Positions 1 to 64,000 of a stretch of 64,000 nucleotides of DNA are shown here, one piece after another; within the stretch, counting starts at the first letter, position 1, and every line of letters starts with the position of its first letter. Source of the DNA: Bugula neritina (lineage: Eukaryota; Animalia; Bryozoa); contig OZ037769.1 in NCBI GenBank assembly GCA_964035545.1, positions 17,514,633 to 17,578,632 on the forward strand, written 5' to 3'. Under the pieces are notes generated by a model. That model searched no databases. It was not told the DNA's origin and saw only the letters and a list, made by a program, of their open reading frames with translations. Made by a program: the position numbers and the translations under genes.

Positions 1-3000
1 TGTTCCAGCAGCGTTGTTGTTCTCTCCTGCTGTCCATGTGAGAAACTCTTCTAAACAGCTTTTTTGCTGCTTTCAAAAAAGCTTCATCAACATCTATGGT
101 AACATAAAAAGTGTGATAGTTGAATTTAAATGAACGTTTATCAAACTGAAAATACTGGGCTGCAATGAAAGAATACTACAAAATATCAGCTACTTTTATT
201 ATGTTATATCCCAAGATAATTAGTAATCTATAACTAATACTCAGCTTGAATATAGCCAATGCTGAACATTTTTTTTTATTTATTTTTAATTTTAATAATA
301 GGAATATATAACGAGACGTAAACTTTATGCCAGTTGTAGAATTAGATTACATTTTGAGTAGTGTCTTCTAGCAGTAATGTAATTTGAGGTCAACGTCTAA
401 TAGCCTGTTACCATGGTGCCATTTTTTTCATAGTAGAGCCACTGGCAACTAAACCAATGCACACGTTCCGCCATGTAGGATGTATTTTATGAACACAAAG
501 GCTACGGTCCCTATACAAATCTAACCCCCTGTTCACACATTGCCGCACCGTACGCCGTAACAGCAAATATTCACCATCTTTGTTAACATCCGGGCTGAAT
601 CGTACTACGGTATACGCTGCGGCGTTGATCAAGCAGTGCTTGATTCAAAAAATCACGGCGGGCTCCTATTAGGTAGAGTTGGTCTGGTACTAAAGTTTAA
701 AGAACATTTTCGCTATTTTATTTTAATAACATATTTTTTATTTAATTTAACTACTTCAAAAGTTTTAAAACATTAAAAAACGTTTATCCGGCTTGTTTGA
801 ATTAAACTCAGCTTAAAAATCTAGCTTTCCCTAATCACAAAAGCACGCAAACCAAAAACTTAAAAATGATTTGGATGGCTTAAATATTCATTATTTGAAT
901 TAGTTTGCACAATTATTTTAAAAAAGAATATATTTAAAAGAGAGATTCTTTTCATGTAATTGCTTTTATTTAGTAAATAGCATTTATATAACATTTTTTG
1001 AAAATAATGTTGCTAATAACTTGTGAATGATATCCAAGTCACCGCAGACAAAAATTAGCCTCATTATGATTGGTCACAGCTCACCGTTATGTGTTGTATA
1101 CTTTGCGGCAATGTGTGAACAGGGGGTAACGAGTTTGTAAAAACTAGTTATGTAACTGAAAGGGCAAATTAATTTTATTAGTCAAGCTCACTGCAAATGA
1201 ACTCATTTCCATTAACCGAGGCTCCTTTACTACTGGACCTGGATATACATAGCCAAGTTTGTAGAGTGTTTTTTGTGCGACTATAGTTATTACCACGAGC
1301 AGTTCCTGCCTGCTATCTTCAACCTTGCTGTGATTGGATAGTGAAGATTGGAACAATAATATAGTGAAGCCGCTCAACTTAGGACAGTATAACGTTGCTT
1401 GGTCTCTATGACTGAACAACCCTTTTCTGAACCCGCTCAGTTCAACGCAATACGAAAAGGGAACTAGAAAAAGGGCCCTAAACATAAGCTTCTCTCACCA
1501 CCGAATTTACTTTTTTTGTGGTCATAAAACAAAACTGAATATGGCAACCTGAAATGATGGACTGTGAGAAATTGCACAGCCCTAAGAAACAGCTTGCATA
1601 GCCTGTGAACGTAGAAAACTAAATTTAGACATAGGAAACTTTTAAAAATCTTATGAAGAGCAGCTTACAGAAACTGGTGGAGAGAAAAAGCGGATAAACA
1701 AAGAAGTTATGTATTCTATTGCTGAATTTTAGTTAAGCTAATTAAACTGACTATCTTAAACCAATCATCATATTGATAGATTATTTAGGGGAGGGTGGGG
1801 ATAGTTGAACCAAGAGGCTAGGTGAACCACATGGTCTAAATTTTCTCCTTTAAATCATTGCACTATATTTCCCCTTCTTTACTTAAGAGTGGTTTATAAG
1901 GTGAACTACCTGCAGACATATAGAAACATATAAAATCAAAGCAGAATTTTTCAGGTGAGCGAGGACTTTTCATATTTTTTGCATAAAAAATGATCAATCT
2001 GAAATTATTTTTTTTTGTAAAATGTTGCATAGCTTTTCACTTTTTTGGATCCCAGTCAAATAAATTCAGGCAAGTATTGTCAACATGCTTTTAAAGCTGA
2101 ACAATGACTTAAAGTTGCATAGATATCTCACTCACAGCAGATATTGACAATAATTTGCAGCATGACATGTGGGGTCAGTTGAACCACGAAGTAAGTGAGG
2201 CAAGTTGAACCAGGTTCAACTCGCCCCACTTACTATTTTCACTATAGTATAATTTGTAACTGGGCACATCAGTTTTTAAGTGTATAATTAAACCATTCGG
2301 CAAATGTTTTCTGAATAGCGCAAAACTTTATACATAAAACAAACAGCTAGGAGAATATATTAGGGAAGCTTATCTACAGCAATGAACACATGAAGCAAGG
2401 CAGTATCATATATCATCCACCATCAAATTGAGAACCTTCAAACAGCCTTCAGCAAAGTTGGTTATGCTCAACCATATGGAGTGCTATTTGGCACTCCATA
2501 CAACCATACAGTGTATTTTCTGATGTCATGAGAGGACCCACTTCATATGTGTAATTTATTTAAAGATGAATTACAAGAAAACAACATTTGAAAGCTTTCT
2601 TACCAGTTTGCTACTATAACTGCTTTGGTTTTAAAGAGTTTTTTGCGCATTGTATATGTATTGGAGTTTAAATGGTTACGGAGACAGATCATATCCAAAG
2701 TTTCTGTCATTTGTCTATGCCAATTCATTCTGACTTTTTAGATGACTTATTGTCAATATTTAATAAATTATTTTTCAACTTGTGAAAAAAGCAAACAATT
2801 TATATTATAGGATAGATGGTACTGGTTCAACCGCCTATGGGGCCGCGTTGCGCCAAAAAACTGACAGTCAAAAATTGGCTTTATCTCAGTGAGTAAAATG
2901 TTTATATATTTAATTTTAATATACAAAAAGACAGCACCATGCTGACATTGATGGTGCTGGTCTTTGAATTGGTACAATAATTCTTGAAAAATTATGCTCA

Positions 3001-6000
3001 AAGACGCAATTTTTGGTTCTACTATCTCCACCCTTCCCTACTTTATAATTAGCCTGTGTAATTGTTTTTTATGCTGCAGTCGACTGATTTATATTAACTT
3101 AAATTCTTGTATATCTAAGAGTATGACATACTTTTAACTTAGCTGTATTACAAATGTAGAAGGTTAGATTACTCCTAAGAACTTAATTCAAAATAAAAAC
3201 AAAATTGAATATAAGGAATAATGTCCCCAACCTGGAAGTCTCCAGTCAAAGGTGGCCTCCTTAGCTCTATCAACTTTGCGGCCAGGATGTGGAAAGTTAA
3301 AGGCTGTGATGGGTTTGAAGGATTTCTTTATACCATTGATGAGTTTCACGTCACTCTTAGGATCATTCAACTAAAATTGTTTTTTAATTTAGCTTGTCGG
3401 GTGTAAAGTTAAAATAATTAATTCAAATAGTAAAAGTAACATAGTGTAATGAATACCTAATAGTTAATCAAGCATTCAGCGTTGCGTTAGCATAACGTTT
3501 CACTCAAATAGGTTATCGCATTGCAATGACTGCTAGTTTTCAATTAATAAATTAAATAGTTAACCCATAGCAGCACGCCCTTGCCCATTGGTTGTGGGTT
3601 TACGCTTTGGCAGCACGGATGTTCGGTGCAGATGTTGAACTTACAGTTAGTAGAATAGTAGCGCTAGCAATGCAAGTTCCATCGCATCAATTACAATCAA
3701 TTTTAATATAATATAATTAATAAAATATAAATAAATTTGAAGAGGCGCAGGCTAGTTTTGTTTTTCAGTATTTGTCATATTTGAAGTTTTTGTGAAGTAT
3801 TTTTATCCATTTCAATTATAAGAATAAATATTTGGTTTATTTAACATGTTTAGGAGTTTAACTTTTTTGGAATGCCTGCGCGGTCAGTGCATGATAATAT
3901 TTATGGCTATGTGTATCTTTATAATAGGTTTCTCATAAAATTACTACTCTAAAGGCAGGCTCTCTAGTTATTGATCAGTTTGTCATGAGATAGAACCCTA
4001 ATTGGCAGTTTAAAGTTTTATTTTTACACAAAACAGTATTTTACTGCAACTACTAATTCAGGTCGACATTGAATATAAGTTTTAACCCCTGTCTATGGGC
4101 TATACATTCATTCTTACTAATTGCCTCAACATTTGTCTTATGGCAGTTATCACTTAATGTCATTTTTATTATAGTTTGATATTTTTTAGTAGACCTGTAA
4201 TACCGTTTCCTTGAGTCAAACTCACCCTAGCTAGCCACTAAAAGAAGGCAAGAGGTGATTAATTCAGAATTTGTATATATGTTTGAATACCTTGCAACTT
4301 CATAAATAATTTTTTGTTTGTTTTATTTTAAAAACTTGTTATAGTTACTTTTACAGTTTCTTACAGCAGTTGGAATAAATAAAAATAAAGTTACAAACGC
4401 CAACGCCAGTACAACTCATCTATATAGTTAGTGGCGGCGCTACATTGGGTAAAACTGAATTTCAGTAACCATTATTAAAATATTATTCAATAAAATTACT
4501 AACCAATTCATTAAAGATTCTGTCATCTTCTCCAAAAATTTCATCTTCGTTGTAGTTTCTTCTGATGAAAATCAAAGACCCAAACAAGCTATCTTCCTTA
4601 TCATCCAAATCATCAAATTCAACAGCTTTATCAACAGCTGAACAAAGCTACAAGTTGACACAATTAACTAGCACAGTTGCTACCAGTTCATAACTTACAC
4701 ATGGAGACATACAGTCACAGACATCTAGTAGAAATATTATGCTTAAATTCAATAATCCATGAAAACAGAAATAGTTGAAACAGAGAGATATATACTTGTA
4801 TGTGTACGTGTACGCGTATATATATATATATATATATACACGACTGTGAGATATAGTGCGCTGCTAAAAAGAGCTCAATGTTTAAAACAGAGCATATCAT
4901 GAAATAGAATTAAAATGTCACAGTTAAATTTGATAAAATATTTTATTACTAATAGTTTCATGCATATTAATTTGCATGAAACTATTAGTAATAAAATGTT
5001 TTGTCAAATTTAACTGTGACATTTTAATTCTACTGTGTGTGTGTGTGTGTGCGTGCGTGTGTGCGTGCGTGCGTGCGCGTGCGCGTGTGTGTGTGTGTTT
5101 GTGCTGTGTGCTGTGCGTGTGCTGTGTGTACGTATTATATTAGTATATATGTATTTTCCAATAGGTATTATATATAAGCAAAAAAAGATTATTTACAAAT
5201 AATTGTAATAATATGCTAAATATCTTCGGGTGTTCTCATATAGATTAATACCTGAAGCCTGGTAAGGTTTATCGGCTGAAGTAACTTGTCAATATTGAGA
5301 AGCTGTACAGATGCAATCTGCAGAGAAATGTAGGTCACTAGCTGGTCAATTCTCACATCACCTTTGATATGACCTTCACCTTCACAATCCATTATCAGAA
5401 TAGCCATCTGAAAAGATAGTAAGGGTATGTTACACTCACACTAGTGCATACCATATGCTGCACTACCATGAGTATTAGCCAACTGTGAAATTTGTGGTGA
5501 ATTGTAACCCAATAGACAGACCAGAGTGGCCACGTTTTATAATGAGCAATAGACTAGTGTAAAGTACTGGATTTTTTTAGATCAATTTCAGCTAGCTCTA
5601 TCTTGTATAGCTGCCTTTTGCCTTCTGTTATGTAATGGGTGAGTAATAAATTTGACTTCCCCCCTTTCACCTTTCTGCTACAGTCAAAGCTACTCTTGGT
5701 AAAATTTCTTTATAGACAGCACACAACAGAGCGTCATCCTTGAGTTACTACTACTACTGCACATAGCCAAGGTTCTTAAGCTGTTGTGCTCAGACAGGAG
5801 AAGACAACTATACAATAATGAAGAGAGATGATGAAGGAAATCTCTCACCAAACTAACTTACAGAACACAATATTCTATAGCTTATTAGTACAGTAGAACT
5901 ATGAGAACTGGGTGGTATGCAGTTAGTATACTTTGAGCTACTATAGTACCTTGTGTATACTGAGTAGTATATCATGCCACCTGCAAGGTGAGCTTCTTCC

Positions 6001-9000
6001 TATATAACCCTGGACACTATTGTACAGAATTTCTCAGCTGAAACCTTGGCGCACTTGGATAAACTTTTATTGTGTAATAAAATGTATTTCTCCTACACAC
6101 TGACCTTTTTTCCCTCTTCTGGTTCAACAATAAAAGGTTTGCTCCACACAGATATTCCTCTGGTTATGGTAGTTCTACTCTGTCCCCACGGGAATCCTTT
6201 AGTTTTTGTTGTTGAGTGTTCCCAATTATCATCATTATCATTCTGTGTAACCGAGAATAATTATATAACCAATACTGTATATAATACTGTATATTTACTA
6301 TAATATAATACTGTATATAATACTGTATATTTACTATAATATAATACTGTATATAATACTGTATATTTACTATAATATAATACTGTATATAATACTGTAT
6401 ATTTACTATAATATAATACTGTATATAATACTGTATATTTACTATAATATAATACTGTATATAATACTGTATATTTACTATAATATAATACTGTATATAA
6501 TACTGTATATTTACTATAATATAATACTGTATATAATACTGTATATAATACAGCATATTATACTGTATAATCAACTGCATTTTTACTATGCAATACTGTA
6601 TAATTATTGACAGAGAATAACTCACCAGCTCCAAGTAAGTTAAATAATTGATGTACAGATTGAGAAGGAAAGACTTTCCACTTCTAGCAACTCCAACCAT
6701 AGAGACAATGACCAGAGGCAAGTTACCAACTTTCTCAAGAACTTTGAGTAACTTCTTCTCTCTTATTTGAGGTTGACCTGACTCAAAGGTTACAATATCT
6801 ACGACTTTGTCCTTCTCTCCGAAGAATGATGTCACCTAATAAAAATTGATTGGATAAATTAATACTCTGCTATGGTTTAATAATAACTTTCGGTACATCT
6901 TGTCGTAAAATATTGGTAAGCAAATTTCTATCAGGTAAAATTTCTTTACCATGTCTATTAGTCTAAATTATTTGGTTTAGTGAGAGTTAATTAAGCTTTT
7001 TAAAACGCATCTGTGTCAATTATTCAACGTGACAAAATTAAACTCCTAAATATAGTCAATTGTCCATCAATATTTTCAGTGGTTTTATTATCTACATCAT
7101 TGCATATTACTTAAAATTATATTTTTAATTAAAATTGTTCATATTGCTATAGATGACTTTAATCAAAAGTGAATTAACTCTAGGGAAGACATTTGCTAGA
7201 AGCATATATAAGATAGTCACAGTATAAAATACACAAGTATAATGTTGTACCATCAATATGCCGGCTACTATAGCCCTTCCCTTTGATCTCAGTATAATAC
7301 TAAACATAGGTAAGAGGCATATGGGTAATTTAATCACATGTTAGTACACATTTGTTTCCTGATTGCCTCTACAAGCTTTTCTGATTACCCAAATTCACTG
7401 GAAAATACATCTGCGGATGAATCACATAAAATAACTGGGTTTGCCTGCATTCACAACTTTCATACCATACTAGACTACCTAGTGTACCTATACAATACTA
7501 TACTACCAAGTGTACCTATACAGTACTATACTACCAAGTGTACCTATACAGTACTATACTACCAAGTGTACCTATACAATACTATACTACCAAGTGTACC
7601 TATACAATACTATACTACCTAGTGTACCTATACAATACTATACTACCAAGTGTACCTATACAATACTATACTACCAAGTGTACCTATACAATACTATACT
7701 ACCTAGTGTACCTATACAATACTATACTACCTAGTGTACCTATACAATACTATACTACCTAGTGTACCTATACAATACTATACTACCTAGTGTACCTATA
7801 CAATACTATACTACCTAATGTACCTATACAATACTATACTACCAAGTGTACCTATACAGTACTATACTACCAAGTGTACCTATACAATACTATACTACCA
7901 AGTGTACCTATACAATACTATACTACCTAGTATACCTATACAATACTATACTACCAAGTGTACCTATACAATACTATACTACCAAGTGTACCTATACAAT
8001 ACTATACTACCTAGTGTACCTATACAGTACTATACTACCTAGTGTACCTATACAATACTATACTACCAAGTGCACCTATACAATACTATACTACCTAGTG
8101 TACCTATACAATACTATACTACCTAGTGTACCTATACAATACTATACTACCAAGTGTACCTATACAATACTATACTACCAAGTGTACCTATACAATACTA
8201 TACTACGTAGTGTACCTATACAATACTATACTACCAAGTGTATCTATACAATACTATACTACCTAGTGTACCTATACAATACTATACTACGTAGTGTACC
8301 TATACAATACTATACTACCAAGTGTACCTATACAATACTATACTACCTAGTGTACCTATACAATACTATACTACCAAGTGTACCTATACAATACTGTACT
8401 ACCAAGTGTACCTATACAATACTATACTACGTAGTGTACCTATACAATACTATACTACCAAGTGTATCTATACAATACTATACTACCTAGTGTACCTATA
8501 CAATACTATACTACGTAGTGTACCTATACAATACTATACTACCAAGTGTACCTATACAATACTATACTACCAAGTGTACCTATACAGTACTATACTACCT
8601 AGTGTACCTATACAATACTATACTACCTAGTGTACCTATACAATACTATACTACCTAGCAGGGTTGGGGTCAATTACATGTGAATGTAATTAATTACAAT
8701 TACAATTACATCAAAATTTCTCAATTACAATTATAATTTTACAGATAAAAAGTAATGTAATTAATTACAATTACAATTACATGGCAATGTATTTAATTAC
8801 AATTACAATTACTTTTGTTCTTACAAGCAATAAATAGAAGTTATGCAAGCTCCCTTATAGTGTCTAAATACCAGGGGCAATTTTGACAGGGGTGCATGAA
8901 CCTCCTTTGTTTTCAACAGTGATACTACACTACCTAGACCAGTGGTTCCCAACCTTTTTCATACTATTCCCCCTTTTCATAAATGTTGACTATTAATTAC

Positions 9001-11668
9001 CCCCATTCAAAGATTTTATGACTTACTGAATGAGAATATATGATACAATGCAATATATTTTGTTTGATTATATTTGCATATAATATAATTATCATAATAG
9101 TAATATTATCATTATTTTTATGTTTTAAAACACAGAGCAGTCCAGTTATTAATGTTATAGCTTCATTTGATGCTTTTGTGCCAGCTTGCTTAAGCCTGGC
9201 TTTGTGTTTGACCAGGTCCATCTTAAGTCACTCTGCACGTTCTTTTCTCTTTGAATTGATGAGAATCCTACCTCACATGAATAGATGGTGCTGGATGGCA
9301 CCAAAACTCTGCTTTGTCAGTTATTTGTGAGAAGAGTTTACTTGTTGAAAACCACAATTATTTTAGATCTATAAAGCTTGTGCATGTAAAAATGGCACAG
9401 GTAATAATGGCACAAATGGAAAAGTAGGTAAAAATGGCACACTGATGCTAAATTTTTCTAAACTCAAACTTCAAACCCCCCCCCCCCCCCAACATTGAAA
9501 ACATGTGCCATTTTTACCTACTTTTCCATTTGTGCCCTTATTACCTGTACCATTTCTACTGGACACCACCCACAATCCATCAATTGGAGAAGATTTCAAA
9601 TCATCCTTCATTGCTGAATTGTAAACCAACTTAATGAAATTCTCTTAAGTTGCGTTTATACCTCTGCTGAAAAAAGTACCGAGTTTAAGTTAATAATGCT
9701 TGTCCGGGTACCCCTTTATAGTCAAGCTGAAACTCGTTGAAATCATATTGATGCGGTTGCTCACTTTCTGAAATTGAAATTTGACTCGCATAATAGCTAT
9801 TTGATGCCCTTTGTAAACGTCGTGAATTAGTGAAGCGGAAAGCATAAAGACGATAATTGAGAAGGCGTAGGCTATATAATTATAACCGTATAAGTACGTT
9901 GTCTAATCGCCAAAGTAATAACTGAATAACGATGTTTACAAGGAGTTATTACTCTTATTCTAAAATTGGCCGATTAAGTTATCGCAGTACAAAAATTTCA
10001 ACGGGTGGCTTTTACAATGCAATGCAACTCGGAGAAATTTCAACCCGGCCAAATTGAAATTTTGACCGAAAATCGTGAAGGTATAAACGCAACTTTACGA
10101 TTCCTCTAAAAACTGTTCAAGAAAGCGTTGCAATGAGTCACATTTGAAGTTAAGAATCTAGCTCTTTCTTTTTGGGAGGTAGCTCAGAGAAATACTGTTG
10201 AAACTTCATTAACAGTTCAGAGATGAGAACAGGGAGAACAGGTGGTGTCCGGTAAAAATGGCACAAGTGAAAATAGCGTTATTGGCACATATGGAAAATT
10301 AGATAGAAATGGCACATTTTCAACTTTAGCATTGAAGATTTGAATTAGGAGTTAGGCATTTAGAATGGGGCGTTTGGAGGTTTGGGTTTGGGAAAATTTA
10401 ACACCAGTGTGCGATTTTTACCTGTGTTATTTTTGCCTAAAATTGGAACAGGTTCTTCTCCTATAAAAATTCATTGAGTGTGTGGGGAAAGACACCATGT
10501 TTTTGACAGAAACACCACCACTTTAGTGTAACTTTGAAAACATTGCTGCTGCTATGAAAAGCAACAGTATGATGATTGCACTCCTGCATTTTTAGGTTCA
10601 GATTATTTAGTGTAGCAAATATATTCACTAGGTATGTAGTAAACAATTCATAGAAATTGACTTGCATGGCTGCTAAAAGTTGGCCTGTTGTTTTTGCATA
10701 TTTTTTGACCTCCATTAGAAATAGCGCAGAGAACAGTTGGGAGAGAGTAATGTAGAAGTAAACTCAGATTGCAGAATATGGTTTGGTTAAATAGATGAAC
10801 TAAGATGAAGATTTATAGATAGATATACTTATGTAATGTGCAAGAGCTCAAAAAGCCTTCAACAAAGTGCGTGAATCTTTCAAAATCCAAATTCTTCCCT
10901 AAAATGTCCAAATTCCCCCCTAGGAAATTTTTAAGATTTTAAAGTTTTGAAGTAATTGACATGTAATTATAAAGTAGTTGTAAAAATCAATTACATTAGC
11001 AATGTAATTAATTACAATTACAATTACATTTTTAGACATCAATTACAAATTACATTCAATTACTTGAAAAAATGTAATTAATTGCAATCAATTACAAATT
11101 ACAATTACCCCAACCCTGCTACCTAGTGTACCTATACAATACTATACTACCAAGTGTACCTATACAATACTGTACTACCAAGTGTACCTATACAATACTG
11201 TACTACCAAGTGTACCTATACAATACTATACTACCTAGTGTACCTATACAATACTATACTACCTAGTGTACCTATACAATACTATACTACCTAGTGTACC
11301 TATACAATACTATACTACGTAGTGTACCTATACAATACTATACTACCTAGTGTACCTATACAATACTATACTACCTAGTGTACCTATACAATACTATACT
11401 ACCTAGTGTACCTATACAATACTATACTACCTAGTGTACCTATACAATACTATACTACCTAGTGTACCTATACAATACTATACTACCTAGTGTACCTATA
11501 CAGTACTATACTACCTAGTGTACCTATACAATACTATACTACCAAGTGTACCTTTACAATACTCACTTGAGGAATATTTAAGTTTCCTGTAGATGGACTC
11601 AACGCCTCTTCATCAACTGGTGCCACTTTCTGTTGTGGTTCAGGCGCAACTTGTTCCGTATTCTCCAT
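1..11668 (-). CDS. Atlastin-like (GB1/RHD3-type) large GTPase, 3'-partial. Coding exons 11567-11668, 6626-6835, 6105-6242, 5252-5407, 4504-4647, 3232-3370, 1-93 (continues off window)
   Basis: Exons join in phase at GT-AG junctions. Motifs: P-loop VSMVGVARSGKSFLLN, KGFPWGQSRTTITRGISVWSKPF (cf. atlastin GFSWRGGSERETTGIQIWS), G3 ILIMDCEG, LFGSLIFIRRNY (cf. FQSLIFLVRDW), AFNFPHPGRKV (cf. CFLLPHPGLKV). Attachment of the first exon (MENTEQVAPE...) is less certain. Confidence 0.85.
1788..3038 (+). mobile_element. Non-autonomous Tc1/mariner-pogo-like DNA transposon in an atlastin-like intron
   Basis: Imperfect TIRs GGGGAGGGTGGGGATAGTTGAACCA / TGGTTCTACTATCTCCACCCTTCCC, each flanked by TA (1786-1787, 3039-3040). 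Internal AGTTGAACCA/TGGTTCAAC repeats near 2178-2220 and 2823. Decayed pogo-like HTH fragments (e.g. YQFA at ~2601). Confidence 0.7.
4905..5032. repeat. 60-bp-arm near-perfect inverted repeat (hairpin)
   Basis: 4905-4964 is the reverse complement of 4973-5032 with 2 mismatches; 8-nt loop TATTAATT. Confidence 0.95.
6270..6570. repeat. Intronic minisatellite, 36-bp unit AATACTGTATATAATACTGTATATTTACTATAATAT
   Basis: Visible tandem array inside intron 6243-6625. Confidence 0.95.
9380..9567. mobile_element. Palindromic MITE, copy 1
   Basis: ~55-bp inverted arms GTAAAAATGGCACAGGTAATAATGGCACAAATGGAAAAGTAGGTAAAAATGGCACA / TGTGCCATTTTTACCTACTTTTCCATTTGTGCC...; interrupts the transposase remnant. Confidence 0.75.
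9647..10095. mobile_element. MITE with 17-bp perfect TIRs, Kolobok-like
   Basis: AAGTTGCGTTTATACCT (9647-9663) / AGGTATAAACGCAACTT (10079-10095) in a TTAA/TTTA context. Superfamily assignment is inferred. Confidence 0.7.
10244..10438. mobile_element. Diverged second copy of the 9380-9567 MITE family
   Basis: Begins GGTGTCCGGTAAAAATGGCAC (complement of the 9567 end) and carries the same TGGCAC repeats. Confidence 0.65.
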
Positions 11669-12294
11669 CTGAGACAAACAGTGTGTAGTATAGTAGTATA
11701 GTATAGAGTAGTATAGTATAGTGTGTAGAGTAGTGTACACTGTACAGTTACTATTAATAACTAGTTTACAGTGTATTGTTATATATAACACTTACTTTCA
11801 ATATCTGTCCAGAGAGCAGTTCTTGTATGCAAAGAGTAGTAAGTATATTATGTAGAACACACCAAGTATACAGTACAAGAGTATACAGAACTATTAGCAA
11901 GTTGCCCTCAGCTAGAGATGGAATATGTACTGGGCTTTCAGAGTTCACTTTGTGATGGTGGGCGTGTACTTAGTAGAGCAGAGTTTCTATTGGTTGATCT
12001 GGTTGCTATGATACTGTGACAACAATCACTGGGTACAACCCTTAGCCAACAGTAGGGAGGGGGGAGAACCAGGGGGACAGCACACTGTAGGTATCTAAAA
12101 ACATTAGGTATTTGGTATAAATCCAATGACATTTCTTTCATAAAATAATCCCAATCAACATGACAGAAAGTTATGTTAACACATTTCAAAATGCCAGCCT
12201 AGAGTTACATAAAGACATACATGTCTGATTACATTTAACAAATGTGAGATGAATGCTGCTAGACAATTAGGCATCAAAAAGAGCTTTGCTTAAA

Positions 12295-12590
12295 CTCCCT
12301 CAGCATGGTGCAAGCAGTGACACCCCCTCAGCATATACTAGACTGACACCTCCTCAGTATATACTAGACTGACACCCCCTCAACATGGTGCAAGCAGTGA
12401 CACCCCCTCAGCATATACTCGACTGACACCCCCTCAGCATATACTAGACTGACACCCCCTCAGCATATACTAGACTGACACCCCTCAGCATATACTAGAC
12501 TGACACCCCCTCAGCATATACTCGACTGACACCCCCTCAGCATATACTAGACTGGCACCCCTTCAGTATATACTAGACTGACACCTCTGA
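12295..12590. repeat. Minisatellite, 26-bp unit GACACCCCCTCAGCATATACTAGACT
   Basis: About 10 head-to-tail copies, no spacers. Confidence 0.9.
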
Positions 12591-13805
12591 TATAGTCTTA
12601 GTACCAAGCATTCACTCAGGAGTTGTAGTGGAATACAGCCTGAAATGAGCTGATCACTAAGTTACGTAGTGAGCTAGTAAGCTAGGACAGATTTCTCAAA
12701 GTAACCAAATAGTAGGATTTATAACAAAACTCATATATCGTTCTATATTCTAGAAGAAATGCCTATACTATCATAGTGCAAAGTATTTACCAAGGTGGCT
12801 GTTTTGCATTTTCCTCTACATTATTTTCTTTACTCCTCATCAACTTATCCACCTAATATTTAGAAAATGTTCAGAGCTGAGCCTTATAAATAGATATCTC
12901 TCACAGCTTACTGAGGTTATCTGTATTGGGAAGTTTAACGTTCAACTCTTTCAAAAATCACGCGTAGAATTTGTCGATATTTGGCAGTGTGTTTATTATT
13001 CATGCACAGTATGAAAATAACTTATTTAACAAAATCTAATAAGTTGATTTGTTTTGAAGTCAATATACTTAGTCATTAGTGAGTACAGATAGTAACCAAA
13101 GAGAACTGTTTGATACAGTTGTATCAGGGTTTGAGGTTTGTGGTTGGCATGTAGCATATCTAGGCCAGGCAGAACAATAAAACAAGCAAAAGTATAAGAA
13201 GTTTAACATTTTAAACAATTCTGCATCCAAAATATGTCCAGATCTTAATGCCAAGAAAGCACATTAAGACCCCTGAACTTTATTCTTAGAAAATGTCAAA
13301 TGTAGGTTATATTTCTTATCAATTTTCATAGAGAGTGCCAAAAGATCTACAAGCCATCACAAATAACTGAATATATAAAATTGGAAACACTGTAATAGAA
13401 CAATAAAAAATGCAATAGTCTTTGTGACAACTTAAGCTTATTGTAGCAAAGAGTTTATAGAAAGAGGGTTTACATGACAAGGTATGCTAAGTGAATACAG
13501 ACAGTAAGCATGGTTAAATTGAATCAGAGGAGAAGGCTGAATGATGAAAGTTGACTGTATACAATCTGGCTGTTGTAATGCATAGCAACTACACTTACAG
13601 TACATAGCCAAGAATGATAAGCTCCGAGCCTAGAAAATACAAATTTTAAAGTAATTGTACAACTAATACGAATAACCTAAATACATTCAACAATTAGTAG
13701 TACTAGTATTATATGGTTATATATTCACTAGTTAGTAATATAGTAATATATTCAACAGTTAGTAATACAGTAATATATTCAATAGTTGGTAATATAGTAA
13801 TATAT

Positions 13806-16800
13806 TCAACAGTTAGATATACCAACAGACTGCAATAGTCTAGTCTCTGATAAAGTCAAACTCAGTCTGAAAGTCTCGTAATACACAGAAGATGAGAGAG
13901 AGTTAAGGAACTTTGTGAGGTAGTCTTTCAGGTCAAGATGATAAATCGGGTCACAGAGAATATCTGGGTCAGTCTCCTCTTCACACTCTGTGAAATAAAC
14001 AGTGTAACAGTCTGAATAGTAGTTTGTGTTAGATGAGGTAATGGAGAAGTTAGGTAATGCCTCTAGTCCTGCTTCAGAGAAATATTACAAATGGACAAGT
14101 CTGTTCTTACAAATGAATGTCAACCTTGACCTCAAACCACGGAGACAGGTAAAGATCCTTGGTTATTGAACTTAGTGAGTGAGTCAGGTGAATACATCAG
14201 TTAGTACCTAGTGTATATGTACTGCATGCTAGACATGCTGATCAACATGGAGGAACCTGCTAGCTGTAACAGTGTACCTTAACCCTGAGATATCGTAATC
14301 TGCTCTAGTGACAGCTGATAAGGTAACTTGAGGGTTGATAAGACAAAGTTGGCATTGTGCCAACAGCGTCAGTTCACACTTTAGGACAAACAGCCGGTAA
14401 TAACTAGGACCTGGTAATAAGTATTTATCTCAACTTAAGTGGGCGAGACAGAAATATCTCAAGAAGTAGGAAACACATTGATGTCTACGTACCATCATCT
14501 ATTAGGTTAGCATCTTCTATGAGACTAGAGAGCAATACATGCTCATCTGTCTCATCATCACTAATATCTTTATACTCATCAACCTTTATTGAAAGTAATC
14601 AAAGTGTAAATATTTGTAGTGAACGTATAAACTAGATAAGAGAGGGTATCAGAGGTGGGTGTAACATTTGACAAACAGATAATATTATAGATATAATATA
14701 CTGATTAATATAATATACTGAGTTATATAATATAATATACTGAGTTATATAATATACTGAGTAATATAATATAATATACTGGGTTATATAATATACTGAG
14801 TAATATAATATAATATACTGAGTTATATATTATAATATACTGAGTTATATAATATAATATACTGAGTAATATAATATACTGAGTTATATAATATAATATA
14901 CTGAGTTATATAATATACTGAGTAATATAATATAATATACTGAGTTATATAATATAATATACTGAGTTATATAATATAATATACTGAGTTATATAATATA
15001 ATATACTGAGTTATATAATATAATATACTGAGTTATATAATATACTGGGTTATATAATATAATATACTGAATAATATAATATAATATACTGAGTAATATA
15101 ATATAATATAATGAGTTATATAATATAATATACTGAGTAATATAATATAATATACTGGGTTATATAATATACTATACTGAGTTATATAATATAATATACT
15201 GAGTTATATAATATAATATACTGAGTTATATAATATAATATACTGTGTTATATAATATAATATACTGAGTAGTATAATATACTGAGTTATATAATACAAT
15301 AACACAACCTCTCCATCGGAAAGAGTATTTCCATCCCCATGAGATGTTAACTCCGCCTCTTCTATTTGATTGGCTAACTCATTTATCAACAACTTAAACA
15401 TCTTGATGAGTATCGGAGTGTTGGTCCATTGCTTGCTCACAGCTGTCAAACCAACGTAAATATATTACGCATAATTATATAATACACATAGTAATATAAT
15501 ATACATATAATACACATAGTTATATAATATACATATAATACACATAGTAATATAATATACATATAATACACATAGTAATATAATATACATATAATACACA
15601 TAATTATATAATATACATATAATACACATAGTAATATAATATACATATAATACACATAGTAATATAATATACATATAATACACATAGTTATATAATATAC
15701 ATATAATACACATAATTATATAATATACATATATTACACATAGTAATGTAATATACATATATTACACATAGTAATATAATATACATATATTACACATAGT
15801 AATATAATATACATATATTACACATAGTTATATAATATACATATAATACACATAATTATATAATATACATATATTACACATAGTAATGTAATATACATAT
15901 ATTACACATAGTAATATAATATACATATATTACACATAGTAATATAATATACATATAATACACATAGTAATGTAATATACATATAATACACATAGTTATA
16001 TAATATACATATAATACACATAGTAAAATAATATACATATAATACACATAGTTATATAATATACATATATTACACATAGTTATATAATATACATATACTA
16101 CACATAGTTATATAATATACATATATTACACATAGTAATATAATATACATATAATACACATAGTTATATAATATACATATATTACACATAGTAATATAAT
16201 ATACATATAATACACATAGTTATATAATATACATATAATACACATAGTTATATAATATACATATATTACACATAGTAATGTAATATACATATAATACACA
16301 TAGTTATATAATATACATATATTACACATAGTAATATAATATACATATAATACACATAGTTATATAATATACATATAATACACATAGTTATATAATATAC
16401 ATATATTACACATAGTAATGTAATATACATATAATACACATAGTTATATAATATACATATATTACACATAGTTATATAATATACATATACTACACATAGT
16501 TATATAATATACATATAATACACATAGTAAAATAATATACATATAATACACATAGTAATATAATATACATATAATACACATAGTAATGTAATATACATAT
16601 AATACACATAGTTATATAATATACATATAATACACATAGTTATATAATATACATATATTACACATAATTATATAATATACATATATTACACATAGTAAAA
16701 TAATATACATATAATACACATAGTAATATAATATACATATAATACACATAGTAATATAATATACATATAATACACATAATTATATAATATACATATACTA

Positions 16801-19800
16801 CACATAGTAATATAATATACATATAATACACATAGTTATATAATATACATATAATACACATAGTTATATAATATACATATATTACACATAGTTATATAAT
16901 ATACATATACTACACATAGTAATATAATATACATATAATACACATAGTTATATAATATACATATATTACACATAGTAATATAATATACATATATTACACA
17001 TAGTAATATAATATACATATAATACACATAGTATATAATATACATATAATACACATAGTTATATAATATACATATATTACACATAGTTATATAATATACA
17101 TATACTACACATAGTAATATAATATACATATAATACACATAGTAATATAATATACATATATTACACATAGTAATATAATATACATATAATACACATAGTA
17201 ATATAATATACATATAATACACATAGTTATATAATATACATATAATACACATAGTTATATAATATACATATAATACACATAGTAATATAATATACATATA
17301 ATACACATAGTAATATAATATACATATATTACACATAGTAATATAATATACATATAATACACATAGTAATATAATATACATATATTACACATAGTTATAT
17401 AATATACATATACTACACATAGTAATATAATATACATATAATACACATAGTTATATAATATACATATAATACACATAGTAATATAATATACATATAATAC
17501 ACATAGTAATATAATATACATATAATACACATAGTTATATAATATACATATAATACACATAGTAATATAATATACATATAATACACATAGTAATATAATA
17601 TACATATAATACACATAGTTATATAATATACATACAATACACATAGTATATAATACACATAACATACTAACACACGGAACAGAGTTGAAATGTTACCGTT
17701 AGCCCGAGATCTTGTCCTTATACCAGTAGACTGAGATACAACTTCCTCTTTTAAATATACCTCCTGCAGGCGAGAGTCATTTGAGCTGATTGCGTACTGG
17801 AGTAGCTTACACAAGGCCATTGACCTGTAGAATGCAACATAATATGGTAATAATAGTATAGTAATAATAATATGGTAATAATAATATAGTAATAATAATA
17901 TAGTAATAATAATATAGTAATAATATAGTAATAATAATATAGTAATAATAATATAGTAATAATATAGTAATAACAATAATATAGTAATAATAATATAGTA
18001 ATAATATAGTAATAATAATATAGTAATAATAATATAGTAATAATAATATAGTAATAATATAGTAATAATATAGTAATAATAATAATAATATAGTAATAAT
18101 AATATAGTAATAATATAGTAATAATATAGTAATAATAATAATATAGTAATAATAATATAGTAATAATATAGTAATAATAATATAGTAATAATAATATAGT
18201 AATAATATAGTAATAACAATAATATAGTAATAATATAGTAATAATAATATAGTAATAATATAGTAATAATAATATAGTAATAATAATATAGTAATAATAA
18301 TATAGTAATAATATAGTAATAATATAGTAATAATAATAATAATATAGTAATAATAATATAGTAATAATATAGTAATAATATAGTAATAATAATAATATAG
18401 TAATAATAATATAGTAATAATAATATAGTAATAATATAATAATAATATAATAATATAGTAATAATATAGTAGTAAAAAGATCGTAGAATATCAACTCACG
18501 ATAACTTAACCTCGTATCTGCCGTAGAAAAGGTGCTGATGGGAACACCACTGAGTGAGCACAAAGTTCAAGGCCGCAGAGCCATCAGGACCCGGAGTTAT
18601 GGTGAGGAAATCAAGGAGGGCTTCCACTTTGGTTATGACAAGCCTCGCGAACACTAACACTAGTTCCTGTGTGATACGATACACTGTGTGATATGATATA
18701 CTGTATGATATGATATACTGTGTGATATGATATACTGTGTGATATGATATACTGTGTGATATGATATACTGTGTGATATGATATACTGTGTGATATGATA
18801 TACTAGATGATATGATATACTGTGTGATATGATATACTGTGTGATATGATATACTAGATGATATGATATACTGTGTGATACGATATACTGTGTGATATGA
18901 TATACTGTGTGATATGATATACTGTGATACGATATACTGTATGATATGATATACTGTGTGATATGATATACTGTATGATACGATATACTGTGTGATATGA
19001 TATACTGTGCGATATGATATACTGTGTGATATGATACATGATATGATATACTGTGTGATACGATATACTGTGTGATATGATATACTGTGTGATATGATAT
19101 ACTGTGATACGATATACTGTATGATATGATATACTGTGTGATATGATATACTGTATGATACGATATACTGTGTGATATGATATACTGTGCGATATGATAT
19201 ACTGTGTGATATGATACATGATATGATATACTGTGTGATATGATATACTGTGTGATATGATATACTGTGTGATATGATATACTGTATGATATGATATTCT
19301 GTATGATACCAGGTAACCTGTACGATGGTGTGCGTCTCTGTACGCTGTAGTTTGCTAAGCACAGCTCTGAGGATGAGGTCAAGATCTGACCCCATAGACT
19401 CCCCCAACTTGGATATCAGCACCGACACCAGTTTGCCGACGAAAGCGGCGCTGTTTTCCGGAGCTCTGGGGTCAAGGAGTTTAGAGACGACAGCGCCAAT
19501 GACAGAGAGTCCTGTGTGACCTGCGGCAGCGTGCTCGTCTCTCCAGTCAACTATCTGCTCCGCTGACGTGGATATGTAAGCTCTGAGACACTCTCCTCCA
19601 TTCTGTCACACCATGTATACCATATTACTGTATTACTATATTACTGTATTACCATATTACTGTATTACTATATTACTGTATTACTATATTACTGTATTAC
19701 TATATTACTGTATTACTATATTACTGTATTACTGTATTACTGTATTACAATATTACTATAAAATATTTCATAATATTATATTATATAATATACAGGGAAA

Positions 19801-20918
19801 AAGAGTCAAACACCTGCATTATAGAACTGTCATCTGTCAGTATTGTCAGGTTAGCAATCATAGGAAACAGGGCCATAAGTTCTCCTGATATAGGAGTGTT
19901 ACTGCCTCGTACCAGCGTCTCTACCATCTCTAAACAGCCCTGAATATAGAGAGTGGTTGACCTAGATATACAGAGTAGTTGACCTAGATATACAGAGTAG
20001 TTGACCTAGATATACAGAGTGGTTGACCTAGATATACAGAGTAGTTGACCTAGATATACAGAGTAGTTGACCTAAATATACAGAGTAGTTGACCTAGATA
20101 TACAGAGTAGTTGACCTAGATATGCAGAGTAGTTGACCTAGATATACAGAGTAGTTGACCTAGATATACAGAGTAGTTGACCTAAATATACAGAGTAGTT
20201 GACCTAGATATACAGAGTAGTTGACCTAGATATACAGAGTAGTTGACCTAGATATACAGAGTAGTTGACCTAGATATACAGAGTAGTTGACCTAGATATA
20301 CAGAGTAGTTGACCTAGATATACAGAGTAGTTGACCTAGATATACAGAGCAGTTGACCTAGATACCGGTTGCAAGGTAGAAGGCAGGGTGTCAGGATGCT
20401 GCTGTTGTATTATGCTGACTAGAGTAGGCAGCATCTTCTCTTGAACGATGTCGTTACGAGCGACGGCCAAGTGCATGATTAGCTCTCTACAGATCTCAAT
20501 AATATGTTGATCTGTAACATATATTACTCTCTACATATCTCAATAATATGTTGATCTGTAACATATATTACTCTCTACATATCTCAATAATATGTTGATC
20601 TGTAACATATCATATTAGAATATAATACATAACTGCTACTAGTAACCAGCACATATATAGGAGGTGAGAGGGCGTACCGTGAGTAAACTTCAGAAAGACG
20701 GCCATAAACAGTGGCATCGATTTTTCAGCAACAGAAGCTGTGAATTCCTTATTCACCTACAAACAGTATATATTATATATTATTCACCTACAAACAGTAT
20801 ATATTATATATTATTCACCTACAAACAGTATATTATATATTATTCACCTACAAGCAGTATATATTATATATTATTCACCTACAACAGTATATTATATATT
20901 ATTCACCTACAAACAGTA

Positions 20919-20983
<65 letters not shown>

Positions 20984-23900
20984 CCAATCACCTTAAGCAT
21001 ACCCTCCATACTGTCTAGACTGAGAGCCAACACTTCAGAGCCCTGAGACTGGGCTATAGACATACACCCCTCATACAGGAGAGGGAGGACAGGGAGCAAC
21101 AACTCCACATTAGCCAGATTCTCGCAGAAAAAGAATGAGGCCCTGACAGAAGAAATCTGTAGAGGGGCGGGGTGGGTAGGGGACAGCCCGGCTACGGTGG
21201 CTTCAAGGAAACTGCAGAATAAACCAGTCTATACTATATATTACTAATTTATATATTACTAGATATATTACTAGATATATTACTAGATATACTACTAGAT
21301 ATACTACTAGATATACTACTAGATATATTACTAGATATATTACTAGATATATATTACTAGATATATTACTAGATATACAACTAGATATATTACTAGATAT
21401 ATTACTAGATATATTACTAGATATATATTACTAGATATATTACTAGATATATTACTAGATATACTACGAGATATACTACTAGATATATTACCAGATATAT
21501 TACTAGTTATATTACTAGATATATTACTAGATGACACACCTCTGTAACAGAGCCCCATCCAGATACTGAGAGAAGCGACTAGCCAACCACACACACCTCC
21601 CCGTGAGGAAGGGGGAGCTCTTACCCTCCACATCCGGGAGGACAATTGTCCTGAAGAACTCCGCTATGTCAAACTCAACTTTCCCCTCCTTAACGATCCC
21701 GTGGAACATCGCGGGTACGGCACCCAGTGAGAAGAACACCGCCTCATGTATCTTCCACCTGACGTAATAATACTATACCTACACAGTGTAACTCAGTAAT
21801 ACTATACCTACACGGTGTAACTCAGTAATACTATACCTACACAGTGTAACTCAGTAATACTATACCTACACGGTGTAACTCAGTAATACTACACCTACAT
21901 AGTGTAACTCAGTAATACTACACCTACACAGTGTAACTCAGTAATACTATACCTACACAGTGTAACTCAGTAATACTATACCTACACGGTGTAACTCAGT
22001 AATACTATACCTACACAGTGTAACTCAGTAATACTATACCTACACGGTGTAACTCAGTAATACTACACCTACATAGTGTAACTCAGTAATACTACACCTA
22101 CACAGTGTAACTCAGTAATACTATACCTACACGGTGTAACTCAGTAATACTATACCTACACAGTGTAACTCAGTAATACTATACCTACACGGTGTAACTC
22201 AGTAATACTATACCTACACAGTGTAACTCAGTAATACTATACCTACACGGTGTAACTCAGTAATACTACACCTACATAGTGTAACTCAGTAATACTACAC
22301 CTACACAGTGTAACTCAGTAATACTATACCTACACAGTGTAACTCAGTAATACTATACCTACACGGTGTAACTCAGTAATACTATACCTACACAGTGTAA
22401 CTCAGTAATACTATACCTACACGGTGTAACTCAGTAATACTACACCTACATAGTGTAACTCAGTAATACTACACCTACACAGTGTAACTCAGTAATACTA
22501 TACCTACACGGTGTAACTCAGTAATACTATACCTACACAGTGTAACTCAGTAATACTATACCTACACAGTGTAACTCAGTAATACTATACCTACACAGTG
22601 TAACTCAGTAATACTATACCTACACGGTGTAACTCAGTAATACTATACCTACACAGTGTAACTCAGTAATACTATACCTACACAGTGTAACTCAGTAATA
22701 CTACACCTACACAGTGTAACTCAGTAATACTATACCTACACAGTGTAACTCAGTAATACTATACCTACATGGTGTAACTCAGTAATACTACACCTACACA
22801 GTGTAACTCAGTAATACTATACCTACACAGTGTAACTCAGTAATACTATACCTACACAGTGTAACTCAGTAATACTATACCTACCAATGCTCATTTCCTT
22901 TTCTCCTAGACTCTGATGCTTCTGCTACATGAAGGAGTATATTTTCAGCGAGAGCAATCAATCCGACATCATCAAACGCTGCCACAATGACCTGACAGCA
23001 GCAACAGATATAATACATACAGTAACATATAATACATACAGTAACATATAATATATACAGTAACATATAATATATACAGTAACATATAATATATACAGTA
23101 ACATATAATACATACAGTAACATATAATACACATACAGTAACATATAATATATACAGTAACATATAATACACATACAGTAACATATAATATATACAGTAA
23201 CATATAATACATACAGTAACATATAATACATACAGTAATATATACAGTAACATATAATATATACAGTAACATATAATACATACAGTAACGTATAATACAA
23301 ACAGCTGACTGGTCACCTGGAGTAAATCGTGAGCAGCGATTCTGATAGAAAAAGAGAAACTTGAGTCATCCTCATCTTCAACGTACTGATCAGCTGACTG
23401 GAGCCAGCATTTCTCCTGAGGTAATAATACAACATATAGTATACATATACTGTACTCCTGAAACATGTTATATACAGTGGAGTATACACTAATATATAGT
23501 AGTATATAGTATAGTATATAGTATATAGTAGTATATAATATATAGTAATATATAGTAGTATACCTGTCCTGTAGTCAGCTGTGAGTATATAGTTATATAG
23601 TAGAGGAGCTGCTTAATGTTGGACTTAATAACAGAGTGGAACTTGGGAGTCTCCACCAGCATGTCTATGAACTCAAATACTGAGTATATCAACGACTCTG
23701 GACCCACCACCTCTCCTGGAAGTACAGCTTATTGTATATTATCATATAGCATATCGTATATTATCATATAGCATATCGTATATTATCATATATCATATCT
23801 CATATTATCATATAGCATATTACAAAATACATCATGGTATAATCTTAGCCTACCATCTGAGTCCAGGGGATCATCATCATGATCATCTGAGTCATAGACT

Positions 23901-26900
23901 GTGGACCTCAAGTATCTGAGAGTTTATGTCAAGGTTAAATATACTATAGTGTGGTGATACAGTAGTATAGTTACTAGTATTATACAGTGATACAGTAGTA
24001 TAGTTACTAGTAGTATTATATAGTGATACAGTAGTATAGTTACTAGTAGTACTATATAGTGATACAGTAGTATAGTTACTAGTAGTACTATATAGTGATA
24101 CAGTAGTATAGTTACTAGTAGTACTATATAGTGATACAGTAGTATAGTTACTAGTAGTACTATATAGTGATACAGTAGTATAGTTACTAGTAGTACTATA
24201 TAGTGATACAGTAGTATAGTTACTAGTAGTACTATATAGTGATACAGTAGTATAGTTACTAGTAGTATTATATAGTGATACAGTAGTATAGTTACTAGTA
24301 GTACTATATAGTGATACAGTAGTATAGTTACTAGTAGTATTATATAGTGATACAGTAGTATAGTTACTAGTAGTACTATATAGTGATACAGTAGTATAGT
24401 TACTAGTAGTATTATATAGTGATACAGTAGTATAGTTACTAGTAGTACTATATAGTGATACAGTAGTATAGTTACTAGTAGTATTATATAGTGATACAGT
24501 AGTATAGTTACTAGTAGTACTATATAGTGATACAGTAGTATAGTTACTAGTAGTACTATATAGTGATACAGTAGTATAGTTACTAGTAGTACTATATAGT
24601 GATACAGTAGTATAGTTACTAGTAGTACTATATAGTGATACAGTAGTATAGTTACTAGTAGTATTATATAGTGATACAGTAGTATAGTTACTAGTAGTAC
24701 TATATAGTGATACAGTAGTATAGTTACTAGTAGTACTATATAGTGATACAGTAGTATAGTTACTAGTAGTACTATATAGTGATACAGTAGTATAGTTACT
24801 AGTAGTACTATATAGTGATACAGTAGTATAGTTACTAGTAGTACTATATAGTGATACAGTAGTATAGTTACTAGTATTATATATATATATATATAAAGAG
24901 GATACACATGAGAGGAGTTAACGAGAATCTGCCAAACACACGACACGATGTCCTTGAAGTGCGGAGAGATCTGATTGGGCAGACACTTGACGAGTAGAAT
25001 GAGGCACTTCATGATGTCCGTGTTGATTCTGAGGTCAGTGACCTGCCCGTCCCGAGACTGGAGAGCTTCAAGGAACGCCTCTATGAACTTTGGCAACACA
25101 GGAAGTAGAATCTGCTTGGCATATCCCTGTAATATTATATTATACTCTGTAATATTATACTCTGCAATATTATATTATACTCTGTAATATTATACTATAC
25201 TCTGTAATATTATATTATATACTCTGTAATATTATACTCTGTAATATTATATTATATACTATATTATACTCTGTAATATTATATTATACTCTGTAATATT
25301 ATACTCTGTAATATTATATTATACTCTGTAATATTATACTCTGTAATATTATATTATACTCTGTAATATTATACTCTGTAATATTATATCATACTCTGTA
25401 ATATTATACTATACTCTGTAATATTATACTATACTCTGTAATATTATACTATACTATGTAATATTATACTATACTCTGTAATATTATACTATACTCTGTA
25501 ATATTATATTATACTCTGTAATATTATACTATACTCTGTAATATTATAATATACTCTGTAATATTATACTATACTCTGTAATATTATACTATACTCTGTA
25601 ATATTATACTATACTCTGTAATATTATACTATACTCTGTAATATTATACTATACTCTGTAATATTATACTATACTCTGTAATATTATACTATACTCTGTA
25701 ATATTATACTATACTCTGTAATACTATATTATACTATGTAATATTATATTATACTCTGTAATATTATATTATACTCTGTAATATTATACTATACTCTGTA
25801 ATATTATACTATACTCTGTAATACTATATTATACTATGTAATATTATATTATACTCTGTAATATTATATTATACTCTGTAATATTATACTCTGTAATATT
25901 ATATTATACTCTGTAATATTATACTCTGTAATATTATACTCTGTAATATTATATTATACCCCATAGGAGTTACCTTCTCAACCTCAGACACCTGGATGAT
26001 GACGCTGACGCAGGTGTTGAAGATTACGACAGCCCTAGCCCGAGATCTGTTGCTGTACTGGCCGGTGGTGATGAATATTCTGTACAACTCTGGAAGTAAG
26101 GCTGGGGCCACGTCCTTCATTTGCTTATCTGTGATATCTCTAATAAACTCTGTAACAGTGTGTACTGTATACTGTAGTGTGTACTGTATACTGTAGTGTG
26201 TACTGTATACTGTAGTATATACTGTATACTGTAGTGTGTACTGTAGTGTATACTGTAGTGTGTACTGTATACTGTAGTATATACTGTATACTGTAGTGTG
26301 TACTGTAGTGTATACTGTATACTGTAGTGTGTAGTGTATACTGTAGTGTGTACTGTATACTGTAGTGTGTACTGTATACTGTAGTGTGTACTGTATACTG
26401 TAGTGTGTACTGTATACTGTAGTGTGTACTGTATACTGTAGTGTGTACTGTATACTGTAGTGTGTACTGTATACTGTAGTGTGTACTGTATACTGTAGTG
26501 TGTACTGTATACTGTAGTATATACTGTATACTGTAGTGTGTACTGTATACTGTAGTGTGTACTGTATACTGTAGTGTATACTGTATAGTACACACACACG
26601 CACCTGTTAACACACGCATAGAGCCGTGTACAATGTTCCCATCAGCACTAGCCAAACCCTGCATGAGAATCTCCATCAGCTCCGGCCAATCATCTGGCCA
26701 ATCCCAGTGTGCAATAGAGGATATGACATAGGCAACTATTGACCGTACTTTACTATTCATCTCGCTTAATCCTTGTGGTATCAGCGAGCGTATGGCCATT
26801 CGCATCTGTAATATATACTAGAGTATCAGTAATATATACTAGAGTACTAGTAATATATACTAGAGTACTAGTAATATACTCACATGAGGTGAAACTTCAG

Positions 26901-27443
26901 GAAGTGAAAACTTGTCGGCCAGCTGCGACCAATGAGAATCCACATACTGACGGAGCAGCACTGCTGCCAACTGTTTGATGCCAGCTGACTCCCCCACATC
27001 AACACAGATTTCTGTCAGCACCAGACCAAAGTCTACACAATATGATCCACAAAACACATTCCATATTATTATATAATAATTTATATATTACAATACTCAA
27101 TAGTCACAGTGAATACTTGTCAACTAATAAATTAATAGCCTATTGTCATACAAACGGTGGCAATGTCAATGTGTCTATGAAACTCAAGGTTGATGCTAAG
27201 CTTAGTCTTGGTGACTACGATAACGACTCACACTGTTACACACATTGTGACACATACTATGACTCATACTATGACACACACTGTGATACATACTGATAAT
27301 ATTACTAGTCCATTGAGATTACCTTCTGTCACTTCTAGAGCTTTTAATTTCTCTTCGCCAGCTTCTCTTTCTACTTTAGTTGACGACAAAATGTAGTGCA
27401 AACTCTCAAAAACTGCTGACCTAATGGATATCTGCTGAGACAT
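13806..27443 (-). CDS. IPO9: Importin-9, ~1021 aa. Exons 27323-27443, 26884-27032, 26604-26805, 25974-26149, 24906-25126, 23854-23915, 23564-23715, 23317-23415, 22885-22991, 21540-21758, 20992-21211, 20678-20756, 20366-20511, 19814-19939, 19318-19602, 18500-18666, 17697-17824, 15309-15442, 14493-14583, 13806-13987
   Basis: All exons join in frame (3066 nt). Importin-beta N-terminus [17 protein letters not shown]...[17 protein letters not shown]; [12 protein letters not shown]; DPLDSDGEVVG; [22 protein letters not shown]; HWWKIHEA; [11 protein letters not shown]; [20 protein letters not shown]; [22 protein letters not shown]. Confidence 0.95.
14690..15296. repeat. IPO9 intronic minisatellite, ~18-23-bp unit TACTGAGTTATATAATATAATA
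   Basis: Visible tandem array. Confidence 0.9.
15460..17660. repeat. IPO9 intronic minisatellite, 28-bp unit AATACACATAGTTATATAATATACATAT
   Basis: 2.2-kb array filling intron 15443-17696. Confidence 0.95.
17840..18470. repeat. IPO9 intronic (TAA)nTATAG compound repeat
   Basis: Fills intron 17825-18499. Confidence 0.9.
18667..19310. repeat. IPO9 intronic minisatellite, 17-bp unit TACTGTGTGATATGATA
   Basis: Fills intron 18667-19317; the last unit supplies the acceptor CACAG. Confidence 0.95.
19945..20365. repeat. IPO9 intronic minisatellite, 22-bp unit GAGTAGTTGACCTAGATATACA
   Basis: Fills intron 19940-20365 from donor to acceptor. Confidence 0.95.
21765..22884. repeat. IPO9 intronic minisatellite, 29-bp unit CTATACCTACACAGTGTAACTCAGTAATA
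   Basis: Makes up essentially the whole intron 21759-22884, including the donor GTAGGT. Confidence 0.95.
23916..24905 (-). other. U12-type (minor spliceosome) GT-AG intron of IPO9, filled by a 30-bp minisatellite
   Basis: 5' splice site GTATCCTCTT; branch point AACCTTGAC ~13 nt upstream of the terminal AG; no long pyrimidine tract; phase-2 junction restores NSSHV|YLRS. Confidence 0.85.
25127..25958. repeat. IPO9 intronic minisatellite, 15/20-bp units ATACTCTGTAATATT(ATACT)
   Basis: Fills intron 25127-25973; the last unit provides the acceptor. Confidence 0.95.
26157..26590. repeat. IPO9 intronic minisatellite, 20-bp unit TACTGTATACTGTAGTGTG-type
   Basis: Fills intron 26150-26603. Confidence 0.9.
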
Positions 27444-28769
27444 CTGTCTGGTAACAGAGTTAGGCGATAATTAGCAATCAGTAACAAGACTTACTATTTA
27501 TTTTGAGTGAGTGCAATAAATATAATTATATTAACTTTCAATCAAGAGAATCCGACTAGCTCAAAGTCTACGCTAGAGTCAGGCTAAAAGTGATTCGTGA
27601 TCAGTAAGATTCATACTTAAAGTTATTGTTACTGTTAGACTTGCAGTTGTAGTTATACTATTAGGATTGCTTAGTCATAGTGATATTGATAATATTAGTA
27701 TTACTGCTACTCATAATCATAATGAAACAGATGATGAGGCCAACATAATATTAATATAAATATTGAGATTTTTTATCGTCTATTGCGGTCCTCTACTACT
27801 AGTACTAGTGCTAGCACTACTAACATAGTAATACTAATTACTAATACTAATAGTAATAGTAATACTAGAACTAAGAGCAATTCAGTATTTATTCAATCTA
27901 ATACTTCAAGTTTATCAAAAGGTATAAGCCTATCACTACAAATTGAAATATCAATTAGAATTATCATTATCATTATAATTAATATAATGAATCAAAAGAA
28001 TTAAGATTGACATTGATTATCATTATTCATTACTGATTATTATTGCGATAATAAGATTATCATTAGACATTACGATTATCATTATGATAAATCATTAAAT
28101 GGTTATCTTTAGCCTTTAGCCTTTAGGGCTAGGCTTAGCCTTAGGCTTATGTTATGACTATGAAGAAAATCAAAATGTATTAAGAATTTATTAATAAAAT
28201 ATTTTCTGATTCTATTTGAAAAAAATTATCTTTATACTAAAAAAATTTATGAGCCATAATGAGTCATAATGATTATTAAAACGATAATAACATATTATGA
28301 TACTATTTCATCAATTATTTATTTGTAATACTTAATCCAGACCGACGTGAATTTATAAGGCATGAGAATTGCTAGAAGCAGCATTGATTGGGAGTCATTG
28401 AGGGCAGTTTGTCTAGACGTGGTATAAAGAATTCAAACCTAACAACTAAAATCATTGCACTCAGTAACCATTAGTATTGTGTTCTTTCAAGCGATTTCCA
28501 TAAAGCACACGACCGTAGCCTTAGTGTTATTTTTCCATTCAGTGCAACAGCTATGTTTGTGCCGATGTATTGAGTAACAAATGAATACACAACTCCAGAA
28601 CTCATGTCATGGTCTGTTCAATTCACTTCAGTGCTGCGAGTGTATGTATGTATTACTTACAGTCAGATGTTATATTGGAAACCATATAATATTTGCAAGT
28701 AAATTGCATGTTTTATTAACTAAAAGCAATAAAACAGCATATATAACATCATTATCTATAAAGCTAATT

Positions 28770-30813
28770 CTAAAGTCCCTCGTCAAACACATCATCGTCA
28801 TAGGTCGTAGATATTTCAATATTCCCTTTACAATGTTGATATCTCTGGAAAGCCTCCAGTCGATCTCTGATCTCAGTTCTCTTCTTTCTCCTAGCCTCCA
28901 GCACCGACTCACAGGTCTCACTGTTGTCTTCGGGGATCGTCTCAGCCGCCCCGAGGTCAGACCCGCATGGCTGACCTTCACCTTTACCTGAGGCTACTCG
29001 CACCCCGTCGTCTCCACTCTCACCGGTAGCAAATGGCGTAGGCGCCGTGCCCACTCTATCGTCGTGGAAAGCGCTTGTTATCAGCTCATATTCGGCAGCC
29101 AGCAACTTCTGATTCATAAACTGATCTTCTCCTTGCAAGTCTTTCAAAGGTGAGACGGCGTCGTATACTGACCTCCTTTGTTCTGTCTCTTCTAGGACTG
29201 CGTTTCTCTGTACAACATAGTGATATACGCAGCTTCTTTAAACATATAACATATTATAGAAAGAAAACCTGTTTAATGAAGGTCATCGGCAAATACAACA
29301 CTTTCCTTCAACTGTGTATTATATTTTAGGGTTAGTAAAATAATTTAAACTTTGCTCTTAAATTATTTGTATTCTTATGAATATATATGCTAAGAGTTTA
29401 CAGGGTATGGTGTCTAATTACTAGTTTATAAGTTGAGATATGTTATAGTCAGTACTTTCGAACTATACACTGTAGTATGTATAGTATACACCGTAGTATG
29501 TATAGTATACACTGTAGTATGTGTAGTACACACTGTAGTATAGTACAGTATACACTGTAGTATGTGTAGTATACACTGTAGTATAGTATAGCACACTGTA
29601 GTATAGTATAGCACACTGTAGTATAGTAGAGCACACTGACCCAGCCCCCTGAGCTCACTATCCAGCTATGCATATGCTGACTGAGAAAGTGAGCTCCCAT
29701 CATCATCAGATCTGAACTTCTCTGTAAGTGTCCAGGTTTTCTGTTTCTGCTGACTCGGGAGACTAAGTCAGCAGTGAACTCCAGTACCTGAGTAACAAAT
29801 ACTTTATATAATACTCCAGTACCTGAGTAACAAATACTTTATATAATACTCCAGTACCTGAGTAACAAATACTTTATATAATACTCCAGTACCTGAGTAA
29901 CAAATACTTTATATAATACTCCAGGACCTGAGTAACAAATACTTTATATAATACTCCAGTACCTGAGTAACAAATACTTTATATAATACTCCAGTACCTG
30001 AGTAACAAATACTTTATATAATACTCCAGTACCTGAGTAATAAATACTTTATATAATAACTCCAGTACCCGAGTAACAAATACTTTATATAATACTCCAG
30101 TACCTGAGTAACAAATACTTTATATAATACTCCAGGACCTGAGTAACAAATACTTTATATAATACTCCAATACCTGAGTAATAAATACTTTATATAATAC
30201 TCCACGACCTGAGTAACCAATACTTTACTCACCATCACTACTCTGTCCCAGCTGATTTCCTCCCCACTGGGGATCAAGTAACTCAACAGGATTGTGTCAT
30301 AGTTGACCCGCGCCTTCCCTTCCCCAACTGAGGGGCTGATAATCATATCTATTTCGGACTTCCACACTTTGAAGACGTGATCATAGTGTTCGGCAATGAC
30401 ACACTTCAGAAAGTTACCTGCAAGCCATGAGTGCAAAGCCACACATGTTTTAGTGGAAATATAGCTAGTCTGCGTTAAGTTAGAGGAAATAGTCTGCGTT
30501 AGTTTAGAGGAAATAAATAGCTAGTCTACTTTTTAAGATTAGTAGTCTGTGTGATCAGAAGTTATCCATTCACGAGAAACTAATATTGGCAGTTCATTGC
30601 TTACAACATATTAGAGTTGCATTCTCTTACCAATCTTCTTTAGTTTCAAGATAGTTTGAGTTTTCTCACAACTGTCCTTTCCTAGCCCTAAACTCTCCAG
30701 GTGGGAGATGACACACGACAGCTTGCTCTCTATCTTATTACCCTCTTTTAAACTGAAAACAATGCAAGTTAGAGGTCAGTGCTGAAGTTGTGTAATATAT
30801 ATTACACAGGTAG

Positions 30814-30855
<42 letters not shown>

Positions 30856-33800
30856 CTACTTGTGTAACATATACTACTATCTGTGTAACATATATTACTA
30901 CCTGTGTAATATATATTACTACCTGTGTAATATATATGCCGAGAGAATGCCATGATGCTCAGCTCTCACTTTCTCATAGCGATGGTCCCGGGAAAGATGT
31001 CTAGAGTTGAACTTTTCAAATAGACATTCAGAAGTGTTGAGGCTGGAAGTGTTGGCGGGGGAGGCAGCAGCAGCCGGGGAGACAATTACGCTGTCGCTGC
31101 ATGAGTCAGCCGTACTGGACACAGGAATGTCAAACACTTCTTTGAACATCATCTTACTGACAGCACATTCAAAGGCTGCCTACAGGTACATATGTGGTAC
31201 TATATACTACAGGTACATATGTGGTACTATATACTACAGGTACATATGTGGTACTATATATTATAGGTATATATGATACTATATATTACAGGTATATATA
31301 ATACTACATATTGCAGGTATATATAATACTATATATTACAGGTATATATCATACTATGTAATACAGTTATATATATGATACTATATATTACCCAATCTCC
31401 ATTGTCGTGGATCCAACTGATAGCAAAACGTTCGATGAACTGGACACAAGCCGCCACCAAACTCGCTACTCGTTTACCACTCAGAATACTGAATTCATTA
31501 GCAGTTACCGTGTAGGTAATGAGTTCTTCAGTGTAGGAGATACTCTACAGAGAGTATATATATATGATATACTCTACAGAGAGTATATATATATGATATA
31601 CTCTACAGAGAGTATATATATGATACACTCTACAGAGAGTATATATATGATATACTCTACAGAGAGTATATATAGGGTATACTCTACAGAGAGTATATAT
31701 ATGATATACTGTATGCTAATAACTATTCAGTGTATGATATATTATGCAACTAGGTTACTAACTATACTCTAATGTTTATCTGTTACCGTGACAACCCTGT
31801 CCCAGCTCATCCTCTCCTTCCTGTCAGTCAACCAGTTCCTCAGGAGCTCCAGATATGCAGCCTTTATTCTGTTCTCTGAACACTTGCGGTTCGAGAGGAG
31901 CTCTTCTATTCTGTGTGTCTTTTCCCCCAACCGGATCACATTTGACTTGAAATATCGGGCTAAGATTGTCCCTGTAGAATATCATATTACTCTGTATTAC
32001 ATTACTCTGTATTATATTACTCTGTATCATATTACTCTGTATTATATTACTCTGTATCATATTACTCTGTATTATATTACTCTGTATTACATTACTCTGT
32101 ATTATATTACTCTGTATCATATTACTCTGTATTATATTACTCTGTATTATATTACTCTGTATTATATTACTCTGTATTATATACTCTGTATTGTATTACT
32201 CTGTATTATATTACTCTGTATTATATTACTCTGTATCATATTACTCTGTATTATATTACTCTGTATCATATTACTCTGTATTATATTTCTCTGTATCATA
32301 TTACTCTGTATTATATTACTCTGTATTATATTACTCTGTATTATATTACTCTGTATTATATTACTCTGTATCATATTACTCTGTATCATATTACTCTGTA
32401 TTATATATACTCTGTATTATATTACTCTGTATTATATTACTCTGTATTATATTACTCTGTATTATATATACTCTGTATTATATTACTCTGTATCATATTA
32501 CTCTGTATTATATTACTCTGTATTATATTACTCTGTATCGTATTACTCTGTATTATATTACTCTGTATCATATTACTCTGTATTATATTACTATGTATTA
32601 TATATACTCTGTATTATATTACTCTGTATTATATTACTCTGTATTATATTACTCTGTATTATATTACTCTGTATCATATTACTCTGTATCATATTGCTCT
32701 GTATTATATTACTCTGTATCATATTACTCTGTATCATATTACTCTGTATTATATTACTCTGTATTACATTACTCTGTATTATATTACTCTGTATTATATA
32801 TACTCTGTATTATATTACTCTGTATCATATTACTCTGTATTATATTACTCTGTATTATATTACTCTGTATCGTATTACTCTGTATTATATTACTCTGTAT
32901 CATATTACTCTGTATTATATTACTCTGTATTATATATACTCTGTATTATATTACTCTGTATTATATTACTCTGTATTATATTACTCTGTATTATATTACT
33001 CTGTATCATATTACTCTGTATCATATTGCTCTGTATTATATTACTCTGTATCATATTACTCTGTATCATATTACTCTGTATTATATTACTCTGTATTATA
33101 TTACTCTGTATCATATTACTCTGTATTATATTACTCTATATCATATTACTCTGTATTATATTACTCTGTATTATATTACCACTCACCATACTCTACGAGA
33201 GCTAGCATCAAGGGAGAGTTGTCATAGTTCGTCCTGTGCACTGGCAATACTTCACTCACTATTCTCTTCACCTGCACCGTATCGGCACTGCAATGACAAT
33301 CTACAGCTCATATACGTAATCTATAGAATACACTCTACTAAGTTAATTTATCTGCAGAATACACTCACAGGAGAGACAACTCCCTGTTATATATAGTAAC
33401 GGTGAGAGAGTAGTGACAACTCCCTGTTATATATAGTACCACTGAGAGAGTAGAGACAACTCCCTGTTATATATAATAACACTGAGAGAGTAGAGACAAC
33501 TCCCTGTTATATATAATAACACTGAGAGAGTAGTGACAACTCCCTGTTATATATAATAACACTGAGAGAGTAGTGACAACTCCCTGTTATATATAAGAAC
33601 ACTGAGAGAGTAGAGACAACTCCCTGTTATATATAATAACACTGAGAGAGTAGAGACAGCTAATAACACTGAGAGAGTGGAGACAACTCCCTGTTATATA
33701 TAATAACACTGAGAGAGTAGTGACAACTCCCTGTTATATATAGTAACACTGAGAGAGTAGAGACAACTCCCTGTTATATATAGTAACACTGAGAGAGTAG

Positions 33801-34257
33801 AGACAACTCCCTGTTATATATAATAACACTGAGAGAGTAGTGACAACTCCCTGTTATATATAGTAACACTGAGAGAGTGGAGACAACTCCCTGTTATATA
33901 TAATAACACTGAGAGAGTGGAGACAACTCCCTGTTATATATAATAACACTGAGAGAGTGGAGACAACTCCCTGTTATATATAATAACACTGAGAGAGTGG
34001 AGACAACTCCCTGTTATATATAATAACACTGAGAGAGTGGAGACAACTCCCTGTTATATATAATAACACTGAGAGAGTGGAGACAACTCCCTGTTATATA
34101 TAATAACACTGAGAGAGTAGAGACAGCTAATAACACTGAGAGATGTTTGATGATGTAACCATGACAACTGTTACTCAGCAAGAACGCATCTACACACACC
34201 TGCATCTGACGTAAGACCCGATGATGTCATATGTGTTGCTCTGTGTTGGTGACTCAT
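28770..34257 (-). CDS. BCL-2-family-like protein with two tandem BH domains, ~557 aa. Exons 34200-34257, 33369-33383 (putative microexon), 33187-33300, 31787-31971, 31392-31544, 30923-31179, 30631-30752, 30233-30417, 29641-29787, 28770-29207
   Basis: In-frame GT-AG model (1674 nt). Domain 1: LALVEYGTIL / MSWDRVVT / SWIHDNGDW. Domain 2: LKLKKIGNFL / ISWDRVVM / SWIVSSGGW. A phase-0 intron follows each BH2 Trp, as in BCL-2 family genes. The start codon is uncertain. Confidence 0.75.
29778..30226. repeat. 35-bp minisatellite made of acceptor site plus 10 nt of exon
   Basis: Minus-strand unit ATTATATAAAGTATTTGTTACTCAG|GTACTGGAGT, ~13 copies. Confidence 0.95.
31980..33178. repeat. Intronic minisatellite, 15-bp unit ATATTACTCTGTATT
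   Basis: Fills intron 31972-33186. Confidence 0.95.
33372..34141. repeat. Intronic minisatellite, 40-bp unit GAGACAACTCCCTGTTATATATAATAACACTGAGAGAGTA
   Basis: Roughly 19 copies; the unit contains the acceptor and start of the 33369-33383 microexon. Confidence 0.95.
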
Positions 34258-34477
34258 TTGAGGCAGCGCAAGACACCTGCTGACCCATGATTAGATCTTT
34301 TATTAATACTGACTGACTGACTGACTGACTGAAGTCTATCACTAGACTCAAATGTTTTCAACATTCCTCAAAGCCATAAACGTAATATTTGAAATATCTT
34401 ACATAACACAATATATTTTATATAATACTTTTAGTAATAATCAGCTGTTTGATAAACCATCCTATTTACAGCCTTTT

Positions 34478-34816
<339 letters not shown>

Positions 34817-36204
34817 TTATGTCAGTGCTAAAGCATATATTGTATGAAGCTCTGATATGTGCTAAAAGCATGTAGTCTCTAATAATATGCTGTTTCTGCA
34901 TCTCATAAACACAAGTTAATTGGAACAGGGCAGGAGAGTACAGACTGGAGTGAAATAATGTGCAGCATGTGGCATTCTGTAGCTACTTGATGGAGTATGC
35001 AGTGTGTTATATACTGTAGTATAATTATATATACTGTAGTATAATTATATATACTGTAGTATAATTATATTATATACTGCAGTATAATTACATATACTGT
35101 AGTATAATTATATATACTGTAGTATAATTACATATACTGTAGTATAATTATATATACTGTAGTATAATTATATTATATTATACTGTAGTATAATTATATA
35201 CTGTAGTATAGTATATATTATACAGAGCAGTATATCATGTATATTCATTCACGCTCCTGTATTGTAGTATAGACTTGTACGCTAGCACTTATGACTGTAT
35301 TTTGTTAGGGCACTAACCACAACACCCATTGGTTGAACGAGTTTGAACTGTGCTGAGGTTAGACTGAGCCTGGGACAGGTCAAAGGTCACATTCTTCACC
35401 TCGCTGAAATCAAGGCTACGGATTCAGCATTCATGACTCATTTACGCGGAGCAGACGGATGAGTTACAGCTGCAGACTGCTATAGCTACATGTTACTACA
35501 GCTACAGGCTACTACAGCTACATGTTACTACAGCTACAGGCTACTACAGCTACATGTTACTACAACTACAGGCTACTACAGGTATAACACTAGCTAATTA
35601 TTGTAGTAATGTGATTTTACATATGTACGTACATTTCTTCTCCAGTCTAATAGTAATAGTAATACGGTAGCTGATTTGAATAGCGAAAATATTACATTAG
35701 ACTTAGTAATACCAATGCTATTAGTATTACTATCAATATTACTATTATAGTACCTATTAACTATAGTGCTAGCCACTAGGTCTAGTGCTTGTATGCACAT
35801 TCTCATAGTTATACTGATAGTCACACTATACTCAGTACTCGCACACTGACTCTGTACTCTGTACTCACACACTGACACTGTACTCTGTACTCACACACTG
35901 TACTCTGTACTCACACACTGTACTCCGTACTCACACACTGTATTCAGTACTCACACACTCTACTCAGTACTCACACACTGTACTCTGTACTCACACACTG
36001 TACTCTGTACTCACACACTCTACTCAGTACTCACATGAAGATATTTCAAGAACTAGTGATCATTGGGATATAATGTGATATTTAATCATAATATAGTAAT
36101 TCTATTTACTTACTTATTTATATCATTATATCATATACCGATTATTTTAGAATATGTTCAATCCTTTTGCTCTATTACTTGCTTGGTGAAAACGCTATAG
36201 AGCT

Positions 36205-36492
36205 GCTTAGTGTATACTCTCAGACTAGTTAGTGTATACTCTCAGACTAGTTAGTGTATACTCTCAGACTAGTTAGTGTATACTCTCAGACTAGTTAGTG
36301 TATAGTCTCAGACTAGTTAGTGTATACTCTCAGACTAGTTAGTGTATACTCTCAGACTACATAGTGTATACTCTCAGACTACATAGTGTATACTCTCAGA
36401 CTAGTTAGTGTATACTCTCAGACTAGTTAGTGTATACTCTCAGACTACACAGTGTATACTCTCAGACTAGTTAGTATATACTCTCAGACTAA
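36205..36492. repeat. Minisatellite, 22-bp unit TAGTGTATACTCTCAGACTAGT
   Basis: Tandem array; nearby distinct arrays at ~35000-35215, 35480-35580 and 35830-36035. Confidence 0.9.
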
Positions 36493-36689
36493 CTATTTCC
36501 GCTGGCATTTCTTTTATGGACTTGTCTTCTTTTTTGAATATTTTTTTAATCAAGTATTATTGACTGTACTTTTATTTGCAAAATTTAGTTCTGATTTATT
36601 TAAAAACATCATTTCAGTATAAAGTTTCACATTCAGACCTCTGAATTCATTTTGAAACTTATGCTGACTGCTACAGCTGCCTGTCTCAG

Positions 36690-36915
36690 TCATGCTGTCT
36701 CTCCTAGCTATGCTGACTCCCCTAGCTATGCTGTCTCTCCTAGCTATGCTGTCTCTCCTAGCTATGCTGTCTCCCCTAGCAATGCTGTCTCCCCTAGCAA
36801 TGCTGTCTCCCCTAGCAATGCTGTCTCTCCTAGCAATGCTGTCTCTCCTAGCTATGCTGTCTCCCCTAGCAATGCTGTCTCCCCTAGCAATGCTGTCTCT
36901 CCTAGCAATGCTGAC
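36690..36915. repeat. Minisatellite, 18-bp unit ATGCTGTCTCCCCTAGCA
   Basis: Tandem array. Confidence 0.9.
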
Positions 36916-37847
36916 TGCCATAGTCATGCTGCTGCCGTTCACTACACGAATTCGGGTCAGGCTGAAGTTGGTGCAGCATCCCTTATAAACCTGCTAGTCT
37001 AATGCCTTGCCTGAATTCTTTGTACCAACTTCTACTGTGTGGAAGGGCTGGACAGGAGTCCCCTACTGACTGCTCTGTGACTCAGTGTTTGTTTATAAAA
37101 CTAATTATTGTTTCATTAACATTGTTGGCTGCCTCTACTGCTGCCTCTACTTGCTGCTTCGAGTTGAATAATACAAGCTGCACACCTAGTGTACATTTCA
37201 CTGTTTACTTTACAATATTTATATACATTGTGCTGGCAGCCAGTTAACCTCTGACCTCAATTAATAACATATTATATTCTCATCTTGCTGTCTCCTAGAT
37301 GATAAACACTCGACATTCCTCACATAGCAGCTGCTGACACAGCGTACCATACAGTATATTATGCTGACACAGCATACCATACAGTATATTATGATGACCT
37401 GGCACCTAGGTGGCTGTCAACTGTCCATGGCATACCATGCAATATTTACCTGCGTTGTAGTGTAGTTATATATAAATTTACCTGCGGTGTAGCAACCAGT
37501 TACTTCTGTTATCATACAACTTATCTGTGGTATGTTAATTTTATTTGAGATCAGATGTAAGAATAGATTAAATTTTGGAAAATTTGACACAATTCCGCAC
37601 TGCAGCTGATATTAAGTTCTAAGACTAGCAAATCCCCCTTCTTGTCTAGTCTGAGTGCGCATGGTCTTAAGCTAACTTCTATTTTCTTAGGCTAAGCGAC
37701 TGACAGCTACTCCCAATTTTCCACAGATCTCACCTCTGAGGAAGTTACTGCAGATCTCACTTCTGAGGAAGTTACTGCAGATCTCACTTCTGAGGAAGTT
37801 ACTGCAGGACTATTGTCCGAGAAACCAGCTCGTAGCTTCTGTATTTC

Positions 37848-40800
37848 ATGGAGGGTTGCCAGAGTGGTGAGTCTTGGTAACACACTACTAACTAACAGTA
37901 CAACTCAGTGTATTACTATATACTACTAACTAACAGTACAACTTAGTGTATTACTATATACTACTAACTAACAGTACAACTCAGTGTATTACTATATACT
38001 ACTAACTAACAGTACAACTTAGTGTATTACTATATACTACTAACTAACAGTACAACTCAGTGTATTACTATATACTACTAGCTAACAGTACAACTCAGTG
38101 TATTACTATATACTACTAACTAACAGTACAACTCAGTGTATAACTATATACTACTAACAGTACAACTTAGTGTATTACTATATACTACTAGCTAACAGTA
38201 CAACTCAGTGTATTACTATATACTACTAACTAACAGTACAACTCAGTGTATTACTATATACTACTGACTAACAGTACAACTCAGTGTATTACTATATACT
38301 ACTGACTAACAGTACAACTCAGTGTATTACTATATACTACTAACTAACAGTACAACTTAGTGTATTACTATATACTACTAACTAACAGTACAACGTAGTG
38401 TATTACTATATATATGTATATATAGAAGACGTCCCTGTAGCAAAGTCCCCGAGTAGAAGAAGGTGGATGAAGAGACTGAGTGAGAGATATGGAGATGATT
38501 GGTCGATATCCTCTGCCACAGACGATGATACTCCGCACAGAGACAGTCTGGGGACAGCTCAGCTCTCCATCCATTCAGGTAATACAACACTCCTGTACCT
38601 GTTCATGTTCTCGCACCACTTTTATTCAACTGGAGTTAAAAGCAGATGTTAGTAAGAAAACCCGAATCCAATGCATTAGAATACGTTTTCCAGGAACAAG
38701 AGTGGAGAGTGACAACCTCTCAACAGACTACTCTGTCCCTCGGACCAGCAGCATCTCCTTATCTCTCGTCAGCAACGACAGGAGTGAACCAGATTACTCT
38801 GTAGAAGTGCTGGGCACTGAAGATACCACCGAGTACAATGTGGAGGTGCTTGAAGAGAAGTCTGCTACTGTAGAGATCCTTGGGGGAGAAGATGCTACTG
38901 TAGAGGTCCTTGGGGGAGAAGATGCTACTGTAGAGGTCCTTGGGGGAGAAGATGCTACTGTAGAGGTTCATGGAGGAGAAGATGCTACTGTAGAGGTCCT
39001 TGGAGGAGAAGATCCACCAGAAGAGTGGCACAGTTTGGCTAAAGATGGACAATCCGCAGTCTCTAAAGAAGAAGATGATTTGAGTGGGAAAGATGTGTGG
39101 AAGCTGAGAGAAAGAGACGACGACTGTTTGGAGGTTCATATCTGTTATTAAGTTTTTCAGACTAACAAAGCTCATATAACAATCTCCTAACCGTTGGTTG
39201 TATTGCAGGCTGACATGAAGAGAGTGACTGAAGGGTTGACAGATGCAAGTCTAGCTAGTGACGAGGAGTCTATAGACACATCCCGTGCTGGCTCCTTCAG
39301 GATGAGTTCTGAAAACTTTCTCTCAGCTGAAGTTACTGGACGGAGTTTACAGACGAGTAGGGAAGCAGATGTGGAGAGTTTGCTGGTTACTAGAGAGTCG
39401 GGTGTTGAGCACACAAGGCGTAAGAAGATTTCATCTCCTACTTCATTTCCTCCTGACTTCACTTCAATTAGGTATCTGCATGAGCACGTCAATTCCTTCC
39501 ATAATAAATATTATTGTAATACATGAGTTTATGAGAATCTGTCTAAACTGGTACAGAAGAATGTAACTTTTTAGCTGCTATATTTAAAGGTCATCGAAAG
39601 CCACAGAGCGTTTTGCCGAGAGAATGAAATCTATAGAACAACGAAATTCCACCAAGTCAAAGTCTCGGATGGCCCCTGTCATTGGAGCTTTAGGCAAATT
39701 CTCATCAGTTTTTCGAAAGTTTGAAACTCCAAAAATCCCAAATGCTACCAGAGAGTCGTCTGCTACCAGAGAGTCGTCTGCTACCAGGGAGTCGTCTGCC
39801 ACAGAGCAGAGCTCCACAACCATCTCCCCAGGAGAAACGAACTCAGAAACTCAGTCGGCTAGGAGTCAACAGTCTCAGACACCAAAGAAATTGCCCCGTA
39901 TTCCATATCCTTTATTCAGTGAGGCTGTGACCACGCCTCCCCCACCCGCTACATCTTTCACCAATGCCAGCTCCACCGCGCCAGAGAACACCAACACCCC
40001 AGATGTTGTGCCATCAGTTAGTTCTGCTCAGATTGGAAGCACGGTACAGAAAGTCAAGGTGAGATATGTATATATATGTATATATTGATACATACACAGC
40101 CATGTACTTGAATTGTAATATATGCATGAACAGTTCTGGTATTCAATCATCTCTTCCAGCTTGACCGACACGAGTTGAGCGGCCAGCACTTTGACATTGA
40201 CATAGTAATAAAACGAGACCCTCTCCCGGAAGGTTCTGGTTTGGCCCCAGACAGAGAGTACAGAGAGTACAGAGAGTACAGAGACCTGCCTACGGCAGCC
40301 ATCACACTCAGCAGAGATGAGGTGAGGGTGATGAAGGTTGAGTCAGCTCCCTCCATCTCTAGAACGATGACACCATCAAGTGTGGAGGAGGTGCTGACAG
40401 TGTGGGACACCAATGTGCCGGTTCATGACCCCAGTGAGAGGGTGATTCCCCCCACTAAGCTGCACGTCACGCAGCTAGTCCGAGCTCCAGCAACCAAACC
40501 AGAGACTTCACACAAAGCCACCCCTACCAAAGTCCTGGTAGGTCAAGCACCATCGCTAAACCAAGCTCGGCACGATTCAGGTGGAGCACAGAGAAGTCAT
40601 AATGCCACAGACAAGGTAGAGGTTGTGTTACAGTAGAGTTACACTGTATGTGTTACAGTAGAGTTACACTGTGTATGTTACAGTAGAGTTACACTGTGTA
40701 TGTTACAGTAGAGTTACACTGTGTGTGTTACAGTAGAGTTACACTGTGTGTGTTACAGTAGAGTTACACTGTGTGTGTTACAGTAGAGTTACACTGTGTG

Positions 40801-43800
40801 TGTTACAGTAGAGTCACACTGTATATGTTACACTGTGTGTGTTACAGTAGAGATACACTGTATGTGTTACAGTAGAGTTACACTGTATATGTTACAGTAG
40901 AGTTACACTGTATATGTTACACTGTATATGTTACAGTAGAGATACACTGTATGTGTTACAGTAGAGTTACACTGTATATGTTACAGTAGAGATACACTGT
41001 ATGTGTTACAGTAGAGTTACACTGTATATGTTACAGTAGAGTTACACTGTATATGTTACAGTAGAGTTACACTGTATATGTTACAGTAGAGTTACACTGT
41101 ATATGTTACAGTAGAGTTACACTGTGTGTGTTACAGTAGAGTTACACTGTGTGTGTTACAGTAGAGTTACACTGTGTGTGTTACAGTAGAGTTACACTGT
41201 ATATGTTACAGTAGAGTTACACTGTGTATGTTACAGTAGAGTTACACTGTGTGTTACAGTAGAGTCACACTGTATATGTTACAGTAGAGTTACACTGTGT
41301 GTGTTACAGTAGAGTTACACTGTATATGTTACACTGTATATGTTACAGTAGAGATACACTGTATGTGTTACAGTAGAGTTACACTGTATATGTTACAGTA
41401 GAGTTACACTGTATATGTTACAGTAGAGTTACACTGTATGTGTTACAGTAGAGTTACACTGTATATGTTACAGTAGAGTTACACTGTATATGTTACACTG
41501 TATATGTTACAGTAGAGATACACTGTATATGTTACAGTAGAGTTACACTGTGTGTTACAGTAGAGTTACACTGTATATGTTACACTGTATATGTTACAGT
41601 AGAGTTACACTGTATATGTTACAGTAGAGTTACACTGTATGTGTTACAGTAGAGTTTCACTGTATATGTTACAGTATATGTTACACTGTGTGTGTTACAG
41701 TAGAGTTACACTGTATGTGTTACAGTAGAGTTACACTGTATATTATGTTACACTGTATGTGTTACACTGTATGTGTTACAGTAGAGATACACTGTATGTG
41801 TTACAGTAGAGTTACACTGTATGTGTTACAGTAGAGTTACACTGTGTATGTTACACTGTATGTGTTACAGTAGAGATACATTGTAGGAACATGCTGTTTC
41901 TATTCGTCCTGACCACTCAGTGATATCTGCATACGAATTACATCATAATCAGCGACGCAGACGTGCTAGGAGCTCAGATGATATTCTCTCCCCTAAAGCC
42001 AGGACCTCTTTGGCATTGGAGTCGGTTGCTGCACCAACGAGGTGAGTCAGAAATGTGTTGATATCCTAGCACTCTAATATCATACATAGAATATGTTGAT
42101 ATCCTAGCACTCTAATATCATACATAGAATATGTTGATATCCTAGCACTCTAATATCATACATAGAATATGTTGATATCCTAGCACTCTAATATCATACA
42201 TAGAATATGTTGATATCTTAGCACTCTGATATCATACATGGAATATGTTGATATCCTAGCACTCTAATATCATACATAGAATATGTTGATATCCTAGCAC
42301 TCTAATATCATACATAGAATATGTTGATATCCTAGCACTCTAATATCATACATAGAATATGTTGATATCCTAGCACTCTAATATCATACATAGAATATGT
42401 TGATATCTTAGCACTCTGATATCATACATGGAATATGTTGATATCCTAGCACTCTAATATCATACATAGAATATGTTAATATCCTAGCACTCTAATATCA
42501 TACATGGAATATGTTAATATCCTAGCACTCTAATATCATACATGGAATATGTTAATATCCTAGCACTCTAATATCATACATGGAATTATAAGATCTCTTG
42601 ATTGCTTATTAAAAAGCTGCAGCAAGCTACCAGATACATTCGGTTCTGGATGTTTATTCTTCATCTGTTAGACGAGGAAATACCCTCAAGATAAAAGACC
42701 GAGCCATACCGACAAGAGTGAGACAGCAGGCAGCATTAAACAGTCCTTTTATAGAAGTCAGCCAATCACAGCAGAGTACTACTGGCCAATCACAGCAGAG
42801 TACTACTGGCCAATCACAGCGGAGTACTACTGGCCAATCACAGCAGAGTACTACTGGCCAATCACAGCGGGATACAACTGGTCATAGCAGCTCACTAGAT
42901 AATCTTACACACACAGGTTACGTGGCAAATATAAAGAATGTCTTCTCACCAGATGGCGACCCGAACAAGCAGGTATGTTACATCTACTGTATGTCTCGTG
43001 TCTTCACCTTCACCAACACACTCTGGTATTCTCTGTTATACACTCATATACTCTAACAGCCTGTACTCTTGTAGTACTTTGGAGTTCACAGTTTAGATGT
43101 TGCAAAAGTGCAGCTAAGTAACAAAGAAGGGGAAAGAAAGTCAAGAAACACAGCTAAGAAGGTAAAACAGCTAACTACTGAAAACTGGAAACGGTTAAAT
43201 GACATAATTGTGAGCTTTAATCACTCCAGAGCTGTTTGTTTGTAGAATGAGGCTGTTGGGGCAATGGACCAGAGAGATACCAGACAACCTTGGTTCATGG
43301 GACAAGAGCCATCTCCAAGGAAGGGCAATCATCAAGTAGAGAGGTAGGCAGTAGTGTTTGAGAGTATAGTATATAGTGTATAGTACTCAGTTATAGAGTA
43401 GATTATATAGTATATAGTATATAGAGTATATAGTATTGTGATAGATTCTCATCCTCTACTGTTTTCAAGTAACTGCGTGTGTCAGTATTATAATGACTGT
43501 TGCGTATATTTTGAATGCTGTAATTGTAGCTAAGTTGCACTAGCTTTCTAATGCCTTATTATTGTGATTAAGCTTTCAGTATAATGTAATTTTCATTAAA
43601 TACGCATTTCCAGAGTTATTTTCTCTTTTTGCTATTTCATCGTTTTGCATTAATACTGATACTGGAAATTTGTGTAGCTTTTATGAATGCCTTCAATAGG
43701 TTGTTATTATAGCTAAACTCTTGGCCTATTGAATTATTCATTCTCCTTTGTCTATTTTTCTTTTGTTACTGTCAAGCTTAACTTTCTTTTGTCTGTTGGA

Positions 43801-46800
43801 ACATTCTAGATGTGAATTCTTGTGTATAAAAGCAGGCGAGTTTCCAGTGTAGATTCAGACTACTACTGGAGCTCGCTGGTAGTAGGACCACATAGGCTGT
43901 ATCTGATGCAAATAAAGTTTATCTTTCATTCGTATTCAAATACTTGGCTTATTCTCTCTAACGCAAAGAGTATGTTCAAGCACTAGTTGCATTCATAACC
44001 CACAGTTTACTACATTGGTGGCAGCGGTGGGATTCTACGAATAGCTAGTTGCTAAGAGAAATAGGATGGCCCCAGGGGACCCAGCCCCTGAGGCAGCAGC
44101 ACCACCAGCCCTCACTATTGAGGCGCTGGTCACAGCCCTCCAGGGATTGCGGGGGCAAGGACAGGCAGCACCTGGTGACAGGTATCGCCTCCAGCCCCCG
44201 ACTTTCGGAGGAGATGGAGACGTGGAACAGTTCATCAAAGAGTTCGAGGACGTGGCCGCCACCGCTGAATGGCCAGTACGGGTGCGCGTCCTCCAACTCC
44301 GGGCCTGTCTGACAGGCCGGGCCAGGAACTTCGCACTGGGACCCGATGAAGCCCACATCCTGCGGGCTCTTAGGGCCCGGTTCGGGTTGACCACGGAAGA
44401 GGCGTCAGACCAGCTACAAGTGATGAGGAGAGACCGAAGGACATCTCTGGAAGATCACGCTAACGAGGTAGAGCGCCTGGCTCAGGCTGCTTTCGGTCAC
44501 GCCACTGGCGACGATCGGAAGCGCCTCGTTTTTAACGCGTTCTTCCGGAGTGTGAACCACCCGGACCTCCAGCGGTACTGGCTAGCCGCGAAAGTCAAGA
44601 GCCTGGACGAAGCACTAGAAATGGGGAAGGCCTACTTCCAGGTGGAAGAGCCACGGAGGGCGAACTACGCAGCTCGCCAGGTGGCCGGAGATGCAGAAGA
44701 GGTACCCCCAACCCCACAAGTGGCAGCAGCAGCTACCCCGTCGCCTGAGCAGACGCAGCTCAACATGCTGATGAGCATGATGAAAGGCCTGCAGGCTACG
44801 GTGACGGAGTTGCAGCGCAACCAGACGGACAGGCGGGCTCCCCGCTCGCGGGACGACCCTGTGCGCCCCCCTATGCCCACTTGCTGGGAGTGCGGGATGC
44901 CAGGACATGTGAGAAGGCACTGCCCTAAGGGACAGAAGCCTTTAAACACCCGAGGCTCACGGTGAATTCCGCCACCCGTGGGCCCCACGCCAATCCGGTC
45001 CGGGATAGGACTCGGAAGACAACAGAAGAGACCTCTCCAGAGTCGACCTACATCGAGTGGCACGCAAACCGGAGATCTCGGAGACCGAAAGGCCTACCCG
45101 ATCCTCCTGCCCTGCCACTCGATACCCGGATGGAACTAGAAGAAACCGGATGGCAGGCACCTCGGAGATCTCGGAGACCGCAAGGTCTACCCGATCCTCC
45201 AGCCTGGCCACTCCGTAACCGGTTCGCGGGGTTGCCCGAGGAGGTTGTGGAGGAGGATTCAGCTTACTCGCAAGAGTATTCCAAGCTACCCTCCCGACCT
45301 CAGAAAACCCCCGTTGTCTCTAAGACGAAGAGGAGGCCCGCTGTGCGGACCCAAGTTGTGTCTCCCCCAGAGACTGACCGCTCCAGGAGCACCCAGCCGT
45401 ATGGAAGCAGCTACTTCCTGCCCGGAAAGATTTCGGGTAAAGCTGCCACATTCCTACTGGATACTGGGTGCACTACCAACCTGCTGAGTAGGCGTCTCTT
45501 TGATACCCTTGGTGCACGAGAGCGGGCGAGCCTCGAGCCGTATGAAGGTGCGCATGGTACGTTGGCGGACGGATCATGCATTCCTTTCTACGGCGTCATT
45601 TCACTACCTGGACGCGTCCGTGATCAAGCAGTTCACGAGACGTTCATAGTCAGCCAGCTGAAGGAGGACGCCATCTTGGGAATGCCCTTCCTGGAGAAAC
45701 ACCAGTGTCACATGGATTTCCAGAAGTCAGTGGTGGTGATGGCTGGGAAGGAACTTGTCTGTGTTGACAAGTTTGGCAGGCCCTTGGTGGGCGGAGTCCA
45801 GGTAGTGCGGGACTGCACAGTTCCGGGGAGGTCCCAGGCGACTCTCCGATGCAGAGTCAACTGCAAGGAGATCGCCGGCCTGGGGATGGTTGAAGGAACG
45901 CACGGAGCCATCCGACTAGCAAACAGCCTGAATCGGCTAGATTGTCGGCAAGAGCTCCTCGTGCAGTGCATCAACCCCTTCACGGAACCTGTCCAATTAT
46001 CGGCTGGAGCGCTGGTGGGGAAGTACCACTCCATCCAGGAAGCGGATGTGGGTCCGGCACTGGAGACAGTGGCCGACAACCAGGGAAACCCCCCTCACAC
46101 CAGACGAGAAGCAGTCCCGGAGCATCTGGCTGACCTGTATGGCGGAGCATGCGGAAACTGTACGAGTAGTACTGAACGCCAAGTACTGGCTCAACTACTC
46201 GCGGAGTACAGTGATGTCTTCAGTCGTGGCGATGGAGACATGGGGCTGACTAAGGTTATCTCCCACGAGATACCCCTGGCAGCCGACACCACTCCCATCA
46301 GGCAGCCTACCCGACGTCTGGGCCCGGAGAAGGAGAAGGAGGTGAGCCGACAGGTACAGGATCTTCTGGACCGGGATCTGATTGAGCCTGCCCACGGTGC
46401 GTGGAGCTCCCCAGTGGTCCTGGTCAAGAAGAAGGATGGTAGCTGGAGATTCTGCGTGGACTACCGCAGACTCAACAACGCTACCATCCAGGACGCCTAC
46501 CCTCTCCCCCGGATAGATGAGTCTCTAGACGCCCTCGCGGGTAGCAAGTACTTCAGTACTTTGGATCTGCTTAGTGGGTACTGGCAAGTGCCCCTCAGCC
46601 CTGATGCACAGGACAAAGCAGCATTCATTACTCGCGACGGGCTCTGGAAATGGAAAGTACTGCCATTCGGACTGACGTCCGCTCCGGCAACATTCCAACG
46701 ACTCATGGAGCAAGTCCTCAGTGGGTTACACTGGAAGACCCTCCTCATCTATCTGGACGACGTCATTGTCATCTCCCCAGACTTCTCGACTCATGTCAGC

Positions 46801-49800
46801 CGTCTGCGGGAGGTCTTTGACCGTCTCCGGGCTGCTGGACTGAAGCTGAAGCCCTCCAAGTGTGCACTCCTGCAGCCAGAAGTCACGTACCTGGGCCATG
46901 TGGTTGGCCGTGATGGGGTCGCTACCGATCCAGAGAAGGTACAAGCTGTGAAGGAGTGGACTGTCCCCCGTGACCTCCCTGAGTTGCGTGCTTTCCTGGG
47001 CCTAGTAGGGTACTACCGGCAGTACATACCTAGGTTCGCAGGAGTGGCTCAACCGTTAAATCGGTTGACCGCAAAGGGAGTCCGGTGGCAGTGGACACAG
47101 GAGGAGCAACAGGCATTCGACCACCTCAAGCAACGGCTAATGGAAGCGCCAATCCTGGCGTATCCTGATCCAGCCAAGGAGTACATCCTGGACACCGATG
47201 CCAGCGACCACAGCGTGGGAGCCGTCTTGTCTCAAGTCCAGGGTGGAAGTGAGGTGGTCGTGGCTTACTATAGCAAGACTCTCGCGGCCGCCGAGAAGAA
47301 CTACTGCACCACTAGGAAGGAACTCCTAGCAGTAGTCAAGGCGGTCAAGCACTTTCGGCCATATCTGTATGGGAAATCGTTCCGTCTGCGAACAGACCAT
47401 GCATCACTGATATGGCTGTGTAAACGTGCAGAGCCCTCGAGCCAGGTGGCTCGTTGGCTAGAGATTCTTGCTGAGTTCTCTTACCGGATAGAGCACCGTG
47501 CAGGCCGGAAGCATGGGAACGCCGACGGCATGAGCCGCCGGCCGGTAGAGGACTGTAAGCAATGCCTACACATTGAACAGCGGGACGGGGGACCCGCTCG
47601 CCTTGACGTGGAAGCAGGACTAGTGGAGGGCACCACCTACCAGTGGGAGCACGGCCATCTTCGGACCGAAACCCACCAGGACGGTGTCCAGGCACTCCAC
47701 GCCAACCCTACTCTGCACCAGAACGTCAAGGAGCTGTGCCGACTCCAGGAGACGCTACCCGGCGCGGTAGCGGACATCTTCCGGGCCAAGAAGGAGGGCC
47801 GACGGCCTAGCGAGGAACAGCAGCGACAGGGGGACGTTGAGTTCCAACTCCTCTGTCGTCGCTGGGATGCCCTCAAGGTCAGTCCCGATGGCCTCCTGAT
47901 GATAACGTTAGCAGCAGACAACCGCCAGCAGAAGAGGGACCGCGTCGTCTGTCCACGCGCCCTCCGGCGGGAACTGATCTGGGACACCCATAAGCAGGCT
48001 CATGCTGGAGTCAGTCGGGTCATCAGGTGTCTGCGGCTACGTTGGTATTGGCCCGGAATGACTCGGGACGTACGACTGCGGGTACGGCAATGCGAGGTCT
48101 GCCAAGCTAGCAAGCATGGCCGCCCCACGGAAACCACTGGTCGACGCCGGCTGTACGCTGGTCGACCGTGGCAAGTAGTGGCGGTAGACCTCGTCGGGCC
48201 TATGCCGTTATCCGCCAGAGGGAACACCTGGATACTGGTGCTCACGGACCACTTTACCCGGTGGGCGGATGCTCTGGCTATTCCAGACGCCACCGCCCCC
48301 ACGGTGGCCCGGACCCTGGACCAACATGTATTCTGTTACCTCGGTTTGCCCGAGCAGATACATACAGACCAGGGTGCCCAGTTCCAGTCCCAGCTCATGG
48401 GAGACCTCTGCCGGATATGGGGGGTGAACCAGAGTCGGACCACCCCATATCACCCGCAAGGGAACGGAGTCGTCGAGCGGAACAACAGGATGTTGGGTGA
48501 CGCGCTCCGGAGCCTGCTGCTTGGTCGAGGTCAGGAAGAATGGGACGTGGTGCTGCCGCAGATCATGCGGGCTTACCGCAGCACACCACACTCCGCCACG
48601 CAGGAGACCCCAAACTTCCTGATGTTAGGCCGAGAGACGCGGGTCCCGGAACACCTGACGTACCATGTTCCTGCCCCCGAGTCACCGGTACACGAATATG
48701 TGGAGGGTCTGATGGACATCATGGGCAAAGCTCATGATGCGCTGCGCACCCAGCAGTGGCAGACCCGCACAGAGGACTCGGAGGAGCCCCCGTTGTACCA
48801 AGTGGGAGACTGGGTCTGGATGGTGAGTTACCGTAGGCGGCGCGGACAGTCGGCTAAGCTTCAGCCCAAGTTCGTCGGCCCCTACTGCGTAGTAGAGGTG
48901 CTGCCCAACCACACATACCGTGTGGAGCGCTCTGGACAGGTCTCTGTCCAGAGCGAGCAGCGCCTCAAACCTTACCATGCCAGCCCAGACGCGGTGGGTC
49001 AGGCTCCACCCCTCTTGGAGCCCCACCGTCAGCCCAACCGTCGTGGACGGGCCACCCAGCCCCGTGAGGTGGAGATTATGGTCCCCAGGGAGGCGGACCA
49101 GGAGCAGGCCGCCTTGATAGAGCAGCTGGAGCGACAGCAGAGAGAAGAGCGGGAACAGGAACAGCGGCAAGCCCTAGGACCACCACCCTCCCTGGGGGAG
49201 GACACCCCCACCCCCGTGTTGGGTGAAGGCGGGGACCCCCCTACTAGGGTAGCACAGGAGCCACCAACACCACCGGTGCCTGTTCCAATTGAGAGGAGCC
49301 AGCGGTCAAGAAGACCCCCTAGGTATCTGGCAGACTATGCTGTAGGGCACCTGGAGTGGCCCCCTCATGAAGACAACCCACTCAGTACGGACGACCACCC
49401 CATCTTGGCTGGAAATTCCCTCCATCACCCCGGAGAATTCCACCAAGAAGAAGATTTCACACAGCTAGCACGTGAGTTACAGCTCAAGTTGAATTGTAAT
49501 CCTGATACCCCTAAGTATAATTTAAACACTGTTATTCAGACACTAGCATCAGCTATGGGAGTTACCTCGCCAGATACCCAAACAGAGGAGCGTAAGGATA
49601 CTGAGGAGGCCAGTCGATCCGACTCCCCTCCCCCACCAGCTCCTGTTTCGGCTCCCCGCAGCCAGCAGTACGACACCCCCTCTTCCGAGGTGTGTTCCGC
49701 CAGCGTTAGTGGCCCTGACCCCGAACCGGTTGAGCTCCAGCTCACAGCTGGGGAAGAGCAGGGCACTCTATACGGCGACCACCTCGCAGGCAGAGACGAA

Positions 49801-52800
49801 GAGGATCCTCCAATACTGGCAATGCCTCGGGCCCTGGTCGCCCGCCAGTATTGGATATCTGGAGCACCAGGCAACCAGATAGAAGAACAGACTCAGCCAA
49901 CCCACCCACAATTGCCTCGTCACGGGCAGAGTATGGCACTTCCTTACCGAGAGTGCGTCCTGGATAGCGCAATCGAGGCCTGGTCCCATATCCTCGATCC
50001 AAGTACAGAAGAGATAGAAAGCCTGGTGCACCACCTCTAATGATAAAACCGGACAACCAGGGGCCGCTGGCAATAGCCAACTGAACTGTAAATGTTCTCG
50101 TGTTACGTGTGATTAATCATAATACTGTCCTGTTAACCGCATATTTTTCTACGTTTGTGTTTCATTTTTTTGTGTGGAATCATTGTTTTGTTATCGAAAA
50201 GGGGATGCTTTTCGATGGGGGGAGAATGTGATAGATTCTCATCCTCTACTGTTTTCAAGTAACTGCGTGTGTCAGTATTATAATGACTGTTGCGTATATT
50301 TTGAATGCTGTAATTGTAGCTAAGTTGCACTAGCTTTCTAATGCCTTATTATTGTGATTAAGCTTTCAGTATAATGTAATTTTCATTAAATACGCATTTC
50401 CAGAGTTATTTTCTCTTTTTGCTATTTCATCGTTTTGCATTAATACTGATACTGGAAATTTGTGTAGCTTTTATGAATGCCTTCAATAGGTTGTTATTAT
50501 AGCTAAACTCTTGGCCTATTGAATTATTCATTCTCCTTTGTCTATTTTTCTTTTGTTACTGTCAAGCTTAACTTTCTTTTGTCTGTTGGAACATTCTAGA
50601 TGTGAATTCTTGTGTATAAAAGCAGGCGAGTTTCCAGTGTAGATTCAGACTACTACTGGAGCTCGCTGGTAGTAGGACCACATAGGCTGTATCTGATGCA
50701 AATAAAGTTTATCTTTCATTCGTATTCAAATACTTGGCTTATTCTCTCTAACGCAAAGAGTATGTTCAAGCACTAGTTGCATTCATAACCCACAGTTTAC
50801 TACAGTATATAGTGTATAGTACTCAGTTATAGAGTAGATTATATAGTATATAGTATATAGAGTATATAGTATATAGTGTATAGTACTCAGTTATAGAGTA
50901 GATTATATAGTATATAGAGTATATAGTATATGGTACTCAGTTACAGAGTATATAGTATATAGTACTCAGTTATAGAGTATATAGTATATAGTACTCAGTT
51001 ATAGAGTATATAGTATATAGTACTCAGTTATAGAGTATATAGTATATAGTACTCAGTTATAGAGTAGAGTATATAGTATATAGTACTCAGTTATAGAGTA
51101 GAGTATATAGTATATAGTACTCAGTTATAGAGTAGAGTATATAGTATATAGTACTCAGTTATAGAGTAGAGTATATAGTATATAGTACTCAGTTATAGAG
51201 TAGAGTATATAGTATATAGTACTCAGTTATAGAGTAGAGTATATAGTATATAGTACTCAGTTAAAAGGCAGAGTAGTGCAACTACATGTAGGTGTTGTCA
51301 AATTGACAGAATAGAAAACTTACCCGATTCAACGAGAAACATGAGAAGACAACGGCAAGGTCAGAGGTCAAGGTCAGCCGGTAGACTGCCATCTTCTGCA
51401 ATAAGCAAGATGACTAACTTTTTCATGGAGGAGGCAGATTATGGAGCGAGTCGTCGAGTGGTTAACTTGGAATCTGACGAAGATGTTGAGGTTGGTTGTA
51501 GGCAGGAGAGGTGGTTGTAAGCAGAAGAGGTGGTTGTAAGTAGAAGAGGTGGTTGTAAGTAGAAGAGGTGGTTGTAAGCAGAAGAGAGTCTTGTGAAGTG
51601 AGTTAGTGTAGGTTCAAGAATAAGCCGCTGTTCAGACCATAAGAATAGAGTATGAGACTAACTACTGTTCTCTATTCTCTACCACACTAGTATGTTCTCT
51701 ATTCTCTACCACACTAATATGTTCTCTATTCTCTACCACACTAATATGTTCTCTATTCTCTACCACACTAGTATGTTCTCTATTCTCTACCACACTAATA
51801 TGTTCTCTATTCTCTACCACACTAGTATGTTCTCTATTCTCTACCACACTAATCTGTTCTCTATTCTCTACCACACTAATCTGTTCTCTATTCTCTACCA
51901 CACTAGTCTGTTCTCTATTCTCTACCACACTAGTATGTTCTCTATTCTCTACCATACTAATATGTTCTCTATTCTCTACCACACTAGTCTGTTCTCTATT
52001 CTCTACCACACTAATATGTTCTCTATTCTCTACCACACTAGTATGTTCTCTATTCTCTACCACACTAGTCTGTTCTCTATTCTCTACCACACTAATATGT
52101 TCTCTATTCTCTACCACACTAGTATGTTCTCTATTCTCTACCACACTAGTATGTTCTCTATTCTCTACCACACTAGTACGTTCTCTATTCTCTACCATAC
52201 TAGTCTGTTCTCTATTCTCTACCACACTAGTATGTTCTCTATTCTCTACCACACTAATATGTTCTCTATTCTCTACCACACTAATATGTTCTCTATTCTC
52301 TACCACACTAATATGTTCTCTATTCTCTACCACACTAGTCTGTTCTCTATTCTCTACCACACTAGTATGTTCTCTATTCTCTACCACACTAGTATGTTCT
52401 CTATTCTCTACCACACTAGTCTGTTCTCTATTCTCTACCACACTAGTATGTTCTCTATTCTCTACCACACTAATCTGTTCTCTATTCTCTACCACACTAA
52501 TCTGTTCTCTATTCTCTACCACACTAGTCTGTTCTCTATTCTCTACCACACTAGTATGTTCTCTATTCTCTACCACACTAGTATGTTCTCTATTCTCTAC
52601 CACACTAATATGTTCTCTATTCTCTACCACACTGGTATGTTTTATATTCCATATTTTATTCTGTTGTAGAGTTTAGTTTCTGAGCAGTTTGTACACAGCC
52701 AACATTGTGAAGTTTCTACTCGCATGCCAAAGAGCAGTGCACTTCCTGTCAGAACCTCGGCAACCAATCAGAGAAAAGAAGGAAAGAGCAGATCAGAATC

Positions 52801-55800
52801 ACCGCTGGGCCAGGTGTCGGGATCAGGGTGAGTCATATTTACTACTGTGGTGAGTCATGCTCACTGATGTGCTGCTTAAAGGTGTGATGTTAATGTTACT
52901 GTTGCCCAGGTAACAGGCACTAGAACTATCTGGTGAATAGAATACAGACTGTCTATGGTAATTTACTTGTAGAAGTTGTGCAGCGGTTGGCCAGTACATA
53001 GACATGTATAACGTCATTGACCGTACATCCAGGTTTGCTGATCAGCAGAAACTGCTGGATGAGGAGAGAGGTAATGCTAAGAGAGATGCTGTAACACGGG
53101 TGAATAGGAAGTCCAGCAAAGAGCAATGCCATAAGAGAGAAGGCTCTAGAGCAGCTCACAGAGAACCAACTGTGACAGGGTCAGAAGTTCATAACTCGGC
53201 AGGTAGAAGTAACCAGAGAGAAGAGTTACCTGCGGATAGTGAGAATGAAGTAGACGAAAGACCACTGGCTGCATCTGCATTTGAAGCATGGCAAAGGACA
53301 GACAATGAACAGACGTCCCCTCTGGAGCAGAATGTGGGGGCGGGTTACCAAAGGCAGGTGGCTAATGCAAGTAGATACTTACCTGTCTCGGAGAGAAACC
53401 CTACTGGCCACCAGACTAAGGGCAAGGTGAGAGACTCGTATAATATACCGTAATACACTGATGTTACTGTAGTTACTGTAGTCACTGTAAGCTATGAGTA
53501 CAACTGGGGTGGTGCTGTAGTCACTGTAAGCTATGAGTACAACTGGGGTGGTGCTGTAGTCACTGTAAGCTATGAGTACAACTGGGGTGGTGCTGTAGTC
53601 ACTGTAAGCTATGAGTACAACTGGGGTGGTGCTGTAGTTACTGTAGTCACTGTAAGCTATGAGTACAACTGGGGTGGTGCTGTAGTCACTGTAAGCTATG
53701 AGTACAACTGAGGTGGTGCTGTAGTCACTGTAAGCTATGAGTACAACTGGGGTGGTGCTGTAGTCACTGTAAGCTATGAGTACAACTGGGGTGGTGCTGT
53801 AGTCACTGTAAGCTATGAGTACAACTGGGGTGGTGCTGTAGTCACTGTAAGCTATGAGTACAACTGGGGTGGTGCTGTAGTCACTGTAAGCTATGAGTAC
53901 AACTGGGGTGGTGCTGTAGTCACTGTAAGCTATGAGTACAACTGGGGTGGTGCTGTAGTCACTGTAAGCTATGAGTACAACTGGGGTGGTGCTGTAGTCA
54001 CTGTAAGCTATGAGTACAACTGGGGTGGTGCTGTAGTCACTGTAAGCTATGAGTACAACTGGGGTGGTGCTGTAGTTACTGTAAGCTATGAGTACAACTG
54101 GGGTGGTGCTGTAGTCACTGTAAGTTATGAGTACAACTGGGGTGTTGCTGTAGTCACTGTAAGCTATGAGTACAACTGGGGTGGTGCTGTAGTCACTGTA
54201 AGCTATGAGTACAACTGGGGTGGTGCTGTAGTCACTGTAAGCTATGAGTACAACTGGGGTGGTGCTGTAGTCACTGTAAGCTATGAGTACAACTGGGGTG
54301 GTGCTGTAGTCACTGTAAGCTATGAGTACAACTGGGGTGGTGCTGTAGTCACTGTAAGCTATGAGTACAACTGGGGTGGTGCTGTAGTCACTGTAAGCTA
54401 TGAGTACAACTGGGGTGGTGCTGTAGTCACTGTAAGCTATGAGTACAACTGGGGTGGTGCTGTAGTCACTGTAAGCTATGGGTACAACTGGGGTGGTGCT
54501 GTAGAACATGCCATGGTGGAAGCAGCAGAATAAAATGCTTGAAGAAAGCCGTCGCTTAAATGCTGTCGCAGAGAGACTGCAAGTCAAAAGTGAAGCTCAG
54601 ACGTCTCACCACTCTCCCATCAGGCAGCATTCTTCTCACCGACCCTCAAGCAGGCAGCAGCTCTCAGACCGGTCTCCGAGTCAGCGAGCACGCTATTCAT
54701 TGTCTCCAGAGTCTCAAACAGCTGACGTAAGTTTTCAGAAAACTGAAGTACAGACCAAGTAATTTATCTATATGCTGACTTTGATATGCATAACTTTGTA
54801 TCAACTGGTTGAGATATACATGTATGTGACTAGGGAGAGAGACAGCAAAGGCAGCATGTCTCTCCGTACGCCAACTACCAGTTGCCATATGAGGAGACGC
54901 AAGTGGAGCAAACCATGACCAACAGATCGGAAGATAAAGCCCGTGATCTCTCGGAAGGTCACTATGCTCAGATACGTAAAGTTACCAGTCCCACACACCT
55001 CGGAGGTCAGATGAACTCACAGGCCAAGGAGCTGCCCCCTTCACCTCAGAAACCTTTCAGGTGGGTGACGGTTTAGTCCAGCAGACTCTTCTTGTGTGTT
55101 GGCTGTTTCCTGTGGCCATAGCCCTAGTATCCTTACATGAGCCGGTGTTTTAGATACTATGAAGAAGAAACGACTTTCACAGGACCCCACCCGGCTGCAG
55201 ACAATCGTACTTACTACGACCCGTACACTGAGCAGCCCGAGTCAAGATCCCCAGCCAATCAGCTTAGAGAGAGTGGAGGGCCAGCAGCCAATCAGCATAG
55301 AGAGAGTGGAGGGCCAGCAGCCAATCAGCATAGAGAGACTGGAGGGCCAGCAGCCAGCTTCTCTCCCAACTACCAACACACACTGCCAATGGTAAATTCA
55401 ATGAGTTGTGGTAGACATACAGCTCTGTGGAATATATCTCTAGCAGTAACTTGTATCATAGCTAATGGCAATGTGAGAGAATGCTGCTTAGTAGGGCTTT
55501 GGTAGTCTGTGTGTCAGTGTAAGTGTGTCAGTGTAAGTGTGTCAGTGTAAGTGTGGGAGTGCAAGTGTGGGAGTGTAAGTAAGAGTGTAAGTAGGAGTGT
55601 AAGTAGGAGTGTAAGTAGGAGTGTAAGTCGGGCAGTGTAAGTGTGGTAGTATAACAAATACAATGCATTTATTTTTTCAGCAGCAGGGCTATAATGGGGA
55701 GTCAAACTACAACGTGGAAAGGGTGACTGCACCGGAATTTAGGTGAGTGTTTATAAACGAAACAACTACATATATGTACTATAACTGTTAACTATTGGTT

Positions 55801-57734
55801 ATACTTACTCTTAACTGTTAACTGTTAGTTATACTCACTCTCAACTGATACCTGCTAACTATTAGATGCACTCACTCTGACTGTTCACTGTTAGTTATAC
55901 TCACTCTCAACTGTTCACTATTAGTTATACTCACTCTCAACTGTAGGTTATACTCACTCTCAACTGTTAACTATTGGTTATACTCACTCTAAACTGTCTA
56001 GTAGTGATACCTTGTCTGATTAAAGTTGATTACTTCCAACTCAACACTGCAGACTAGTCAACAAAGTAATAGTTATTGAGGTTATACATGATCTTTAATA
56101 TGATTGCAGCAGATACCAGCCTGGCCATCAGCCTGGCTACCAGCCTGGCCATCAGCCTGGCCACCAGCTTGGCCATCAGTCTGGCCATCAGTCTGGCCAC
56201 CAGCCAGGCCATCAGTCCGGCCACCAGCCAGGCCATCAGTCTGGCCATCAACCTGGCCTAGAGTCTGGACCTTGGCCTGGCCACCAGCCTGACCAACCAC
56301 CACTAGGGTTCATACAGAAGAGCTACGGTGGCCAACCGACAGAGCGCCACTATCAGCGTGAGGAATACCGACCTCAGGCACCTGGCTATCACCAGAGTGA
56401 AGTGCGTAACCCACCACCCGCGCAGAGCCATATACAGAGAAGCTATTCCCACTACCCACCTAGCCATAGAACCCGGCCACGCCCCCACAACCAATACAGA
56501 GGCTATCCTAGTCAACCATATAACCAGGGCCCCCAACTAGGTAACTATGCCAACCAACCGTTTAGTCATGGCCTTCTCGCAGGTAACAGAACACAACCAG
56601 AGAGTCACCTGTCCAGTAGCCATAGACACCCGTCAGCTGTACCAAACCATCACTCCGTGCATCACGGCTCCATGCCCCAAGGCTTTCATACCAATCAGCC
56701 ATTCATGTTCTCGGGTGGTGGAGAGTTGGATGGGAGAAGTCATCTTATGGCCAACCAAAGGTCTGCAAGTTATAGAGATCAGTGGCGTTCGGCTACAGTA
56801 GACAGACACATGGGAGTTCGTAGACACATGGTAGGCACTGCAACCTGTTTTACATTACCTCCTGACTGTGGGTATGCTGTGCGTGGTACGAAGTAAATAT
56901 ATGTGTTATACATGTGTAGCTACATGTGTGTGTTATACATGTGTAGCTACATGTGTGTGTTATACATGTGTAGCTACATGTGTGTGTTATACATATGTAG
57001 CTACATGTGTGTGTATGTGTTATACATGTGTAGCTACATGTGTGTTATACATGTAGCTACATGTGTGTGTTATAACGTACATGTGTATGTACCTACTTTT
57101 TAGCCATATAGCATCAGGACGACTGCAAGTCACAACGAACTAGATCGACTGGGTTACAGGTCAAATATTCCGCACTATGATGGTGCTGCTTCCAAGTTGT
57201 TAGACCCACACTTGCCTTACCATCGGGGGTACCCTACACCTCCCCACACACTGGTGAGTAGCCTTGGTTCTATCATACATGCAGAAAGGCGAGTGATATC
57301 TAGCAGCTACACTGTATGTATTGATGTTGTAGCAAAAGCAAAGACCAGATGTGATTCTAAACCAGGAGAGCTCACAGAGAAACAGTTCCAACAGAGAGAA
57401 CAGAAATACAAGAGGACAGCGTAACGCCAACCGAGCAAAGCAGAAATCAGAAGCAAAGACAAACCAAAAGGTCTCTGCCAAACCGAGTAAAGCTAAGAGT
57501 AAACCACTGAAAGCTAACAATGAGAACATTCAGCAAGTCGAGACATTAAGGGGGGTTGTGGGGAGCCCCCTTCCTGATTTCATACCTATTCAACACATGC
57601 AGGCTGCTCTGCCTCAACCTCAATACAATGACAAGATGTACAGCCCTCCAGTCAGCACACCAAACTCTTCAGACCGAGGCAGGCCTGGGGTTAGTGTCAT
57701 GTTTAACCCCTGGTTGGGGGCCACAGACTTCTAA
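37848..57734 (+). CDS. Large low-complexity, probably disordered protein of unknown family, ~1757 aa. Exons 37848-37866, 38426-38578, 38694-39133, 39209-39471, 39590-40058, 40160-40615, 41887-42041, 42672-42972, 43075-43161, 43246-43343, 51292-51490, 52670-52827, 52973-53426, 54505-54726, 54834-55060, 55154-55391, 55681-55742, 56110-56830, 57104-57253, 57333-57734
   Basis: Twenty GC-richer segments bounded by AG/GT chain into one open frame of 5274 nt, from MEGCQSEDVP to ...PWLGATDF*. Rich in S/E/R/Q/P; no globular domain recognised. Confidence 0.75.
37885..38410. repeat. Intronic minisatellite, 38-bp unit TACTACTAACTAACAGTACAACTCAGTGTATTACTATA
   Basis: About 14 copies filling intron 37867-38425. 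Confidence 0.95.
40624..41880. repeat. Intronic minisatellite, ~24-bp unit TGTTACAGTAGAGTTACACTGTAT
   Basis: Fills intron 40616-41886. Confidence 0.95.
42050..42588. repeat. Intronic minisatellite, 38-bp unit GAATATGTTGATATCCTAGCACTCTAATATCATACATA
   Basis: About 14 copies starting a few nt after the donor at 42042. Confidence 0.95.
43437..44014 (+). repeat. 5' LTR
   Basis: Identical by eye to 50227-50804; TATAAA at 43825-43830, AATAAA at 43911-43916. Confidence 0.97.
44016..44035 (+). promoter_or_regulatory. Primer-binding site complementary to the tRNA-Leu 3' end
   Basis: TGGTGGCAGCGGTGGGATTC, 1 nt after the LTR, is the complement of ...GAATCCCACCGCTGCCA-CCA of metazoan tRNA-Leu(AAG/TAG). 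Confidence 0.85.
44066..44965 (+). CDS. gag: Gypsy Gag (capsid plus one CCHC zinc knuckle)
   Basis: 299-aa ORF; PTFGGDGDVEQFIKEFE...LRACLTGRA; CWECGMPGHVRRHC. Confidence 0.95.
   Translation: MAPGDPAPEAAAPPALTIEALVTALQGLRGQGQAAPGDRYRLQPPTFGGDGDVEQFIKEFEDVAATAEWPVRVRVLQLRACLTGRARNFALGPDEAHILRALRARFGLTTEEASDQLQVMRRDRRTSLEDHANEVERLAQAAFGHATGDDRKRLVFNAFFRSVNHPDLQRYWLAAKVKSLDEALEMGKAYFQVEEPRRANYAARQVAGDAEEVPPTPQVAAAATPSPEQTQLNMLMSMMKGLQATVTELQRNQTDRRAPRSRDDPVRPPMPTCWECGMPGHVRRHCPKGQKPLNTRGSR
44941..44984 (+). promoter_or_regulatory. -1 programmed ribosomal frameshift signal
   Basis: T TTA AAC heptamer in the gag frame (44941-44947), 6-nt spacer, stem GGCTCACGG/CCGTGGGCC; pol is open in the -1 frame. 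Confidence 0.85.
44941..50040 (+). CDS. pol: Gypsy Pol polyprotein (protease, RT, RNase H, integrase with GPY/F, long C-terminal extension)
   Basis: LLDTGC; WRFCVDYRRLN, LPFGL, YLDD; LDTDAS; HKQAH...CEVC, VDLVGP, HTDQG, GNGVVER; KLQPKFVGPY; no internal stops. Confidence 0.97.
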   Translation, partial: FKHPRLTVNSATRGPHANPVRDRTRKTTEETSPESTYIEWHANRRSRRPKGLPDPPALPLDTRMELEETGWQAPRRSRRPQGLPDPPAWPLRNRFAGLPEEVVEEDSAYSQEYSKLPSRPQKTPVVSKTKRRPAVRTQVVSPPETDRSRSTQPYGSSYFLPGKISGKAATFLLDTGCTTNLLSRRLFDTLGARERASLEPYEGAHGTLADGSCIPFYGVISLPGRVRDQAVHETFIVSQLKEDAILGMPFLEKHQCHMDFQKSVVVMAGKELVCVDKFGRPLVGGVQVVRDCTVPGRSQATLRCRVNCKEIAGLGMVEGTHGAIRLANSLNRLDCRQELLVQCINPFTEPVQLSAGALVGKYHSIQEADVGPALETVADNQGNPPHTRREAVPEHLADLYGGACGNCTSSTERQVLAQLLAEYSDVFSRGDGDMGLTKVISHEIPLAADTTPIRQPTRRLGPEKEKEVSRQVQDLLDRDLIEPAHGAWSSPVVLVKKKDGSWRFCVDYRRLNNATIQDAYPLPRIDESLDALAGSKYFSTLDLLSGYWQVPLSPDAQDKAAFITRDGLWKWKVLPFGLTSAPATFQRLMEQVLSGLHWKTLLIYLDDVIVISPDFSTHVSRLREVFDRLRAAGLKLKPSKCALLQPEVTYLGHVVGRDGVATDPEKVQAVKEWTVPRDLPELRAFLGLVGYYRQYIPRFAGVAQPLNRLTAKGVRWQWTQEEQQAFDHLKQRLMEAPILAYPDPAKEYILDTDASDHSVGAVLSQVQGGSEVVVAYYSKTLAAAEKNYCTTRKELLAVVKAVKHFRPYLYGKSFRLRTDHASLIWLCKRAEPSSQVARWLEILAEFSYRIEHRAGRKHGNADGMSRRPVEDCKQCLHIEQRDGGPARLDVEAGLVEGTTYQWEHGHLRTETHQDGVQALHANPTLHQNVKELCRLQETLPGAVADIFRAKKEGRRPSEEQQRQGDVEFQLLCRRWDALKVSPDGLLMITLAADNRQQKRDRVVCPRALRRELIWDTHKQAHAGVSRVIRCLRLRWYWPGMTRDVRLRVRQCEVCQASKHGRPTETTGRRRLYAGRPWQVVAVDLVGPMPLSARGNTWILVLTDHFTRWADALAIPDATAPTVARTLDQHVFCYLGLPEQIHTDQGAQFQSQLMGDLCRIWGVNQSRTTPYHPQGNGVVERNNRMLGDALRSLLLGRGQEEWDVVLPQIMRAYRSTPHSATQETPNFLMLGRETRVPEHLTYHVPAPESPVHEYVEGLMDIMGKAHDALRTQQWQTRTEDSEEPPLYQVGDWVWMVSYRRRRGQSAKLQPKFVGPYCVVEVLPNHTYRVERSGQVSVQSEQRLKPYHASPDAVGQAPPLLEPHRQPNRRGRATQPREVEIMVPREADQEQAALIEQLERQQREEREQEQRQALGPPPSLGEDTPTPVLGEGGDPPTRVAQEPPTPPVPVPIERSQRSRRPPRYLADYAVGHLEWPPHEDNPLSTDDHPILAGNSLHHPGEFHQEEDFTQLARELQLKLNCNPDTPKYNLNTVIQTLASAMGVTSPDTQTEERKDTEEASRSDSPPPPAPVSAPRSQQYDTPSSEVCSASVSGPDPEPVELQLTAGEEQGTLYGDHLAGRDEEDPPILAMPRALVARQYWISGAPGNQIEEQTQPTHPQLPRHGQSMALPYRECVLDSAIEAWSHILDPSTEEIESLVHHL
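50227..50804 (+). repeat. 3' LTR
   Basis: Preceded by polypurine tract GGGGGGAGAA (50217-50226). Confidence 0.97.
50805..51262. repeat. Intronic minisatellite TATAGTATATAGTACTCAGTTATAGAG(TAGAG), continued from 43362-43436
   Basis: The same array lies on both sides of the Gypsy element. Confidence 0.9.
51665..52635. repeat. Intronic minisatellite, 27-bp unit TGTTCTCTATTCTCTACCACACTAGTA
   Basis: About 36 copies. Confidence 0.95.
53465..54504. repeat. Intronic minisatellite, 36-bp unit TCACTGTAAGCTATGAGTACAACTGGGGTGGTGCTGTAG-type
   Basis: The last unit ends exactly at the acceptor AG (54504). Confidence 0.9.
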
Positions 57735-58289
57735 CCAGGCTTTATACTACTGTAATATTTTAGGGAGATGCTATGATAAACTTGGCTTTGTAGAGTTGCA
57801 AGTTTCTTGTTTAAGAGTAAGCTCTACTAGCCACACTCAGAGTAACATGAGTATGGGGAGATAAACCATAACTGAGGAGTTTATTGTTAAGATCTGAAGC
57901 TAAAAGCTGGAAATAAATAGCCAGTGGATTAGACACTAACTTTATAAATATTAGAAGTTATTGGTATAGTTGCATAGAAGGTATATATTATCATGGCGTA
58001 GTTTATGCTTTGCTTAGCATTTGTATACATGACTTGTTAATTTCATGATTTGCATGTAATTTTTTACACCCAATAACCAACTCTGGATAAATATGAACGT
58101 AAATGTTTTGATATCAAAAGAGATGTATTAGAGGTTGGGTTCACTTTATAGCTAAGTAAATGTTCACTTTATTTTATATATTATATTTAAATACAAAGCC
58201 TAGAACACTGGCAACAAAGTATAAAATTAAGCAGTTCATCTGAATACACTGAATGACAAAAGAGCATTTATATAACATTACAGTCTAAA

Positions 58290-58512
58290 ATAGTACAGTG
58301 AATGTCTCCAATAGTACAGTGAATGTCTACAATAGTACAGTGAATGTCTACATTAGTACAGTCAATGTCTACATTAGTACAGTCAATGTCTACATTAGTA
58401 CAGTGAATGTCTACATTAGTACAGTGAATGTCTACATTAGTACAGTCAATGTCTACAATAGTACAGTCAATGTCTACAATAGTACAGTCAATGTCTACAA
58501 TAGTACAGTCAA
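58290..58512. repeat. 21-bp minisatellite in the FKBP 3' UTR (TAGTACAGTCAATGTCTACAA)
   Basis: Starts ~10 nt after the FKBP stop codon. Confidence 0.9.
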
Positions 58513-58522
58513 TGACCAGAGA

Positions 58523-61491
58523 TTAGAGTTCATCATGCTTAGGTCCTGAGAACTCATCAAAAGATATTTGACCATCTTTGTCTTTATCCTCGTGCTCCAT
58601 AATTTCTGCTATAATCTGCTGAGAGTTTATGTTAGCAGCATCTGCTTCAGACATGCTGGCTGTCTGCTCCTTGAAGTAGGAGGCCAGCTGCAAGAGTTTA
58701 GTAAATCATCTATACTGTGTACTATATACTGTATACTGTGTACTATATACTGTATACTATATACTGTATACTATATACTGTGTACTATATACTGTGTACT
58801 ATATACTGTATACTATATACTGTGTACTATATACTGTGTACTATCACGGGCTTTCCATGAATCGATCTCAGCGAAATCAATTCATGGAAAGACGTCAAAT
58901 ATCAACCTCCATCGATCTGAGCTGGTCGGTCTGTAGAGCTCGAACTCAGATCGATCTCAAGGCAATAAGACCTTGGAAAGACGAAGGATCGATCTGAGAA
59001 GTAGAAAAAAGTATGTTTGCTAAAATGTTGTCGGGTAATAAAAATGATAAGCCATTGTTAATTACTAAGCAAATTACTTAATAACTACGATAGCCACATT
59101 TTCAGATGCCAAAACTTTGAGTTTTTTTAATCGTAGTACTGAAAGTCAATTATATAAAATTATAGATGGTAGGAGGTACAAAAATAGTAGCATTTAAATT
59201 GAATTTAAATGGCTAGTAAAACTTATTTTCATTAGCTATTTGCTGCGTAATTCCAAGCCTAACAATCCTGTAAGTTTGTGAATAATCTGCAAGACAGCTA
59301 TTAATTTTATATAAGCTGTCAAGCTAAAAAATTAAAATTGATTACATTATAAATTGGTTAATTTACTTCACGCTAAAAGATTTGCTGCGTATAGTTTATA
59401 GCTGGCGTTAATTTTTAGACTGCAACAATCTTGTTTTCTAATCAAAGTAGCTTTAATCACCCAGGTGGGAGAAAAAATTACCTTTAAAAAATTTATTCAC
59501 TAAAGAGGAGGCAACTACGCAAGATCGATCTGAGATCGGTCCATGGAAAGCCGGTGTATATCTACACTGTAATAGTATCTGTTAACTGTATTACTATATC
59601 TACACTGTATACTATATCTACACTGTATACTATATCTACACTGTACACTATATATACACTGTAAAGTATATCCCAACCTCGTCAGAAGTGAGGTGAAGGT
59701 CATTATCAGTGTCAATTATTTTGAATATATTTTCCTGCTTTGGACCGTCTGTGATGGAGAGGAGCTCCACGTCAAAGATGAGAGTGGCACCAGGGGGAAC
59801 CGCATCACCTTGAGCACATAATTAATACCTTAACATATATAGTATATCCTACCTTTACATATATAGTATATCCTACCTTTACATATATAGTATATCCTAC
59901 CTTTACATATATAGTATATCCTACCTTTACATATATAGTATATCCTACCTTTACATATATATAGTATATCCTACCTTTACATATATATAGTATATCCTAC
60001 CTTAACATATATAGTATATCCTACCTTTACATATATAGTATATCCTACCTTTATATATATAGTATATCCTACCTTTACATATATATAGTATATCCTACCT
60101 TTACATATATAGTATATCCTACCTTTACATATATAGTATATCCTACCTTTACATATATAGTATATCCTACCTTTACATATATAGTATATCCTACCTTTAC
60201 ATATATATAGTATATCCTACCTTTACATATATATAGTATATCCTACCTTAACATATATAGTATATCCTACCTTTACATATATAGTATATCCTACCTTTAT
60301 ATATATAGTATATCCTACCTTTACATATATATAGTATATCCTACCTTTACATATATAGTATATCCTACCTTTACATATATAGTATATCCTACCTTAACAT
60401 ATATAGTATATCCTACCTTTACACAGTATAGTATATCCTACCTTTACATATATAGTATATCCTACCTTTACATATATAGTATATCCTACCTTAACATATA
60501 TAGTATATCCTACCTTTACACAGTATAGTATATCCTACCTTTACATATATATAGTATATCCTACCTTTACATATATAGTATATCCTACCTTTACACAGTA
60601 TAGTATATCCTACCTTAACATATATAGTATATCCTACCTTTACATATATAGTATATCCTACCTTTACATATATAGTATATCCTACCTTAACATATATAGT
60701 ATATCCTACCTTTACACAGTATAGTATATCCTACCTTTACATATATATAGTATATCCTACCTTTACATATATAGTATATCCTACCTTTACACAGTATAGA
60801 CAGTACACAGGGTGAGGTGAGACAGTACACAGGGTGAGGTGGGACAGTACACAGGGTGAGGTGGGACAGTATACAGGGTGAGGTGGGGGTTAGATGGGAA
60901 AGGATGCGTATCTCACCTGCTCCCTGGTCACCATACGCGAGGTGGGGTGGAATAGTGAGACGTCGCTTAGAGCCGGGGCACATTCCTAGAAGCCCTCTGT
61001 CCCAGCCCTGAATCACCTGACCATGTCCCAGCACAAAGTCAAACGGAACATCCCTGTCCCGACTAAAAATGAAACAGTTTCAGTTATAGAGTACTAGTCA
61101 GATAATAGTATAGTGATACTCAGTTATCACTCACCTAGAGTCAGAGTTATAGTATAGTGATACTCAGTGATCACTCACCTAGAGTCAGAGTTATAGTATA
61201 GTGATACTGAGTTATCACTCACCTAGAGTCAGATAATAGTATAGTGATACTCAGTTATCACTCACCTAGAGTCAAACTTATAGTATAGTGATACTCAGTT
61301 ATCACTCACCTAGAGTCAAACTTAGTTCCATCTGTCAGAGTGCCAGTATAGTGCAAACTTAAGTTGTCTCCTTCTGCAGATTTCCTCTCACAATCTGTGA
61401 CTTCGTGCACATTTTCTATCTGTAGATCTTCCAAACCGTGAATTTGTGACGCGGCCACGGCCAAGAGGGCAATTATCAGAATATTCTCCAT
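58523..61491 (-). CDS. FKBP14: ER-luminal FK506-binding PPIase with two EF-hands (FKBP14/FKBP7 type), 207 aa. Exons 61310-61491, 60917-61062, 59678-59808, 58523-58687
   Basis: Signal peptide; [16 protein letters not shown]; [13 protein letters not shown]; IPPHLAYG; TLIFDVELL; EF-hands [12 protein letters not shown] and [13 protein letters not shown]; C-terminal HDEL. Confidence 0.92.
58845..59556. mobile_element. 712-bp MITE with CAC termini (CMC/CACTA-like)
   Basis: TIR CACGGGCTTTCCATGAATCGATCTCAG / CTGAGATCGGTCCATGGAAAGCCGGTG; 3-bp TSD TAT (58842-58844, 59557-59559); subterminal ATCGATC repeats. Confidence 0.8.
59825..60795. repeat. FKBP intronic minisatellite, ~23-bp unit ATATAGTATATCCTACCTTTACA
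   Basis: Fills most of intron 59809-60916; a second GGTGAGGTGGGACAGTACACAG array follows at ~60800-60890. Confidence 0.95.
61095..61324. repeat. 43-44-bp repeat containing the exon-1 donor site of the FKBP gene
   Basis: Five copies of GACTCTAG|GTGAGTGA on the minus strand. Confidence 0.95.
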
Positions 61492-63292
61492 CCTCTAATG
61501 TACTACGTCTACTTAGAAATATCAATATCACCTAAAGTCATTCATTTTCCATGCTTTAGCAATCGAGCAATTAGGATCACAAAATTCAAAGCGACAAAAT
61601 TTATTATCACAATGACAACCACATCATAAATATCTATCTGCAATTAAACTGGGAAGATGGTAATTATTAAACTAGTTGAAGTATAATAAAAATTAGCACG
61701 AATAAGATTTTGGAATAACAATAGTTAGTTGGTTATAGAGTTAGACCTAGAAGTAGATATACTTATAGTGATACTCATACTTAATACACTATCGATGTAT
61801 CATACTCATAGTCCTAGAGGCTAGAAGTTTCAAGTACTAGCATATAATTATACAGTTATATTGATATTCACAGTGTTATAATTATATGAATCAGAATATC
61901 ATTAAATTTAATAAATGTCATTAATTCAAGATTTAATCATTATAATTATGATTATAAAAATTAATATTAAATTTCAATTTGATATTCATATTATTAAATT
62001 TAATATAAATATTATTAAGGATATTCATACTCAATATCATACTCATAGTGATAGTTCTTACTCATTGTGATTGACATTGAATTGATTTTCATTTCCATTC
62101 GGCATCCCCATCCTCATACAAAATGAAAATGAAAATCATTCTGAAAGAGTTTGAAAGTGAATATCAAAAAAAATACAAAAGGAATATTTATATTATCAAT
62201 TATTATTGCTATTAGTTATAAGTATTAGCATAACAATAACTATAAGTATAAGTATAATTATTACTATAACTATAAGTATAAGTATAACTATAAGACTAAG
62301 TAGAGTAGTAGTACTAGTACTACTAATAGTACTAGTACTAGTAGTATCATAATGATAATGATAATCAAGTATGAAGCAAATTTAATGAACAATAAAATTA
62401 TTTTGAAGTTTTAACTATTAAATAATTATTAGCTAGAAAAGGATAAATAACTATAACTAAAACTAAAAATTCAAGTTAAGCATTGATGGATTTTTAAGCA
62501 GTAATAATGAATATTAATATTATATATGCCAAATCCAAATTGAATTAAACTTTAAATAAAATGCTACGTGTGAAACGTGTCAATAGCAAGAAAGCAAAAT
62601 TGTTGAAAGATCGCTAGCTTGAGGGTAATAAAAAGAGGTCAATCCGTGGTTCGACTTTTAAACCTTCTTACCCCCAAAGTTGAGACCGTCAACCACTGCA
62701 CTTAACAACCCCAAATTTTGTGTTGCATCAAACAATTTTCAAAATAGTCCGCTAGTATAATTCTATAAGCAGCTCCAAGCTGGTGGTGAAGGACGATTTT
62801 AGTTCGGGTCTGACGTTTGGGGTTATGTCCCGACTCCAAACTTTTTTTTGATAAAAACTGCGCTGTTATCACAGTCTACAGCATGAATAATTTGTTAAGA
62901 CGAGCTACTTTGATAAGTCATAAGAATATTATGGTTATTCGCTGGTTTGTTTTTAAATCGCTTTCAGCAGCACTGAACTGGTACCCACAGAGGTTAGGGA
63001 ACTCATGTTGTTATGTGGTTCGGAAAATGATGTGGACGCAAAACGCTGTACTCACTCGTGCTGCTTTTAGCACTATTTTTTTCTTGAAAGCAGTGAGATG
63101 GTTTATTAGCTCCGACTATTCTTCTTTCATTCTTTAGCTCTAAGGTTAATGTCAAGGTGAATAAAAGCAGCAGACGTCAAACATTTTAAACACAATTTCA
63201 CGGTTTTATATTTCGCAATTATTTAAGAAGTTTCGCTGCACTATTGAATATTATTACCACAGCAAATTTGAATAATCCTAGTTACCAACCTA

Positions 63293-63327
63293 ATGGCCGA
63301 GGATTATGAAGAAAATGATTATTATTG
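63293..63327 (+). CDS. Possible first coding exon of a gene extending beyond the window (MAEDYEENDLL)
   Basis: ATGG start and a consensus donor GTAAGT at 63328; nothing else supports it. Confidence 0.3.
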
Positions 63328-64000
63328 TAAGTATGAATTCATGACAATAATACGTAAATAAATGGATAGATTGCGATCAAGTTCAACATAAATCATAAAT
63401 GTTGTACTTGTACTTGAAGTTGATGCAAAATTATCACATCTACTTCTACTTCTAAGGCTAGTGACTAACTATTACTATAAACAACAGTAACTGTAAAAGT
63501 AAGTGTGGCAGCGTTTTATTACCATGAGTATACATTAAATGTCATAGTATTTATACTTACTATGAGTCTATATAGACTTAGACTATCAGTATCACTATGA
63601 GTATGAGTATCAGTATCATTATGAATATGAGTATCACTATAGGTAACCACTTACTAAAGAATTCAAGAACTGCAGTAACAATGTCACTATAGTAATGCTG
63701 TATCACAATCAACATTAGTAATATTACTTGTTGGCATAGAAGTGTTATAAATATTAAAACTATATAGTTAGATATCAATACTAATTTGAACATAATATAG
63801 CTATAAAGTATTTGGAATTGAAAATAGTTATTTGATCTAATATAATTATTAATCATGTTATGATTTACATCTTTTTTATTTTCAAGTGCTAATATAAAAT
63901 AGTACAAATATTTCTCACCTTTCAGTTCTGACTTTCCCATTTGCTCAGGTTGGCTGACGTTTAATATCATTACTAATACAATCTAGTTATTCATCACCCT

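Follow-up and report, generated by a model that had tools for sequence, protein, structure and literature searches.

Does a locus in the bryozoan Bugula neritina encode a single protein with two BCL-2 domains? The BCL-2 fold is an eight-helix bundle with a central hydrophobic hairpin, and three motifs mark it: BH3 (hydrophobic-x-x-x-Leu-x-x-hydrophobic-Gly-Asp) on helix 2, BH1 (N-W-G-R-[IV]-V) at the start of helix 5, and BH2 (W-[IL]-x-x-x-G-G-W), which closes the segment from helix 5 to helix 7. A phase-0 intron right after the second BH2 Trp is a hallmark of gene structure in the family. BCL-2 proteins act by pairing, and this pairing sets the threshold for cell death; to our knowledge every characterised member carries one BCL-2 domain per chain. 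The locus lies in a stretch of 64,000 nucleotides, hereafter the window, to which all positions refer.

A two-domain reading frame on the minus strand

Nine GT-AG exons on the minus strand, from 34288 to 28770, make up one open frame of 558 codons plus stop (1677 nt, Table 1). The first-pass annotation had placed the start at 34257. With the strong donor that ATG is out of frame with exon 2, where it meets a stop codon, and only a weak donor would avoid this; we therefore moved the start to ATG 34288. This codon is flanked by A at -3 and G at +4, the exon it opens ends in the donor CAG/GTGTGT, and the resulting N-terminus shows homology both with the beginning of domain 2 and with exon 1 of a paralogue described below. 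The acceptor of exon 8 (29787) was picked by register with the same paralogue.

Table 1. Exons and polyadenylation signal of the two-domain gene (positions in the window).
Feature	Position	Strand	Description
Exon 1	34200..34288	-	ATG 34288, 29 codons + 2 nt; phase 2 out; inferred, outside RNA contig
Exon 2	33187..33287	-	101 nt; phase 2 in, phase 1 out within Gly codon; outside RNA contig
Exon 3	31787..31971	-	185 nt, domain 1; ends SWDRVVT; phase 0 out; 3' splice joint in RNA
Exon 4	31392..31544	-	153 nt, domain 1; ends WIHDNGDW; phase 0 out; both joints in RNA
Exon 5	30923..31179	-	257 nt, Ser/Ala-rich fusion/linker; phase 2 out; both joints in RNA, frame open
Exon 6	30631..30752	-	122 nt; phase 2 in, phase 1 out within Gly codon; both joints in RNA
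Exon 7	30233..30417	-	185 nt, domain 2; ends BH1-like SWDRVVM; phase 0 out; 5' joint in RNA
Exon 8	29641..29787	-	147 nt, domain 2; ends BH2 WIVSSGGW; phase 0 out; outside RNA contig
Exon 9	28770..29207	-	145 codons + stop; outside RNA contig
AATAAA polyadenylation signal	28712..28717	-	53 nt past stop codon; inferred from sequence only

The annotation had also noticed an exon plan that is repeated within one frame, namely a 185-nt exon ending SWDRVV(T/M) followed by an exon of 153 or 147 nt ending W-I-x-x-x-G-x-W at phase 0, with a Ser/Ala-rich linker joining the two series. Both observations stand, and the linker is read in exon 5. Exon 2 holds the segment of domain 1 from helix 1 to helix 2; it has a weak collinear match with exon 2 of the paralogue, and its domain 2 counterpart is exon 6. 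Exon 3 contains an internal BH3-like V-I-R-L-G-E-K and then the BH1-like S-W-D-R-V-V-T at its end, while exon 4 spans the second half of helix 5 through helix 7, with the BH2 motif W-I-H-D-N-G-D-W last. Exon 5 runs from a helix-8-like tail of domain 1 through about 33 Ser/Ala/Pro-rich residues to a helix ending G-I-L-S-A-Y-I-L-H, the helix-1-like motif of domain 2. When folded alone (AlphaFold) it was predicted as helix, coil and helix with low confidence, outside the bundle cores.

At the C-terminus an acidic tail of about 130 residues follows, and the sequence of exon 9 contains no hydrophobic tail anchor. Folded alone, exon 9 was predicted as a helix, an acidic disordered stretch, a more confident helix and an acidic end, again outside the bundle cores. 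Exon 1 begins with M-G-Q-Q-V-S-C, a possible N-myristoylation motif (M-G-x-x-x-S); conservation of this feature is not supported, as the paralogue starts with M-P-R-R. Elsewhere in the window, a GC-rich block at 44-50 kb was identified as a Ty3/Gypsy element; rDNA or foreign DNA was rejected as its source, with no match in Rfam.

Relationship of the two halves to each other and to the BCL-2 family

Identity between the two halves is only about 20-29%; their likeness exceeds chance expectation. Exons 3 and 7 align ungapped and in register (BLASTP E 7e-7), exons 4 and 8 align at E 1e-4, and shuffle z-scores for all domain pairs range from 4.4 to 24. At the ends of exon 1 (D-I-I-G-S-Y-V-R-C) and exon 5 alike, a helix-1 motif is interrupted by a phase-2 intron. 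As judged from the sequence, the duplicated unit is the whole domain, from helix 1 to helix 8.

Regarding known families, exon 8 matches the Pfam Bcl-2 profile PF00452 with an E-value of 1.7e-4 (profile positions 56-100), and the corresponding exons of the paralogue match it at 1.8e-4 (exon 4', domain 1) and 1e-4 (exon 8', domain 2). Three of the four BH2 exons in gene and paralogue thereby fall on one profile segment, 55-100, with single-exon scores of 22-23 bits that lie under the Pfam gathering cut-off of 31.4 bits. Against the PDB, the BH2-exon profiles A2 and A4 gave 7e-4 and 1.3e-4, human BCL-2 was matched, and only BCL-2 family chains were present among the matches listed. The BH1-exon profile found no chain in the PDB, and single-exon searches with exons 3, 7 and 4 against the PDB, and with exon 7 against the ESM Atlas, returned nothing usable. 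A search with exon 7 among 1.84 billion protein representatives yielded only two bacterial surface proteins, which were rejected as spurious sums of weak Ig-like/FG-GAP repeat matches; this blank is weak evidence of absence, because the library is sparse in intron-rich gene calls.

The exon profiles were also compared with the canonical BCL-2 genes of the same genome. With hhalign, the BH1-exon profile was placed on canonical residues 56-111 (P 0.009, above 200 of 200 column shuffles) and the BH2-exon profile on residues 112-158 (P 1e-5), so that the two alignments abut exactly, with neither overlap nor gap. The BH1-exon profile aligns weakly but in register, ending on the canonical W-G-R-I-V-G. 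Taken together, the matches in exon BLASTP, Pfam, PDB profile and hhalign comparisons support the proposal of the first-pass annotation that the two units are related by homology, both to one another and to BCL-2 proteins.

The BH1 Trp and Arg and two aliphatic residues are retained in all four domains of gene and paralogue, and in all four the BH1 Gly is replaced, by Asp in both domains here and by Glu and Gln in the paralogue. The BH3 of domain 2 is degenerate in this gene. An intron had earlier been placed at phase 1 in the BH3 Gly of each half. The intron does interrupt a Gly codon in both halves; the BH3 identity of that Gly is doubtful, since hhalign sets the canonical BH3 on residues 8-19 of exon 3 (V-I-R-L-G-E-K), 14 residues past the junction Gly. 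From the junction Gly to the BH1 Trp there are 55 residues, whereas the canonical BH3 Gly precedes the BH1 Trp by 42-45, about 10-13 fewer. The Gly at the phase-1 intron is thus probably not the BH3 glycine. In both BH2 motifs a phase-0 intron directly follows the second Trp, in domain 1 confirmed by RNA (31392/31179), and the canonical genes L001 and L002 likewise end an exon after the BH2 Trp. The post-BH1 intron shares its residue position with that of the canonical-like genes of the Bugula neritina genome.

One could ask whether the BCL-2 fold works in the second half alone, with the first half a decayed copy now used as a helical spacer or as a domain of another kind. Searched singly, exon 4 indeed has no match in Pfam or the PDB; the domain-1 BH1 exons by themselves give no significant score against the canonical BCL-2 genes; and between the paralogues domain 2 shows the stronger conservation (BH2 exon scores of 115 for domain 2 and 60 for domain 1). 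However, the domain-1 BH2 exon of the paralogue is among those that match PF00452, and the domain-1 BH2 exon pair matches the canonical genes with P 0.0017. Domain 1 also retains the BH1 W-x-R, the BH2 closest to canonical and the best BH3-like motif, and exon 4 carries no amino-acid change relative to a sibling transcript among the differences listed. We consider decay of the first half improbable. Less credible still is the view that the protein has another helical fold and resembles BCL-2 through motif-level convergence: no exon reaches the Pfam cut-off and the 185-nt exons have no credible match in the 1.84 billion proteins or the PDB, but the shared PF00452 segment, the exclusively BCL-2 family chains among the PDB profile matches listed, the gap-free and overlap-free mapping of the exon pair onto the canonical domain, the family-typical phase-0 intron after the BH2 Trp and the shared position of the post-BH1 intron all speak against it.

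Transcript evidence, paralogue and origin of the tandem arrangement

A transcript across the join, which the first-pass annotation had called for, was found in a public RNA-seq run. One intron-less contig of 667 nt joins exons 3, 4, 5, 6 and 7 at exactly the predicted sites (E3/E4, E4/E5, E5/E6 and E6/E7) and without indels; no such exon joints were found in a DNA run of the same species. As this contig is spliced across exons 3 to 7, both halves are present in one mRNA. The contig is single, of low depth and from a short-read assembly of a run labelled as RNA. It is about 96% identical to the locus, which points to another lineage or haplotype as its source. In a search of its own genome each of the 185-nt exons (3 and 7) found only itself at one locus, which makes a retrocopy unlikely.

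The differences between contig and locus also bear on selection. Among the 15 listed, which fall in 14 codons, 10 codons are synonymous and 4 are replacements, all 4 in the linker exon 5; exon 5 itself shows an excess of synonymous change among these differences. Exon 9 differs from that of a sibling lineage by 14 synonymous and 9 replacement codons without indels, and third codon positions hold 16 of the 26 differing bases.

A paralogue was found on contig C8 by a Pfam six-frame scan and local tblastn. It has the same nine-exon, two-domain layout with the same order and phases and the same 185-nt exons, and includes an exon homologous to exon 5 that is open in the same phases. The exon 8 sequences of the two genes are 42% identical. 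The family profiles match only two genes in the genome, the one described here on contig C5 and this paralogue. Between the paralogues, domains at the same position score highest. Since the C5 and C8 genes are both tandem, the two-domain layout predates their duplication.

On contig C3 (L015) two unfused, tail-anchored BCL-2-like genes are located head to tail on one strand within about 2 kb. We considered this locus as a second tandem-domain gene and rejected it, since both units end in a tail-anchor exon and a stop of their own. The pair does lend some weight to the idea that the present locus is likewise two separate, adjoining BCL-2-like genes, with the joined RNA contig a product of read-through or assembly chimerism, and so does the fact that the RNA support amounts to one contig of low depth, assembled from short reads. 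Yet all four splice joints of the contig are canonical and its reading frame is kept, the region between the halves contains neither a stop or start codon nor a membrane-anchor exon, and exon 5, whose phases and open frame recur in the C8 paralogue, has an excess of synonymous change. Two separate genes are thus a very unlikely reading. The gene is expressed and represents a new domain architecture within a known family.

Duplication of an internal exon cassette had been suggested as the origin of the two domains. We instead favour a fusion of adjoining genes, because the duplicated unit is a whole domain; the chimeric exon 5 and the unfused pair on C3 also fit this better. Two adjoining, tandemly duplicated BCL-2-like genes would have fused, the upstream gene losing its membrane-anchor end and the downstream gene its start, which would have left a chimeric exon 5 made up of the tail of domain 1 and the head of domain 2. 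The fused gene would later have been duplicated as a whole to give the C5 and C8 copies.

Comparison with known BCL-2 proteins and possible function

We consider it likely that a single expressed gene encodes a soluble protein of about 558 residues: two diverged BCL-2 homology domains, each from helix 1 to helix 8, with a disordered linker of some 33 residues between them and the acidic tail behind. A role as pore former in membranes or as a groove-type guardian of the classic kind is unlikely, because there is no tail anchor and the BH1 Gly is replaced, with Trp and Arg kept. Most likely the protein would be a cytosolic or peripherally attached two-headed binder, and in the C5 copy only, the N-terminal M-G-x-x-x-S could provide a lipid anchor. 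The two helical bundles may pack as an intramolecular pseudo-heterodimer that holds BH3-bearing or other partners, and this holding may tune cell death or stress signalling.

With canonical BCL-2 proteins (human BCL-2 and BCL-xL, L001 and L002) the gene shares BH2, the segment from helix 5 to helix 7, the BH1 W-x-R, the helix-1 motif and the phase-0 intron after BH2, and the two are collinear from BH3 to BH2. In contrast to these proteins, which have one domain per chain and the BH1 Gly, there are here two domains, the Gly is replaced, a C-terminal anchor is absent and the acidic tail is long. The C3 pair shares the residue of the post-BH1 intron and an intron after BH2, but keeps the BH1 Gly (N-W-G-K and T-W-G-R) and ends each unit with a short anchor exon and stop, which the two-domain gene does not have. 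BCL2L13 (BCL-rambo) likewise has a chain much longer than one BCL-2 domain; it consists of one such domain with a non-homologous extension and a membrane anchor, whereas in the present protein a second BCL-2 domain accounts for the extra length and an anchor is absent. In the non-covalent dimers of the family, such as BAX/BAK with BH3 in groove, domain-swapped BCL-xL and the dimeric poxvirus BCL-2-like proteins, separate chains associate. Their side-by-side bundles are an arrangement that a covalent tandem could mimic, the link here being genetic. Exact-phrase matching in the full text of about 8.4 million papers brought up no account of a protein with two BCL-2 domains.

A more specific model, which we put forward tentatively and hold to be rather unlikely as a whole, is that of a covalent BCL-2 pseudo-heterodimer. 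Its two bundles would be packed together, the altered groove of domain 2 would receive the BH3-like helix of domain 1, and the protein would alternate between a closed form and a two-handed open one, regulating cell death or immunity in a soluble, anchor-free manner. If true, this would be a mode of regulation found so far only in this bryozoan lineage.

Independently of that model, two diverged domains that are hard-wired to each other, with no anchor and with the BH1 Gly changed in all copies, constitute a natural experiment on a fixed BCL-2 pair. As the unfused state persists elsewhere in the same genome, the gene shows tandem duplicates fusing into a new architecture.

Gene structure and transcription of the two halves

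In the AT-rich, repeat-filled animal DNA of the window we read nine exons (E1 to E9) with GT-AG borders on the minus strand, from 34288 to 28770. Translated individually, they give one uninterrupted reading frame of 1677 nt (558 codons), and an AATAAA signal lies 53 nt 3' of the stop codon in E9. Exon lengths, terminal motifs and phases as given by the first-pass annotation all proved correct when the exons were read one by one. Nearly all introns of the gene (window 29464-34125) are mostly made up of tandem arrays, the acceptor of E8 sits in the final copy of the 35-mer array, and an imperfect (CA)n array of ~340 nt (34479-34817) is found ~190 nt 5' of the start codon. The window also carries a Ty3/Gypsy-type retroelement at 44066-50040 (+), a 6-kb block of ~60% G+C in surroundings of 35% G+C, with two open ORFs: one gag-like (299 aa) and one pol (1692 aa) comprising protease, reverse transcriptase, RNase H and integrase.

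Features of the tandem BCL-2-like gene (contig C5, window positions), its paralogue and a related gene pair in the searched assembly (G000)
Feature	Position	Strand	Size and phase	Remarks
E1	34288-34200	minus	phase 2 out	N-terminus, helix-1-like motif
E2	33287-33187	minus	101 nt, phase 1 out	Gly codon split at end
E3	31971-31787	minus	185 nt, phase 0 out	end S-W-D-R-V-V-T
E4	31544-31392	minus	153 nt, phase 0 out	end W-I-H-D-N-G-D-W
E5	31179-30923	minus	257 nt, phase 2 out	Ser/Ala-rich linker
E6	30752-30631	minus	122 nt, phase 1 out	Gly codon split at end
E7	30417-30233	minus	185 nt, phase 0 out	end S-W-D-R-V-V-M
E8	29787-29641	minus	147 nt, phase 0 out	end W-I-V-S-S-G-G-W
E9	29207-28770	minus	145 codons + stop	acidic tail
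40-mer x19 array	33372-34125			intron
15-mer x80 array	31980-33179			intron
35-mer x12.8 array	29778-30227			intron; AG/GT-like sites in each copy
Further arrays				introns; 27-mer x6; 25-mer x8; 21-mer x4 + (AT)19; 21-mer x7.7
Paralogous tandem BCL-2 gene	L016 + L021, G000:C8:10786000-10801000	minus
Paralogue exon 1			phase-2 split at end
Paralogue exon 2			phase 1	ends in Gly codon
Paralogue 185-nt exon, first			185 nt	end T-W-E-R-L-L-V
Paralogue 147-nt exon			147 nt	end G-G-W
Paralogue linker exon				F-D-I-P and I-S-A-Y-V-R motifs common to E5
Paralogue short exon (sixth)			phase 1	ends in Gly codon; apparent GC donor (GCAAGT) in the intron 3' of it
Paralogue 185-nt exon, second			185 nt	end S-W-Q-R-I-I-M
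Paralogue 156-nt exon			156 nt	end W-I-Q-S-S-G-G-W
C3 BCL-2-like gene pair	L015, G000:C3:19921000-19930999	minus		BH1 N-W-G-K or T-W-G-R, BH2

Public sequencing runs were compared with window 30228-31975, a segment that spans the junction of the two halves. One 667-nt contig, from a run whose label is metagenomic RNA-seq, covers E7, E6, E5, E4 and E3 with four joints (30417/30631, 30752/30923, 31179/31392 and 31544/31787); read on the gene strand, the segments it skips are bounded by GT..AG (CT..AC on the plus strand), and it shows no insertions or deletions. Both BCL-2-like series are thus present in one spliced, in-frame mRNA, as had been proposed from the sequence. The joints were absent from a DNA run of the same organism, although the introns were covered there, and since E3 and E7 each occur once in the 216-Mb assembly, the contig is unlikely to stem from a processed retrocopy. 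E1, E2, E8 and E9 lie beyond the RNA contig, and we infer these exons from the genomic sequence.

The RNA contig differs from the window at ~3.6% of positions. The 15 listed differences fall into 14 codons, 10 synonymous and 4 replacement, with all four replacements in the linker E5 and none in E4 or E6. Compared with L026, a DNA contig of a sibling lineage, E9 shows 94.0% identity and no indels, the adjoining intron 89.9% identity and 35 gap bases; in E9, 14 codons differ synonymously and 9 by replacement, third positions accounting for 16 of the 26 changes. Judged from these substitutions, purifying selection is acting on the frame of the gene. The DNA lineage of L026, found in a public run and aligned to window 27946-29469, is just 88-94% identical to the assembly, and the spliced RNA contig is ~96%, not 100%, identical; this divergence suggests a cryptic sibling species or a deep haplotype.

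BCL-2 homology of the two halves

Pfam, PDB and homology searches were carried out with individual exons. E8 was the sole exon of the C5 gene to match the Pfam Bcl-2 profile PF00452 (E 1.7e-4, 22.5 bits, profile positions 56-100); E4 alone had no match in Pfam or PDB. E4 aligns with E8 end to end, and among the PDB matches listed for a joint E4+E8 profile there were BCL-2 family chains only. The BH2-type exons (E4/E8 class) of a paralogue on contig C8 matched PF00452 in both its domains (1', E 1.8e-4; 2', E 1e-4). A profile of all four BH2-type exons matched BCL-2 chains in the PDB (1.3e-4), and the four-sequence profile of the BH1-type exons (E3/E7 class) had no PDB match. Both profiles were aligned by hhalign to the genome's own canonical single-exon BCL-2 genes, with 200 column shuffles. 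The BH2-exon profile was placed on canonical residues 112-158, ending G-G-W (P 1e-5, score 32.5 vs shuffle maximum 19.6), and the BH1-exon profile on residues 56-111, ending W-G-R-I-V-G (P 0.009, score 18.9 vs shuffle maximum 17.3); the two alignments abut with zero gap and zero overlap. Three of the four single-domain tests passed, the domain-1 BH1 exons alone failing against the canonical genes; these are linked to domain 2 because E3 matches E7 (E 7e-7). On these alignments we conclude that each half represents a diverged BCL-2 homology domain, with domain 2 the better supported of the two.

A six-frame search of the assembly with the Pfam Bcl-2 profile gave at least 24 matches, many of them stand-alone BH2-type exons (profile 55-100) from contigs C3, C4, C6 and C8, and the BCL-2-like family of this genome looks expanded and diverse. 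An ORF 100% identical to the assembly's canonical BCL-2 gene is present in Logan runs SRR4020082-84 and in one JGI metagenome with AY690838, the accession of the mitochondrial genome of the bryozoan Bugula neritina, in its contig names.

The paralogue and the origin of the tandem layout

We detected the C8 paralogue by scanning the whole assembly in six frames with Pfam, followed by local tblastn; its exons lie on one strand, with order and phases as in the C5 gene. Two of its introns contain tRNA-like SINE copies (about 7460-7580 and 5290-5480 of L016), its C-terminal exon is apparently very short, and the opposite strand carries a protein-kinase-like gene, ~1.4 kb downstream of the paralogue's last BCL-2 exon. 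Family-profile matches in the assembly were confined to the C5 and C8 genes. Summed BH1+BH2 scores were 119 for domain 1 vs 1', 172 for domain 2 vs 2' and 94-103 for the cross pairs; since same-position domains score highest, the tandem layout is older than the split between the two genes.

Regarding the duplication of an exon cassette proposed earlier, the repeated exons are real, but the repeat exceeds the three exons named and helix-1 motifs recur in E1 and E5. The end of E1, D-I-I-G-S-Y-V-R-C, resembles that of E5, G-I-L-S-A-Y-I-L-H, and their paralogue counterparts are D-L-I-S-A-Y-V-R-T (exon 1) and D-V-I-S-A-Y-V-R-E (exon 5). In all four a phase-2 intron cuts one codon later, and the motifs are similar to the helix-1 motif of canonical genes. 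E2 and E6 are alike in phase (2 in, 1 out), and a helix-8-like stretch opens both E5 and E9, directly after the BH2 Trp. From these features, the duplicated unit is the entire domain, and E5 looks like a composite in which the tail of one gene is continued by the head of another. On C3 we found two canonical-looking BCL-2-like genes head to tail, ~2 kb apart; after BH1 their intron falls on the same residue as in the tandem gene, and each has its own terminal exon encoding a hydrophobic tail anchor and stop (about 8124-8255 and 5796-5933 of L015). Whereas these are two anchored, unfused genes, the tandem gene is one open frame; a pair of this kind was likely its starting state, and fusion of neighbouring genes is the origin that we prefer.

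Departures from the canonical family and possible working

In BCL-2 and BCL-xL, partner binding is disabled when the BH1 Gly, which together with the BH1 Arg lines the BH3-binding groove, is changed. This Gly of N-W-G-R gives way to Asp, Asp, Glu and Gln in the four domains of the C5 and C8 genes, while the BH1 Trp and Arg are invariant. The phase-1 intron in a Gly codon, which had been assigned to BH3, is present; its BH3 identity is doubtful, as the junction Gly precedes the BH1 Trp by 55 residues (42-45 in canonical members) and hhalign places the canonical BH3 inside E3, on residues 8-19 (V-I-R-L-G-E-K). No convincing BH3 was found in domain 2 of the C5 gene. Structure prediction was applied to two single exons outside the bundle cores: E9 gave a helix, a disordered acidic middle and a more confident helix (pLDDT 82-85), with no hydrophobic anchor, and E5 a helix, a coil of ~33 residues and a helix, at low confidence throughout. 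In contrast to the canonical family, the C5 protein is thus without a tail anchor. Its start, M-G-Q-Q-V-S-C, is compatible with the pattern for N-myristoylation; with M-P-R-R at the start of the paralogue, this feature is not a family trait.

Full-text phrase searches of the literature yielded no relevant natural protein with two or tandem BCL-2 domains, and a literature search for bryozoans and the BCL-2 family found nothing. A large protein search with E7, in a library that rarely holds exon-sized animal products, gave no true relative. Two BCL-2 domains per protein are, in our view, a domain architecture that is new within a known family. The C5 protein would be soluble or lipid-tethered and two-headed, its two bundles may pack as a putative intramolecular pseudo-heterodimer, and its candidate role would be to bind partners rather than to form pores.
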